DNA of 64,000 nt from Candidatus Heimdallarchaeota archaeon. Lineage in GTDB: Archaea > Asgardarchaeota > Heimdallarchaeia > Hodarchaeales > Hodarchaeaceae. The translations under genes and the position numbers were made by a program. Where the stretch lies: positions 328,769 through 392,768 of the forward strand of contig RDOB01000004.1 in the NCBI GenBank assembly GCA_011364965.1. The letters run 5' to 3'. Position 1 is the stretch's first letter, and the number at the start of each line of letters is the position of its first letter. Below, in pieces: positions 1 to 64,000 of this stretch. The notes under the pieces were generated by a model, which saw only the letters and a program-made list of their open reading frames with translations, was not told the DNA's origin and ran no database searches.

Positions 1-365
1 TGTCCTTGAGTAATTAAGGTCTGAATTGCTTTTCCAACTGCAGTGGGAGAGACTCCAGCGATTTCAATTTGATCAATTGGGGTAGGATTCTTTATGAGTT
101 TAACTGCTTGAATGAGAGAATCCCGTTTTGATTGACCTGATCCGATTTCATCACCCTTGATCTTTTTTAAGGATGCCCTGACCGCACTGCCACAATCTTG
201 ACATTTAAAAGACCCCATGATTGTAAGGGTTACTCTTCCATCTTTATCTGGCATTGGGCTTATTAATTGCCACGTTTTTATTGGAGGATTTTCTGTTGGA
301 TTAATTATGCTTCCACATTTTTTGCAGGAAATTTGTTTTTTTCTACTTTTTTTTTCAGAACTCAT
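1..365 (-). CDS. Cren7-like zinc-ribbon protein with C-terminal extension (3' end truncated by window; absent from ORF track)
   Basis: Hand translation from ATG at 365: MSSEKKSRKKQISCKKCGSIINPTENPPIKTWQLISPMPDKDGRVTLTIMGSFKCQDCGSAVRASLKKIKG...; two CxxC motifs and a KTWQLxSPxPD...TIMGSFxC pattern typical of proteins annotated Cren7-like in Thermoprotei. Confidence 0.6.
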   Translation of the reverse strand, partial: MSSEKKSRKKQISCKKCGSIINPTENPPIKTWQLISPMPDKDGRVTLTIMGSFKCQDCGSAVRASLKKIKGDEIGSGQSKRDSLIQAVKLIKNPTPIDQIEIAGVSPTAVGKAIQTLITQG

Positions 366-386
366 GATAATTACCTTCTGCGTGAA

Positions 387-605
387 TTATTCAAAATTTC
401 CGCTTTGAATAGATGTTCTCAGACATGCATGGCAGATTTCTCCACCAAATGGTCGATCAACCCTTTTTCTACTTTTTGTGGATTTCGTTAGAATTCTTAA
501 ACTTATTCCGCAGATTCTACAATAAGATCTATTAGATCTTCTCTTAATTTTATGAATAACTAATTTGTTTCCTGGACTTCTTTTTTTTCGGATATTTTTA
601 GTCAT
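387..605 (-). CDS. rpl34e: 50S ribosomal protein L34e
   Basis: RSPGNKLVIH, CRICG, RVDRPFGGEICHAC; start taken at ATG 605. Confidence 0.9.
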   Translation of the reverse strand: MTKNIRKKRSPGNKLVIHKIKRRSNRSYCRICGISLRILTKSTKSRKRVDRPFGGEICHACLRTSIQSGNFE

Positions 606-623
606 AAGCAATTCTCCTTTTGA

Positions 624-1232
624 TCAATCTGGTTGAAGGCCAGCGATCTTTTGCATAATTGAACCGAAGGTAATAGAACCCCCAAAATACCACCATACAT
701 AGTTTGGTACAAATACAGTTCCCCATCCATCAACCCATGCATTTTTTCCAAGTGGAAATAGTATTGTTTCTGGTAAATTAAATGGTATAATTGCAGGAAT
801 GTTTCCTGAAACAACTGTGGCAATTCCTTGAACGTCATTTACTTGAATAGAGTAATAATTAGAAAATACAACGAAGAAAATCATAAGAGGAAGGAATGTA
901 ATTAAAAGAGGTCTCATTCGCATCATAGAAAGCTCAGATTGAACTTTTCGCATTCGATCTGCATTGCGTTCATATTTTAATTTCAATTTGCTATCTGCAG
1001 TCTTCATCATTTCCATTCGCATTTTATTGTATTTCTTAGTCTCTCTAGTTAATCGTTTCAATTTATCAACATCAATCATATATCTTGATATCAGTGTTGA
1101 TCCTAAAGATACAAAAAAGGACACTATTAACACAAAAATTGATGAAAGTGGGGGAGTTGTTGGTGGGAAGGCTTGTAAAATTGAAAGTGATGTATTAATA
1201 ACTCCTGTGACAATTGTTTCAAGTAAAACCAT
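624..1232 (-). CDS. EMC3/TMCO1 (DUF106, Oxa1 superfamily) membrane insertase
   Basis: TM1, coiled coil, MRPLLITFLP TM2 and C-terminal WWYF TM3; next to rpl34e as is usual in archaea. Confidence 0.85.
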   Translation of the reverse strand: MVLLETIVTGVINTSLSILQAFPPTTPPLSSIFVLIVSFFVSLGSTLISRYMIDVDKLKRLTRETKKYNKMRMEMMKTADSKLKLKYERNADRMRKVQSELSMMRMRPLLITFLPLMIFFVVFSNYYSIQVNDVQGIATVVSGNIPAIIPFNLPETILFPLGKNAWVDGWGTVFVPNYVWWYFGGSITFGSIMQKIAGLQPD

Positions 1233-1542
1233 TATAATATTCTTCCTGTCTCTATTTGCGCAATCTCTAATTTTATAAACGGATTTCTGTCCAACCTAGA
1301 CATTTATCGCTTTATTATTTTAATTTTCGTTAATTGCCACTTGATGAGTTCAATAGCTCATTGCCATTACTTATTCAGACAAGACATCAGCTTCAATAAG
1401 AGGGAGGATGTTTACAATAAAACTACTTCCAAAACTGCTCTAGATTATAGCTCTCTCGAAATAAATTTAAAATAAATTAACACTCGAAGAAATACTAAAA
1501 AAATTAGTCTAATCTACTTAAAAGTTGTTTCTCGAGAGTGAA

Positions 1543-2928
1543 CTATGATTTTCTAACCATTTTTTTGGCTTCCAGAGCATATTGGAGCACCTCAGCTACT
1601 GATCGATCTTCCAATTTTGTTTGCTTAAAACTAGCTATACGTTTAAATCTTGATAGTTCTTGGTGAGCTTTTCGTGCTTCTATATGTAACCCTTTCTGCT
1701 GTGCAACATCTAATACACGTTCCATCTCCGAAAGATCATCATCTTGATTCCCGATTGTTATTTTTAGCATGGCATCTACCATACTTGCCCGTACGTATCC
1801 TCTAATATGGTCTGTTTCCTCTGCAATATGAATTGCATCTTGGATCAAATTCTGAGCTATTGAAAGGTGCTCAGTATTAAAGTAAATTCGGTATTTATAT
1901 ATCGAAATCACAGCTAAACTGATTAACGCGCCATAAAGGTCAGAAACTCGCGCCTGATCCCTTCTCTTTATTATATAAGTGTATAATTCCTCTGCATTTT
2001 CCAAATTAAGCTTAGAAAGTTCTACATTACCTTTTATTAGGGCTAAAGCCATCTTTCCTTCAAAATATAAACTGGAATTGATATTTGCTTGCCTTAAAAG
2101 TTCATTTAAACGCGAGAGGAGCTGATCTACTTGTTTATATTCACCTAGTTCCAAGAAGAGATCTGAATATCTAGAGATATGGTTAAAAAGATCTGTTATC
2201 GGTATTTTTTCTCTTACTTCTTTAATGAGAGAGTTGAAATACTCATAATGCTCCCTAAGTGTGTCAATAGGATTTTGCTCTCTTGTTTGGATTTCAACAT
2301 CTATAAGAGAGACTATTAGTGCTACGATTTTTCTTTCATTATTTAAATGTCTGAATATCTGCAAAGAAATATCTAAATGATGTTTAGCTTCTTCAAGATT
2401 ACCTAAACGTAAAAATGCTTCCCCAATTCCATGGTGAATTTGAGCTATGAAGTATTTATTGTTCTCTTCAATGGCATATTGTAACGCAGTTTGGAGTTTC
2501 TTAAAGATGTAACCAAATTTTTCTGTCCCTTTTCTAATTAGATATTTGCTATAGACGTAGATTGAACGTATAAGGCCAATTTTGTCATTTATGTGTAAGA
2601 AAATGCTCTGAGATTCATGAAAGTACTTTATTGCCTCTTCTGAAGAGTTCGTTCTCAAAGCAAGTTCAATCAAGCAATAAGCTTCTCCTTTTTCATATCC
2701 TAAGTTTTTTGAACGGATTAGTAATTGCTGTACATCAAAAAAATCCTCTACTTTTCCCTCCCATATTCGTTGATACATTGCTAACATATTCAAAATATCA
2801 ATTTCAAGTTCTTCATTAGAAAGTCCAGATATTCCTCGTATTTTTTCTAATAAGCCAGACCAAATTTCAGCAGCTTTCGTTTCATTCCCGTGTACCCATT
2901 CATTCCACGCTTGGTTAAATTCCATCAA
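1543..2928 (-). CDS. TPR-repeat protein
   Basis: Helical repeats such as IAQIHHGIGEAFLRLGNLEEAKHHLDISLQIF. Confidence 0.75.
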   Translation of the reverse strand: MMEFNQAWNEWVHGNETKAAEIWSGLLEKIRGISGLSNEELEIDILNMLAMYQRIWEGKVEDFFDVQQLLIRSKNLGYEKGEAYCLIELALRTNSSEEAIKYFHESQSIFLHINDKIGLIRSIYVYSKYLIRKGTEKFGYIFKKLQTALQYAIEENNKYFIAQIHHGIGEAFLRLGNLEEAKHHLDISLQIFRHLNNERKIVALIVSLIDVEIQTREQNPIDTLREHYEYFNSLIKEVREKIPITDLFNHISRYSDLFLELGEYKQVDQLLSRLNELLRQANINSSLYFEGKMALALIKGNVELSKLNLENAEELYTYIIKRRDQARVSDLYGALISLAVISIYKYRIYFNTEHLSIAQNLIQDAIHIAEETDHIRGYVRASMVDAMLKITIGNQDDDLSEMERVLDVAQQKGLHIEARKAHQELSRFKRIASFKQTKLEDRSVAEVLQYALEAKKMVRKS

Positions 2929-2962
2929 TAAATGATTATAATCTGACAGAAAATCACATCTT

Positions 2963-4351
2963 TTATGCTTTAGTAATAAAGGGTCTTCTTTTTAGGAAAG
3001 AGTCGAATGCTTGTTCAAAATCGATTGCTTCTGCTATATGAAATTGTAATGCCGGATCCCTGGAAACAGGTTTTGTTAAATGTCTCTGTGCACATATTGG
3101 TATAACATATCGTATCCCACAACGAATCTTTCTACCAATTGGAGTATTGATATATTCTTTTTTCGATGTTGAATAACTACATTTTCTACATTTAAAACCT
3201 TGGTTCTTTCCCGAAGATGTAAGTGAAGAAGCACAGGATGGACATTTGGGGGTAATTTTCTTATATTGGGGACTTAATTGTAGTATTTGTATTTCCTCTA
3301 AATTTATTGTCATTGGGTGTTCACTTGATTCTGGACGTACTCCTCCCATAACTAATACCTCATCTGATTCTTTTAATTCTCTGATAATTTTTCTAAATCT
3401 TTTTGTTGGCTCATATGCTGCTACAGCAATCCTTTTATTTAAGGATTCAATGGAGAATATTACGTGCCCTCCAGGAAAATCTTTTGGTTCACTTATTACC
3501 TTCCCTCTCACTTTTACTGATGTATATGGTTCTATCTCCTCGATTGAGAATTCTTTTGGAAAATGAACCTGTGTATGCTGATTTGATCGGAAAATCATAA
3601 CATTTTTTACTGTTTGTGCAACTTTGATTTCTTCCCATACTTTTATTATTGCAGAAGTCGTTTCTCCTCTTATCCCACATATCACAGGATCAGGTCCATG
3701 CGGTATTATCATGACTTGTTTATGCTCATAGTCATAGTTGTTAAACGAGAGAGGATTTTTCTGATCTGCCTCAATAACGGATGGTTCATCTATTAACCTA
3801 TGAGAATTATTCTTAGGGTCTCTATAAGCAATTAATTCGTACGTATAATCATTTATAAGATTTGCAGCAATTGCAGATGTTGCTCCAATTAATCCACGTC
3901 CAGATTTAACCGTGTGAGTCCTAATAGATTCATATTCAGCTAATAATCTTTTCACTTCATCTAGAGGGATTACTTGAAATAATGCCCTTTGATACAAATT
4001 TAAAATCGAGTTCGGGATATCTCCCTTTATTAAAACCAAACCTGGATCAGTATTCTTATCTTGAATATCTGATAATTCCTCTGTTAACCTAACAAATTCA
4101 TTCCAAAGTAAATTGATTTTATTTTCTGGAGCAGAAAAAGTAATTGAAATCGCTCCATTACCTCTGGTTTTATATGGAATATTTGGATTCAAACGTATTA
4201 GTTTCGGAAAATCAAGTAATTTCACGTCATTTAATATCAAAAACTCCACAATTTGCGTTGCTAAATAAGTTGTGCACATTCCTGATTGGGAATCAGTATC
4301 GTCAATACCTAAATGCCATTTTTTTTGCACAGAATTTTGCTCCTTAAACAC
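2963..4351 (-). CDS. tiaS: tRNA(Ile2) 2-agmatinylcytidine synthetase
   Basis: GIDDTDS..GMCTTY, RLNPNIPYKTRGN, PHGPDPVICGIRG, OB fold, C-terminal CxxC..CxxC and RHLTKP. Confidence 0.95.
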   Translation of the reverse strand: MFKEQNSVQKKWHLGIDDTDSQSGMCTTYLATQIVEFLILNDVKLLDFPKLIRLNPNIPYKTRGNGAISITFSAPENKINLLWNEFVRLTEELSDIQDKNTDPGLVLIKGDIPNSILNLYQRALFQVIPLDEVKRLLAEYESIRTHTVKSGRGLIGATSAIAANLINDYTYELIAYRDPKNNSHRLIDEPSVIEADQKNPLSFNNYDYEHKQVMIIPHGPDPVICGIRGETTSAIIKVWEEIKVAQTVKNVMIFRSNQHTQVHFPKEFSIEEIEPYTSVKVRGKVISEPKDFPGGHVIFSIESLNKRIAVAAYEPTKRFRKIIRELKESDEVLVMGGVRPESSEHPMTINLEEIQILQLSPQYKKITPKCPSCASSLTSSGKNQGFKCRKCSYSTSKKEYINTPIGRKIRCGIRYVIPICAQRHLTKPVSRDPALQFHIAEAIDFEQAFDSFLKRRPFITKA

Positions 4352-5261
4352 GAGATAATATACCTGAGATTAGTAACGGTAGAACCAGAGTAACATCCGC
4401 CATAATATTAATCCACTTAGCACCTGATGCCACTTTTCCCCAGGAAATGGCCTCTTTCACGCTCGCTCCACTTACTCCTCCATGTTCAGGTCTATCCATT
4501 GTAATCTGAATTGCATAACTTAAACCGTTATGAAGTTGAGATCCATTCATTATGAAATGTTTTGGAACACCTCCTCCTAGGAATAAAGCCCCTATTTTAT
4601 TAGATTCATAAATTATTTCCGTAAATTCACTGTGATCTCTTAAAACATTAATATTTAAAGGAGTTGTTTGAGAGAATAGCCATGATTGAACTCCTAGCAT
4701 ACTATCTGCAAAAGAAGGTGAAAATATAGGGATATTCTTTTCGTATGCGGCTCTAACAAATGAATCACGATCATCTATGTGTTTCCCAAGTTCATAAATA
4801 AACTCACGTGTACTCATCTGACGATTCGGTATTGTTTCAAGCACTTTTTGTGCTAGAGTTTCAAATTTCGCAAAGGCATCATAAGGTACCAATGTACTAA
4901 AAATTCGGCTTACTTCCATTTCTTTTAATTTCATGTCATTTATGTCTTCTCTCCCATGATAATGTGATCCTCCTGAGGTTTCCATCAGATCATGACTTAT
5001 ATTTGCACCAGTTGTTACTATACAATCAACCAATTCCTGATCTATCATAATCTTTAAGATTTTTCTCATTCCTCCTGGAACCAAGGCTCCAGCTAATCCT
5101 AGAAATGTTTTACATTCTTTATCATTTATCATTTCTTCAAATATATCTGTAGCTAATGCAACTTTGCGGCAAGTGAAGCCACCCTCCTTCATTTCAATTA
5201 AAAGTTCATTCACTGTCATATTAGGTTTTATATTCACTTGCTTCATCTTTTTAAGTTTCAT
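4344..5261 (-). CDS. dhs: Deoxyhypusine synthase
   Basis: IVTTGAN, LGGGVPKH, HGGVSGASVKEAISWGK (catalytic Lys present). Confidence 0.93.
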   Translation of the reverse strand: MKLKKMKQVNIKPNMTVNELLIEMKEGGFTCRKVALATDIFEEMINDKECKTFLGLAGALVPGGMRKILKIMIDQELVDCIVTTGANISHDLMETSGGSHYHGREDINDMKLKEMEVSRIFSTLVPYDAFAKFETLAQKVLETIPNRQMSTREFIYELGKHIDDRDSFVRAAYEKNIPIFSPSFADSMLGVQSWLFSQTTPLNINVLRDHSEFTEIIYESNKIGALFLGGGVPKHFIMNGSQLHNGLSYAIQITMDRPEHGGVSGASVKEAISWGKVASGAKWINIMADVTLVLPLLISGILSRV

Positions 5262-5320
5262 CTCTTATAAAATCTCCATTTGGGGTTAAATCTTGGAATT
5301 AAAGTATCATATACTTCGAT

Positions 5321-6601
5321 TCACCCTTTTTTTTCAATGAAATAAACTTTGGGTCTTTTTTCAAGACAATAGGTTGAATTAAATGATAATGAATATGCGC
5401 CAGCTTGTAGGAAAACAAGTCTTTCTCCTTCTTCTAATTCTTCGAAATTATGTAAATATACCTCTTTAGATCTATTAGGTTCATAGATATCTAAAGTATC
5501 ATTAGAAGACCCAGCAATGCGATAAGTATACCACTTTTTTCCTTTTAAAACTGTTTTTTCTATAGGAAAGGTCCATTTTGCTACTATAACATCAGGAAGG
5601 GTATTATAAAAACTCCCATCAAGGCACGCAATGAAATTTTTTCGAGGATCGACTTTTATGTTTACTATAGATGTAGCTAAGAGCGCTGCGGGAGCTGTTA
5701 AATATCTTCCTGATTCAGCTATTATCATCAACTCAGGAAAGCTATCCTTGATCGTTATTTTAACAATTTCAGCAAATGAGGATATTTTTTCTATAGGTTC
5801 TTGTTTATATTGGACTGGAAATCCTCCTCCAATATCTAGAACATTAGTTTTAATTCCACACTCCTTTAGCAACGAAATTAATCCCTTAATTTTCTCTAAG
5901 CCTTTTTTATATATTGTAATGTCTTCAATCTGACTTCCCAAATGAACATGGAGTCCTTCATAAGACAGTATCTTTGATTCTATACAATGAAGAAGAATTT
6001 GCTTGAACTCTGAAGCCTCCTCTAAATTCATTGGGATGACGATCCCAATTTTACTTGTCATTCCTGAGCAGGAAAAAAGAATGTTCTCAAGTTCTACTAA
6101 TGGATTTACACGAATTAACACATTTATCGTAAAATTTCCTTTTTTCGCTTCATCTTCTATTCTTAACATATCACTTAATGAATCTATTGCAATGTACCGC
6201 ACTCCAATTTCCAATGCAAATCTAATGCTTTTTGCAGTTTTAACAGCATTAGTATAAATTATCTTATTTCCACTGGTTCCTGAATTTAGTATTTGTTCCA
6301 TTTCTCCAATACTGGTTGCTTCAAACAAGCTAGAAACTCTATTAAAAACGTTTATTATTCGTTTATCTGGATTTGATTTAATTGAGAATGCTAATTCAAA
6401 AGGTTTAATCCCCCATTTGGCAAAACATTCAATGAGTGAGTAGTATTGCATTTCAAGTACTTTCTCTGAAAAAATAAACGAAGGGGTTCCAATTTCATTC
6501 AAAAGGTCTTCTATATCTTCCCCATCAAATTCTAATCTTCCTCTAGTTCTTTTTAGCAGAGGAAAATTAGTAACTGGCCTTTGATTATTATCAATTTCCA
6601 T
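5321..6601 (-). CDS. PLP fold-III (Orn/DAP/Arg) decarboxylase; substrate uncertain
   Basis: FSIKSN (PLP Lys), HVHLGSQ, DIGGGFP, ESGRYL, GAYS; the usual GPxCD motif reads GSSND. Confidence 0.85.
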   Translation of the reverse strand: MEIDNNQRPVTNFPLLKRTRGRLEFDGEDIEDLLNEIGTPSFIFSEKVLEMQYYSLIECFAKWGIKPFELAFSIKSNPDKRIINVFNRVSSLFEATSIGEMEQILNSGTSGNKIIYTNAVKTAKSIRFALEIGVRYIAIDSLSDMLRIEDEAKKGNFTINVLIRVNPLVELENILFSCSGMTSKIGIVIPMNLEEASEFKQILLHCIESKILSYEGLHVHLGSQIEDITIYKKGLEKIKGLISLLKECGIKTNVLDIGGGFPVQYKQEPIEKISSFAEIVKITIKDSFPELMIIAESGRYLTAPAALLATSIVNIKVDPRKNFIACLDGSFYNTLPDVIVAKWTFPIEKTVLKGKKWYTYRIAGSSNDTLDIYEPNRSKEVYLHNFEELEEGERLVFLQAGAYSLSFNSTYCLEKRPKVYFIEKKG

Positions 6602-6693
6602 AATTGATCATAAAATGAGAAAACAAATAATTTGAAAAACCTTTATCTTTTTGGTTCTTGTTCGATCATTTACAAAAGTTGATGTGAATTTTC

Positions 6694-7623
6694 TTGAGTT
6701 CTCTGAAATATCTATCTTATGAACCCGAAATGTTGTGTGGTATATTTAAGTCGAATTGGGAAGACAATGATGAGAATTTTAACTTTTTGGGAGTACCAAT
6801 TGACATCACTTCTTCATATCGGTGTGGAGCTAGACTTGGGCCAGATAGTTTCCGTAAGATCCTATCCTCGGAAAATTTCGAATGTTCCTCAGAATCAGAA
6901 ATTGATCTAATAAAACACTATAGGATAAAAGACTGGGGAAATATTGGTATTATTCGCTCTGATATATCCAAAAGTATTGAGAGGATTTCTGAGGGGGTTT
7001 TCTCTATATTGAGCGAGGGAAAACCATTACTTGTTTTTGGAGGAGATCACAGTACTACAATTGGCGTTGGTCATTCCCTAGAAAATTTAAATCTTTCTAC
7101 ACATATTATTTATGTAGATTCCCACCTAGATCTCTATGATGAGCTTATGGAAACTAGATTCTCTCATGGTTGTACGCTTAAAAGACTTACTGAGCTTAAT
7201 AATTACGAGGGAGCAACACTATTGGGTTATAGAGATTTTACTAAAGATCAATTATCGTTAGCACGAAATGAGCGGATTAAACTTTTTTCCACAAATGAAT
7301 TGATTTCACTTCCAAATTTATACCAATTCGGCTATGATCTAGGTATTAAGCTCAAAGAAAAACATTCTAATATTCATATTTCCCTTGATCTAGATGTTTT
7401 AGATCCAAGTGTGGCTCCAGGGGTGGGAAATCCTGTAGCTGCAGGTTTAAATACACGGGAATTACTTTGGTTGCTATCGGGGATTTTTCAAAGCTTGAAA
7501 ACTACTCATATAAAAAGCTGGGATATCGTTGAATATAACCCACTTTTTGATGTCTCTGAAATAACGGGGTTCGCTATCGTTAAAATCTTGATCGAATGTC
7601 TTTCTTCATTAATTATTCAATGA
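6694..7623 (+). CDS. speB: Agmatinase (ureohydrolase family)
   Basis: GGDHS, DSHLD, SHG, SLDLDVLDP, DIVEYNP metal-binding motifs. Confidence 0.85.
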   Translation: MSSLKYLSYEPEMLCGIFKSNWEDNDENFNFLGVPIDITSSYRCGARLGPDSFRKILSSENFECSSESEIDLIKHYRIKDWGNIGIIRSDISKSIERISEGVFSILSEGKPLLVFGGDHSTTIGVGHSLENLNLSTHIIYVDSHLDLYDELMETRFSHGCTLKRLTELNNYEGATLLGYRDFTKDQLSLARNERIKLFSTNELISLPNLYQFGYDLGIKLKEKHSNIHISLDLDVLDPSVAPGVGNPVAAGLNTRELLWLLSGIFQSLKTTHIKSWDIVEYNPLFDVSEITGFAIVKILIECLSSLIIQ

Positions 7624-7752
7624 ATAGTGGCGTTACATTTTCTTAATCAACTGATATAATTCTTTGAGTAGCTAGACGAGAGACCAAATAATCAAGGTAG
7701 AAAAGTATAAAAAAAACGTAAAAATCCTTCAACAAAATAGGATGTTACTAAA

Positions 7753-8967
7753 ATGGCTAAAGAAGCTACAAATTTTTTCAGTATAGAAATTAAAGAGATA
7801 CGCGATGCTGGTCGTGAATGGGTACATCGAAAGTTAGAGGGTCCTAGTGACACAGTGTGTAGGGTAGAGGGGAATCAAGTCATTATGCTATGTTCTAATA
7901 ATTATCTCGGATTATCCAACCATCCTGAAATGAAAAAAGCAGCTATTGCAGCAATTAAATCCCATGGAGTAGGTTCAGGATCTGTACGTGCTATCGCTGG
8001 TAACATGGATCTTCATGAGAAATGGGAAAAGCGCCTTGCCGAATTTAAAGAACAGGAAGCTGGTTTCATTACATCTGCTGGCTTTGCTGCTAATCAAGGA
8101 GTTATTCAGCAACTCGCTCCCTCTGGTGAAGATGTTATTTTATCAGATCGTCTAAACCATGGATCAATAATTGATGGAGTGAGAACTACAAAAGCTCAAA
8201 GAGCTGTATATGAACACTGCGATGTAGCTTCTTTAGAGGAAGAACTGAATAAGCTGTCAAAAAATGATCCCAGGAGAATTTTAGTAATCACTGATGGCGT
8301 TTTTTCAATGGATGGTGATCATGCTCCTCTTGATGAAATTTACAAGGTTGTAGAACCTCATAGTAATGCAATTATTTATGTGGATGATGCTCATGGCGAT
8401 GGGGTTCTTGGAAGAAATTTTTCAGGAAAAGGACTTGTTGACCATTATAACTTACAGGGAAAAGTTCATATTGAGATGGGTACTTTTTCTAAGGCATTTG
8501 GAACTATGGGGGGGTCTATTGTAGGCTCTAAAGAGCTAGTTACTTGGTGTCGGAATAAAACCCGATCTTACCTCCTATCTGCTAGTCACCCTCCAGCTAC
8601 AGCAGCTGCTTCCATTAAAGCTCTTGATATTATTGAAAGAGAAGAACCAGATCTAGTTAAACGTCTTTGGAATAATATTAACTATTTCAAGAAAAGAATA
8701 ATTGATATGGGGTATAACCATGAGATTACGGCTGCATCCACAACTGCAATTATTCCAATCATTTTTGGAGATCCTATTAAAGCCAAAGAAGCTTCTGATT
8801 TATTATATTCCGATTATGGAATATTCGCATTACCAATTGTATTTCCAATGGTACCAAAGAATTTAGATAGAATTAGGGTTCAAATGAATGCTGCTTTAAC
8901 AACAGATCAACTTGATACAGGACTCCGAGCCTTTGAAGAGTTAGGAAACAAGCTTAAAATTTTCTAA
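7753..8967 (+). CDS. kbl: Glycine C-acetyltransferase / alpha-oxoamine synthase family
   Basis: CSNNYLGL, LNHGSIIDG, TDGVFSMDGD, VDDAHG, GTFSKAFG, RIRVQM. Confidence 0.8.
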   Translation: MAKEATNFFSIEIKEIRDAGREWVHRKLEGPSDTVCRVEGNQVIMLCSNNYLGLSNHPEMKKAAIAAIKSHGVGSGSVRAIAGNMDLHEKWEKRLAEFKEQEAGFITSAGFAANQGVIQQLAPSGEDVILSDRLNHGSIIDGVRTTKAQRAVYEHCDVASLEEELNKLSKNDPRRILVITDGVFSMDGDHAPLDEIYKVVEPHSNAIIYVDDAHGDGVLGRNFSGKGLVDHYNLQGKVHIEMGTFSKAFGTMGGSIVGSKELVTWCRNKTRSYLLSASHPPATAAASIKALDIIEREEPDLVKRLWNNINYFKKRIIDMGYNHEITAASTTAIIPIIFGDPIKAKEASDLLYSDYGIFALPIVFPMVPKNLDRIRVQMNAALTTDQLDTGLRAFEELGNKLKIF

Positions 8968-9017
8968 TGTCTTCTTTGTTTTACTAATACAGATCACGTT
9001 AAAATCAAGGCTGTCAT

Positions 9018-9437
9018 TCACTTTTTTTCCTCTAGTACTTTCCTTTTTGGTTTATAATCGACCTTACCAGAATATCTAAAGACTTGACCACAGTCGGGGC
9101 AGAACCAATATTTCCGTGATGCTTCATCGCCACGCGAAAATTGGTAAAATCCCTGAAATATAGCATTAGGATGTCTACAGCGCTTTTTTTTTCTTTGATC
9201 ATAAGATTGAATCATAACTTTCGGAATTGGAGGCGGTTCATTTTCATCAATGATGCGTGTAAATTCTTTTGGAGAATGATTTATGGCTAATTTCTCTTGG
9301 AACATTGTTGTATTGTTGGTGCTCTCCTTTTTTTTACATTTAATGCAATATAATACTATTTTTTCTGAAGTATCCTTTTTTGGAATTAAAAGGCTCCCAC
9401 AATTCTGACAAAATGGAGATATTGAGTTATTAGTCAT
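9018..9437 (-). CDS. TFS/RpoM-family zinc-ribbon transcription factor (divergent)
   Basis: N-terminal FCQNCGSLL..CIKC; C-terminal QFSRGDE acidic loop and CPDCG. Confidence 0.8.
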   Translation of the reverse strand: MTNNSISPFCQNCGSLLIPKKDTSEKIVLYCIKCKKKESTNNTTMFQEKLAINHSPKEFTRIIDENEPPPIPKVMIQSYDQRKKKRCRHPNAIFQGFYQFSRGDEASRKYWFCPDCGQVFRYSGKVDYKPKRKVLEEKK

Positions 9438-9567
9438 TTTTCAAATCCACATTCATTTTTGAAGATATATAGCTTTTGCTTTATTAGAAAAGATTGTTTA
9501 TTTTTTGTAAAATAGAATCCAAAATAAAAGCAATATTCCCTCAGATTCAATTCTTGGCGATATAACA

Positions 9568-11529
9568 ATGAACACTCCTTATCTTGGCAAGATAAAGCTC
9601 TACTGGTGTGATGAATGCCATGTGCCTTTGATTGCTAATATTTGTGGAATCTGTGACACTAAAGGAAGAAAAATAAATCTCACACCCCCTGGAGATTTCC
9701 GACCAGCTTTTGATGGAGATATAAAAAATATTTTAATTGCCATTAATGGCCAATTTGGGGATGAAGCAAAGGAAAAATTTCAAACTATTATTAGAAACCA
9801 AATTTTTCTTTTGAATAAGATTCCTTATATCGATAGGATGGAAGAGATAATAGTTCAAGGGGAAGTTGTTGGAATTTTCAGATTTAATGTTGTTCGTCAA
9901 CAATTTGAGGTTTTACCAAAGATTTCTCTGGCAGTAGCGCTCTGGAGTCCTAATTCAAAAGGATGGATAGAGATTGACGAAGGTGCAAGAATCCCTATAA
10001 TCAAAGGAGCTTCTGTTCTTTCACCAGGTGTGAAAAAAACTGATCCAACGATTTCTATTGATCAACCTGTAATTGTTGTGTGCAAAAATGAGGTTATTGC
10101 TGTTGGATTAGCAAAAATGCTCGGTTATAATATGGGAGTAGAAAAGAAAGGCATTGCAGTGAAAACCAAATATCGGCTAAAAACGACAATATCTTCAATT
10201 CCTCAATTTATTTCATCTTGGGAGCAAATAATTGAAGCTAATTCCTTATCCATGAAAAATTTGGAAAATGAAGCAATTGATTTTATTGAAGCTGCTGGAA
10301 AGAATTATAAATCACATGTTGTTGCATATTCGGGGGGGAAAGATTCTCTGGTTACATTAGACTTGGTATCCAAGTCAGATATAGAATATAATATTATATT
10401 TTCAGATACAGGTTTAGAATATCCTGAAACAATTGATAATATTAGAAAAATTGGATACTTCTATAACAGAAAAATCCATTCCAATAAAAATGAGGGATGG
10501 GATTTTTGGAGTAGATTCAACCAATTTGGCCCTCCTTCTAGGAATTCTCGTTGGTGTTGTAAATCAGCTAAACTTAATCCAATTAATGAAATTCTTGATG
10601 AACTTTATCCTAGAGAAAAATTCGTACTTTCCTATATTGGTAGACGAAGATATGAGTCTTATGGAAGGTCAAAAGAATCCAGAGTATCAAAAAACCCATG
10701 GATTCCAAAACAAATAACAGCTGCTCCTATAAGTGATTGGAATGCATTTGAGGTATATTTATACATAAAAAAACATGCTCTTACAGATTTGTTAAATCCT
10801 TTATACAATATTGGGTTCGTACGGATTGGTTGTTGGTTATGCCCAGCCTCCTCATTATCCGATTTCCGAATTATGCAAAATTCCCATCCCGATTATCTAA
10901 ACAAACTAATGGAGAAAATTTTGAAGATTCAGTCCAAGTTTAACCTACCTTCCGAATATTCTAAATGGGGCTTGTGGCGATGGAAGTATCTTCCCCAAAA
11001 AGTAATTAACTTGTTAAATACAAATAATATCAAATATAATTCCATACATTATACTGATGTAAATTCTTTTGACCTAAAATTTAGTACAACATCCACTCCT
11101 TCTCCATGTATCAATGGTGGATATTCTTCTTTCCTTTCTGCGAATCAAATTCTTGATTTAAATAGGTTGATCAATTTAGTCCCTATTCTTGGCTCTATTC
11201 AATATGATGAAGAGTTGGATATTCTTTCAATATTAACTAAGTCTAAATTCCAATCAGATATCTTCCGTGATGGATCTATTATCATAAGGAACAAAAATCT
11301 GAAAGATATAGGAACTGATACCATTAATATAGTAAAAACGATATATCGAATTACAAATTGCGATGGTTGTGGCATTTGTACCCATCAGTGCCCAAAGAAT
11401 GCCTTAAAAATTAATTCTGGTGTTATCCAAGTTAACCAAAATCAATGCACGCATTGTTTAAAATGTAATAATTTCTGTCCATTGATAAATTACCGTGATG
11501 AAATAAGTTTCTTTATCAATCCCTCATAA
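9568..11529 (+). CDS. PAPS-reductase-family protein with Zn ribbon, PUA and 4Fe-4S domains
   Basis: WCDECHVP, GASVLSPGV (PUA), YSGGKDS PP-loop, RWCC, RIGCWLCP, C-terminal ferredoxin motifs. Confidence 0.88.
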   Translation: MNTPYLGKIKLYWCDECHVPLIANICGICDTKGRKINLTPPGDFRPAFDGDIKNILIAINGQFGDEAKEKFQTIIRNQIFLLNKIPYIDRMEEIIVQGEVVGIFRFNVVRQQFEVLPKISLAVALWSPNSKGWIEIDEGARIPIIKGASVLSPGVKKTDPTISIDQPVIVVCKNEVIAVGLAKMLGYNMGVEKKGIAVKTKYRLKTTISSIPQFISSWEQIIEANSLSMKNLENEAIDFIEAAGKNYKSHVVAYSGGKDSLVTLDLVSKSDIEYNIIFSDTGLEYPETIDNIRKIGYFYNRKIHSNKNEGWDFWSRFNQFGPPSRNSRWCCKSAKLNPINEILDELYPREKFVLSYIGRRRYESYGRSKESRVSKNPWIPKQITAAPISDWNAFEVYLYIKKHALTDLLNPLYNIGFVRIGCWLCPASSLSDFRIMQNSHPDYLNKLMEKILKIQSKFNLPSEYSKWGLWRWKYLPQKVINLLNTNNIKYNSIHYTDVNSFDLKFSTTSTPSPCINGGYSSFLSANQILDLNRLINLVPILGSIQYDEELDILSILTKSKFQSDIFRDGSIIIRNKNLKDIGTDTINIVKTIYRITNCDGCGICTHQCPKNALKINSGVIQVNQNQCTHCLKCNNFCPLINYRDEISFFINPS

Positions 11530-11723
11530 AGGATTTATTATTTATTAGGAGAAATTAGTATCAGAGGATATTAGATTTTTATCTCCCTGTATAGAAATAG
11601 ATACATTCTATGGTCAATCACAAGTCAGAAAAACCAAATCCTCTTCAAACTAATGTTTGATTCGAAAAAAGTATGAAAAGTTTTTGAGAGAAAAACACAA
11701 AAAAATGAGACAGATGGGGCCAC

Positions 11724-12293
11724 TTGAGTAAGAATTGGAGATTACAAGCCGTGAATGGACGACGAGATCGAGTAATTGATGGAGCTAAATCAATTCTCGA
11801 TACACGAGGTTATACCGTGACCTCTGAAGGGGAAAAAGACGAGTGCTATGATATACTTGGAAAGGATGCAAATAAAAAAACGATAATAGTCCGTATTCCA
11901 AATAAAGAAGTTGTTGGGGTTCGTGAACTTCGTGATTTCAAAGAAGTTATTGAAGACAAAGGATATGATAATGCTATTCTACTCGCTTTGAATAAGTATA
12001 CACATTACGCAAAACGAGAAGCAAAAGCTGCTGGAATTGAAACTTTTTCAATCAAGTTTCCCTTCTTCAATCTATTTAATCACTATTTGGTTCCTCTACA
12101 CGAATTTGCCTCAGATGATGAGATCAAGGTTCTAGAAGAAAAATTTTCCATATTTAAATACCAATTGCCTAAAATCTCTTCTGATGATCCAGCAGTCCAA
12201 CTTCTAGGAGCTAAAATTGGAGATGTGTTAAAAATAATCCGCTCGAGTCCTACTGCAGGAGAATTTGTCATTTTTCGAACAGTTGTTCCCTAA
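11724..12293 (+). CDS. rpo5: RNA polymerase subunit Rpo5/H with eukaryote-like Rpb5 N-terminal domain
   Basis: C-terminal HYLVPLHE..QLPKISSDDP..IGDVLKIIRSSPTAG..FRTV; N-terminal TRGY, VGVRE, IETF resemble the Rpb5 jaw domain. Confidence 0.9.
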   Translation: MSKNWRLQAVNGRRDRVIDGAKSILDTRGYTVTSEGEKDECYDILGKDANKKTIIVRIPNKEVVGVRELRDFKEVIEDKGYDNAILLALNKYTHYAKREAKAAGIETFSIKFPFFNLFNHYLVPLHEFASDDEIKVLEEKFSIFKYQLPKISSDDPAVQLLGAKIGDVLKIIRSSPTAGEFVIFRTVVP

Positions 12294-12470
12294 TTTCTGG
12301 ATTTTTATTCTTGAATTTTCCCAAATCACTTAACCAAGAACATAAATAATACAAGAAAATCGGTGAAGTTCGACCGTAAACTGCCCTGAAGTCTATCTAA
12401 CAACCAATATGAACATATGAATCTTGATACGTTTAAAAGAGTCAATAAAATCAAAAAATGAGGAATTTCG

Positions 12471-13766
12471 TTGAATAAAGTGAAAAACTTTTGTACATTA
12501 ATCATCTTGGTGTTCTTTTTAACAGCTATTAACATTGATAACAGATCTTTCACCGTGAATTCTGTAAAAGCTGTGGTTAATCCAACTAATGAAACTGAAA
12601 TTGTGATCGGTATTGATTTAGGTCATAATAACAATATTACTTCCAAAGAATTAACAAATCTCACAACAATTTTGAATTCCACTTTTAGTTCAGGTGGTGT
12701 GGTATTTATTAGAAACGAATTGACTTCTGTGCAGCTAAGAGAAATTGATGTTCTTGCCATTTTATCCCCCAAATCCGTATACACCGAGGATGAAGTCGAG
12801 GTTATAGAAGAATATATAAAAACAGGGAAATCAATTTTAACAGCAACGGGATTTAGAAACCAAACAAATGAACCATTAAATAATCTTATGTCCCAATTCG
12901 GGTTACATTTTAACCTTTCAAGCTCCATAATAAGAGAATCATCTCGTACACACATTGAAAACCAATCTGTTCATTATTATGATTTAGTACGGAATTTTAC
13001 TACCCCACCCACCCCAATAACTGAAAATATTTCTCAAATTATGTTTCCACAAGGTCTTGGCCTATCCTTTAATTCATCCAAATTAACAAGTTATCATTCT
13101 CCTGCAATTACTTACTATAATCCGATTCTCATTCGAGATGCCTTATCAGCTCCATCTGAGAATAATACTCTTATTTCATCGTTAGAGTTCGAGAATGGAG
13201 CAAGGATACTTGCGATAGGATCATCTGATATGTTTAATAATAGTTTTATTGAACCTTTAGTTAATACAACCACAATTTTCATGGATAACACCGATTTGGT
13301 TCTTAATTCCATTAAATGGTTAGGAAGAAATACCGGAATAATGCATTTCTATGAATCTTCTGTTAGTCAAAATAATCGAGAAGTTAAAATTGGTGAAATT
13401 TTATATGGAAATATAACATTAGTTAATTCTAGAAATAAAAGTCTTTCACAGGGTCAAGTATATTTTTCTTTAGAAAGAGATGGTAAAATCCTGAATTCGA
13501 GGAGCATGAGAACTGATCCAAACAATTCAACCCGATATCTTGGTTGGACAAGTACCGATGGATTGAGTTATGGTTTTTGTGATATTGTGTTTATTGCCAA
13601 ACGTATTGGCTATTTGCCAATCGAATTAACTGCTGGCCGCCTTTACATAGAAAGCGCTTTCCCATATCCACAATTACCCAACTTAGCAATGTGGGGTTTA
13701 CTATTCGCAGCAGTTATTATTTTCATCTCATCCGCGGTTGTAATAAGACTGAATTTTAAAAATTAA
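12471..13766 (+). CDS. WBP1/OST48 (DDOST)-like oligosaccharyltransferase subunit
   Basis: Signal peptide, GldG/IFT52-like domain, NGARILAIGSSDMF, YGFCDIVFIAKRIGY, RLYIESAFPY, single C-terminal TM; many NxS/T sequons. Confidence 0.65.
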   Translation: MNKVKNFCTLIILVFFLTAINIDNRSFTVNSVKAVVNPTNETEIVIGIDLGHNNNITSKELTNLTTILNSTFSSGGVVFIRNELTSVQLREIDVLAILSPKSVYTEDEVEVIEEYIKTGKSILTATGFRNQTNEPLNNLMSQFGLHFNLSSSIIRESSRTHIENQSVHYYDLVRNFTTPPTPITENISQIMFPQGLGLSFNSSKLTSYHSPAITYYNPILIRDALSAPSENNTLISSLEFENGARILAIGSSDMFNNSFIEPLVNTTTIFMDNTDLVLNSIKWLGRNTGIMHFYESSVSQNNREVKIGEILYGNITLVNSRNKSLSQGQVYFSLERDGKILNSRSMRTDPNNSTRYLGWTSTDGLSYGFCDIVFIAKRIGYLPIELTAGRLYIESAFPYPQLPNLAMWGLLFAAVIIFISSAVVIRLNFKN

Positions 13767-13790
13767 ATCTTAAAATTCCATCATTCAAAT

Positions 13791-14123
13791 TTATAATGCT
13801 AAAGATTCAGTTGTTATTTCAAAATCCTGTGGTAACAATAGAAAATAATCTAATTTACCTAAATTCAGGATTTCATAATTATATTGTCTAATCAAGGCAT
13901 TTAATCGTTGAAGAGCCCGTTTTCCATCCATTGGTTTTTTAATCCTAAATTCCTTGAAAAAAATTATAACAATACTGTTAAATTCCATTTCTACCTCTAT
14001 CTCATCCATATCGTGAAAATCTTCAATCGAAATGCACCGAACGCGTTGATGTTTCCTTATCGTCCGATTTATCCCTCTATATAGACCAGATATTAATGGA
14101 GTCATTTTCTTATTCCATTGCAA
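13791..14123 (-). CDS. SepF-like (DUF552) protein
   Basis: IEDFHDMDEI..NSIVII..KRALQRL..LDYFLLLP pattern of archaeal SepF. Confidence 0.6.
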   Translation of the reverse strand: MQWNKKMTPLISGLYRGINRTIRKHQRVRCISIEDFHDMDEIEVEMEFNSIVIIFFKEFRIKKPMDGKRALQRLNALIRQYNYEILNLGKLDYFLLLPQDFEITTESLAL

Positions 14124-14415
14124 GTCGTATTCTTATGCTTTTGATAATACATAAGAAGTTGAGCATAAGTAGCTACATTATCTGAGCTACATTCATTCAG
14201 TTAAATTGAATGGTAATATTGAAGTAATAGGATAACGCTCAAAATTCTGGATTTCTTTACTTTTTAAATTATATTCTCCATTATTTACCAAATTACAGAT
14301 AATTCTGTCTCCAAAATAGTTTTTTTCTTGGTAGTTCTTTCTTTTATGAATTGTACGGATTGTTCTAGCATTAAACATAACTATACAAATTTAAAAAGAA
14401 AATTCGATTATGAAA

Positions 14416-14490
14416 CGGGCCCACCCGGATTTGAACCGGGGATCCCAACGTCCGCAGCGTCGTACTCTATCCAAGCTAAGCCATGGGCCC
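14416..14490 (-). tRNA. tRNA-Arg(GCG), no intron
   Basis: GGGCCCA/TGGGCCC acceptor; CGACG-CT-GCG-GA-CGTTG anticodon arm; GGTTCAAATCC T-arm. Confidence 0.95.
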
Positions 14491-14858
14491 TAAGAGTAAT
14501 TTATCCTTGGGAATACAATTTTTTAACCCTTCATTCTTCTGTATATTAAATTTTTGGTCTTTAATAAAAGAGAAGTTGAGTCGTTAGAGGTTACATTTTT
14601 GTCCCAAAATTCACTAGTTCATTATTACCCATTTCTCGTTGGCAATTATACACCCTAGCATCACCTTTTTAGTTTTATTATTGCTTAGAATATCATAAAT
14701 TTAATTCCTAATCATTTAAATTGGAATATCTTCAAATAAAAAGGACTTAAGAGCATAATCCTAATTATCACACTTTTTTCGGTTCCACAAGTTCGATGAT
14801 GAAAAAAAATAAAAACTAAGGTAGGAAAATATGTACACATATCAACACAATCTCAATA

Positions 14859-15251
14859 TTGAGGTCTTATTTCATGAAAACCCCAACATTAATTGGAACA
14901 ATTATATTTGGAATCAGTCTTCTAGTAGTTGCTATCGGAGCTTTAAGACTCGACTTTTTGGATCCGAGTTTGCCAACACAAGAATATTTTGAATTATTTT
15001 TTATTTGGATTGCTGGAATTGCGGGAGGTATTGGTCTTGGGTATGGAAGTAGAGAAAGTTATGGATATAGTGAAGGAAACAATGCAACAATAATTGGCGG
15101 TCTTGGTTTAACTGCAGCTATAATAATATCTGTATGGATGTTTGTTCAAGAAACACCACCTCTGATGGGGGTTATTATCGGGTTTGTAGGTGCGATTTTA
15201 GCTATTGTGGGTCTATATATGATGGTTGTATCCACTCAAGAATCAATTTGA
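14859..15251 (+). CDS. Hypothetical 4-TM membrane protein
   Basis: Four Gly-rich hydrophobic segments; probable start ATG 14874. Confidence 0.7.
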   Translation: MRSYFMKTPTLIGTIIFGISLLVVAIGALRLDFLDPSLPTQEYFELFFIWIAGIAGGIGLGYGSRESYGYSEGNNATIIGGLGLTAAIIISVWMFVQETPPLMGVIIGFVGAILAIVGLYMMVVSTQESI

Positions 15252-15308
15252 GTTTATATGAGAAGAGAATGTGAAATTTTCTTTATCTTCTATATCTCTT
15301 CCATTAAC

Positions 15309-16640
15309 TTATTTTTTTCTGTTTTTAAGGAATTCTAACACTATTTTTTCTAGATTAGGAGAGCTTACCTCTTCCAAGTCATATGTTACTCTTGTATAGG
15401 GTTTTTGAATATCAAGAAGGCGGCCTAGATCAATAGGAGTACCGATAATAACAGTGTCACAGTCTGCAGAGTTAATTGTTTCTTCTAATTCTTTTCTTTG
15501 CTTTTCTCCATAGCCCATTGCAGGAAGAACTTCGGATAAGTGGTTATATTTCTCATATGTTCTCTTAATAGTTCCTTTCGCATATGGTCGGGGATCAATA
15601 ATTTCCGCTGCTTCAAAATTTTTCGCTGCAATGTGTCCAGCTCCATACTTCATTTCCCCATGAGTTAGTGTAGGTCCATCCTCCACAACAAGGACACGTT
15701 TATTCTTTATAAGTTCAGGTTTATCAACTGAGATTGGAGAATTAGCAACAATAATTGTTGCTTCTTGATTTAGTTCCTTAATACTAGCTTTTAACCTCTC
15801 AACATGCCCTTCTGGAGCTGTATCTGATTTATTTATAATAATAACATCAGCCTGTCGAACGTTTACTTCTCCAGGAAAATAAGACCTTTCGTGTCCTAAT
15901 CTATGAGGATCTGCTACTGTTATTATAAGATCTGCTTCGTACAAACTCCAATCGTTATTTCCTCCATCAAAAAGCACTATATCAGCCTCTTTCTCTGCAG
16001 ATCGAAGTATTTCTCCAAAATCCACACCTGCAAAAACCAGATTTCCTTCCATGATATGAGGTTCGTACTCTTCCATCTCCTCAATTGTACACTCATGCTT
16101 TATTAAATCATCATAAACAGCAAAACGTTGACATTTTTGTTTTACAAGATTACCATAGGGCATTGGATGACGTATTACAGCTACTCGATATCCTTCTTTC
16201 CGTAAAAGTTTACCTATTCTTCGTGTTGTTTGACTTTTTCCGCTTCCTGTTCTAACTGCCAATACGGCAATGACTGGAAGTTTTGATTTTATTGAAGTAT
16301 GCTTTGGACCAAGTATTCGAAAATCAGCGCCATTAGCGAGGATTTTGGACGCTAGTGACATCACATACTGATATGGGAGATCAGAATAAGCAAGAATCGC
16401 TTGTTCAATCTCATATCTCTTTATTAGCTGTTCAATTTGGTCTTCTGGATAAATTGGAATCCCTTCGGGATATAATGAAGACCCCGCTAACTCTGCAGGA
16501 TATTTTCGGTCTGCAATATCAGGTATTTGAGTCGCTGTAAAAGCAACTACTTCATACATTTCGTTGTTTCTAAAGTATGTATTGAAATTATGAAAATCTC
16601 GTCCAGCTGCTCCTAAAATAATCGTTTTAATGCGGTTCAT
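15309..16640 (-). CDS. COG2403 P-loop protein (cDPG-synthase-like; probable arginine synthetase ArcE)
   Basis: ILGAAGRDFHNFN, AVRTGSGKSQ, RHPMPYG, DGGNND, VEDGPTLTHG, PAMGY. Confidence 0.8.
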   Translation of the reverse strand: MNRIKTIILGAAGRDFHNFNTYFRNNEMYEVVAFTATQIPDIADRKYPAELAGSSLYPEGIPIYPEDQIEQLIKRYEIEQAILAYSDLPYQYVMSLASKILANGADFRILGPKHTSIKSKLPVIAVLAVRTGSGKSQTTRRIGKLLRKEGYRVAVIRHPMPYGNLVKQKCQRFAVYDDLIKHECTIEEMEEYEPHIMEGNLVFAGVDFGEILRSAEKEADIVLFDGGNNDWSLYEADLIITVADPHRLGHERSYFPGEVNVRQADVIIINKSDTAPEGHVERLKASIKELNQEATIIVANSPISVDKPELIKNKRVLVVEDGPTLTHGEMKYGAGHIAAKNFEAAEIIDPRPYAKGTIKRTYEKYNHLSEVLPAMGYGEKQRKELEETINSADCDTVIIGTPIDLGRLLDIQKPYTRVTYDLEEVSSPNLEKIVLEFLKNRKK

Positions 16641-16864
16641 TCTTTTTTTCCCCGAGTTTATTCTAATTTCAAAGTAAATTAATCCATTTTTATAAAATAT
16701 TCTTCTAAATACTTGTTGAAGTAATAAAATCAGAAGACTGGTAAATCCCCAAAAAAATTGTTTGGATCTGCTTTAAATAAATTAATCTAACTAATGGGAA
16801 TAAGTCAAAAAGCTCTTAAAATTGAAGAAAACTCAATGATCATGACTGTTTTGGAGGAAATCCG

Positions 16865-17182
16865 ATGTCTCAGGGAATAGAAGGATGGCAACAATTGCCT
16901 AAAAATGTCAAACTGCTCGATGTTTCAATTGTGGGCTATAGTATAATTTTAATTTTAGCGCTTGCACTATATTTACTCTTTATCGACCAAACTATCCAGA
17001 ATTTGATGCCAATCTTTCTCACAGCATTACTTTTAATACTCACTTGGAATTTTAGAACTCAAATTAAGAATAGTGACAATATTACCTCCCTAACCCGATA
17101 TTATCGCGAATGGCTTCTAATTAGTGGAATATTAATAGTATTGATAGTCATTCTCATTTTTATTTACCCTGTGACATATTAA
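16865..17182 (+). CDS. Hypothetical 3-TM membrane protein
   Basis: GGAGG Shine-Dalgarno upstream; three hydrophobic segments. Confidence 0.7.
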   Translation: MSQGIEGWQQLPKNVKLLDVSIVGYSIILILALALYLLFIDQTIQNLMPIFLTALLLILTWNFRTQIKNSDNITSLTRYYREWLLISGILIVLIVILIFIYPVTY

Positions 17183-17369
17183 CCTTTAATAACTCAATCC
17201 TAAAAACACATAAATTTTCTTTAATTTTTCCTAAACTGAATTAAAGACTCCACTAGTGATGATGTTATCCCCGTTTGAGTTGTTCCTACAACAATGAACA
17301 GAAGAAGAGCCGTCTGAAGTGTCTTTACTCTCATTTTGAGTGTTATAAAGCTTTTTGAGATGAAAAAAA

Positions 17370-17642
17370 TTGAAGAAAGATCTCATGGAAATACTAGCAT
17401 GTCCTATCTGTAAAAATCCAGATCTAGAATTATTTATTTTTGATGAAAATGAATTTGAGATTGAGTCCGGGATAATTTTTTGTACAAAATGCAATAGATA
17501 TTACCCTATAAAGTCAACAATTCCCATTATGCTGCCAGATGATCTCCGTAAAGAGAAAGAGGATCTTGAGTTCATGTCTCAATATAAATCAATAATCCCA
17601 GAAAAGATTCTCGAAAAAGGTAAACCTTTTCCCCTAAAATAA
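17370..17642 (+). CDS. trm112: Trm112 family methyltransferase activator
   Basis: LMEILACPICK..IESGIIFCTKCNRYYPI..IPIMLPDDLR. Confidence 0.9.
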   Translation: MKKDLMEILACPICKNPDLELFIFDENEFEIESGIIFCTKCNRYYPIKSTIPIMLPDDLRKEKEDLEFMSQYKSIIPEKILEKGKPFPLK

Positions 17643-17725
17643 AAAATTCACTTCTTTGACAGTTAATTTTCTCGGTCCTAAATTTGAAAAAATGCTGTTA
17701 AAAAGACACCTAATAGATTCATTCA

Positions 17726-17974
17726 TTAAGAGACTAAATTTTTTTCTTGTACTTGGCTAAAATCACAATTGACTTTAATAGCATCAACAGGACAAACTAC
17801 TTCACAAGCTCGACATTCAAAACACTCTCTTGGGTTTGTTATTTGGATGGTTCCCTTGGAGGTATTTTTTTCTTTCTGAAAAATTAAAATCTCTGCAGGG
17901 CAGCTACGAACGCACTTTTGACATAATATGCAATCTTCATGCAAAATAGTAATTATAGGAGAGATTTCACTCAC
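17726..17974 (-). CDS. 2[4Fe-4S] ferredoxin
   Basis: CILCQKCVRSCP and CFECRACEVVCP. Confidence 0.9.
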   Translation of the reverse strand: MSEISPIITILHEDCILCQKCVRSCPAEILIFQKEKNTSKGTIQITNPRECFECRACEVVCPVDAIKVNCDFSQVQEKNLVS

Positions 17975-17975
17975 C

Positions 17976-20033
17976 TTACTTAGTTAAGAGGGATCTAAGT
18001 TCAATTAAAACCTTATCGACCTCATTATTTGCTTTGCGTAGTTGTTTATCGTAACTTAGTTTCAGTTTAGCATAAGCTTCTTTCCCAATTCGGCCTTGTG
18101 TTTTCTTCCGTTCAACTGACTCAATATTTAATAATATATCTTCACGATTAGCTTCTGCTACTTCAATTGACCTCATAGCTACGCGATAGCGTTGTCCTTC
18201 ATCCCCCAGTCTTTTAGATACACTTACTATTTTTCTATCAGCTTGCTGTTGTCTGTTTTTAAGAATAATTTTAGTTTGTTCATATTCTCGTGCACTTATA
18301 TTTTTTGATTTTCGCTTTTTATCCAACCGAAGAACTTGTTCCCGAATAGCTGTTTTTTCTTCATACCATTTGACAAATTCTTTAATTAAATCTAGGGGAA
18401 TTTCTTCTAGACTCACTTTTCTTGTTCCAAGTCCGAATGAAGCGTTTCTAAGAACAATATAAGCCAATCCTAGAATAAGAAAAACTAAGCTGATAGATAC
18501 TGGCTGTTTGAGCAAGTAGAGAGGATCAAGACCAAAAGTTATCTCCATGATTCTATTACTCAATGGAGTTAAATCTTCAAATGTGATTTGGATTCCTGTT
18601 CTATCAAATATCCTGATTAATTGTTTTCCATTGATTACTGAAATATCGACATAATTCCTTAATGTTATTTCTTCCATGGTAGAAGCGATGTCATTCTGGT
18701 TGTAAGTCGATCCATGGGGAAGTAAAATTCTGAATTCGAAGTTTTGAACCGTCCAGTTAAAATCGAGAGTCATCGGAATTTTAAGTTGTACTTTTCCTGT
18801 TCCTAAATCCTTTGCGAGATTGCTTGATTTCTCCTTATAAGTCAAATATAAGTTATATTCCCTCCCTGGTTCAATATCTATTCTTGGCTTGATTTCTACG
18901 ATTTTCTTACCCAAAATCGGATCATTAATGTTTGTAGTAGTAAGATTACCATATTGATCTTTCAAACCAATGTGTTGTGCATTCTCTGAAACATGAACAG
19001 TTAGTTTTGGAAATGTTGGTCCTCCTAGATTTGAAGATAAGACTGGTCCTGATTTTAGTCCCAGATTCTTTACCGTGAATTCATGTTCAAATTTAATAAA
19101 GCCCCATTCTTCGACTGTAACCGTTGTTTTTAAAGATTTGAACTCTATTTTGATATTAGCAACATGATAGTAATCAAATGCGAGAAAAGTTGTTAAGTTA
19201 TTTTGAAGATTTGTAGAATATGCTGGAATGAAATTTTTGTCTTCTAAGGCAGTTAGATTATACTCACCATATTCCGTTGTATTCAACAATGTTCGATTAA
19301 CCGATTTTAAGGATTCAACGTTCTCGTACATTAAACTAAAATCATCAGGATTCATTTTTCCTATAATATCATCTTCTGCTGGAGTAATAGACTCACTGTC
19401 GAATGTAACTTCAATATCTGGCCCAATTTTCCATTCCAAATCAAATGATGTTATCGGGAGAGTGATTAGTGGAATGAATGATAAATTAAAGCTATAAGGA
19501 AATGTAGATTGCTGCAATAAAGCCGAAGATTCAAAGGATACGGCTCCTGGATGATCAGAACTAATTATTATTGTAACAGATTCTTCCACATCAACTTGGG
19601 GAATTTTTATGGTTTTTATTACACTAATGTTTGTTGTTTCTGAATTCACCACTTCGACATAATCTGTTTTCGTATCATTAAAAGAATAAATCCTGAAATA
19701 TCTAGAATTCTCAAATTCAGATAAGGGAATAGTGTAATTAAAGGCATTAATTGGTTTAGTTCCATTATTAAAAAGATGAATTTCAGTGTATGATGTTGTG
19801 TATCCATATTCATTTGCGATTATGATTCTACTAACATTAATTGAATGACTGGAATTGGTAAAATCCGAAATATCGAAATACTCAAGGTTTAATTGTTTAA
19901 GATTACGAATTGGATTAATTACCTCTGGATTCGATTGATTTTGATTTATACCAGCATTTAACGAAATAAAGTATGTAGAAATTATCATAGTAATTAGAAG
20001 GATGTTCATCATTGTTCCTAGTTTTCTTTTCAT
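17976..20033 (-). CDS. Ribophorin I (OST1/RPN1) homologue
   Basis: Signal peptide; VEEWGFIKFEHEFTVKNLG, KDQYGNL, EIKPR..PG, ILLPHG motifs; one TM; long cytosolic coiled-coil tail. Confidence 0.8.
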   Translation of the reverse strand: MKRKLGTMMNILLITMIISTYFISLNAGINQNQSNPEVINPIRNLKQLNLEYFDISDFTNSSHSINVSRIIIANEYGYTTSYTEIHLFNNGTKPINAFNYTIPLSEFENSRYFRIYSFNDTKTDYVEVVNSETTNISVIKTIKIPQVDVEESVTIIISSDHPGAVSFESSALLQQSTFPYSFNLSFIPLITLPITSFDLEWKIGPDIEVTFDSESITPAEDDIIGKMNPDDFSLMYENVESLKSVNRTLLNTTEYGEYNLTALEDKNFIPAYSTNLQNNLTTFLAFDYYHVANIKIEFKSLKTTVTVEEWGFIKFEHEFTVKNLGLKSGPVLSSNLGGPTFPKLTVHVSENAQHIGLKDQYGNLTTTNINDPILGKKIVEIKPRIDIEPGREYNLYLTYKEKSSNLAKDLGTGKVQLKIPMTLDFNWTVQNFEFRILLPHGSTYNQNDIASTMEEITLRNYVDISVINGKQLIRIFDRTGIQITFEDLTPLSNRIMEITFGLDPLYLLKQPVSISLVFLILGLAYIVLRNASFGLGTRKVSLEEIPLDLIKEFVKWYEEKTAIREQVLRLDKKRKSKNISAREYEQTKIILKNRQQQADRKIVSVSKRLGDEGQRYRVAMRSIEVAEANREDILLNIESVERKKTQGRIGKEAYAKLKLSYDKQLRKANNEVDKVLIELRSLLTK

Positions 20034-20579
20034 AAGTAAATACTCCTAAATATTCATCTTCGTTACAGTTCGTGTTTCTAGCAGTGGTTAAATAATCCTT
20101 TTTCAGAGTACTTCCCTAATCTTGGGAATTATAACTGAATTGGTCTCCTTTCTTTCAAGAATAAATTATTTGTGAAAAGACTATGAAATAATTTTTTTGC
20201 CAACATACCTCGGGGAGATTTAATCTAGCAAATTCAGAAAAGATAAAAAGTCTTTTAATAAGATATAAGGTCATTTCAATATATAAAAAGGAATTTAAAC
20301 CTTTGTAATAAGCAGAAATTCAATTAATTTTAAATTTTATAATTTAGGTCGTTAATTCGGGTTATTATTGACATAAAATTCTCTAAATAATAAAGATCAG
20401 ATCAGAAAATCCATATTGCGGTTTCTGTTATTGATCATAATAGACAAGAAATAAAACAATTCTCGAATTTCCCTCTGGTTGAGGGAAAGTAAGTCATTGC
20501 TTTCATAAATCCCTTATTGCGATGGAAATGCAAGTCCCTACACGTATTTACGAAAAAAGTTCAATTTGAGGCCTAAAAA

Positions 20580-22085
20580 ATGACATCTAGATTTTTACAA
20601 GCTGTAAGACCATTCATGTCGATTACACCTGAAGTTGTTAAACCAACACGTGAGGTACACTTCAATGAAAAGATAATATGGACGTTTGCAGCTCTTGTTA
20701 TATATTTCCTAATGACTTCAACTCCAATTATTGGTGCTGAAACAGAAAGTTCAGATCCCTTTGCATTCATGAGAACAATTACAGCCTCTACTCAGGGTTC
20801 TCTTGCTGAACTTGGTATCGGGCCTATTGTTACTGCGGGACTTATTATGCAGATTTTAGTGGGATCTAAAATCATTAATGTCAATATGGGTGATCCTGAA
20901 GAACGTTCCTTATATACAGGAGCTCAAAAAGTATTATCTGTGATTATGACAATCATTGAAGCAACAGCTTTCTTAGTTGGAGGAACGTACGGTACCAATT
21001 TACAAGTTACTGATCAATTAGCCATTATTTTCCAGCTACTTGCAGCTGGTATTATCATCATACTGCTCGATGAAATGGTTCAAAAGGGATGGGGATTAGG
21101 ATCAGGAATTTCTCTTTTCATTGCAGGTGGTGTAGGACTACAGATTTTCCAAGGATTATTTGCTTTACAGAACATACGTGAAGGCCCGAACGAAATAATA
21201 TCCGCTCGTGGTATAGTTTTGGCAATTATCTATTGGGTTACAACAGAGGGACCAATTGAGGCTATAGGAGCATTATTTTTCCGTTATAGCCCTAATTTAG
21301 GTGATAATCTGAATTTACCTTCACTTTCGCTTCTCTCACTAATAGCTACCGTTGTAGTTTTCATAATTGTTATATATTTTGAATCTATGCGTATCGAAAT
21401 ACCAATATCCTATGCTCAATACAAAGGAATACGGTCTACTTATCCAATTAAGTTACTATATGTGTCAAATATCCCAGTTATCTTAACATCAGCAGTTTTT
21501 GCAGATATCTACTTTATAGCTCAAATGGTATGGCGTGCTGCAGGTGGCGAAGGTACAACAAACTTACTTGCTTCTGTTCTTGGAACATTTAGAGTCAATC
21601 CTGAATCACAGCAATATGAACCCACTGGAGGTCTTGTATATTTCTTAACTCCGCCCAGATCGCTAATTGGGGATCTTGGGGTTATCGATCTAAACGATCC
21701 AGTGAGTTCTCTTACAAGAGCCTTTGTTTATGCTGCTATCTTGATAATTCTTTCTGTGATCTTTTCCGTAATGTGGTTAGAAACCGCTGGTATGGGACCA
21801 CGGGATGTTGCTAATCAATTTCTACAATCCGGAATGCAGATGCCCGGTTGGCGACGTAACAAAAAGATAGTTGAAAAACGACTAGAGATGTATATTCCTA
21901 CAATTGCAGTAATAGGGGGGTTATTTATAGGAAGTTTGGCTGCTTTTGCTGATTTTCTAGGCGCTATAGGTTCAGGAATGGGTATTCTACTTTCTGTAAG
22001 TATTATGAGGCAATATTTTGAGCTGATATCTAAAGAAAGAGTTGCTGAAATGAATCCTGCATTACGGGGTTTCTTGGGGATATAA
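20580..22085 (+). CDS. secY: Preprotein translocase SecY/Sec61alpha
   Basis: GSLAELGIGPIVTAGLIMQ, LLDEMVQKGWGLGSGISLFIA, YPIKLLYVSNIPVIL, GAIGSGMGILL. Confidence 0.97.
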   Translation: MTSRFLQAVRPFMSITPEVVKPTREVHFNEKIIWTFAALVIYFLMTSTPIIGAETESSDPFAFMRTITASTQGSLAELGIGPIVTAGLIMQILVGSKIINVNMGDPEERSLYTGAQKVLSVIMTIIEATAFLVGGTYGTNLQVTDQLAIIFQLLAAGIIIILLDEMVQKGWGLGSGISLFIAGGVGLQIFQGLFALQNIREGPNEIISARGIVLAIIYWVTTEGPIEAIGALFFRYSPNLGDNLNLPSLSLLSLIATVVVFIIVIYFESMRIEIPISYAQYKGIRSTYPIKLLYVSNIPVILTSAVFADIYFIAQMVWRAAGGEGTTNLLASVLGTFRVNPESQQYEPTGGLVYFLTPPRSLIGDLGVIDLNDPVSSLTRAFVYAAILIILSVIFSVMWLETAGMGPRDVANQFLQSGMQMPGWRRNKKIVEKRLEMYIPTIAVIGGLFIGSLAAFADFLGAIGSGMGILLSVSIMRQYFELISKERVAEMNPALRGFLGI

Positions 22086-22148
22086 TTTTCCCTAGATATT
22101 TTTTAACTCTCATTGATTCAATTTGGTATTAGTTTCGGATACTGATTT

Positions 22149-22658
22149 CTAGGATTCCGAATTTTGTTCATATTTATCATATAAATTATCTAATAATATT
22201 TTAAATGCATCTACAGCATTAATTTTTTCTTCTCTGGGATGATGTAACTTCTCCTCATTTAGGTGATCAGTGAGGCATTCAATAAAAAATTCAAAACTAA
22301 ATTCCTCTTTAATCCAAAAATATAGGATTAAAGCTTCCACTCGGTCTGCGATTCTTCCTTTATTCCCAGTTAATTTTATTCTATTGTACTTTTTCCATTT
22401 AGATTGCCTATATGACTCCGCTAATACAAAATCTGGTACCTTAGATCCCGTTGAATCCTTCAAAACTCTTGATTTTGAAATTGAGTAAATAAAATTTACT
22501 AGAGAGTCGCCTAGTTTAGCGTTCCCTTTGTTGTGAATAAAACTATGTATTTTATCAGGATATTTTATGCTATTATGGATTAGTTTCTTGAACTGGTTAA
22601 ATTCATTCACAAAAAACAAGTTCCTTTTACTAAATATTTTCGGGAATTTTTTTCTCAA
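22149..22658 (-). CDS. Archaeal ribonuclease III-family protein
   Basis: AKLGDSLVNFIYS and ADRVEAL signatures; located after rpo11. Confidence 0.75.
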   Translation of the reverse strand: MRKKFPKIFSKRNLFFVNEFNQFKKLIHNSIKYPDKIHSFIHNKGNAKLGDSLVNFIYSISKSRVLKDSTGSKVPDFVLAESYRQSKWKKYNRIKLTGNKGRIADRVEALILYFWIKEEFSFEFFIECLTDHLNEEKLHHPREEKINAVDAFKILLDNLYDKYEQNSES

Positions 22659-22914
22659 AAATTGCTAATAAATCACTGCATTTCATTATTGCTGCATCGG
22701 CTGCAGCGTGTAATGCGTCTACAGGATCAATCCCTGAAGTTCGAATATGAAATATTGGATTCTCTAGTAAAGGATGGGGGGATCTATAAGCTGCAAATAA
22801 TACCCCCTCTTGATCTTTCAATGTTTCCCGAAGCATATTAAGAAATGTGTGATTCTCACCTATAATTTCAAACTCTAGAATTGCTTCTTCTCTTCGGACA
22901 ATCTTAGTCTGCAT
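22630..22914 (-). CDS. rpo11: RNA polymerase subunit Rpo11/L
   Basis: GENHTFLNML..GVLFAAYRSPHPL. Confidence 0.93.
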   Translation of the reverse strand: MQTKIVRREEAILEFEIIGENHTFLNMLRETLKDQEGVLFAAYRSPHPLLENPIFHIRTSGIDPVDALHAAADAAIMKCSDLLAIFEKKIPENI

Positions 22915-23016
22915 GAATATATCCTCTTTGTGATGTTTAGACCTTTATTTACAGGTTTTCCTCTTGTATTCAAATATCTTCTTTTGCTTGGAATAATATG
23001 GAAAATTGACTTAATT

Positions 23017-23976
23017 CTAGTTATTCAAAGCAAGAAGAATTCTCTGAGCAATATACTCAGAAAGAATCGGTGGAACACTTTCTCCAACTTGATTATACTG
23101 TGATTCTATTGATCCTAAAAACTCAAAAGTATCAGGGTAGCCCATTAATCGCGCATGTTCTCTCACAGTACATATACGATGTTCCTCAAAATGAATGAAA
23201 CGGCTTTTTCCCATAACGGTTGGACTAGGTTTATTTTTCTCTAGTCTTACGAAATTTCGGTACGTTTTTCGTCCGCTTCCTTTAAAATAAACAAGAGCAA
23301 CCCCAGATGGAAGATGAGGAATTTTTCTTTCAAAGTTTTTGGGAGAAGGCATAATCTCGTGATTAGCTATAAATCTGTCTGTCTGTAGTGATTCAAATGC
23401 TTCTTGTGATGTCTTGGAAGTCCTTTGAGAAGGCTTTTGGGGAATTTCTATATTGGAGACAAATACTCTTTTTCGAATACTGGGTACTCCAAAATTCTCT
23501 GCTCTTAAAATATTAAAATAGATCTTCTTGTATTTAGATCTCTTAAATTCATATTTTACTAGTTTTTTCATTTCAAAGGAAGCGATTTGGGCTACATTTT
23601 CAATGAAAAAGTAATCAGGTTCAAGATCAATTATTATTCTTATCGCTTCAAGAAATAATCTTCCTATTTCATCTGAGTACAGCTGGTCATATTCCCTTCT
23701 CATTCTACCTGGATTGGCTGAAGAAAAGGATTCACAAGGCGGACTAGCAATAATTACATCAGGCTCTTTTTCTCCAGTGCACTTAAGTATATCAGTTGAA
23801 TGAACATTCCTTATATCTTCTATTAAAGTATGGGTGGTTGGTATATTGTGTTTGTAGGTTTCTATCGCACGATAATCGATGTCAATCGCAAAAATTACTT
23901 CAAAAATCGGATTCGCCATTAGAAATCCATAGGCGTATCCTCCTCCTCCGCAAAATAAATCCACTATTTTCATCAT
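23017..23976 (-). CDS. C5-cytosine methyltransferase (orphan)
   Basis: DLFCGGGG (motif I), SPPCESFS (IV), ENV (VI), RKRVF (VIII), ARLMGYPD (IX), QVGESVPP (X). Confidence 0.9.
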   Translation of the reverse strand: MMKIVDLFCGGGGYAYGFLMANPIFEVIFAIDIDYRAIETYKHNIPTTHTLIEDIRNVHSTDILKCTGEKEPDVIIASPPCESFSSANPGRMRREYDQLYSDEIGRLFLEAIRIIIDLEPDYFFIENVAQIASFEMKKLVKYEFKRSKYKKIYFNILRAENFGVPSIRKRVFVSNIEIPQKPSQRTSKTSQEAFESLQTDRFIANHEIMPSPKNFERKIPHLPSGVALVYFKGSGRKTYRNFVRLEKNKPSPTVMGKSRFIHFEEHRICTVREHARLMGYPDTFEFLGSIESQYNQVGESVPPILSEYIAQRILLALNN

Positions 23977-24455
23977 TCATTTTCCTGGATAGCTTTTTTA
24001 ATTCCAATCAGGAAAAGCGCAGTTTGAGTAATCGGATTCACATCAGATATAACCTCTTCTAAAAAAACTCCCTTACCCAGATCCAATTCTTTTCGTGTGA
24101 CTCCAGGAGTGGTTCCTCCGATAATAATCAGAATTTTCTTATCGTGTTGTAGTTCTTTTGCTATATTAGCATATGGAACGGGTTCATTAGCGAATTTTTG
24201 GGGAACAAGAAAGAAAATTAAATTTGGATTAAAGATTTCGATTATATCAGGAATGTCTGAAAAGAATAGCAGGTTTCCTCCAGATTTAAAAATCGTTTTT
24301 TGTGCTTCAGGAATACCTATAGAAGCAGCAGCAGAGGAAAGCTTAGAATATATGATATTTCTACAACCCAAGCCAATACACGTGTCCGCAAAGTATTTTA
24401 CAGCGTTTCGGCTATGTGAATTGTGAAAAACCATAAATAAATTCTGAAGACTCAT
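23973..24455 (-). CDS. SPOUT-fold methyltransferase-like protein (COG4080, often mislabelled RecB-family nuclease)
   Basis: VFHN..AAASIGIPEAQK..GG..PGVTRKELDLG. Confidence 0.7.
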   Translation of the reverse strand: MSLQNLFMVFHNSHSRNAVKYFADTCIGLGCRNIIYSKLSSAAASIGIPEAQKTIFKSGGNLLFFSDIPDIIEIFNPNLIFFLVPQKFANEPVPYANIAKELQHDKKILIIIGGTTPGVTRKELDLGKGVFLEEVISDVNPITQTALFLIGIKKAIQENE

Positions 24456-24647
24456 TTTCTACACTTCATATAATGCTTATACATCTTTGAGAGAAATAAT
24501 ATAATGCTTTTTTACATTAAAATTCAAATTACCTAATAAGTAAATTTAATGAAAATTTAAAATCAGGTTAATTCCAATTAGTTATTCAAAGGATTGAAAG
24601 AGCAGAAACTTAATTAGAGAAAGGATAGGTATATTAATTGCTTATCA

Positions 24648-24760
24648 GTCGGGATATCCAAGCCTGGTATGGAGCCAGCCTGCTAAGTTGGTGCTCTATG
24701 AGCTCGGGGGTTCAAAATCCTAGATCTTAATTGATCTGGATGAAAATCCCCCTCCCGACG
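24648..24760 (+). tRNA. tRNA-Ser(GCT) with 30-nt T-loop intron (59/60; 24717-24746)
   Basis: GTCGGGA/TCCCGAC acceptor; anticodon GCT at 24682-24684; long variable arm; BHB with TTCA/TGAA helix and AAA and AAT bulges. Confidence 0.93.
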
Positions 24761-25046
24761 TTTTAATTTTTTTGCTTTATCCCTGTTCCTTGGATAAAAA
24801 TGCAATAAGACATATTTAATGCATTTATTGACTGTTTTCATGCGTAGGTAAAATTGTCCTGCATAGAACAGAACATATTTTATTTGATTTCTAGATAAAT
24901 CTCAATTTTTCTGAAATAAACCTCTGAATAAGATCCATTTTGAGATTTACAATATCTGAGTTAATCCTTCACATTACCAAATAGAAAAAAATCCCTAGAA
25001 TAAGTAATGGAGAAATATAACATAGATTCAAGACAGAAAACATTAG

Positions 25047-25120
25047 TGGGCCGGGACAGATTTGAACTATCGATTTCCTCCGTGTCAGGGAGGCGTCATA
25101 CCGGGCTAGACCACCGGCCC
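25047..25120 (-). tRNA. tRNA-Val(GAC), no intron
   Basis: GGGCCGG/CCGGCCC acceptor; CCTCC-CT-GAC-AC-GGAGG anticodon arm. Confidence 0.95.
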
Positions 25121-25188
25121 ATTCCTTTATTAGGATTTATTTAACCCATTTATTGAAATAATTCTCTATATCACAATAATTATATATT

Positions 25189-25635
25189 TTACTCCTCTGA
25201 TGTACTTGAAAAAGTTTTCCCTCCAGCAGCTTCGATTTTTTCTTCTGCTTTAGGGGTTATTGTATCTGCATAAACATGTAGGGAATTGGTAACAATACCT
25301 TTACCTAATACTTTTGAAAATCCCAGTTCTCTTAGATCAATTTTTATGTGAGAGCCTTCTTTTTTAGCATAATCCCCTGCTAGTAATAGCTCTATTTGTT
25401 CATCCAATTGACCAATATTTATTGAAGCTTGCTTTCTATCTGTAGAGTGAGTAGTAAAGCCTTTTTGATCTAAGATCATCTGCTTAATTCTACCTATTCT
25501 GCGGTGATCTTTGATTCCTGCATTTCCTTTACCTCCACGAGAACCACTCTTTCTATGTCCACCAGAAATTCGTCCATAACCATATACTCTACTTCCCCGT
25601 TGTTTTCGTACTTTTTTTTCTCGCCTAACTGTCAT
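25189..25635 (-). CDS. rpl15: 50S ribosomal protein uL15
   Basis: RGSRVYGYG..HRKSGSRGGKGNAG; KVLGKG; KIEAAGG. Confidence 0.95.
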   Translation of the reverse strand: MTVRREKKVRKQRGSRVYGYGRISGGHRKSGSRGGKGNAGIKDHRRIGRIKQMILDQKGFTTHSTDRKQASINIGQLDEQIELLLAGDYAKKEGSHIKIDLRELGFSKVLGKGIVTNSLHVYADTITPKAEEKIEAAGGKTFSSTSEE

Positions 25636-25648
25636 CTTTTTTCTTTCC

Positions 25649-26140
25649 TTAAGACATTTGGATTAAAAGCTTGTTAATATCGTCAGCACGATACCCCAAT
25701 GCTCCACCAGTGGTGTAAGCGTATTTTACGCCTCCTCGTTCATGGCCTTTTTTAGGTGGATGTAGACGAAAAACAGGTTTCAATCCTTCAATATCAGATA
25801 ATTCCGCCTCAAAGCTAAGATATTTTTCTATAAATTGATCTAAACTTGTGAAATTGGTATGCTTCTTGAGATAATCTTCTGTAAATTTATCTCCTCCGAT
25901 AACTCGACCTCTTTTAAGAAGTAATTCTTTTAAAGTTTGAGCATCAGGTTCTCCCCAAGTAATGAGATCTTTAGCTTTTTGTAACATACCTCTGTATGTT
26001 TTTCGGTCATCTAATAAAACACAATGATTAGATTTGTGTAATTTCAGGAGCTCTAATGTTCTTTTTACCGAATAGCTTCGATCTAATGTTCCTCTAATTC
26101 GAATTACTACAAATCTTTTAGTTCTCTGATCCTCTGTCAT
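25649..26140 (-). CDS. rpl30: 50S ribosomal protein uL30
   Basis: VIRIRG, GMLQKAKDLITWGE, KPVFRLHPPKKG, GGALGYR; start moved to ATG 26140. Confidence 0.95.
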   Translation of the reverse strand: MTEDQRTKRFVVIRIRGTLDRSYSVKRTLELLKLHKSNHCVLLDDRKTYRGMLQKAKDLITWGEPDAQTLKELLLKRGRVIGGDKFTEDYLKKHTNFTSLDQFIEKYLSFEAELSDIEGLKPVFRLHPPKKGHERGGVKYAYTTGGALGYRADDINKLLIQMS

Positions 26141-26147
26141 ATTCAAT

Positions 26148-26798
26148 TTATTCACCCCATTCAGAAACATGGGATATTTGATAAGTTGCTTTTAAAGCCT
26201 CAAATGCAGCTTTACAGAAATTTTGAGTAGTACGGGTATCACCAAACGAATTACTCCATATATCGGAAATACCTGCTAGTTCTAACACGCTTTTAGCAAC
26301 GTCTCCCACGACTAAGCCTAATCCTTTTGGAGCTGGTTTAAGTAATATCTTTACACTACCCACTTTACCATGAACTTCAAATGGAATAGAGTGAGGATTA
26401 CTACAAGTACATTCCCAACTTCCACAGCCTCGTTTAACTGGTACAATGTTTAGTTTAGCTGAAACTATTGCATTCCTGATTGCTGTTCCCACACCTGCGG
26501 CTTTTGCTTGAGCTACTCCTACAATTCCATTTTTATTTCCGACTCCAGCAGTAGCAACAAATAGTGTTTTTCTTCCTGCATCAGTTTGTCTTTGTACACG
26601 AGCAACATTCAATACAGTTTCCGTTAGATTTGGTACTAGAAAATCTACTACCTCAACATCATCAATCTTTAGTGAATCCCTGAATATATCATAAATTGAG
26701 GCGATTGTACCATCTTTAACTAACTGACCAACACTGGTTCGCGGGATCCATGTTTCAAGATCTAATGATGGTTGGGTTCTCTCTCTTCTTCTACTCAT
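26148..26798 (-). CDS. rps5: 30S ribosomal protein uS5
   Basis: WIPRT, VQRQTDAGR, RGCGSWEC, PAPKGLGLV. Confidence 0.96.
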   Translation of the reverse strand: MSRRRERTQPSLDLETWIPRTSVGQLVKDGTIASIYDIFRDSLKIDDVEVVDFLVPNLTETVLNVARVQRQTDAGRKTLFVATAGVGNKNGIVGVAQAKAAGVGTAIRNAIVSAKLNIVPVKRGCGSWECTCSNPHSIPFEVHGKVGSVKILLKPAPKGLGLVVGDVAKSVLELAGISDIWSNSFGDTRTTQNFCKAAFEALKATYQISHVSEWGE

Positions 26799-26827
26799 TT
26801 TGCTATCACATCTAAATTTTGGATACT

Positions 26828-27418
26828 TTATTGAAATTTACTCTCTATCATATTCTTTGAATCATTGAACAATTTTGGAATTTTCGTTGGATCAATTTTA
26901 TTTTTGTGATATTTAGAGAATTGCTTATCATAGAAATCTTTGTTATCTTCTTTCAATGCATTAGCATATTCGGAAATATGTGTTCCATTTATCCGTTTAT
27001 CATCTGGAAATATCTTATCTGAATGAGGAATGTCTATTCCTGAATCAACAACTCCTTTTAGAGCTGAAAATACCCGAGATCCATACACTGGAGGATTCAG
27101 TCCAATATCTAATATTGCACCTGCTATACCAGCCTTCTTCGCTTTGAAACCTGCCAGATATCCAACAAGATATGCACTTGGTAAATTAGAAGTAGCTACT
27201 AGCCAATTAAAACTTTTCAACTCTTTTGAATGTGTCGATGATAATGTTTTATCGCCATAAATATTTGCTTCTACGAACTGTACAAGACAATGACCATTTG
27301 TAACACGGACGACAGCACGGATTGCATTACTTTTTACTAATCGTCTTCTGAGATGATAATTTGTCTTTCCTTCTCTTCGTCGTCGGAATGGAACTCTATA
27401 ACGTGCATTTTTTGCCAA
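26828..27418 (-). CDS. rpl18: 50S ribosomal protein uL18
   Basis: RRRREGKTNY, NLPSAYLVG, ILDIGL, IPHS. Confidence 0.96.
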   Translation of the reverse strand: MAKNARYRVPFRRRREGKTNYHLRRRLVKSNAIRAVVRVTNGHCLVQFVEANIYGDKTLSSTHSKELKSFNWLVATSNLPSAYLVGYLAGFKAKKAGIAGAILDIGLNPPVYGSRVFSALKGVVDSGIDIPHSDKIFPDDKRINGTHISEYANALKEDNKDFYDKQFSKYHKNKIDPTKIPKLFNDSKNMIESKFQ

Positions 27419-27423
27419 TTATT

Positions 27424-27891
27424 CTATCTCCTTTTCTTTTTCCGCTTCTTTAGCATCCCTGAATCTTCAACGGTATTCCTAAGATGTGCAACACTTCGAT
27501 AGGAGTTACCTTTGACTTTTGCATACAGTTTCCGATATTGACTAGGAAGAATTAATTCATTTTCTCTCAAGCCCCTGAGATATCTTCGCTGACTTCTGAT
27601 TTTATTTATCCAAACTCTTTTGCTTGGTTGTCTTGCTCCCATCTTTCCTTTGCGACTTCCATGACCACGTCTTTGCCCATGTTTTTTCTGATGGATAAGG
27701 AGTCGAGTTCGTCCTCTTGAAACTCCATTTATGGGTTTTTTCCGAATAACATTGTCTGCGATTAATTTTCTGATATCATCTCTCGTAAGTGCTAAAGAAA
27801 GATCCTCTTCAAAATTAGGATCAATCCAGACTCTTTTTATACCAACATCAAGGATTTTTGCAGCAATTTTTTTCTGGGGCGTTAGATTCAT
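27424..27891 (-). CDS. rpl19e: 50S ribosomal protein L19e
   Basis: RVWIDP, TRDDIRKLI, GHGSRKG..AR, WINKIR. Confidence 0.96.
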   Translation of the reverse strand: MNLTPQKKIAAKILDVGIKRVWIDPNFEEDLSLALTRDDIRKLIADNVIRKKPINGVSRGRTRLLIHQKKHGQRRGHGSRKGKMGARQPSKRVWINKIRSQRRYLRGLRENELILPSQYRKLYAKVKGNSYRSVAHLRNTVEDSGMLKKRKKKRR

Positions 27892-28412
27892 TTTTCATCA
27901 CTTTCTTCGCTATCTTCTTCTAAATCAAGATCCTCGATGGCTATATCTTCAAGCATATCTTCATCTAATTCTAACTCTTCTTCTAAATCGCCCAGATCGA
28001 TTTTTGCAACTATTGGGTTCAGAACGTTAATATTCAGCAATTCTGCTTCCATAATTATCTGTTCTCGTTTTTTCCGTCCAACTGTAGCTGCAATGCGAGC
28101 GACCTGATTTTTAGAATCCATCAAAGTGAGATCTGTTGGGGAATTCACAATAATTTCTTCTTTACCAGATGATGATTGATGACGTACTCTTTTGGGGGAT
28201 CGAAAACCAATTTTTGGGGATATTGGCCAACCTGCTTTTTTTTCTTTGGCCTTCGTGTCAATACCACGGGGTTTTCGCCATCTTTCTTTCACTCTAATGT
28301 AGCGCCAGGATTCAATTCTTCGAAATTTTGGCCTTTTAGTCTTCAGGTTTGAACGAATTTTTTTGAGGCGCGCATTCTTCATCTGTTCACTATTTTCCGA
28401 AATTTCAGTCAT
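27888..28412 (-). CDS. rpl32e: 50S ribosomal protein L32e with acidic C-terminal tail
   Basis: RPKFRR..WRKPRGID..GFRSP; D/E-rich tail. Confidence 0.95.
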   Translation of the reverse strand: MTEISENSEQMKNARLKKIRSNLKTKRPKFRRIESWRYIRVKERWRKPRGIDTKAKEKKAGWPISPKIGFRSPKRVRHQSSSGKEEIIVNSPTDLTLMDSKNQVARIAATVGRKKREQIIMEAELLNINVLNPIVAKIDLGDLEEELELDEDMLEDIAIEDLDLEEDSEESDEK

Positions 28413-28525
28413 CTTTATTTCATCCTTTGTATGAAGAAGGGATTCTTGATTAAATCTTCGATTATATTGCTATTGATGTTATATACGTAATTTACAGAAT
28501 TTTTTTTTCTGTTAATATCATTCAA

Positions 28526-28600
28526 CGGGCACTCGAGGATTAAATGTAGACCAGAGCCCCGTATAGGCGACTATTGCGCCTGTATTTAAATGATACAGGA
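28526..28600. promoter_or_regulatory. GC-rich structured element upstream of the rpl32e operon (candidate leader or small RNA)
   Basis: Hairpin 28526-28561 plus competing stems TATAGGCG/CGCCTGTA and CCTGTAT/ATACAGG in an AT-rich intergenic region. Confidence 0.35.
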
Positions 28601-28954
28601 AGAGCTTTTAATAGGCTTTTGAGTATAAATCTCTCCCCTTTAATGATAGAAAGTTAGGAATTTATTATATTACACTGATTTATCTCTATTGCACTTTCAA
28701 GAGGTGAATGAACATCTCTTCACTCCATTAAGAAACAGCTGTTGAATAATTTAGAAATATTTCACACCATTTCATTATAAATTAATGTCTTGATATAATA
28801 AAATAAACAAACAAGAAATGTAAAAGAGAAGGATTCAGGTCATTCATCTATTCAAGAGAGTACCATTTATATTATTTATCTGTTTAAACAACTAAGGAGA
28901 TGATTTATAATTTTAATAAGCATAGAAAAGGCATTCAAGGAAATTGATGATTAT

Positions 28955-30061
28955 TTGAAAGAAATCTCAACAATTAATCAACAAAAAATAGAATTTTGCA
29001 GTGTTTTACGTGACCTTAACCCTATACTGGCGTCTTTACCACCCCATTTACAAACATCTACTTGTGATCTGAAGATGTTCTCTCTTTTACAACCAAGTGA
29101 TATTTCTGGTCTAACAATTGGCGGAATAGATGGGGGTTATTCCTCTCGTCTGCTCTTGGGATTTGACATTTTTTTATTTCGTGCAATTGCTGTATTCTCA
29201 ACATACTCTCCTAGTAAAATTCTAAAAACTAGTTACTTTCCAGCCAAAACACCTTCTCTCGAAATTGCAGTTTCAGACGTTGGTCTTTCCACCCTCGATT
29301 TTGAAAATATGGGTTCTATTCGTCGCGCTATAACAGAATTAGAAGTCGCAAACAAAGTAATTACTGAATACTTAGACTTAAGATCAAAAAAGATTGATCT
29401 ATTATTGTTAGATGGAAGTCCTGTTGTGAATAAACCTATAACGAAGAATGATAAGATACTTAACTATTATATCTCTTATGTTTCTATTTTAACTCGTCTA
29501 GTGAGGAAAGCTAATGAAAATGGAGTTAAGCTTGCTTGGATTGTTAAAGATAGTAGATCAAATTTATTTACTAAGCTCTTAGGAAGGATAACCCCCTTTA
29601 TTATTGAAGAGAATCCTCATCTATTCTCTTTAGATTATCGTCAAATTTTAAAGAGAAGTAGGGATATGGATCTCTTATATTATCTTCTCTTAGCAAATAC
29701 GAGGTCTATGGTATTCTATCGACAATATTCAATGCCAAAGCAGTTTGCTCAAGACTTTGCTCTGTATTCTTTCTATCTAAAAACTGCTCCATTTGATATT
29801 CCTTTACGAATCGAACTTTTTCAGTCACTCCATCAGTCTCGTGAAGAAAGGATAAAAGAAGTTCAAATTCTTTCAGAACTTATTCTCCCAGTATCGCAAT
29901 ATAATCGAACATATGGTGTACCAGCCCCCATTGTCGAAGCAGACGCACGTGCTAGAATTAGGGAAACAGAAGTCGAATCTTTACTTCAATTATTAAGAAA
30001 ACGTTACAATTCGCTTGGATTATGGACAAAGAGGAGAGAAAGAGCTCCTTGGAAATTATAG
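28955..30061 (+). CDS. nurA: DNA double-strand break repair nuclease NurA
   Basis: GIDGG, LLLDGS, IVKDS, YGVPAPIVEADARA. Confidence 0.88.
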   Translation: MKEISTINQQKIEFCSVLRDLNPILASLPPHLQTSTCDLKMFSLLQPSDISGLTIGGIDGGYSSRLLLGFDIFLFRAIAVFSTYSPSKILKTSYFPAKTPSLEIAVSDVGLSTLDFENMGSIRRAITELEVANKVITEYLDLRSKKIDLLLLDGSPVVNKPITKNDKILNYYISYVSILTRLVRKANENGVKLAWIVKDSRSNLFTKLLGRITPFIIEENPHLFSLDYRQILKRSRDMDLLYYLLLANTRSMVFYRQYSMPKQFAQDFALYSFYLKTAPFDIPLRIELFQSLHQSREERIKEVQILSELILPVSQYNRTYGVPAPIVEADARARIRETEVESLLQLLRKRYNSLGLWTKRRERAPWKL

Positions 30062-30072
30062 GATGTAATAAC

Positions 30073-39599: not shown

Positions 39600-40646
39600 A
39601 TGTCAGTTCACCCAATACCAAATAGAAATATGTTGTTAAATCGTTCTAAACATGCATTTTTTGGTGCAGGATACACGCTTTGGGATGATTACTGTAATTC
39701 AACCTCTTTTGATTTCATTGCCAAAAAAGATAATGTCTCCTCTTCATCACAGCATATTATTACCAAAATTGTCGTTGATTTGGATTTATTTAGAAAACAA
39801 ACGTCAATAGAATTGCAATTAATTTCAAGCTTGATTTCCGGTTCTCCTTTAGTAATAGGTCATTCAGCAGCTGGAAAACATCTTGATGAAGCCACTCTTT
39901 ATCGAAGGCACAATGTCTCTGCTGTCTCGATCCCGACTTTGCTTATGCTTTTAAAATATGAAAAGGGTGAGCATTCGTCCAAAATTTCAAAATTTTCTCA
40001 TCCTGGAGGGATAGCAGTCAATATTTCAAAGGAAATCTTAAAAGCAAGGAGAAAATATCTACAAATGAATCAGAAACTCCTTGCAGAGAAAATTGGAGTA
40101 TCTCGTCATTCTTTGTACAAGTATGAGAAAGGAGAGAGTTTTCCAAATCCTGATACTTATCAAAATCTTAAAAGGATTCTTGGCGATGATCTTGACGTTT
40201 CATTAAATATTCTAGAAACCGAATCAAGAGGATTATGCGAAGAGAATCTCGACAATTTTAAGACACCCAACTCTAATTTGAAGAAGGAAATTGCTTCCTA
40301 CCTCGAAGAAAAGGAATTTAATATTCTCTGGTTTAAATCTAGCCCCTTTGATGGATTATCTGAACCATTATTCGAAGCTAAAATGGATGAAAAATCCAAT
40401 TGCACTCCATATCCCATAATAACTGGAGTTACAGAGAGTACGGAAACGAAAGATGATGAACGTATCATTAAAACTACAAGTTTATCTCAATTTCTTCAAA
40501 AACAAGCGATATGGTTCGTTGAAGATGATTTAGATAAAGATGATTCTGGGTATGAATCATTTGCAATTACTTTCGTAAAAATCTCTGATCTTGAACGAAT
40601 GCCTTCAAGTGAATTTAAAAAACTTCTCTCACGAAAGAATAAATGA
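39600..40646 (+). CDS. HTH (Cro/C1) transcriptional regulator, COG1395-like
   Basis: SFDFIAK, PGG..VNI, LAEKIGVSRHSLYKYEKG, SPFD. Confidence 0.8.
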   Translation: MSVHPIPNRNMLLNRSKHAFFGAGYTLWDDYCNSTSFDFIAKKDNVSSSSQHIITKIVVDLDLFRKQTSIELQLISSLISGSPLVIGHSAAGKHLDEATLYRRHNVSAVSIPTLLMLLKYEKGEHSSKISKFSHPGGIAVNISKEILKARRKYLQMNQKLLAEKIGVSRHSLYKYEKGESFPNPDTYQNLKRILGDDLDVSLNILETESRGLCEENLDNFKTPNSNLKKEIASYLEEKEFNILWFKSSPFDGLSEPLFEAKMDEKSNCTPYPIITGVTESTETKDDERIIKTTSLSQFLQKQAIWFVEDDLDKDDSGYESFAITFVKISDLERMPSSEFKKLLSRKNK

Positions 40647-40885
40647 TATTTGTCATTCCAATCCTCGACAAAGCAATTCTTGGAAAGCAACGTATTTCGA
40701 AAAGAAATTAAGCTTGACTTTTAGCCCAATTAATTGAATAGATATTTGATATGAAGTTGTTTGCACTCTTTCTACTTGTTTTCCAATTAGGTTAAACACC
40801 AGTATTAAATTTAGACATGGAAAATATCAGTAGAATTTACATATCATAATCTTATTCATTAAATAACTGCTAAAAGGTCCTTCAC

Positions 40886-41338
40886 ATGTCAAAAAAGCAA
40901 ACTGAATCTAACAATGACGTTGCTACTCGCTTACCATGGCTACCTGGTCTTAAGAGACCCGCTATTACATTTCGAATTCCAGATGTTGCTTTACCGTATG
41001 AAACTCCCCATAGATACATCTTAGCGGTACTCTTGGTGGCTATTATTTTCATCCTTGCTGGAGGAATTTATGATATTACAGAAAATCCTCTACCTATGGG
41101 CCAGACTTCTACTGCGCTAGTACCAATATTCCAATCAGCAAGCGAGCAATTCTTGGTTGAATCCTTAATTGCAGCATTATTCTTTGCGCTGGGTTCTGGC
41201 GGATTTTACATGATTAGGTATTCCACTCGGTTTGCTTATGACATCCGGACCTCTATTACCTTGATCATAATTGGGATCTTGCTTGCAATAATTGCTGCAG
41301 GAAGTATTACAATTCTCTATGATTGGAAACTGCAATAA
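40886..41338 (+). CDS. DC2/OSTC-like (OST3/OST6-family TM domain) oligosaccharyltransferase subunit
   Basis: 150 aa, 3 TM; FILAGGIYDITENPLPMG, QFLVESLIAALFFALGSGGF, terminal KL. Confidence 0.8.
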   Translation: MSKKQTESNNDVATRLPWLPGLKRPAITFRIPDVALPYETPHRYILAVLLVAIIFILAGGIYDITENPLPMGQTSTALVPIFQSASEQFLVESLIAALFFALGSGGFYMIRYSTRFAYDIRTSITLIIIGILLAIIAAGSITILYDWKLQ

Positions 41339-41362
41339 CAAAAAGATCTAATGCAATTGATA

Positions 41363-41501
41363 GCCGGGGTAGCCAAGCGGACTGGTTAAAGATCCTTCAT
41401 CTCCTCGTACTACGGCGCTGGCCTTGAGTCAACGTGAATTTATAAATGCAGGTAAGCCAGTGTACTTTTTGTACTCGAGGGTTCAAATCCCTCCCCCGGC
41501 G
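41363..41501 (+). tRNA. tRNA-Ser(TGA) with two introns: D-loop 41383-41410 and 37/38 at 41429-41454
   Basis: GCCGGGG/CCCCGGC acceptor; TGA at 41425-41427; BHB helices GCGG/TCGT and CTTG/CAGG; long variable arm. Confidence 0.9.
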
Positions 41502-41665
41502 TGTTTTTTAAAGGAATTTAAAAAAGAATTCTATTCAATATTTGGAAACAAAAATGTCTATTTCTGTTAAAATACGTTTATTGAGCCTATATTAGGTTTT
41601 TTTAAATGAAAACCAATAATGCTTATAACCTCAGATTATTCCACCTAATTAAGTAATCTAAACGA

Positions 41666-42010
41666 ATGATTAGCATAGACAATTTGGTGACTTTCACTTT
41701 GGTAGCTGTAGCACGAATTCGATTAATGAGCGCTGATGTCAGGCAGCTTGATGGAATTTGCGATGAAATGAGAAGGATCGCAGATAAATCTGGAGTAAAA
41801 ATGCGAGGACCAATTCCCTTACCTACAAAGAAATTAAATTTACCTGTAAGAAAGTCCCCAAGTGGTCAAGGTACTGCAACTTGGGAAGATTATGAGCTCA
41901 GAATTCATAAAAGATTAATTGATATCGACGCTGACGATAGAACCATGCGGCAAATCATTCGATTAAATGTTTCTCGTTCTTTATTTGTAGAGATAGAATT
42001 AAGGACATAA
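41666..42010 (+). CDS. rps10: 30S ribosomal protein uS10
   Basis: GPIPLPTK..RKSPSGQGTATWEDYELRIHKRLID; true start may be TTG 41699. Confidence 0.96.
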   Translation: MISIDNLVTFTLVAVARIRLMSADVRQLDGICDEMRRIADKSGVKMRGPIPLPTKKLNLPVRKSPSGQGTATWEDYELRIHKRLIDIDADDRTMRQIIRLNVSRSLFVEIELRT

Positions 42011-42023
42011 GAGGAGTTAAAAA

Positions 42024-42596
42024 ATGAGTACAGAACCCCTGAAAGTTTTCGGATTATGGGATAGTCAAGACGTTGAAATCAAAGATATAAGTCTTGTAAG
42101 GTATATTAATTTGAAAGACCGATTAATTCCTCATAGCGCTGGAAGGCATGAACATAAACGCTTTCATAAGTCTAATGTCCACATCATTGAACGGTTGGCT
42201 AATAAATTAATGAGTCCTGGGAAGAATACGGGGAAAAAAATCTTAGCCCTAAATGCAGTTAAATCGTCCCTTCAAATAATTGAGCTTAAAACAGGGAGTA
42301 ATCCCATACAAGCCCTTGTTGACGCAATTGTAAACTGCGCTCCAAGAGAGGAAACCACTCGTATCAGTTATGGAGGAATTGTTTATCATACTGCTGTAGA
42401 TAGTGCTCCTCAACGAAGAGTTGATGTTGCTTTACGTCTATTAGCACTAGCAGTAAGACGTGCCTCTTTTAATAATGTCAGATCATTTGAAGAGATTCTA
42501 GCTGATCAATTAATCCTTGCTTCTACAAATAATGCAAACTCAACTGCAATCAAACGGAAGCAAGATATTGAGAGAGTAGCATTAAGTGCACGATAA
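42024..42596 (+). CDS. rps7: 30S ribosomal protein uS7
   Basis: PHSAGRH, IIERL, NPIQALV, PREETTRI, PQRRVD, ERVALSAR. Confidence 0.96.
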   Translation: MSTEPLKVFGLWDSQDVEIKDISLVRYINLKDRLIPHSAGRHEHKRFHKSNVHIIERLANKLMSPGKNTGKKILALNAVKSSLQIIELKTGSNPIQALVDAIVNCAPREETTRISYGGIVYHTAVDSAPQRRVDVALRLLALAVRRASFNNVRSFEEILADQLILASTNNANSTAIKRKQDIERVALSAR

Positions 42597-42609
42597 GAAT
42601 CGTTTTCTA

Positions 42610-43941
42610 TTATTCAATTAACAAATCATTGACAATTCCAACTGCGATCGTTTGACCAGAATGACGTAGAATTATTCTACCTAGTTCTGGAAAATCGTTG
42701 TATTTTTCAACAACGATCGCTGATTCTAATACGATGTCTATTTCTATTAATTCATTCTCAAAAGCAATTGTAATCTTTTTTTCAAATTCTCGAGGTATTT
42801 TCTTGAATTTTGGATTTGACCGCAGGATTTTACGAATTTCTTTCAGTTGAGAGGTCGTATAAGTGGTTCCACAATGAAAAACAATTGTTGAACCTGGCAC
42901 TATCGATCCCTCAAGGATAAGAAGACGAGCTCTAACTATTTTGGGAAATTTGTAATCTAAATTCCCTGGAGCTAAAACAATTCCTTCTTCTAAGTTATCT
43001 TTATCAATATTTTTTAGTAAAATTGATCCATGATCCCCCGGTACTAATTCCGATACCTTTTGGTCCTGTACCCAAATCTCTTTTACCTCAGAATTAATAT
43101 TTAAAGGTAATAGATTAACAGAGTCTCCTGTTTTAATCGATCCTCCAAGAGTTTTTCCCATAATTAATGTTCCAAATCCATGTCTTTCGTCTAAATCATA
43201 AGAAAGAAATCTCATATTTAATTGGTCTGCAGAAGGCGTTATTCCTTCGAGGTTGTTTAATGATTCAATCAAGGTAGGGCCAGAATACCAAGGTATTTTT
43301 TCTGATGGTTTAGAAAGATTCTCTCCCATGAATCCACTTATTGGAATAAACGGAATTTTATCTATCTCATTTATCCAAGGTGATTGAATTTCTTGGAAGA
43401 GATCTTTTATGAGTTTAACTGCATTATCATAATTTTCTTTGTTATAATCTACTAAATCCATTTTATTTATGGCTACAATAATCCGTTTAATGCCTAGAAC
43501 GGACGCAAGAATTGCATGTTCTCGTGTTTGTCCACCAGGATCTTCATATCCTCCAGTTTTCAAGCCAGATTTCAAATCATTAGGAACTGCACTCACTACT
43601 AAAACACAAGCATCAGCCTGAGCTGCTCCTCGAATCATATTTTTGACAAAGTCTCGATGTCCGGGAGCATCAATTAGCATAAATCTCCTTTGATCTGTAT
43701 TAAAGGGAAAAAACGCAATATCTGAAGTTATTCCTCTAGATTTTTCTTCTGGGAGAGAATCTAATACATATGCCCATTTCCAAGATTCCATTTGATTCTG
43801 AACAGATTCTTCGTTTAATTTTTCCATTAATCGCGGATCTATTGCTCCTATTTGATATAATAAATGTCCCAAAGTTGTTGATTTACCATGATCAACATGC
43901 CCAATCCATACTAAAGAAATAGTAGTTTTAGAGTATTCCAT
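42610..43941 (-). CDS. EF-1alpha-family translational GTPase (paralogue 2; HBS1/eRF3-like possible)
   Basis: GHVDHGKST, RGIT, DAPGHRDF, NKMD, ISG; three-domain layout ending LGRIILR..TIAVG. Confidence 0.85.
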   Translation of the reverse strand: MEYSKTTISLVWIGHVDHGKSTTLGHLLYQIGAIDPRLMEKLNEESVQNQMESWKWAYVLDSLPEEKSRGITSDIAFFPFNTDQRRFMLIDAPGHRDFVKNMIRGAAQADACVLVVSAVPNDLKSGLKTGGYEDPGGQTREHAILASVLGIKRIIVAINKMDLVDYNKENYDNAVKLIKDLFQEIQSPWINEIDKIPFIPISGFMGENLSKPSEKIPWYSGPTLIESLNNLEGITPSADQLNMRFLSYDLDERHGFGTLIMGKTLGGSIKTGDSVNLLPLNINSEVKEIWVQDQKVSELVPGDHGSILLKNIDKDNLEEGIVLAPGNLDYKFPKIVRARLLILEGSIVPGSTIVFHCGTTYTTSQLKEIRKILRSNPKFKKIPREFEKKITIAFENELIEIDIVLESAIVVEKYNDFPELGRIILRHSGQTIAVGIVNDLLIE

Positions 43942-44012
43942 GCGGGAGCACCGATTGTAGGATCCCTTATATTACAAGGGATTTTAGATAAAAATAAAAA
44001 AGAAAAAGGGAG

Positions 44013-45545
44013 TTAAGCGTATTTTCCGCGTTCTACCTTTTGAACAACTCCCACTGCAACAGTTTTTCCAGAGTCTCTCAATGCAAACCGACCTAATGCA
44101 GGTGATTGCGCAAGGGGTTCTACAACCATTGGATTAAGAGGAGTCATCCAAATCATTCCTCTTTCTCCTTGTCCAAGCTGGTCTTTTTCTTGAACTTGAG
44201 TAACTCGGCATGCAACTTGGGCTGTTCCACAATGGACTACAGGTGAGTAATTCTCATGAATACCCCATGCTACTTCCTTACCCTTTTTCCCCTTCTTTCC
44301 TAATCCTCTAACAACAAGGACTAGGGAGAGGAATGCATCAACATTCGGCCGTAATGCTACAGCTGGGTTATCAGGATCACTTAACACAGCACCTCTAATA
44401 ATATCTTTTGCGCCAACATTTTTAGTTTTAATGTTAAATCCAATATTATCTCCCGGAAGTGCTTGCGGAATATCCTTATGAAATTCTTGGAGAGTTTTTA
44501 CTGAAACCCTTACTGGTTCTATACTTTGCTTAGTTGGAGATATAACCATTTCTGAATTTGGTTTCAAAATACCTGTAGAGACTCTCCCGGTCAGTACAGT
44601 TCCCACTCCGCCGATGTTTAAGGTTTGTTGAATAGGAAGTCGAACTGGTTGTTTCGATAAAGTTTCTTTTCTAACTGCGGGAGATTCGAGTAGATCAAGA
44701 GCATCGACTAGGGAAGGTCCATCATACCATGAAAGGCCTTCAAAACCTGCTTTAATATCCTCAAACTCTTTTTCTAAAGATGTAATAAATTCAGGATCGC
44801 CATTTCCCGATTTAGCTGCTGTTAAATGCCCTTCGATGTTTTTGATTGTAATATCTTTTGATAAAAGATTTACACCGACTAAACCACTTGTTGGAACGTA
44901 TTTAATTGCCTCTAATCTCCTATCTTTGTCATCTATTTGGAGTGCTGTCATTAATTGTGTGAAGATTTCATGAATTGCCTTTTTAATCTGCTCATATCTC
45001 TTCTGATCCCAATCAACAACATCCATCTTGTTAATTGCTACTACAATGTTTGTAACACCTAAAGATGTAAGAAGGAGCATGTGTTCAGTGGTCATCCCAA
45101 TTACGTTTGCATACTTTCCTGATGCAGTACCAGCGACTTTTGTTCCATCTTCAAATTCCCCTTTCCTTGCAGAAACTACTAGTATAGCAGCATCAGCCTG
45201 CGAGGCTCCAGTAATCATGTTCTTAATAAAGTCACTATGCCCAGGGGCATCGATAAGATTGTAAATGTACTTCTTGGTTTTAAATTCCTGGAAAGATATG
45301 TTAATTGTGAGACCTCGTTCTCTTTCGTCCATTAAAGGGTCTAAAATCCACGCGTATGACCAACTGCCCATTCCTTGCGCCTTGCTATCTTTGAAGTACT
45401 TTTCTGCAATTCGCCAAGGTTGGCGTTTCTTTTTTGGATCGTGAATCTGACCGAGTAAGAACAACATATGGCCTAGTCCTGTCGATTTTCCGTGATCGAC
45501 GTGGCCAGTAACCACTAAATTCATTCTTTCGAGATCTGCCATCAT
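44013..45545 (-). CDS. EF-1alpha-family translational GTPase with large insertions (probable main EF-1alpha)
   Basis: GHVDHGKST, ERERGLTI, DAPGHSDFIKNMITGASQAD, NKMD, IGGVGTVLTGRV, PGDNIGFN, LGRFALRD. Confidence 0.88.
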   Translation of the reverse strand: MMADLERMNLVVTGHVDHGKSTGLGHMLFLLGQIHDPKKKRQPWRIAEKYFKDSKAQGMGSWSYAWILDPLMDERERGLTINISFQEFKTKKYIYNLIDAPGHSDFIKNMITGASQADAAILVVSARKGEFEDGTKVAGTASGKYANVIGMTTEHMLLLTSLGVTNIVVAINKMDVVDWDQKRYEQIKKAIHEIFTQLMTALQIDDKDRRLEAIKYVPTSGLVGVNLLSKDITIKNIEGHLTAAKSGNGDPEFITSLEKEFEDIKAGFEGLSWYDGPSLVDALDLLESPAVRKETLSKQPVRLPIQQTLNIGGVGTVLTGRVSTGILKPNSEMVISPTKQSIEPVRVSVKTLQEFHKDIPQALPGDNIGFNIKTKNVGAKDIIRGAVLSDPDNPAVALRPNVDAFLSLVLVVRGLGKKGKKGKEVAWGIHENYSPVVHCGTAQVACRVTQVQEKDQLGQGERGMIWMTPLNPMVVEPLAQSPALGRFALRDSGKTVAVGVVQKVERGKYA

Positions 45546-46083
45546 TATTCACCAGAATATTATCTAAATTTATCTATTTTATATTCTATAAAGCGAGACT
45601 AACCAGTATTTCTGATTTAACCTCACACCTAAGCGAGTCAAGGGAGTGCTTATCATGTTTTCGCGGCCAATTCTATCTAGTTATCAGAAATTTTGAGGGA
45701 TGATTCAAAACTAAATTAGATAGAATTTTTAATTTTTTTTTCTGCTTCTGATTTATCTAAATTAGCAAAAAAGAAGAGGTAGATCTATAAGTAAGATCAT
45801 TTTATTAATTTTAATAAGTATAATTCTTTCTTTGTTCAGACAATAAAGATGTACAATACAGATGAAAAGTTAATTGGGATATCTTCTCTATTTTCTTTAT
45901 ATTTTTTTTAATTTTAAATTAGCAAAGAAACATACCTCGAAATTATATGATATGTAACCTATTTCAATTATATTAATTACCCCATTATTGGTTTTAATAG
46001 TTTGAGATGCAGCCTAGACGTTTTAAATAGTATTAAATTCCTTCTTATTTTAAATAGATGATCTAGGGACAAGAGTGTTTTCA

Positions 46084-47100
46084 TTAATATTTTTCTGTAA
46101 GTAATGGCTTTGTTAGAAGTAGAAAATGTTCCCTTAATGTAAATTCTGCAATTTCTAAACTTTTTGCTAGGTATTTCTGAGTTAATATTCCTCTTCTTGA
46201 ACTTTTCAAGTAGCATTGTGGAAATAAAACATGTCTTGCTAATAGAATATCTGCTGCTACAATAACCGCGACTGCTAAAATGAACGGATTCCGCCCTCCA
46301 CGGTGTGAGGACGGAAATTTAGCTAGAATTTTTTTGGCTGTGATCTTTAAATACTGAAAGAAATCATTTAGGGACATATTACTACGTTTTGAAAGACGAG
46401 TTTGAATATCCTCATTATTCTTCAATCGACTGATTATGTTATCTAGATATTCTTCCGATTTTACATATCTTACCCGGATCCGAGCATATTGTCGAATAAG
46501 AGCTGCTGCTTTAATAATATCTTTCCCTAATATTGAATGTCCTTGATCTTGAGCCACTCTCACAAGTCTAATCAATTCAATATTTTCACGTCGAGATCTA
46601 ATAGCTAGATATAAGGATCCCATAACAATACTAGATAATTTTAATCGTCCTTTAAGGTCACTATGAGCTTTTCTGAAAAGGAATAGCGCATCAGACTTCG
46701 CAACCTCAGTTATCTGTAATATACTACAGATTGCACAGAGATAGCTATATCCCCGATACTCCCGTTGTCTTCCACTGAAATGAATATAGATGTCATTAAG
46801 TGACTTTAATCTTTGATAGCGTCGTTTTGCAGGGATTTTAAGCAAATTACCTCTTGAATCTGCTAAATACTTTTTTTTATAAGTATCAACGTATGTTCCT
46901 AGCGTTTTCATACTACTGGGTTTTTCACTGATTGCTGCATATTGGCTACCAAAGCTATTTTCTGTTTTTATAAGATGAATCGTGGGTTTTTCATAGATTT
47001 GATTTGCTACCAATCCACAGCTAAGACATACAATATCAGATTCAGTCTGAACCAAAATCCCTCCACATTCTAAACAATTTTTACTCAATTTAACCACCAA
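46084..47100 (-). CDS. Divergent TFB/TFIIB-family protein
   Basis: CLECG..VCLSCGLV zinc ribbon; cyclin repeats; GRNP..AV; TQKYLAKSLEIAEFTLR. Confidence 0.8.
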   Translation of the reverse strand: MVVKLSKNCLECGGILVQTESDIVCLSCGLVANQIYEKPTIHLIKTENSFGSQYAAISEKPSSMKTLGTYVDTYKKKYLADSRGNLLKIPAKRRYQRLKSLNDIYIHFSGRQREYRGYSYLCAICSILQITEVAKSDALFLFRKAHSDLKGRLKLSSIVMGSLYLAIRSRRENIELIRLVRVAQDQGHSILGKDIIKAAALIRQYARIRVRYVKSEEYLDNIISRLKNNEDIQTRLSKRSNMSLNDFFQYLKITAKKILAKFPSSHRGGRNPFILAVAVIVAADILLARHVLFPQCYLKSSRRGILTQKYLAKSLEIAEFTLREHFLLLTKPLLTEKY

Positions 47101-47401
47101 TGAAATGTAGGTGATTAAATTTCTAAATCGAATACAGAGAGGTTATTGAACCTTCGAATATGAACTTCACTCTCTTTAGAAATGAAAAATTATCAATAAT
47201 GTCGTTCTTTATTCTTATAAATAAAAGAAAACATGTAATTTTATGTTCGTTTAACAGATTTCAGTTTATTTGTCATTTTAAAAGATAAATTCCTGAAATA
47301 TAATTCAGACATGAAAGTTAAAAAAATAAATGTAAATTAATGGTAAACAGTAGTTACATGAAATTAATTCTGTTGAAAATTCTAAAAGGAAAATTATTTT
47401 T

Positions 47402-48019
47402 ATGAAAAAACGAGATTCTAAGTTTGATAGACATGTTGGAAAGAGAGATAAGTCTCGTTTTTTCAATAGAGGCGAAAGCTATGTAATAGACTTCTATCCT
47501 CATGGAAAAACATTGAGTCGCAGAAGTTCTGGGGATTACAATCCAGTAGCAGTTGTTATAACGTCAGATTGGTTTCAATTCTTTGATGTACGCCTAGCCC
47601 TTGGAACCAGTCTCTCAATTGAAGATAAATTACACCTTAATTCTAGAAATCCTGTTATAAAAAAACTTTTTTCAACTCAATATTCCCAGTTATCTGCTTC
47701 GACGATAGAAAACTTGCCTTCCGTCATACATCGGATTGTAAATGCTTCAGAAAACCGATTTATTAAGTTCTTAAATGAAGCACATCCCTTAACCACACAA
47801 ATGCATCAATTACAATTACTTCCTGGGATTGGCCAAAAGAGAATGTGGGCTATTTTAGAAGCTCGGAAATCAAAAGAATTTATTTCATTTGAGGATTTTG
47901 CTAAAAGATCCGGGATTTCTGATCCAATATCAATTTTTTTAAATCGAATTTTACAGGAAATTGAGGATTCACCAAAATATCGCCTATTTACTAAAAAACC
48001 TAAAACTGATGAAGATTGA
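47402..48019 (+). CDS. DUF655 nucleic-acid-binding protein
   Basis: VIDFYPHG, RFIKFLNEA.PLT..MHQLQLLPGIG HhH; upstream of ksgA. Confidence 0.85.
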   Translation: MKKRDSKFDRHVGKRDKSRFFNRGESYVIDFYPHGKTLSRRSSGDYNPVAVVITSDWFQFFDVRLALGTSLSIEDKLHLNSRNPVIKKLFSTQYSQLSASTIENLPSVIHRIVNASENRFIKFLNEAHPLTTQMHQLQLLPGIGQKRMWAILEARKSKEFISFEDFAKRSGISDPISIFLNRILQEIEDSPKYRLFTKKPKTDED

Positions 48020-48888
48020 GTAATCTAAACTATTTGAAAGAAAGAAAATTGAAGGAATATACATTAAAAATAACCAAAGATTACGCAATAACTCCTAACA
48101 AATTATTTGGCCAAAATTTTGTCATTAATATGAAATTGGTTGATGAGGTAACTTCTGCAGCAAATTTAACCAATTCAGATATAGTAGTTGAAGTGGGGGG
48201 AGGAATCGGTACTTTAACCTACTTTCTTCTACAATCATCATCAAAGGTATATGTTTATGAAATCGATCCAATTCTCTCAAGTGTTATTTTAAAAGAGTTT
48301 TATGATTATCATGATAAACTTGAAATTATAAATGATGATTTTTTAACACAAAATATCGTTAAACACACTAAAATAGTATCTAACCTTCCCTACAATATTT
48401 CCTCTCCATTTATTAACAAGGTTATACAATTAAAAGAACCTCCTAATGTTATTTCTGCAACTTTCCAGAAAGAATTTGCAAACCATCTTTGTGGATCTCC
48501 TGGTGAATCTAATTATAGCAAAATCTCTGTTTACTCCTCATATTTTTATAAATTCAATATTAGAAAGGATTTTTCAAAACAGAGTTTTTATCCAACCCCT
48601 AAAGTCGACTCGAGCGTTGTTTTTGGAGAAGCAAAAAATCCCCCTAAAATAGTGAAAACAAATGATTTCAATCAATTCCTCACTAATCTCTTCTGTCGGA
48701 AGCATAAGAAAGTTAGGAACAATCTTCAGGTGTATTTGAAAGGAAAAGGGAAATCTGATAAACTCAAGATAAAATCTAAAATTGATAATCTAGAACATAG
48801 CTCAATCCAACCTGTAAATCTTACTCCTAATGAAATTCTTAACCTCTATAAGGAGTTTAGAACTGCTTTCCCCTTAAACCTTAACTGA
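48016..48888 (+). CDS. rsmA: 16S rRNA adenine dimethyltransferase KsgA/Dim1
   Basis: GQNF, VEVGGGIGTLT, YEID, VSNLPYNISS, FYPTPKVDS. Confidence 0.93.
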   Translation: MSNLNYLKERKLKEYTLKITKDYAITPNKLFGQNFVINMKLVDEVTSAANLTNSDIVVEVGGGIGTLTYFLLQSSSKVYVYEIDPILSSVILKEFYDYHDKLEIINDDFLTQNIVKHTKIVSNLPYNISSPFINKVIQLKEPPNVISATFQKEFANHLCGSPGESNYSKISVYSSYFYKFNIRKDFSKQSFYPTPKVDSSVVFGEAKNPPKIVKTNDFNQFLTNLFCRKHKKVRNNLQVYLKGKGKSDKLKIKSKIDNLEHSSIQPVNLTPNEILNLYKEFRTAFPLNLN

Positions 48889-48891
48889 TCC

Positions 48892-49182
48892 TTATGGAGT
48901 AAAAGGGTAAACTAATGGGAAACCAGCCAAAAAAAATGGGACTGTGACTACTATAAATACAAAACCAGTTAATATCAATTGAAATTCGAATTCTTTCTTA
49001 TTTCGGAGTAACCTATCTCCTAATTGAATTATAATCATAGTGAGGGAGATTGCTCGTACCACCCATGCAACAAATATCAATAATACCCAAAAAATTTGAT
49101 CTCCTGATTCAATTAAAAGTTGCCAACCACGAATATATGCATCCCATTGATTAAGGAAGAATATTATCATTAAAACACCCAA
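48892..49182 (-). CDS. Small hypothetical membrane protein
   Basis: Two clear hydrophobic helices; start uncertain. Confidence 0.5.
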   Translation of the reverse strand: MGVLMIIFFLNQWDAYIRGWQLLIESGDQIFWVLLIFVAWVVRAISLTMIIIQLGDRLLRNKKEFEFQLILTGFVFIVVTVPFFLAGFPLVYPFTP

Positions 49183-49232
49183 ATTAAATCTACAATTAAC
49201 TTACCAAAATCGTTTATAACCACCTGAATTTC

Positions 49233-50590
49233 CAGTCTTCACGCAACACCTCCCTGAAAAGTGGGGAACGGGAAGATTTCAGTCCGTAAAAGGCGGAGAA
49301 AGTACCGAGCTATGCATTGTAGAGTATCAGCTTGCTTAATTACGAATTGAGTCTCCTCAGTGATGAATATCTCTCCATATTCCTTGATCCTATTGATTAA
49401 AGTAGAGAAAACTACCCAGAGAGCGTCAATTATGACAGCAAGTCCGTAGAAGAACAATCGGAGCTGAGGTCGAATAGTGTTCGTCACTGGTTTAAATTCG
49501 TTAATACAGCGAATATCTGTCTCTACTATCCATCTTTTACTGTACAGCTTGACTACTGTTCGGGGGGAGACCTTACAATTGGTTAAATAGAGGAACAGGC
49601 AGTACACCCGTCTTTTAATCCGTAGTTTATGTTTGGTCTTTTGGCGTACAAAGACGCCTACGAGCGGCACGCGGGTTTGTTTCTTTCCTGTCGCCACGTG
49701 TTCGACTCGAAAGGTGTCTAATCCTTTTTTTCGGGCCCATTGTCCTAACGCGAGCCGATCCTCTAGATTCACTCCCGCTTGCCCTGCTAGGTTTCGCACG
49801 CAATCTTGAATTTCCTGGGACGCTTTTTTAATGGAGCCATGCCTGATTGCTGCAAAAACGTATTCAAGGTCTCTTTCTTCCATTAGCTGGATTACATCGT
49901 CTTGACAGAAACCCCGATCGAAAAGGCATCTCTTCGCCGGTAACCAGGGAAATAAATCGTCTAAGACACGACTAATCATCCCAACTTTATATTTTTTTCG
50001 CCTATTTGTCATTAAACAAATTGAGACAGGGCAACGGATGTTTCTAGTGGCAATTGAAACGATTAGAAAAGTAACTGCATAGTATGTTCCTTTTTTCTGA
50101 CCTGTTCCTAAGACCCAGTCGTAAGACGGTTCTCCATAAAAGGGTTGCTCGTATAAATCAAAAGCTAAAGTAATTTTACTTTTATGATGGAATCTAAGCC
50201 TTGACACGACTTCAAATAGGCAATAATTGAGATGTTGCTCGATTTGCGTCATTTCCAGCCCACTGATCCGTCTATGGACAGTATCTGCAGATGGTCCCTC
50301 TGTGGTCGAACAGATGTCCTCTAACGATGTTTTCTCTAAACACACTTGCATCAAGCGTTTGTAGATATCTCTAGGCTGCCAGGTACTTCTGTGGTCGTAC
50401 TCCCCCAAAATTTGTCTTGTTTCCTTACTATCGAAAAGTTTATAAAGCTCCTTTTCTAAGAATCTCTTGGTAGTTCGTTTAAATCTCATATGGAGATGTC
50501 ACCAATCTTTATATGAGGAACTACCATCATTTAAAGGTTTCTACCTACAAAGAAGTCTTCTGTGCTAGTTCCGTAGTTACGTGAAGACTG
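49233..50590 (-). mobile_element. Complete ISH3-family (IS4-like DDE) insertion sequence, 1358 bp
   Basis: 15-bp TIRs CAGTCTTCACG(C/T)AAC at 49233-49247 and 50576-50590; 7-bp TSD GAATTTC at 49226-49232 and 50591-50597; visibly more GC-rich than flanks. Confidence 0.92.
49239..50489 (-). CDS. DDE transposase (ISH3/IS4-type)
   Basis: PSADT, AFDLY, LFDRGF, YSKRWIVETDIR (YREK-like motif). Confidence 0.92.
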   Translation of the reverse strand: MRFKRTTKRFLEKELYKLFDSKETRQILGEYDHRSTWQPRDIYKRLMQVCLEKTSLEDICSTTEGPSADTVHRRISGLEMTQIEQHLNYCLFEVVSRLRFHHKSKITLAFDLYEQPFYGEPSYDWVLGTGQKKGTYYAVTFLIVSIATRNIRCPVSICLMTNRRKKYKVGMISRVLDDLFPWLPAKRCLFDRGFCQDDVIQLMEERDLEYVFAAIRHGSIKKASQEIQDCVRNLAGQAGVNLEDRLALGQWARKKGLDTFRVEHVATGKKQTRVPLVGVFVRQKTKHKLRIKRRVYCLFLYLTNCKVSPRTVVKLYSKRWIVETDIRCINEFKPVTNTIRPQLRLFFYGLAVIIDALWVVFSTLINRIKEYGEIFITEETQFVIKQADTLQCIARYFLRLLRTEIFPFPTFQGGVA

Positions 50591-51023
50591 GAATTTCAGG
50601 TTATTTTGGAATGATTAAAGATCGAGAATTCTTGACGAATTCAAGATTAATCTTGTTATAAGGGCTATATACACAATGGATTTGGAAAATGGTCAGTTAA
50701 AATATTCTAAAATCCTCATCAGGTTTCATCATCTTAATAATCATACGATCAATTTCACATTCTCTCTCTCCATTTGCATTATTACATCTTAAATGAAATC
50801 AATTGTAATATCAAGTAATTAGCTCTTCTTTTTCCCGAAATTGGTTTAAAATTCAAGCAGAAGGAAAAAAAACATTTAAAGGTAACTTGATTGTGGCCAA
50901 ATCAAATAAACAACCTCACTAACAGGTGCTAGTTTAAAGAAGAGATAATCATATCAAATTTCTTAAGTAGCTCTGTTATGAGAATCAAAAAAATTGTAAT
51001 TCAAATTTAGGCGGTAGTATTTT

Positions 51024-51824
51024 TTGGAAGTAAAGATATTAGACTATCGTGACAAATATGTTAAGTTCATCTTGTCGGATGCTTCACCAACTTTTGCCAA
51101 TACGCTTCGTAGAATGATGATGAGCGAAGTTCCTACCATGGCAATTGATGAAGTAATTATGATTGAAAATACTACTCCATTATACGATGAGATTGTTGCT
51201 CATAGATTAGGTTTAATTCCCTTAAAGACTGATTTGGATAGTTTTGTAAGACCTGAGCTTTGTACATGCGGGGGTCAAGGTTGTACTTCTTGTGAAGTAT
51301 CTATTACTCTTGAAAAAAGTGGAACTCAAGATGTAGAAGTTGTTTACTCTAATGAGTTGATATCTCAAGATCCCAAAATCATCCCAGTTTATCCAAATAT
51401 CCCAATCCTAAAACTCGCAAAAGATCAGAAAATCTTCTTAGAAGCTATCGCGCGGCTTGGAAGGGGTCTTGATCATGCCAAATGGCAACCAGTATCAACA
51501 GTTTCATATAAATATTATCCAGTAGTGAACTTTAATTTAGATAACTGCACCTATTGTGGAGATTGCGTTGAAGTTTGTCCGCGTGATATAATAAAGATTG
51601 AAGATGACGAAATAAAGGCTGTAAATGTTGAAAATTGCAGTCTATGCAATCAATGTGTTGATACTTGCGAGCTGGATGCAGTTTCCGTATCTACAAAACC
51701 TAATGAATTCATCTTTAAAGTTGAAAGTACGGGGGCTCTATCTGTAAAGAGAATACTTACTGAATCATTAAAACTACTTAAAGATAAATCTGAGGAATTC
51801 AAAACTCTTATTGACGAATTCTAG
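51024..51824 (+). CDS. rpo3: RNA polymerase subunit Rpo3/D with ferredoxin domain
   Basis: ANTLRR..EVPTMAID, DEIVAHRLGLIP, HAKWQP, two CxxCxxCxxxC motifs. Confidence 0.96.
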   Translation: MEVKILDYRDKYVKFILSDASPTFANTLRRMMMSEVPTMAIDEVIMIENTTPLYDEIVAHRLGLIPLKTDLDSFVRPELCTCGGQGCTSCEVSITLEKSGTQDVEVVYSNELISQDPKIIPVYPNIPILKLAKDQKIFLEAIARLGRGLDHAKWQPVSTVSYKYYPVVNFNLDNCTYCGDCVEVCPRDIIKIEDDEIKAVNVENCSLCNQCVDTCELDAVSVSTKPNEFIFKVESTGALSVKRILTESLKLLKDKSEEFKTLIDEF

Positions 51825-51826
51825 GA

Positions 51827-52201
51827 GTGAAACAGAACATGTTAACCAAAGGACGAACTGATCCAAATAAAATTGCGCTTATTCGAAAATTACGAAGTGC
51901 AGCTACTAAAAATCAAGCAAAAATCTGGAAAATTTTAGCAAGTGAATTATCCAAATCAAATCGGAAAAGAGTAGCCATCAATTTGTCTCAAATTAATAGA
52001 AATTCCTCGAAAGGAGATATTATTCTTGTTCCAGGTAAGGTTCTAGGCGCTGGGAATTTAGGACATAATTTAGAGATCGCTGCAGAATCTTTCTCTGAAT
52101 CTGCTCAATTAAAAATTCAAGAAACTGGAGGGTCCTGTATCTCAATTGAAGAGTTATTAAACAAGAACCCCTCAGGATCTGGAGTCCGATTAATGAAATA
52201 G
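51827..52201 (+). CDS. rpl18e: 50S ribosomal protein L18e
   Basis: AKIWK, INLSQINR, VPGKVLGAG, FSESA..KI. Confidence 0.95.
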   Translation: MKQNMLTKGRTDPNKIALIRKLRSAATKNQAKIWKILASELSKSNRKRVAINLSQINRNSSKGDIILVPGKVLGAGNLGHNLEIAAESFSESAQLKIQETGGSCISIEELLNKNPSGSGVRLMK

Positions 52202-52212
52202 AAGGGTAGAAT

Positions 52213-52653
52213 ATGGTTGATCTTACTCAATTTGATGATGCTCATATCATTGATGCAGAAAATGCTGTTATCGGGCGCTTAGCTAGCATTGTAGCCAAAA
52301 GACTACTAAGTGGAGAAAAAATCATCCTAATAAATGCTAATAAGGGGATTATATCTGGAAATCCTAATACAATCGCTAAATCATATTTGCAGAGGTGGAA
52401 GATTAAAACGAAATCAAATCCTCTGAAGGGTCCCTTTTTTCCTCGTCAACCGGATCAAATTTTAAAAAGAACTGTTCGAGGAATGCTTCCATATAAAAAA
52501 AGCCGAGGGAAAGACGCTTATGGGAGACTATTGGTGTTCAAGGAAAAACCTGATTTATTCTCTGATAGAAATATCGAAACGATTCCCGAAGTTCTCAATA
52601 CAAACCCAAAATCACCTTATATTACGCTTGCAGAATTACAAACCAAAATTTGA
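52213..52653 (+). CDS. rpl13: 50S ribosomal protein uL13
   Basis: IDAENAVIGRLAS.VAK, GPFFPR.P, RTVRGMLP. Confidence 0.95.
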   Translation: MVDLTQFDDAHIIDAENAVIGRLASIVAKRLLSGEKIILINANKGIISGNPNTIAKSYLQRWKIKTKSNPLKGPFFPRQPDQILKRTVRGMLPYKKSRGKDAYGRLLVFKEKPDLFSDRNIETIPEVLNTNPKSPYITLAELQTKI

Positions 52654-52665
52654 GGTTCTAATATC

Positions 52666-53067
52666 ATGAAAAGCATTTTAAGAAGTGGAAAACGTCGAAC
52701 AGCAATTGCTCGTGCTATAATTAAAGATGGAAAAGGTAGAGTTTTAATTAATGGAAAACCCTTAGAAGTTATTGAGCCTAAAATTGTAAGGATGAAATTA
52801 ACTGAACCATTCCTTCTTCTGAAAGAAAAACTCCGGACAAGCATAGATATAACTGTTAAAGTTAAAGGTGGCGGATTCATGGGACAAGCAGATGCAGCTA
52901 GGATAGCTATTGCACGAGCATTGTTAGCATGGAGCAATTCAGAGGAATTAAGGCTTAAATTCCTTGAATATGATCGTCATATGATTGTTGGTGATCCAAG
53001 AAGACGAGAACCGAAACATTTTGGTGGACCAGGAGCAAGAGCGAAATACACCAAAAGTTATCGATAA
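52666..53067 (+). CDS. rps9: 30S ribosomal protein uS9
   Basis: GKRRTAIARA, GGGFMGQA, DPRRREPKHFGGPGARAKYTKSYR. Confidence 0.96.
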   Translation: MKSILRSGKRRTAIARAIIKDGKGRVLINGKPLEVIEPKIVRMKLTEPFLLLKEKLRTSIDITVKVKGGGFMGQADAARIAIARALLAWSNSEELRLKFLEYDRHMIVGDPRRREPKHFGGPGARAKYTKSYR

Positions 53068-53127
53068 ATCACAATACTTATTTAAGTATACTATAGGACA
53101 ATCTCTGCTATACTTTTTATATCAAAA

Positions 53128-53230
53128 GGGCCCATGGCTTAGCCTGGTTAAAGCGCTCGGCTGATAACCGAGATGGCATTCAGAGTGAATGCCAAGGTAG
53201 AGATCCCCGGTTCAAATCCGGGTGGGCCCA
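53128..53230 (+). tRNA. tRNA-Ile(GAT) with 28-nt non-canonical intron (~43/44; 53173-53200)
   Basis: GGGCCCA/TGGGCCC acceptor; CTCGG-CT-GAT-AA-CCGAG; intron hairpin TGGCATTCA/TGAATGCCA with AGA bulges. Confidence 0.92.
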
Positions 53231-53277
53231 CTTTATTACCATTTTATCATCATTAATAAACTCATTATCACTACTAC

Positions 53278-54642
53278 TTAGGTGATCGATGTCGTTTCTA
53301 TCTTTAAATTCCTATTTTGTAGCAAATTTTTTGATGGATTAGTGATTTGAATAAGAAGAAGATTTAATAACATTATAAATCTTGAATGATCTTTTATGAA
53401 ATTTTCTGTCTTATTATATTGGGCTAACAGACAAATTAGATGGTGAATCGAAAGATGCTTTTGCAATTCTGATATAATAGTGATTTGTTCATTTTTATAC
53501 TCTTCATCTAAGATAATTTTAATTAATTTAACCAACTTTTCGTTCTTCACTAATTTTTGGCAATATTCTTTTCTCCTATTGCACTTTTCTAATTTATTGC
53601 TAATTTCGAGATCTAAATTCTGACCTAAATTACATAATTCATAACAGATAGAATTTTTCTTCAATTTTATGTTTGGAACTTTTTTCAATTCCAAATCAGA
53701 TTTTAATTGGATGGTTTTTCTATCTTTTTCACTATCATATGGGTTTTTATTTAGATTCATCATTTTAAGTTTAATAATGAAGTGTTGAATCCCCTCCTCG
53801 AATGTAATAGTCTCTTCTTTCGATAATAAATAGTTAAATCGTGCATTTTTGAGACTTTTTGCTTCCCAAATTCCCTTATTTCCTCCTTGCTTAGAAAATG
53901 CAATTAGATAGCTTAAGAATTTAAATTTCTGACTTGTTTTATACTCCTCCTTTTCATATAGTTGAGTTAAAGATTTTTCTTCCGATTTTAGATATTTTGA
54001 AACAAGAACAATTCTGGAACCAGAGAAATTAGACTTTGACTCATTAAAATAATAATTCGCTAAAATGAAATTTTCACCCTCTTGAAGAATATAATTTTTT
54101 CCCATTTTCACGAAACGTTGGTTTTGGAAGAATTTTAAGATATCTTCCGCCGATAAACTTTTTAAATTTGGGAGTATTATGTCGAGAATCGCCCTTGATC
54201 TTTCTAATCGTTCTTTTAACTCTCGATAGGAACCTGCGTACAAAAAACACTTCAAGTTTTTCTTTCTACAATCCAACTCAATAGAAAACTCTTCTAGGTT
54301 CTTTAATTGTCTCATTTCTTCTAAGAAAATGGAACTCAAGTTATCAGATTCGGAAATACTAATCCAAAGTGAGTAATCCTCTATATAAACCATTCCCGGT
54401 TCTTTAATATGGAATTTAAGAGAATATATATCCGTTTTCCAGTATTCAAATATGTCTTTGAGTATTAAATAGAGTATAAGAGCTATTGGTAAATAATTCA
54501 CCTTATTCAAAAAAATATTGACTTCTTGATTAAAAAAAATAATTTCTTGAGTAACAAAATCAAGAACTATTATCAGCAAGATCGTTAAAAATCCAATAAG
54601 GCCAAAATTTCTTATTTTCTTCTGTATTTTTATCCTCACCAT
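53278..54642 (-). CDS. Hypothetical protein, two N-terminal TMs plus large soluble domain
   Basis: Long ORF; likely start MVRIK (ATG 54642) just after the stop of the upstream gene. Confidence 0.7.
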   Translation of the reverse strand: MVRIKIQKKIRNFGLIGFLTILLIIVLDFVTQEIIFFNQEVNIFLNKVNYLPIALILYLILKDIFEYWKTDIYSLKFHIKEPGMVYIEDYSLWISISESDNLSSIFLEEMRQLKNLEEFSIELDCRKKNLKCFLYAGSYRELKERLERSRAILDIILPNLKSLSAEDILKFFQNQRFVKMGKNYILQEGENFILANYYFNESKSNFSGSRIVLVSKYLKSEEKSLTQLYEKEEYKTSQKFKFLSYLIAFSKQGGNKGIWEAKSLKNARFNYLLSKEETITFEEGIQHFIIKLKMMNLNKNPYDSEKDRKTIQLKSDLELKKVPNIKLKKNSICYELCNLGQNLDLEISNKLEKCNRRKEYCQKLVKNEKLVKLIKIILDEEYKNEQITIISELQKHLSIHHLICLLAQYNKTENFIKDHSRFIMLLNLLLIQITNPSKNLLQNRNLKIETTSIT

Positions 54643-54655
54643 ATTTTTGAGTAAT

Positions 54656-57600
54656 TTAAAAAAGAGGCGATCTTTTTTTCTTGATTTTTTTAACGATATA
54701 GAATGGAGATCCAACAAGTAGAGAAAGCAATACCGCTGGATATGTCTGGATAATGAATTCCTCTAAATTGTAATTATTTGGCCAATTGATGGTAACTAGG
54801 AACTCTTCGGTTCTAAATACATTTCCAGCCCTATCAATAGCTATGATAGTGATATAGTTCCTATTTTTCTCCAAACTGAAGTTGAAAACATTATATTGCT
54901 TATCGCTTATATGATAGAAGAAGGGAATGTCATTAATTAAGATAGTAAGATTTTCTCCACCTGATGCAGTTTCTGGTTCAATAACATAAGTGTGAAGTCT
55001 TAATACATTATCACCGAAAATTTCATATGAATAATCCACCATTGGTGCTTCAGTATCTATTATTGAGAAAAATTGACTTTGACTTCGAATTTGAAAATCC
55101 GAAAACGGATTAATTGACAAGTATACATTACAAGAGGAATTCCAATTCATTTTTGGAAAGAAGGCCGTAATTGTACTTTCCTGAGGATTAGTTTCAATCT
55201 GTTTGCTAGTATTGTGGCACAACAGAGAATATTGATTATCTAGTTCATAATAAACAGAGTATTCAAAGCTTACAGGACTTTTTACTTCCCAGCTTCCTAT
55301 AATTGAATCATAATAGTTATATTCATTTTCAAAAGGAATTAACTCTTTTATTTCAATTCCATAGATATCTGCTTCCAAATAAATGCGTAATTGAACTCCA
55401 CTCACAATATTAAGGTTTGAAATTGAATATACAAGGTTATTAAATACAATCGTATACAGAGTGGTAATTTCCCTGTAAATAGAGTCATAAATAGTTATAT
55501 TTGAAATTGGTAGTCCAAATTTCTTTAAATTGATATTTACAGTAAAATTGTTAACAGTGGTATTTGAATATACTTCCATTGACAATTTAAACCGTGAAAG
55601 GACTGTTTCGATTTTCATAAATGCTAAAGGACCTGCAAGTTCAAGAATTAAGATATCTGAGGTGTTTGTGGTAGCAAGAAAGCTCCAAAATATGAGATCT
55701 TGGGTAATAAGGGTTGATATTACATAATGATCACGAATTACAGAAACAGAGAGGATTTTCCCTTGGTAAGATGGAATCGATGCAAACCATTCTGATCCAT
55801 TTTCAGGATATAATATCCTGTAATAGATATAAAAGCTGGAGTTGGCATAAATCGATGATCGCTCAATTTCTGTCAAATAAACTATTTCATGATCCTCTAA
55901 AAGGGAATTATTTGAGAGTTCTAGATGGAATTCCTGAAAAATTATGGTTTTTTCATCAATTTTACCTTCAATACCAAAATCAAGCCAATTGTCTGAAGTA
56001 TAATCTGATATCTCAAGACTTAAGTCCAAAATTCCCTCTGAATTAGTAATGCCTACATATATTGGTATATTATTGAACCATAATAAAATAAATACACCTG
56101 GTAGGATTTGATAACTATTCAGATCGATTGTATAATATGTGTATATACGAAAAGTCAAATTGTCTTCTGTGTAAAGAAAATTCGGAAAATTTTCTAATTC
56201 CCAATGAAATGAAGAGTATAAAACCCTTAAATTTAGATTTTCAGTAGCAAATAGATCATTTCCATCATATGCGAAGATATCAAAAGAGTAATTTCCTTCA
56301 AGCAATCCTACAGCTGCTATTGTTAGAATATAATCATTGTTTAGTGTATGTTTAAATGAATAATAACGATCTGTTGTCATCATGACAACATTGATTGAAC
56401 TTGAAAGAACCTTATAATTCTGAAGATATAAACTTAAATTCAGGAAGAGCGGTTGAAATCGGAATATTTCAATCATTTGAGGGCAATTAAACCTGATTTC
56501 TAATTCTTGGGAACTTCCATCATGTATAACAACAAATCCATTTATCACTCCAAATTCCCATGAATTTGTATAATTCACAGTAAGTTTAATGAGTCCAATA
56601 GGAAATTCCTCCGTAATTTCTATACCTGGAAAAATAAAACTTGCATTCACCATAGCTGCAGTAGTTCGAGTCTGAATAAATGATCCATTTTCAAGAAATA
56701 GCGAAATATCACCCCCCAATGGATTCTGTAAATTTCCCCGAACCTCAAGATATTCTCCTATAATTATATCCCTAGAAAATGTCACATCGGAAATATAATT
56801 TGGTACACTTGCCTTAAAACTGACTCTTTCTTGATCAGTTATATCAAGCATGAAAAATTCAACATTTATATATTCATTTACGATATGCGATCGATTTAAG
56901 GTTGTAAATGAATGTGAATTATTTATTACACTTAATTGATCCCAATCAGTAGGAATTGGAAGAATAATAATCCTTTTATCGTTAAAGATACTGTGATTTA
57001 CAACTTCTAAGTCCATTTGTAATAGTAGTTGGGTATCATTCCATTCTTTTATATACCATGAGCAATTGTTCTTACTAATCCTGGTAATGTTTGTTTCTAA
57101 TAGCGTCCTCGCGTTCTGTGCCCATGGAGTGGTTTCGTAAGCAATAAATGTGAAATTAGCAGTGAAAAATTCGATATACAATGTTCCATTGTCACTAATA
57201 TAGGTATTTTCATTAATTTGATAGATAATTGGGATAGTTTTCAGGAGTGTTGTATAATATTGAATGTTATCTATATTTAATTCTAAATAGAAATCTGGGG
57301 TAAAAGTGATCATATAACAAAATACTGTTTCCAAATTATTGAAATTATTATATTTATCCTGTGAAATGTAGGATTCAATCACTTTAGTCAAATTTAGCGA
57401 TATTTTTCTCCAGTTAAATGGCATCGAGTCGTTACAGAAGATATAAAGGGAATTTGATCCTTCGGGTCTGGTAAGATTCGCCTCAAGATGAGCACCGAAA
57501 TCTCCCCCTAGAGAAGACAAAATAAAAAAAATGGAACTCTGATTGAATCGGAATTCTAAAGCTAATGTATGAGGTGAGGTCTGTAAATTCGAGCTGATAA

Positions 57601-58165
57601 TAGGAATCCTGAAGTTAAAGGAAATTAACGTCAAAAATTCCGAAGGAGAGGGAAGGGGAATTTCTCCAAATTTCGTGTTACTTATCCCATATCCTCCATT
57701 TCCTGTATCAGTAAAATTAAGAGTAAAAAAGGTATTATTATCTTCAAACTGAGTTGAAGCATTTACATCGTCATAACTTGGTTCTAATCCATTTTTCCAA
57801 GTATTTAAAATACCATCAGAAGTGATATTTAAATTACTACTTGTAACACTAGATTCAAGTGTGAAATTCATTAGGTCATCGTTTTGAAATACGTATGAGT
57901 CATTTGTTTGCAGATCGTTGATATTTAAGTACTCTTCAATAACACAAGTTGATGATTCCACATTATCTGAAGAGCTTATCTTTGCATCTAATTTACTATT
58001 AAAAATAAGGCTTGATTGAGTCATTAATTGACCTTGTTCAAAGGAAGTAACATAAAAAGGTGTATAACTATCATTAACACAAATGGTTGGCAGAAGAAAT
58101 GAAAGACTTAAGGCTAAAAAAAGAAATGTTCGAAAAATTATCCAAGATCTCATTTTATATACCAA
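54656..58165 (-). CDS. Large (1169 aa) secreted, C-terminally anchored surface glycoprotein with Ig-like repeats
   Basis: Signal peptide, very many NxS/T sequons, DTEAP..AIDRAGN Ig-like motif, C-terminal TM followed by a Lys-rich tail. Confidence 0.8.
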   Translation of the reverse strand: MVYKMRSWIIFRTFLFLALSLSFLLPTICVNDSYTPFYVTSFEQGQLMTQSSLIFNSKLDAKISSSDNVESSTCVIEEYLNINDLQTNDSYVFQNDDLMNFTLESSVTSSNLNITSDGILNTWKNGLEPSYDDVNASTQFEDNNTFFTLNFTDTGNGGYGISNTKFGEIPLPSPSEFLTLISFNFRIPIISSNLQTSPHTLALEFRFNQSSIFFILSSLGGDFGAHLEANLTRPEGSNSLYIFCNDSMPFNWRKISLNLTKVIESYISQDKYNNFNNLETVFCYMITFTPDFYLELNIDNIQYYTTLLKTIPIIYQINENTYISDNGTLYIEFFTANFTFIAYETTPWAQNARTLLETNITRISKNNCSWYIKEWNDTQLLLQMDLEVVNHSIFNDKRIIILPIPTDWDQLSVINNSHSFTTLNRSHIVNEYINVEFFMLDITDQERVSFKASVPNYISDVTFSRDIIIGEYLEVRGNLQNPLGGDISLFLENGSFIQTRTTAAMVNASFIFPGIEITEEFPIGLIKLTVNYTNSWEFGVINGFVVIHDGSSQELEIRFNCPQMIEIFRFQPLFLNLSLYLQNYKVLSSSINVVMMTTDRYYSFKHTLNNDYILTIAAVGLLEGNYSFDIFAYDGNDLFATENLNLRVLYSSFHWELENFPNFLYTEDNLTFRIYTYYTIDLNSYQILPGVFILLWFNNIPIYVGITNSEGILDLSLEISDYTSDNWLDFGIEGKIDEKTIIFQEFHLELSNNSLLEDHEIVYLTEIERSSIYANSSFYIYYRILYPENGSEWFASIPSYQGKILSVSVIRDHYVISTLITQDLIFWSFLATTNTSDILILELAGPLAFMKIETVLSRFKLSMEVYSNTTVNNFTVNINLKKFGLPISNITIYDSIYREITTLYTIVFNNLVYSISNLNIVSGVQLRIYLEADIYGIEIKELIPFENEYNYYDSIIGSWEVKSPVSFEYSVYYELDNQYSLLCHNTSKQIETNPQESTITAFFPKMNWNSSCNVYLSINPFSDFQIRSQSQFFSIIDTEAPMVDYSYEIFGDNVLRLHTYVIEPETASGGENLTILINDIPFFYHISDKQYNVFNFSLEKNRNYITIIAIDRAGNVFRTEEFLVTINWPNNYNLEEFIIQTYPAVLLSLLVGSPFYIVKKIKKKRSPLF

Positions 58166-58244
58166 TCCTTCACCAAAAAGCCTTGGTTATATCCTAAAGT
58201 AGAATATCTTGGGCCTTAATATCCTCCCAAAAATATGATTTTTG

Positions 58245-59741
58245 TTAGAAACTGGTTAAAAAAATGCTCCTTACTCCCCAATATAAGATTACAAATAACA
58301 GAAACTTTATTATTTTAAATGATAAACCAAACTGGAGAATTTCACCTTTTCTTAGTCTTGATAAATTGAAGTTTTTCAATGGAAGGAGAGATAGTGTGAG
58401 TGCAACTAGAAAAAATTCCAATTCAAAAGGAGATATTAAATTTAAATTAAGAGGTTGACGAAAAGAGTAATTTACTGCCATTTCCACAAACAGAAAAATA
58501 GGACTTGCCCCCGCGATGGAAGCTAATGAAATTATTGATAACAATTGAATTACATTTTCTTGTAATGCTATTGCTCGCAATTTAGCCCTCCCTTTATTAA
58601 GTAACTCGTTAGTTTTAGATAAATCTTGGGTGATTTTTAGAGTTTTTTCCCCTGCCTCAACTGGGTCTAGCAATGCATACTTCTCAACGAGATTGAGCAA
58701 ATATATGGTTCTTCGTTTAAAAAGTGTTTCAAGGAGGTCATTTTTCGATTTTTCTTTTCCATCTAATTGAGTTTGCACAAAATCCTTGGTGATCGACAAC
58801 TCTAATTTATTACGATATATTTTCATTGACTGATTCATACTTTTTGCAAATGAGAATCCTCGTGAAAGATACTCAGCTAGCAAAACTAGGAACTCAATCT
58901 CATGAGCATCATATGAGAGCGTATCAACATTATTAGTGCTGAAAAAACCAATTTCACTATCTCCTTGTAAAAAAAGTGATATTATGGTAATAGAGCCTGG
59001 AATCAAAATCCCTAATATGCTACTCATCTTTCCTGAAATTAATAAAAAGCATAAAACAATTGGTGGACTTAAGAATATTAATCCTGATGATAATGAAGTC
59101 CAAATCTCTATTTTTTCAGTTTTTTCAATAATTTTTTCTGCTAGTTTGGCAATAATTAGATTTTTATTTAATAAAGTAATATTTTTTCCATAATCCCATG
59201 TATCTATAATTAATACAAGTGTTTCACTTATTTGTTTTGGCAATAAAATACTAAAATTGGCTTTTAACAGCTCAGGGAGTACATTCCCAAAATGCGCCTC
59301 AAGGAGTGCATTTGAGAAAATATCTGAATAGAATGGATAATTTCCCATTGAAACATATTTCACAGCATTTCTCAGAGATTTTGAAGTTTCTAAGATGATT
59401 AATAATTCATTCATAACAAAATATCCAATAGTTTCCATTTTAAATTGAAATTTATTGAATTTCAAACGAATAAGATAATTTATTCCCCTTAAAGCTAAAA
59501 AAAATAATGAGAGCTGAATTAAACCAAAAATGAAATAAGTTCCTTGAGATATTATCAACTGAAATGCGAAGACTGCTATTGAAAATCCAAAAATAATCTT
59601 TTGCAGCTTTTCAATTCTTTCTTTATTAATTTTATATCCGTTCAGTAAAGGAATGTGGATTTGATGATTTTCCAAGAACTCATAATTTCCTATTATAGAT
59701 TCTGTTAAGTTTGAAAAAAGGAATGTTAAATTCCGGCTCAT
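58245..59741 (-). CDS. Polytopic TadB/TadC (T2SSF/FlaJ)-like platform protein, divergent
   Basis: Two repeats of TM-cytosolic helical domain-TM; LETSKSLRNAVKYV and LAEYLSRGFSFAKSM resemble T2SSF 'G.sl..Al' motifs; TadA-like gene nearby. Confidence 0.55.
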   Translation of the reverse strand: MSRNLTFLFSNLTESIIGNYEFLENHQIHIPLLNGYKINKERIEKLQKIIFGFSIAVFAFQLIISQGTYFIFGLIQLSLFFLALRGINYLIRLKFNKFQFKMETIGYFVMNELLIILETSKSLRNAVKYVSMGNYPFYSDIFSNALLEAHFGNVLPELLKANFSILLPKQISETLVLIIDTWDYGKNITLLNKNLIIAKLAEKIIEKTEKIEIWTSLSSGLIFLSPPIVLCFLLISGKMSSILGILIPGSITIISLFLQGDSEIGFFSTNNVDTLSYDAHEIEFLVLLAEYLSRGFSFAKSMNQSMKIYRNKLELSITKDFVQTQLDGKEKSKNDLLETLFKRRTIYLLNLVEKYALLDPVEAGEKTLKITQDLSKTNELLNKGRAKLRAIALQENVIQLLSIISLASIAGASPIFLFVEMAVNYSFRQPLNLNLISPFELEFFLVALTLSLLPLKNFNLSRLRKGEILQFGLSFKIIKFLLFVILYWGVRSIFLTSF

Positions 59742-59853
59742 TTGTATCTATCCGACGCCTGTAAATGGAATCAGTTTCCGAAAATCTAGCTACAATAAAA
59801 ATAAATAATTAGTATATCTTCTCATAAGTTTCCCTTTCTCATTCCGATTTTTC

Positions 59854-60210
59854 TTGGGTGCTTTTAACTATCAAATGGAATTCATTCTGGGTATTACCTT
59901 GGCAATAATTCAAGCTCAGAAAAATAAAATAACAGTATCCTGTCCTTTATGCGGAGAATCTGAAACAATCTCTTTGGATGAAGTAGAATTAGAGCTTGCT
60001 AGGGAACAACATTCTCTTATCACAAAAGCTCTCTCCCATTCCAAAGCAGGCCATGTGCTTACACTTTATATCGATGGGCAAGGAATTGTACGTCGTAAAT
60101 ATTGCTTTGAGATTGCTGAGAACCACTTCAACGTCTTTCCCAGTTCATTACCTAATAATTTAAGCTCTCTCTTCCAACGAATGATTCAAGATTCCATGAA
60201 ATCTGATTAA
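59854..60210 (+). CDS. Small zinc-binding protein (CxxC..H..H)
   Basis: CPLCG..HSKAGHVLTLYIDGQGIVRR; start uncertain. Confidence 0.7.
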   Translation: MGAFNYQMEFILGITLAIIQAQKNKITVSCPLCGESETISLDEVELELAREQHSLITKALSHSKAGHVLTLYIDGQGIVRRKYCFEIAENHFNVFPSSLPNNLSSLFQRMIQDSMKSD

Positions 60211-60237
60211 TCACATCAAATAAAGTCCTTACTGCTT

Positions 60238-61623
60238 TTGGTAGGCGGTTTTATGATAGAATACTTATATTCAGAGAAAAAAGAATTTCAAGAATATCCT
60301 GTTGAAAAAGAAAGGTATTTCTTTTATGCATACAAGTCTACTATTCTAGAATATCCCAGCAAAACCTTATATAAAGTACAATATGACTCTTATACAAATA
60401 ATCACTTGAAAAGCTTTCCTGAATTTGAAGAAAGTATTAAAAGGGAACTGAAAAGCTATATACTTAGAAAATATGATTATTGCAAATTTGACGAGCTATT
60501 AAGATATTTGTATCAAGTCTCAGATATTGAAACAGGGGTCCCATCTCAATTATTACTACCATTATTCTTCCGAATTCTTAATATGGAAAATATTGGAAAA
60601 TTACTTGCTGATGATCAAATTGATGAGATTTATATTGATTCAAGCCAAAAATCGATATATATAGATCATATGAGGCATGGAAGATGTTATACAGACATTG
60701 TTCTTTCCAGTGAAGAAATTGATTCATTTATACAACGTATAGCCCTTGAGAATGATTTTTCTCTAAATAGATTAAATCCCACCATGAAATGTGAATTTTT
60801 CTCTCAAATTTTTCAAACCAGAGTAACAGTAGATATTCCACCCTTAACCATCAAAGACATTCATATCGATATAAGGAAATTTAGATTTCAGAATTTACGA
60901 ATTATTGATTTGATCAGGAATAACACTATTTTATATGAACAAGCGTTATTTCTTCTATTCTTAATAAGATCCCAAGTGTCTATTACGATTTTGGGACCTC
61001 CAAATTCTGGAAAAACAACCCTACAGAATGCTTTAATGGAATATATACCTGAACACCTTCGTTTATTGTCAATAGAGGATGTGCTGGAAACGCACAGTCT
61101 TCGTGAAGGTAATGCGGTACACTTTCGACTTGGATATGACCCACAAGAAGCCCTAATTCTCTCTAAATCTTTGGAGGTACAAAAAATCCTGCATCGAAGT
61201 CCTGATTTCATTAATCTTGGGGAGTTATCAATGAAAAGTCATTTCAATGCATATTTAAACGTACTTTCAATTGGGGTGCCTTCTATTCAAACTATACATG
61301 GTAAAAATTATAAAAAGTTAATTAAAAGACTCCAAGACATATATAATGTTCCAATTGAATTGATAACATCCTCCATACCTCATATATTTGTTGAATTAGG
61401 AGTGACTTGGATTAATAATCGAAAAAATAGGAGTGTTATTTCAATTGCTGAATTAACAGAGGAAGGAACAATACTTCAAATAACTAATGAGACAATCAAG
61501 GATTTTCTATTTAAATCCGACGATCCTCCTAAGATTCAAACAATTAATCATTTGATCACTCATAAGATTATCACCTTAGATACTATTTTTTCTGAGATTA
61601 CCTACATAGAATCCACCTTATAG
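60238..61623 (+). CDS. TadA/VirB11/FlaI-family secretion ATPase
   Basis: LLADDQIDEI, IDIRKF, GPPNSGKTT, SIEDVLE, PDFINLGE, QTIHG. Confidence 0.88.
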   Translation: MVGGFMIEYLYSEKKEFQEYPVEKERYFFYAYKSTILEYPSKTLYKVQYDSYTNNHLKSFPEFEESIKRELKSYILRKYDYCKFDELLRYLYQVSDIETGVPSQLLLPLFFRILNMENIGKLLADDQIDEIYIDSSQKSIYIDHMRHGRCYTDIVLSSEEIDSFIQRIALENDFSLNRLNPTMKCEFFSQIFQTRVTVDIPPLTIKDIHIDIRKFRFQNLRIIDLIRNNTILYEQALFLLFLIRSQVSITILGPPNSGKTTLQNALMEYIPEHLRLLSIEDVLETHSLREGNAVHFRLGYDPQEALILSKSLEVQKILHRSPDFINLGELSMKSHFNAYLNVLSIGVPSIQTIHGKNYKKLIKRLQDIYNVPIELITSSIPHIFVELGVTWINNRKNRSVISIAELTEEGTILQITNETIKDFLFKSDDPPKIQTINHLITHKIITLDTIFSEITYIESTL

Positions 61624-61687
61624 AACGATAAATTCTCCTATTCAAGAAATTTAGGAGTTTAAAATCTATAGTGGGAATTTAGCTTGG

Positions 61688-62209
61688 ATGTACCAAATGA
61701 GTTTAAAGGAAAGTCGAATCTTTGATTTCATCGAAATTAATCCTTCAATCTTTCAAGATGTAATAATTCAAATATTAGAAGACATAAGATCTTTTATACA
61801 CAAAATTTTTCCAGTCACATTAACTCTGGCCATCTTTATGGTAAATCTATCATTTATAATAGGAGCCATTCTTTATTTATTGGATTATGACGAACTAAAT
61901 GGGAAAAAAATGTTATTTAGATCCGCAATACTCTCCATTCTTCTATTTTTTGTTTTTAATGTGTATACTTTTACTGAATTAGAAGAACCATTTCAGGGTT
62001 TTGAGAAATTTGCTTCTTTTATAACTGCTTATCTTCTATTCATTTTTGCTGCTCTTTCTTTAATATTATTTCTTGGAAATCTAGGTTATTATTTACTAAG
62101 TCCAAATCCTTCCCAAAAAAGAATTCTGAAGAAAACTCTTTTTTGTCTCTTATGTACTTTTATTCCATTAGGTCTACAATTTCCTGCGATGCCTAAATGG
62201 GTGATTTAA
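61688..62209 (+). CDS. 4-TM protein resembling two tandem TrbC/VirB2-type pilin hairpins
   Basis: Two TM-basic loop-TM units (IIGAILYLL..NGKKML; LGYYLL..QKRILKK). Confidence 0.45.
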   Translation: MYQMSLKESRIFDFIEINPSIFQDVIIQILEDIRSFIHKIFPVTLTLAIFMVNLSFIIGAILYLLDYDELNGKKMLFRSAILSILLFFVFNVYTFTELEEPFQGFEKFASFITAYLLFIFAALSLILFLGNLGYYLLSPNPSQKRILKKTLFCLLCTFIPLGLQFPAMPKWVI

Positions 62210-62210
62210 A

Positions 62211-62396
62211 GTGATTTTGGTAGAACAAATAAACATTTTTAGTTATTTAATAGATCTGTTTTTGTCTATTGAGCTTGGAGCACTTTTAATTACTGTTGGA
62301 ACTATAATCTATTCCCCTACTGGAAATAGAATAGGCAAGTATCTCGTGATTATTGGTTTTTTCATATTTGGTATCAATGCGTTAAAAATAATATGA
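62211..62396 (+). CDS. 61-aa 2-TM protein, VirB2/CedA1-like pilin candidate
   Basis: VGTIIY..GNRIGKYLVIIG helical hairpin; starts 2 nt after the upstream stop. Confidence 0.45.
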   Translation: MILVEQINIFSYLIDLFLSIELGALLITVGTIIYSPTGNRIGKYLVIIGFFIFGINALKII

Positions 62397-62807
62397 TTGT
62401 TTGGACTGATAAAGTCGGTTGCTTCTTCATTAGGAAATAAATTTCTGCGTGAAATTGAGATTTCTTACATAAAATTTATTATTTCATAACTTATTAGTGT
62501 TTAAAAATGAAAATCATCAAACATTAAGATATCCCAATAAATCTCGTCATTTGAAAGAGATTCGGATGATTTTAGTAGAAAAGAAAGATAAATTTGGACT
62601 GAAAATAGTTATGGAGAATAAAAGGAATAGCAGAATCAAGATAAGGAATTTCACTAAATACCTCTAATAAATCTTTAAACAATTTTGTGTTTCGCGTTAA
62701 ACAAGCAAATCTGACCTTCCTAATCTACTCGTTTCCTGAAAAGCTAATTATCACTATAAGTTGTCTTTAATATGCTTTAGCTGATAGTGTTGCTGGGAGA
62801 AAAGCTA

Positions 62808-64000
62808 ATGTGGACCCCTGAGCTTAAGAAAATTAGTCAAATACAATTCGGAATTCTTTCTCCTGATGAAATCCGAAAAATGGCTGTTACAAAAATTATT
62901 ACAGCAGATACATATAATGAGGATGGTACACCTATTGAGGGTGGACTCATCGACAGAAGACTTGGTACAATAGAACCAGGTCAGAGATGTAGAACCTGCG
63001 GAAATCAGGTGGGAGATTGTCCTGGTCATTTTGGAATGATTGAATTAGCACGACCAGTTGTGCATGTAGGATATGCCAAGTCTATAATTTATAAATTATT
63101 AAGATCTTCATGTCGAGCTTGCTCACGAATCCTCCTTGATTCTTTACAAATAAAAAGATATCAACATAGGTTTGATAAAGCTAATAAAGAAGACGATCTC
63201 AAAACAGTAGCTGAATTAATAAAGGATGTGGTAAAGGAAGCCCGTAAAAAATCAGAATGTCCTCATTGTGGTCAACCACAGTACAAAATAAAGTATGAAA
63301 AGCCAACCAGCTTTTATGAGGAAACCCCAGAAGGATCTGTTCGGATTACTCCTTCCGAGATTCAAAAACGATTTGAGGGAATTCCAACTAATGATTTAGC
63401 GTTATTAGGTATTGATGCTGAACATTCCAGACCTGAATGGATGATTTTAACGGTTTTACCTGTTCCTCCCGTTTCTGTTCGTGCGTCAATAACTCTAGAA
63501 AGTGGGATTAGAAGTGAGGATGATTTAACTCACAAACTAGTTGATATTATTAGAATAAATCAAAGATTACGTGAAAATATAGAAGCAGGAGCTCCTCAAC
63601 TCATTGTTGAGGATCTTTGGGAGCTTTTGCAATATCATGTTACAACTTTTATGGATAATGAAGTGGCTGGTATTCCTCCTGCACGTCATCGATCGGGTCG
63701 TGCTTTAAGAACATTGACCCAAAGACTTAGAGGGAAAGAAGGAAGATTCAGAGGTAATCTTTCGGGTAAAAGGGTTGATTTCTCAGCTCGAACTGTAGTT
63801 TCCCCTGATCCAAATATATCGATTAATGAGGTAGGGGTACCAGAACAAATAGCTAAGATACTTACTGTTCCTGAAAGAGTTACTGAATGGAATATAGAAG
63901 AAATGAAAGAACTAGTCATGAACGGTCCAGATACAGAGATAGATGAGAAAACTGGAGTTTCAAAAACTGGTTCAAATTATATTATTCGTCCAGATGGGAA
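62808..64000 (+). CDS. rpo1N: RNA polymerase largest subunit Rpo1N/A' (truncated by window; absent from ORF track)
   Basis: [76 protein letters not shown]. Confidence 0.97.

What the first reader, a model, noticed from the sequence alone, without database searches (positions are those of the whole stretch)
53278..62396. Candidate novel surface/DNA-transfer machine: TadA/VirB11 ATPase + TadB/C-like platform + VirB2/CedA1-like pilins + giant surface protein
Seen: two divergent operons sharing a ~110-nt spacer, between tRNA-Ile and rpo1. The minus arm has a T2SSF-like polytopic protein, a 1169-aa anchored glycoprotein and a 2-TM protein with a large soluble domain. The plus arm has a Zn-binding protein, a secretion ATPase, a tandem-hairpin 4-TM protein and a 61-aa hairpin protein. 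No class III signal-peptide pilin, prepilin peptidase, VirB4/VirD4, relaxase or integrase is visible. Known: T4P systems pair ATPase+platform with class III pilins, while conjugative and Ced/Ted systems use VirB2-like hairpin pilins with VirB4-like ATPases. Inference: a domesticated hybrid that fits neither class and may serve adhesion, cell contact or DNA exchange in an Asgard archaeon.
Basis: partly seen in the sequence, partly recalled or inferred. Interest (0 to 1): 0.8.

Follow-up and report, generated by a model that had tools for sequence, protein, structure and literature searches.

The report
Divergent Asgard type IV pilus machine
This locus of a Hodarchaeales (Asgard) archaeon encodes a very divergent type IV filament machine (motor ATPase, fused platform protein, giant glycosylated surface protein) whose small Flp-like pilin gene lies about 10 kb away, so it is a new variant of a known pilus system and not a pilus/conjugation hybrid.

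Summary
The ATPase belongs to the archaeal GspE/FlaI/TadA group. The 498-aa polytopic protein is a fused, very divergent T2SSF (TadB/TadC-like) platform. Pfam misses it, but profile, transitive and fold evidence agree.

The 1169-aa protein is a Sec-exported, C-terminally anchored array of beta-sandwich domains, with twice the N-glycosylation sequons expected by chance.

The central inference, that no class III pilin means a hybrid using VirB2-like pilins, does not hold. In other Heimdallarchaeia and other Asgard families the orthologous ATPase and platform genes sit beside a 60-70-aa Flp-like class III prepilin (K/R leader, G|SPL(V/I)EE). In this genus the same pilin lies about 9.7 kb downstream. 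Across 41 genomes the pilin co-occurs with this ATPase, not with the canonical second pilus locus. A class III peptidase is encoded elsewhere.

The hairpin proteins (173 and 61 aa), the 479-aa protein and the Zn-binding protein were found only in this genus. No VirB2 homology and no VirB4 was detected.

Verdict: a new, Asgard-wide variant of the Tad/Epd-type filament system.

The parts
53278..54717 (-). p479: membrane protein with 2 N-terminal TM segments and a ~380-aa C-terminal domain carrying invariant Cys residues; accessory protein found only in this genus; function unknown
   Evidence: ORF. Orthologues in 9 genus loci at 22-31% identity. Alignment A12 has invariant C358, C362, C379, C429 and a nearly invariant Met26, so the start is probably near 54642. 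No Pfam, NCBIfam or PDB match. No homologue in the loci of other families.
54656..58165 (-). p1169: giant surface glycoprotein with a Sec-type signal peptide, an N-terminal jelly-roll-like domain, a chain of Ig/macroglobulin-like beta-sandwich domains, and a C-terminal TM anchor with a basic tail; conserved component of the system
   Evidence: AF2 model has mean pLDDT 77.5, is all-beta over residues 73-1124, and has a TM helix at 1135-1163. Foldseek finds alpha-2-macroglobulin, complement C5, titin and contactin arrays at E 1e-14 to 1e-11. It has 36 N-x-S/T sequons against 18 +/- 3.7 in shuffles. It is homologous to the ~960-aa SP+TM proteins in the loci of other families (hhalign 99.3%, E 2.5e-20; HMMER 2e-9). 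Single copy in the genome.
58245..59741 (-). p498: fused, highly divergent T2SSF-type (TadB/TadC, FlaJ/PilC-like) platform protein with two repeats of a cytoplasmic helical domain followed by TM helices
59742..59853 (.). 112-nt divergent intergenic region, the presumed site of the two promoters
   Evidence: Coordinates, sequence printed. Promoter function is inferred and was not tested.
59854..60210 (+). p118: small soluble protein with a CPxCG knuckle plus invariant His/Cys residues (probable Zn site); found only in this genus
   Evidence: Alignment A9 has invariant C30, C33, H62, H67, C84 and 44-61% identity across the genus. Only weak Zn-ribbon Pfam hits. Not homologous to the TFB-like protein at the same position in other families.
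60238..61623 (+). Motor ATPase of the T2SSE superfamily, archaeal GspE2/FlaI/TadA-like
   Evidence: Pfam T2SSE 2.2e-13. NCBIfam VirB11, FlaI, BasE, TrbB and TadA models all hit below their cut-offs. PDB sequence hits rank afGspE 2OAP 2e-21 > FlaI 5e-14 > CpaF 3e-8 > VirB11 1e-5. Walker A, Asp box, Walker B Glu and His box are kept, and the clade reads GE(L/I)(S/Q) where the canonical C13 ATPase reads GEVR. Orthologues show 52-59% identity in the genus and 27-44% in other families of the class.
61688..62209 (+). p173: 4-TM protein made of two helical hairpins with short basic loops (GxIxYLLDYxEENGK; GNLGxYL...KxLKK); accessory protein found only in this genus
   Evidence: Alignment A5. Found at this locus in 19 of 21 other genus genomes, with only weak partial hits elsewhere. 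The first hairpin is homologous to a ~95-aa Asgard hairpin family (hhalign 94.6%, E 7e-8). No conserved Asp pair, so it is not a prepilin peptidase. No Pfam family.
62211..62396 (+). p61: 2-TM hairpin protein (G..IIYxPTGxRIGKY loop) starting 1 nt after the p173 stop; found only in this genus
   Evidence: Alignment A6. Orthologues in 10 genus loci. No significant similarity to p173 or to the 95-aa family.

Best explanation
The locus encodes the assembly machine of a divergent, Asgard-specific type IV filament (T4F) system of the Tad/Epd kind. The hexameric ATPase (461 aa) docks on the fused TadB/TadC-like platform (p498). Together they extract from the membrane, and polymerise, a ~47-residue Flp-like pilin that has no globular domain. 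The pilin is made as a class III prepilin (MILSFSKRTIKLLFQKRRG|SPLVEEGILIG...). Its gene lies 9.7 kb downstream at G000:C12:400043-400243, beyond the RNA polymerase operon. The prepilin is probably cleaved by the class III signal peptidase encoded on contig C13. The 1169-aa glycoprotein is exported by Sec and anchored by its C-terminal helix. It is a conserved partner of the machine and most likely acts as an envelope-spanning stalk, support or adhesin for the filament. p479, p118, p173 and p61 are accessory parts found only in this genus, and their roles are unknown. Shown here: the families of the ATPase and platform, the fold class of p1169, synteny, and the co-occurrence of the pilin with the machine. 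Inferred: that this pilin is the substrate, where it is cleaved, the role of p1169, and the output (adhesion or cell-cell contact).
For: ATPase family. Platform. Flp-like pilin genes lie directly beside the orthologous ATPase and platform genes in Heimdallarchaeia families f3 and f4 (L037-L039, L042, L043) and in other Asgard families f8, f17 and f23 (L091, L092, L095). In the own genome and 13 other genus genomes the pilin is on the same contig, 9.6-16 kb from the ATPase. Phyletic pattern over 41 genomes: G025, G026, G030, G031 and G035 lack the ATPase orthologue (best E 1e-21 to 1e-24, the canonical paralogue only). They also lack the pilin (E > 1e-4), although all five carry the canonical T2SSF genes; the platform profile was searched in three of them (G025, G026, G030) and found nothing. 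The canonical locus on C13 has its own class III pilins. The class III peptidase is a 275-aa protein with Arc_PepC_II at 34.1 bits, above the cut-off, plus a weak Peptidase_A24 hit. p1169 is homologous to the large SP+TM protein of the distant loci, and a 976-aa protein of the same architecture heads the operon in family f20. The platform family was found in 88 of 151 sampled Asgard genomes. The architecture (ATPase, two platform genes, pilin without a globular domain) matches 'system 1'/Epd as described in PMC13705601.
Confidence: 0.75

Rival explanations
1. One reading: a domesticated hybrid in which a T4P-type ATPase and platform assemble VirB2/CedA1/TedC-like hairpin pilins (p173, p61) for adhesion or DNA exchange, without class III pilins.
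For: p173 and p61 are helical hairpins with short basic loops, encoded directly after the ATPase. The first hairpin of p173 is homologous to a ~95-aa Asgard family. The best Pfam hits of that family, all below threshold, are DUF4134, DUF308, DUF6112 and, weaker, Maff2. From my own memory, not checked here, DUF4134, DUF6112 and Maff2 are small membrane proteins of conjugative elements (E 0.002-0.4). A member of the 95-aa family lies next to the same kind of locus in a distant Asgard family (L096).
Against: A class III Flp-like pilin accompanies this ATPase and platform across the phylum, including this genus. The hairpin genes were not found in the loci of other families, which keep the ATPase, platform, large protein and pilin. 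The DUF4134 hits stay below the cut-off, and hits at E <= 1 also occur in 9 of 14 control genomes. The 95-aa family is 58-80% identical across Heimdallarchaeia, has no annotation, also occurs in genomes that lack the system (G025, G035), and usually sits beside herA-mre11 or unrelated genes. No VirB4 family hit, and only a sub-threshold AAA_10 hit, in the genome, which is 87% complete. p61 is not significantly similar to p173 or to the 95-aa family.
Confidence: 0.07
2. The ATPase and platform build only a short pseudopilus, or act as a secretion or surface-display device (bindosome- or T2SS-like). Its job would be to place or hold p1169 or other envelope proteins, not to make a long adhesive pilus.
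For: p1169-type proteins are the most constant neighbours of the platform. In some Asgard families a fused platform sits beside a large SP+TM protein with no ATPase within 10 kb (L097). BasE, the bindosome ATPase, is among the NCBIfam hits. Archaeal T4F machines are proposed to be functionalised in such ways (PMC13705601).
Against: p1169 has a Sec-type signal and a C-terminal anchor, not a class III signal, so it needs no T4F machine for export. The co-occurring pilin is of the Flp/Epd type, which forms true pili in known systems.
Confidence: 0.12
3. The Flp-like pilin is assembled by the canonical T4P locus on contig C13, or stands alone, and the window's machine has a different, still unidentified substrate.
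For: In this genus the pilin is 10 kb away, divergent from a GTPase-KaiC-roadblock operon, with the RNA polymerase operon in between. G007 and G015 have the pilin without a detected ATPase orthologue.
Against: The pilin is directly adjacent to the ATPase and platform in at least six other families. Genomes that have only the canonical system lack the pilin. The C13 locus carries four class III pilin-like genes of its own.
Confidence: 0.06

Closest known systems
Archaeal Epd pilus / T4F 'system 1' (Methanococcus maripaludis EpdJ/K/L with pilins lacking a globular domain) and its bacterial derivative, the Tad/Flp pilus (TadA/CpaF, TadB, TadC, Flp)
   Same: A secretion-superfamily ATPase without the GspE-type Zn domain. 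A platform made of two T2SSF-type units, encoded as two genes in most Asgard relatives. A very short class III pilin with a basic leader, cleavage after G/A, acidic residues near the mature N-terminus and no globular domain. CpaF is among the ATPase's PDB hits. System 1 is described in PMC13705601.
   Different: Here the platform is fused into one 498-aa protein and is too divergent for Pfam T2SSF. There is no dedicated peptidase, minor pilin, TadZ or secretin in the locus. In this genus the pilin is displaced by 10 kb. A giant Sec-dependent beta-sandwich glycoprotein is a constant partner. Most other Asgard loci examined carry a TFB-like gene beside the ATPase. This genus adds p479, p118, p173 and p61.
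Archaeal GspE2/FlaI-type ATPases (A. fulgidus afGspE, PDB 2OAP; S. acidocaldarius FlaI, 4II7)
   Same: These are the best sequence matches, at 2e-21 and 5e-14 over residues ~100-420. Walker A, Asp box, Walker B Glu and His box are shared.
   Different: Scores are far below the FlaI equivalog cut-off (67 against 550 bits). No archaellin, ArlH or ArlX genes are in the locus. The motif reads GE(L/I)(S/Q) in place of the GEVR of the canonical C13 ATPase.
Conjugative T4SS and the archaeal Ced/Ted DNA-import systems (VirB2-like hairpin pilins with VirB4/HerA-like ATPases; PMC9905601)
   Same: Small two-helix hairpin membrane proteins are encoded next to an ATPase of the VirB11-related superfamily.
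   Different: No VirB4/CedB, VirB6/CedA, coupling protein or relaxase was found. The polytopic protein is T2SSF-like. A class III pilin is present. No significant sequence link between the hairpins and VirB2 families was found.

Membership tests
Type IV filament (T4F) superfamily, archaeal type | Secretion-superfamily (T2SSE/PilB/FlaI) ATPase | tested here: met
   Pfam T2SSE 50.1 bits against a cut-off of 24.9. PDB afGspE 2e-21 and FlaI 5e-14. Catalytic motifs kept.
Type IV filament (T4F) superfamily, archaeal type | Polytopic platform protein with T2SSF domains | tested here: met
Type IV filament (T4F) superfamily, archaeal type | Filament subunit with a class III signal peptide | tested here: met
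   None inside 53278-62396. A Flp-like prepilin lies at G000:C12:400043-400243, 9.7 kb downstream. It is adjacent to the machine in other families and co-occurs with it. Cleavage itself cannot be tested with these tools.
Type IV filament (T4F) superfamily, archaeal type | Class III signal peptidase (PibD/FlaK/EppA type) | tested here: met
   Not in the locus. One 275-aa candidate lies at G000:C13:48078-48905, with Arc_PepC_II at 34.1 bits (cut-off 29.9) and Peptidase_A24 at 4e-4.
Tad/Epd ('system 1') subtype | Two separate platform genes (TadB and TadC; EpdJ and EpdK) | tested here: not met
   In this genus they are fused into one gene (p498). Two genes are present in families f3, f4, f8, f17, f20 and f23.
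Tad/Epd ('system 1') subtype | Short pilin without a C-terminal globular domain | tested here: met
   The 66-aa precursor gives a mature pilin of about 47 aa, one hydrophobic helix plus a short tail.
Tad/Epd ('system 1') subtype | Dedicated peptidase and minor pilins in the same cluster | tested here: not met
   None of the eight ORFs matches, and p173 has no conserved Asp pair.
Conjugative T4SS / Ced / Ted | VirB4/CedB (HerA-FtsK-like) ATPase | tested here: not met
   Absent from the locus. PF03135 has no hit and PF12846 only a sub-threshold hit in the genome, which is 87% complete.
Conjugative T4SS / Ced / Ted | VirB2/TrbC/CedA1/TedC-fold pilin | tested here: inconclusive
   No Pfam pilin family is hit by p173 or p61. 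The related 95-aa family gives only sub-threshold DUF4134 hits. tblastn against plasmids finds nothing. No structure model was made of the hairpins.
Archaellum | FlaI/ArlI equivalog with archaellins and ArlH/ArlX/ArlFG | tested here: not met
   The FlaI equivalog scores 67 bits against a cut-off of 550, and no archaellin-like or KaiC-like gene is in the cluster.

The most novel reading that the evidence does not exclude
This conserved module could build the unexplained surface filaments seen on the protrusions of cultured Hodarchaeales. Those filaments are helical, 15-25 nm thick, carry ~50 nm knobs at the tip, and concentrate at contacts with partner methanogens (bioRxiv 10.1101/2025.02.26.640444). 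In this reading an Flp-like core is decorated or sheathed by the giant p1169 glycoprotein and/or by the hairpin proteins, giving a T4F-derived organelle of a new architecture that mediates syntrophic cell-cell contact in the closest archaeal relatives of eukaryotes.
Probability: 0.12. Interest if true: 0.85.

Novelty: new variant of a known kind. Interest (0 to 1): 0.55.

Why it matters
A recent census of archaeal T4F systems reports that ordered T4F loci are rare and scattered in Asgard archaea (PMC13705601). Here one compact module recurs across Asgard families: ATPase, a divergent platform, a large anchored surface protein and an Flp-like pilin, beside a TFB-like gene in most loci outside this genus. 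Its platform family was found in 88 of 151 sampled genomes, yet the Pfam T2SSF model does not see it. The result gives a testable candidate for adhesion or partner contact in Hodarchaeales, whose surface filaments are still unassigned. It adds an Asgard branch to the Epd/Tad lineage of pili. It also flags a family of giant beta-sandwich glycoproteins that evolve much faster than their housekeeping neighbours, about 30-36% identity within the genus against about 90% for RpoA'.

Tried and rejected
1. The search for related loci with the ATPase in genome contigs gave nothing, so the genome search was used instead.
2. hhalign of the p498 family against single canonical T2SSF proteins gave nothing. 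Only the 51-sequence T2SSF alignment reached 75-85%.
3. Foldseek of the p498 model against the PDB gave only a weak top hit to a PilC model (E 0.13).
4. The search for homologous proteins for the p498 and p1169 families returned only close Hodarchaeota relatives without Pfam labels.
5. p173 as a TadV/CpaA-like prepilin peptidase was rejected, because no conserved Asp pair exists.
6. p118 as a truncated homologue of the TFB-like protein that precedes the ATPase elsewhere was rejected (hhalign 0.6%).
7. The repeat claim that p61 equals a p173 hairpin is not statistically supported.
8. PDB sequence searches for p1169, p479 and p118 found no hits.
9. tblastn of p173 and of the 95-aa hairpin protein against plasmids found no hits.
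10. The predicted complex of the ATPase with p118 gave no verdict (score 0.00, below the mark, controls not run). This is neither support for nor evidence against binding.
11. The 56-aa ORF at 62497-62667 has no family hit and no match in the relatives' loci, so it is probably not a gene.

Full report
**1. What is there**

The window is G000:C12:328769-392768 of a 2.97-Mb, 87%-complete assembly. Earlier notes of this scan place it in Hodarchaeales, and close database relatives are labelled Hodarchaeota or Heimdallarchaeota.

- On the minus strand: p479 (53278-54717), p1169 (54656-58165) and p498 (58245-59741).
- On the plus strand, after a 112-nt spacer: p118 (59854-60210), a 461-aa ATPase (60238-61623), p173 (61688-62209) and p61 (62211-62396).

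The cluster lies between an intron-containing tRNA-Ile(GAT) at 53128-53231 and the gene for RNA polymerase subunit A' (from 62787).

Pfam and NCBIfam recognise only the ATPase: T2SSE at 2.2e-13, and VirB11, FlaI, BasE, TrbB and TadA models all below their cut-offs.

**2. Conservation**

The ATPase has orthologues of 52-59% identity in 19 of the 21 other genomes of the genus, and of 27-44% in other families of the class. These are distinct from a second, canonical ATPase at about 28% identity.

Nine 20-kb genus loci carry all seven genes in the same order between the same flanks; a tenth, G008, is rearranged (section 11). The cluster genes are far more diverged than their neighbours. p1169 is 29-37% identical, p479 22-31% and p498 34-40%. 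RpoA' is about 90% identical and the upstream housekeeping genes 55-83%.

So this is a real, selected and fast-evolving surface module.

**3. The ATPase**

By sequence its nearest solved relatives are A. fulgidus GspE2 (2e-21), FlaI (5e-14), CpaF/TadA (3e-8) and, well behind, VirB11 (1e-5).

Walker A, the Asp box, the Walker B Glu and the His box are conserved. The whole clade reads GE(L/I)(S/Q) where the canonical C13 ATPase reads GEVR.

**4. The platform**

p498 gives no Pfam hit, and Pfam T2SSF finds only the canonical genes in 41 genomes. Four lines of evidence nevertheless make it a T2SSF-type platform.
- In other families the ATPase is followed by two membrane proteins of about 270 and 210 aa. 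The N half of p498 aligns to the first (hhalign 96.9%, E 1.6e-10) and the C half to the second (95.6%, E 1.2e-8). p498 is therefore a TadB-TadC-like fusion.
- Against an alignment of 51 canonical Heimdallarchaeia T2SSF proteins, the 270-aa family scores 85% (E 6e-6, 231 collinear columns). The combined p498 alignment scores 75% (E 2.5e-5).
- A profile search of 1.84 billion representatives finds 209 family members, in both fused and split forms. Of 58 remote ones, 18 carry Pfam T2SSF (best 2.5e-21) and 2 carry Spore_III_AB.

**5. The missing pilin is not missing**

Next to the orthologous ATPase and platform genes of families f3 and f4 lies a 60-70-aa gene for a prepilin. It has a K/R-rich leader, G/A|SP(L/I)(L/I/V)EE and one hydrophobic helix.

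The same module of ATPase, two platform genes and an Flp-like pilin, beside a TFB-like gene, is found in three further Asgard families (f8, f17, f23).

The own genome has one such gene at C12:400043-400243, 9.7 kb downstream of the ATPase and beyond the RNA polymerase operon. An earlier first-reader note on this genome had pointed to it. In 13 other genomes of the genus the pilin lies on the same contig at 9.6-16 kb.

Five genomes (G025, G026, G030, G031, G035) have only the canonical ATPase and T2SSF genes and lack the pilin. Genomes with the divergent ATPase have it, apart from a few incomplete assemblies.

The canonical locus on C13 has four class III pilin-like genes of its own. A class III peptidase is encoded at C13:48078-48905.

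The mature pilin of about 47 aa has no globular domain. That is the hallmark of Epd/Tad pilins, called 'system 1' in PMC13705601.

**6. The giant protein**

p1169 is single-copy. It is homologous to the ~960-aa SP+TM protein of the distant loci (hhalign 99.3%, E 2.5e-20).

Its AF2 model (pLDDT 77.5) shows several parts:
- a signal helix and a disordered linker;
- a larger N-terminal beta domain;
- about ten beta-sandwich domains;
- a C-terminal TM helix.

The structural neighbours are macroglobulin and Ig-domain arrays (E about 1e-14).

It carries 36 N-glycosylation sequons against 18 +/- 3.7 expected. A protein of the same architecture heads the operon in family f20 and flanks a fused platform in f19.

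It is therefore a core, surface-exposed partner of the machine. Whether it is a stalk, support or adhesin is inference.

**7. The small proteins**

p479, p118, p173 and p61 have no homologues in the loci of other families.

p173 consists of two hairpins and p61 of one, each with a short basic loop.

The first hairpin of p173 is homologous to a ~95-aa family (hhalign 94.6%, E 7e-8). That family has these properties:
- It is Asgard-specific and very conserved (58-80% identity), and is unannotated apart from a few generic or automated labels.
- It is present in genomes that lack this machine.
- It is usually encoded beside herA-mre11 or beside a putative nuclease and an unknown gene.
- Its best Pfam hits (DUF4134 at 0.002-0.008) are below threshold, and hits at E <= 1 also appear in 9 of 14 control genomes.

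p61 shows no significant similarity to either. No VirB4 was found. One member of the 95-aa family does lie beside the same kind of locus in family f20, so a functional tie to the machine is possible.

I conclude that p173 and p61 are genus-level accessory membrane subunits. The VirB2 reading is untested by structure and unlikely.

**8. Mechanism**

Most likely (0.75), the peptidase on C13 removes the 19-residue leader of the Flp-like prepilin. The ATPase hexamer on the cytoplasmic domains of p498 then drives insertion of pilins into a thin Tad/Epd-like filament.

p1169 accompanies the filament through or above the envelope. In relatives a TFB paralogue probably controls transcription. In this genus the small Zn-binding p118 occupies that position but is not homologous to it.

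Likely outputs are adhesion or contact with partner cells.

Rival readings:
- a pseudopilus or display device for envelope proteins (0.12);
- the hairpin-pilin hybrid (0.07);
- a pilin that belongs to another system (0.06).

**9. Comparison and novelty**

The closest known systems are the archaeal Epd pilus and the bacterial Tad/Flp pilus. The shared logic is the ATPase, a two-unit platform and a short pilin. The differences are as follows:
- a platform too divergent for the Pfam T2SSF model, and fused in this genus;
- a constant giant Sec-dependent glycoprotein;
- a neighbouring TFB-like gene in most of the other Asgard loci examined;
- no peptidase or minor pilins in the cluster;
- four extra proteins in this genus.

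The 2026 census of archaeal T4F systems describes T4F loci in Asgard archaea as rare and scattered (PMC13705601). No paper found in the library searches run here describes this module.

I rate it a new variant of a known kind.

**10. The open, more exciting possibility**

Cultured Hodarchaeales carry unassigned helical filaments, 15-25 nm thick with terminal knobs, at contacts with their syntrophic partners (bioRxiv 10.1101/2025.02.26.640444). Such filaments are too thick for a bare Flp pilus. An Flp core with p1169 decoration cannot be excluded, and I give it about 0.12.

**11. Other points**

In genome G008 the locus is rearranged. There is a ~7-kb insertion after the ATPase, and p173, p61 and the p1169 homologue now lie downstream on the same strand.

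Noticed in passing
G000:C12:400043-400243 (= L048:8044-8244, minus strand; 7.3 kb beyond the window end): A 66-aa Flp-like class III prepilin (leader ...KRRG|SPLVEEGILIG) lies divergent from a Rab-like GTPase/KaiC/roadblock operon. It is the likely filament subunit of the window's machine.
   Followed up: yes
G000:C13:3193-10969 (L049): A second, canonical T4P locus: a 506-aa ATPase, two Pfam-positive T2SSF proteins (307 and 320 aa) and four class III pilin-like genes (308, 393, 165 and 237 aa). A class III peptidase gene lies 40 kb further on, at C13:48078-48905.
   Followed up: partly
L039:8176-9234, L042:8120-9160, L091:14513-15523, L092:14586-15563, L095:13481-14482, L096:8265-9281: A TFB-like gene (Zn ribbon plus cyclin repeat, ~325-352 aa) lies within about 2 kb of the ATPase in T4F loci of six of the Asgard families examined. 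It looks like a dedicated transcription factor paralogue for the pilus operon. It is absent from the window's locus.
   Followed up: partly
L051:5979-9517, L055, L056, L059 (family f4 genomes): A highly conserved ~95-aa two-TM hairpin protein (motif GAI(K/Q)WATGWDERxGKKT) sits directly upstream of herA-mre11 in several Heimdallarchaeia. A paralogue sits between a putative nuclease gene (not scanned) and a 434-aa unknown gene. The N-terminal hairpin of p173 derives from this family.
   Followed up: partly
window 60238-61623 and orthologues: The whole ATPase clade reads GE(L/I)(S/Q) where the canonical C13 ATPase reads GEVR after Walker B. All other catalytic motifs are kept. The functional meaning is unknown.
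   Followed up: no
L029 (G008:C18:65300-85299): In one genome of the genus about 7 kb is inserted between the ATPase and p173. p173 is truncated and split, and the p1169 homologue has moved downstream of p61. The content of the insertion was not examined.
   Followed up: no
G000:C12:158258-158383 and G000:C12:178064-178192 (outside the window), with similar places in relatives: The Flp profile weakly hits the N-termini of ORFs of 303 aa and 1032 aa in this genome, and of many ~950-1085-aa ORFs across the genus. These may be large proteins with class III-like signal peptides, that is, giant pilin-like or bindosome-like proteins.
   Followed up: no
window 62497-62667: A 56-aa ORF between p61 and rpoA' has no family hit and no match in relatives. 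It is probably not a gene, and the ~390-nt gap before rpoA' may hold the RNA polymerase operon promoter.
   Followed up: partly
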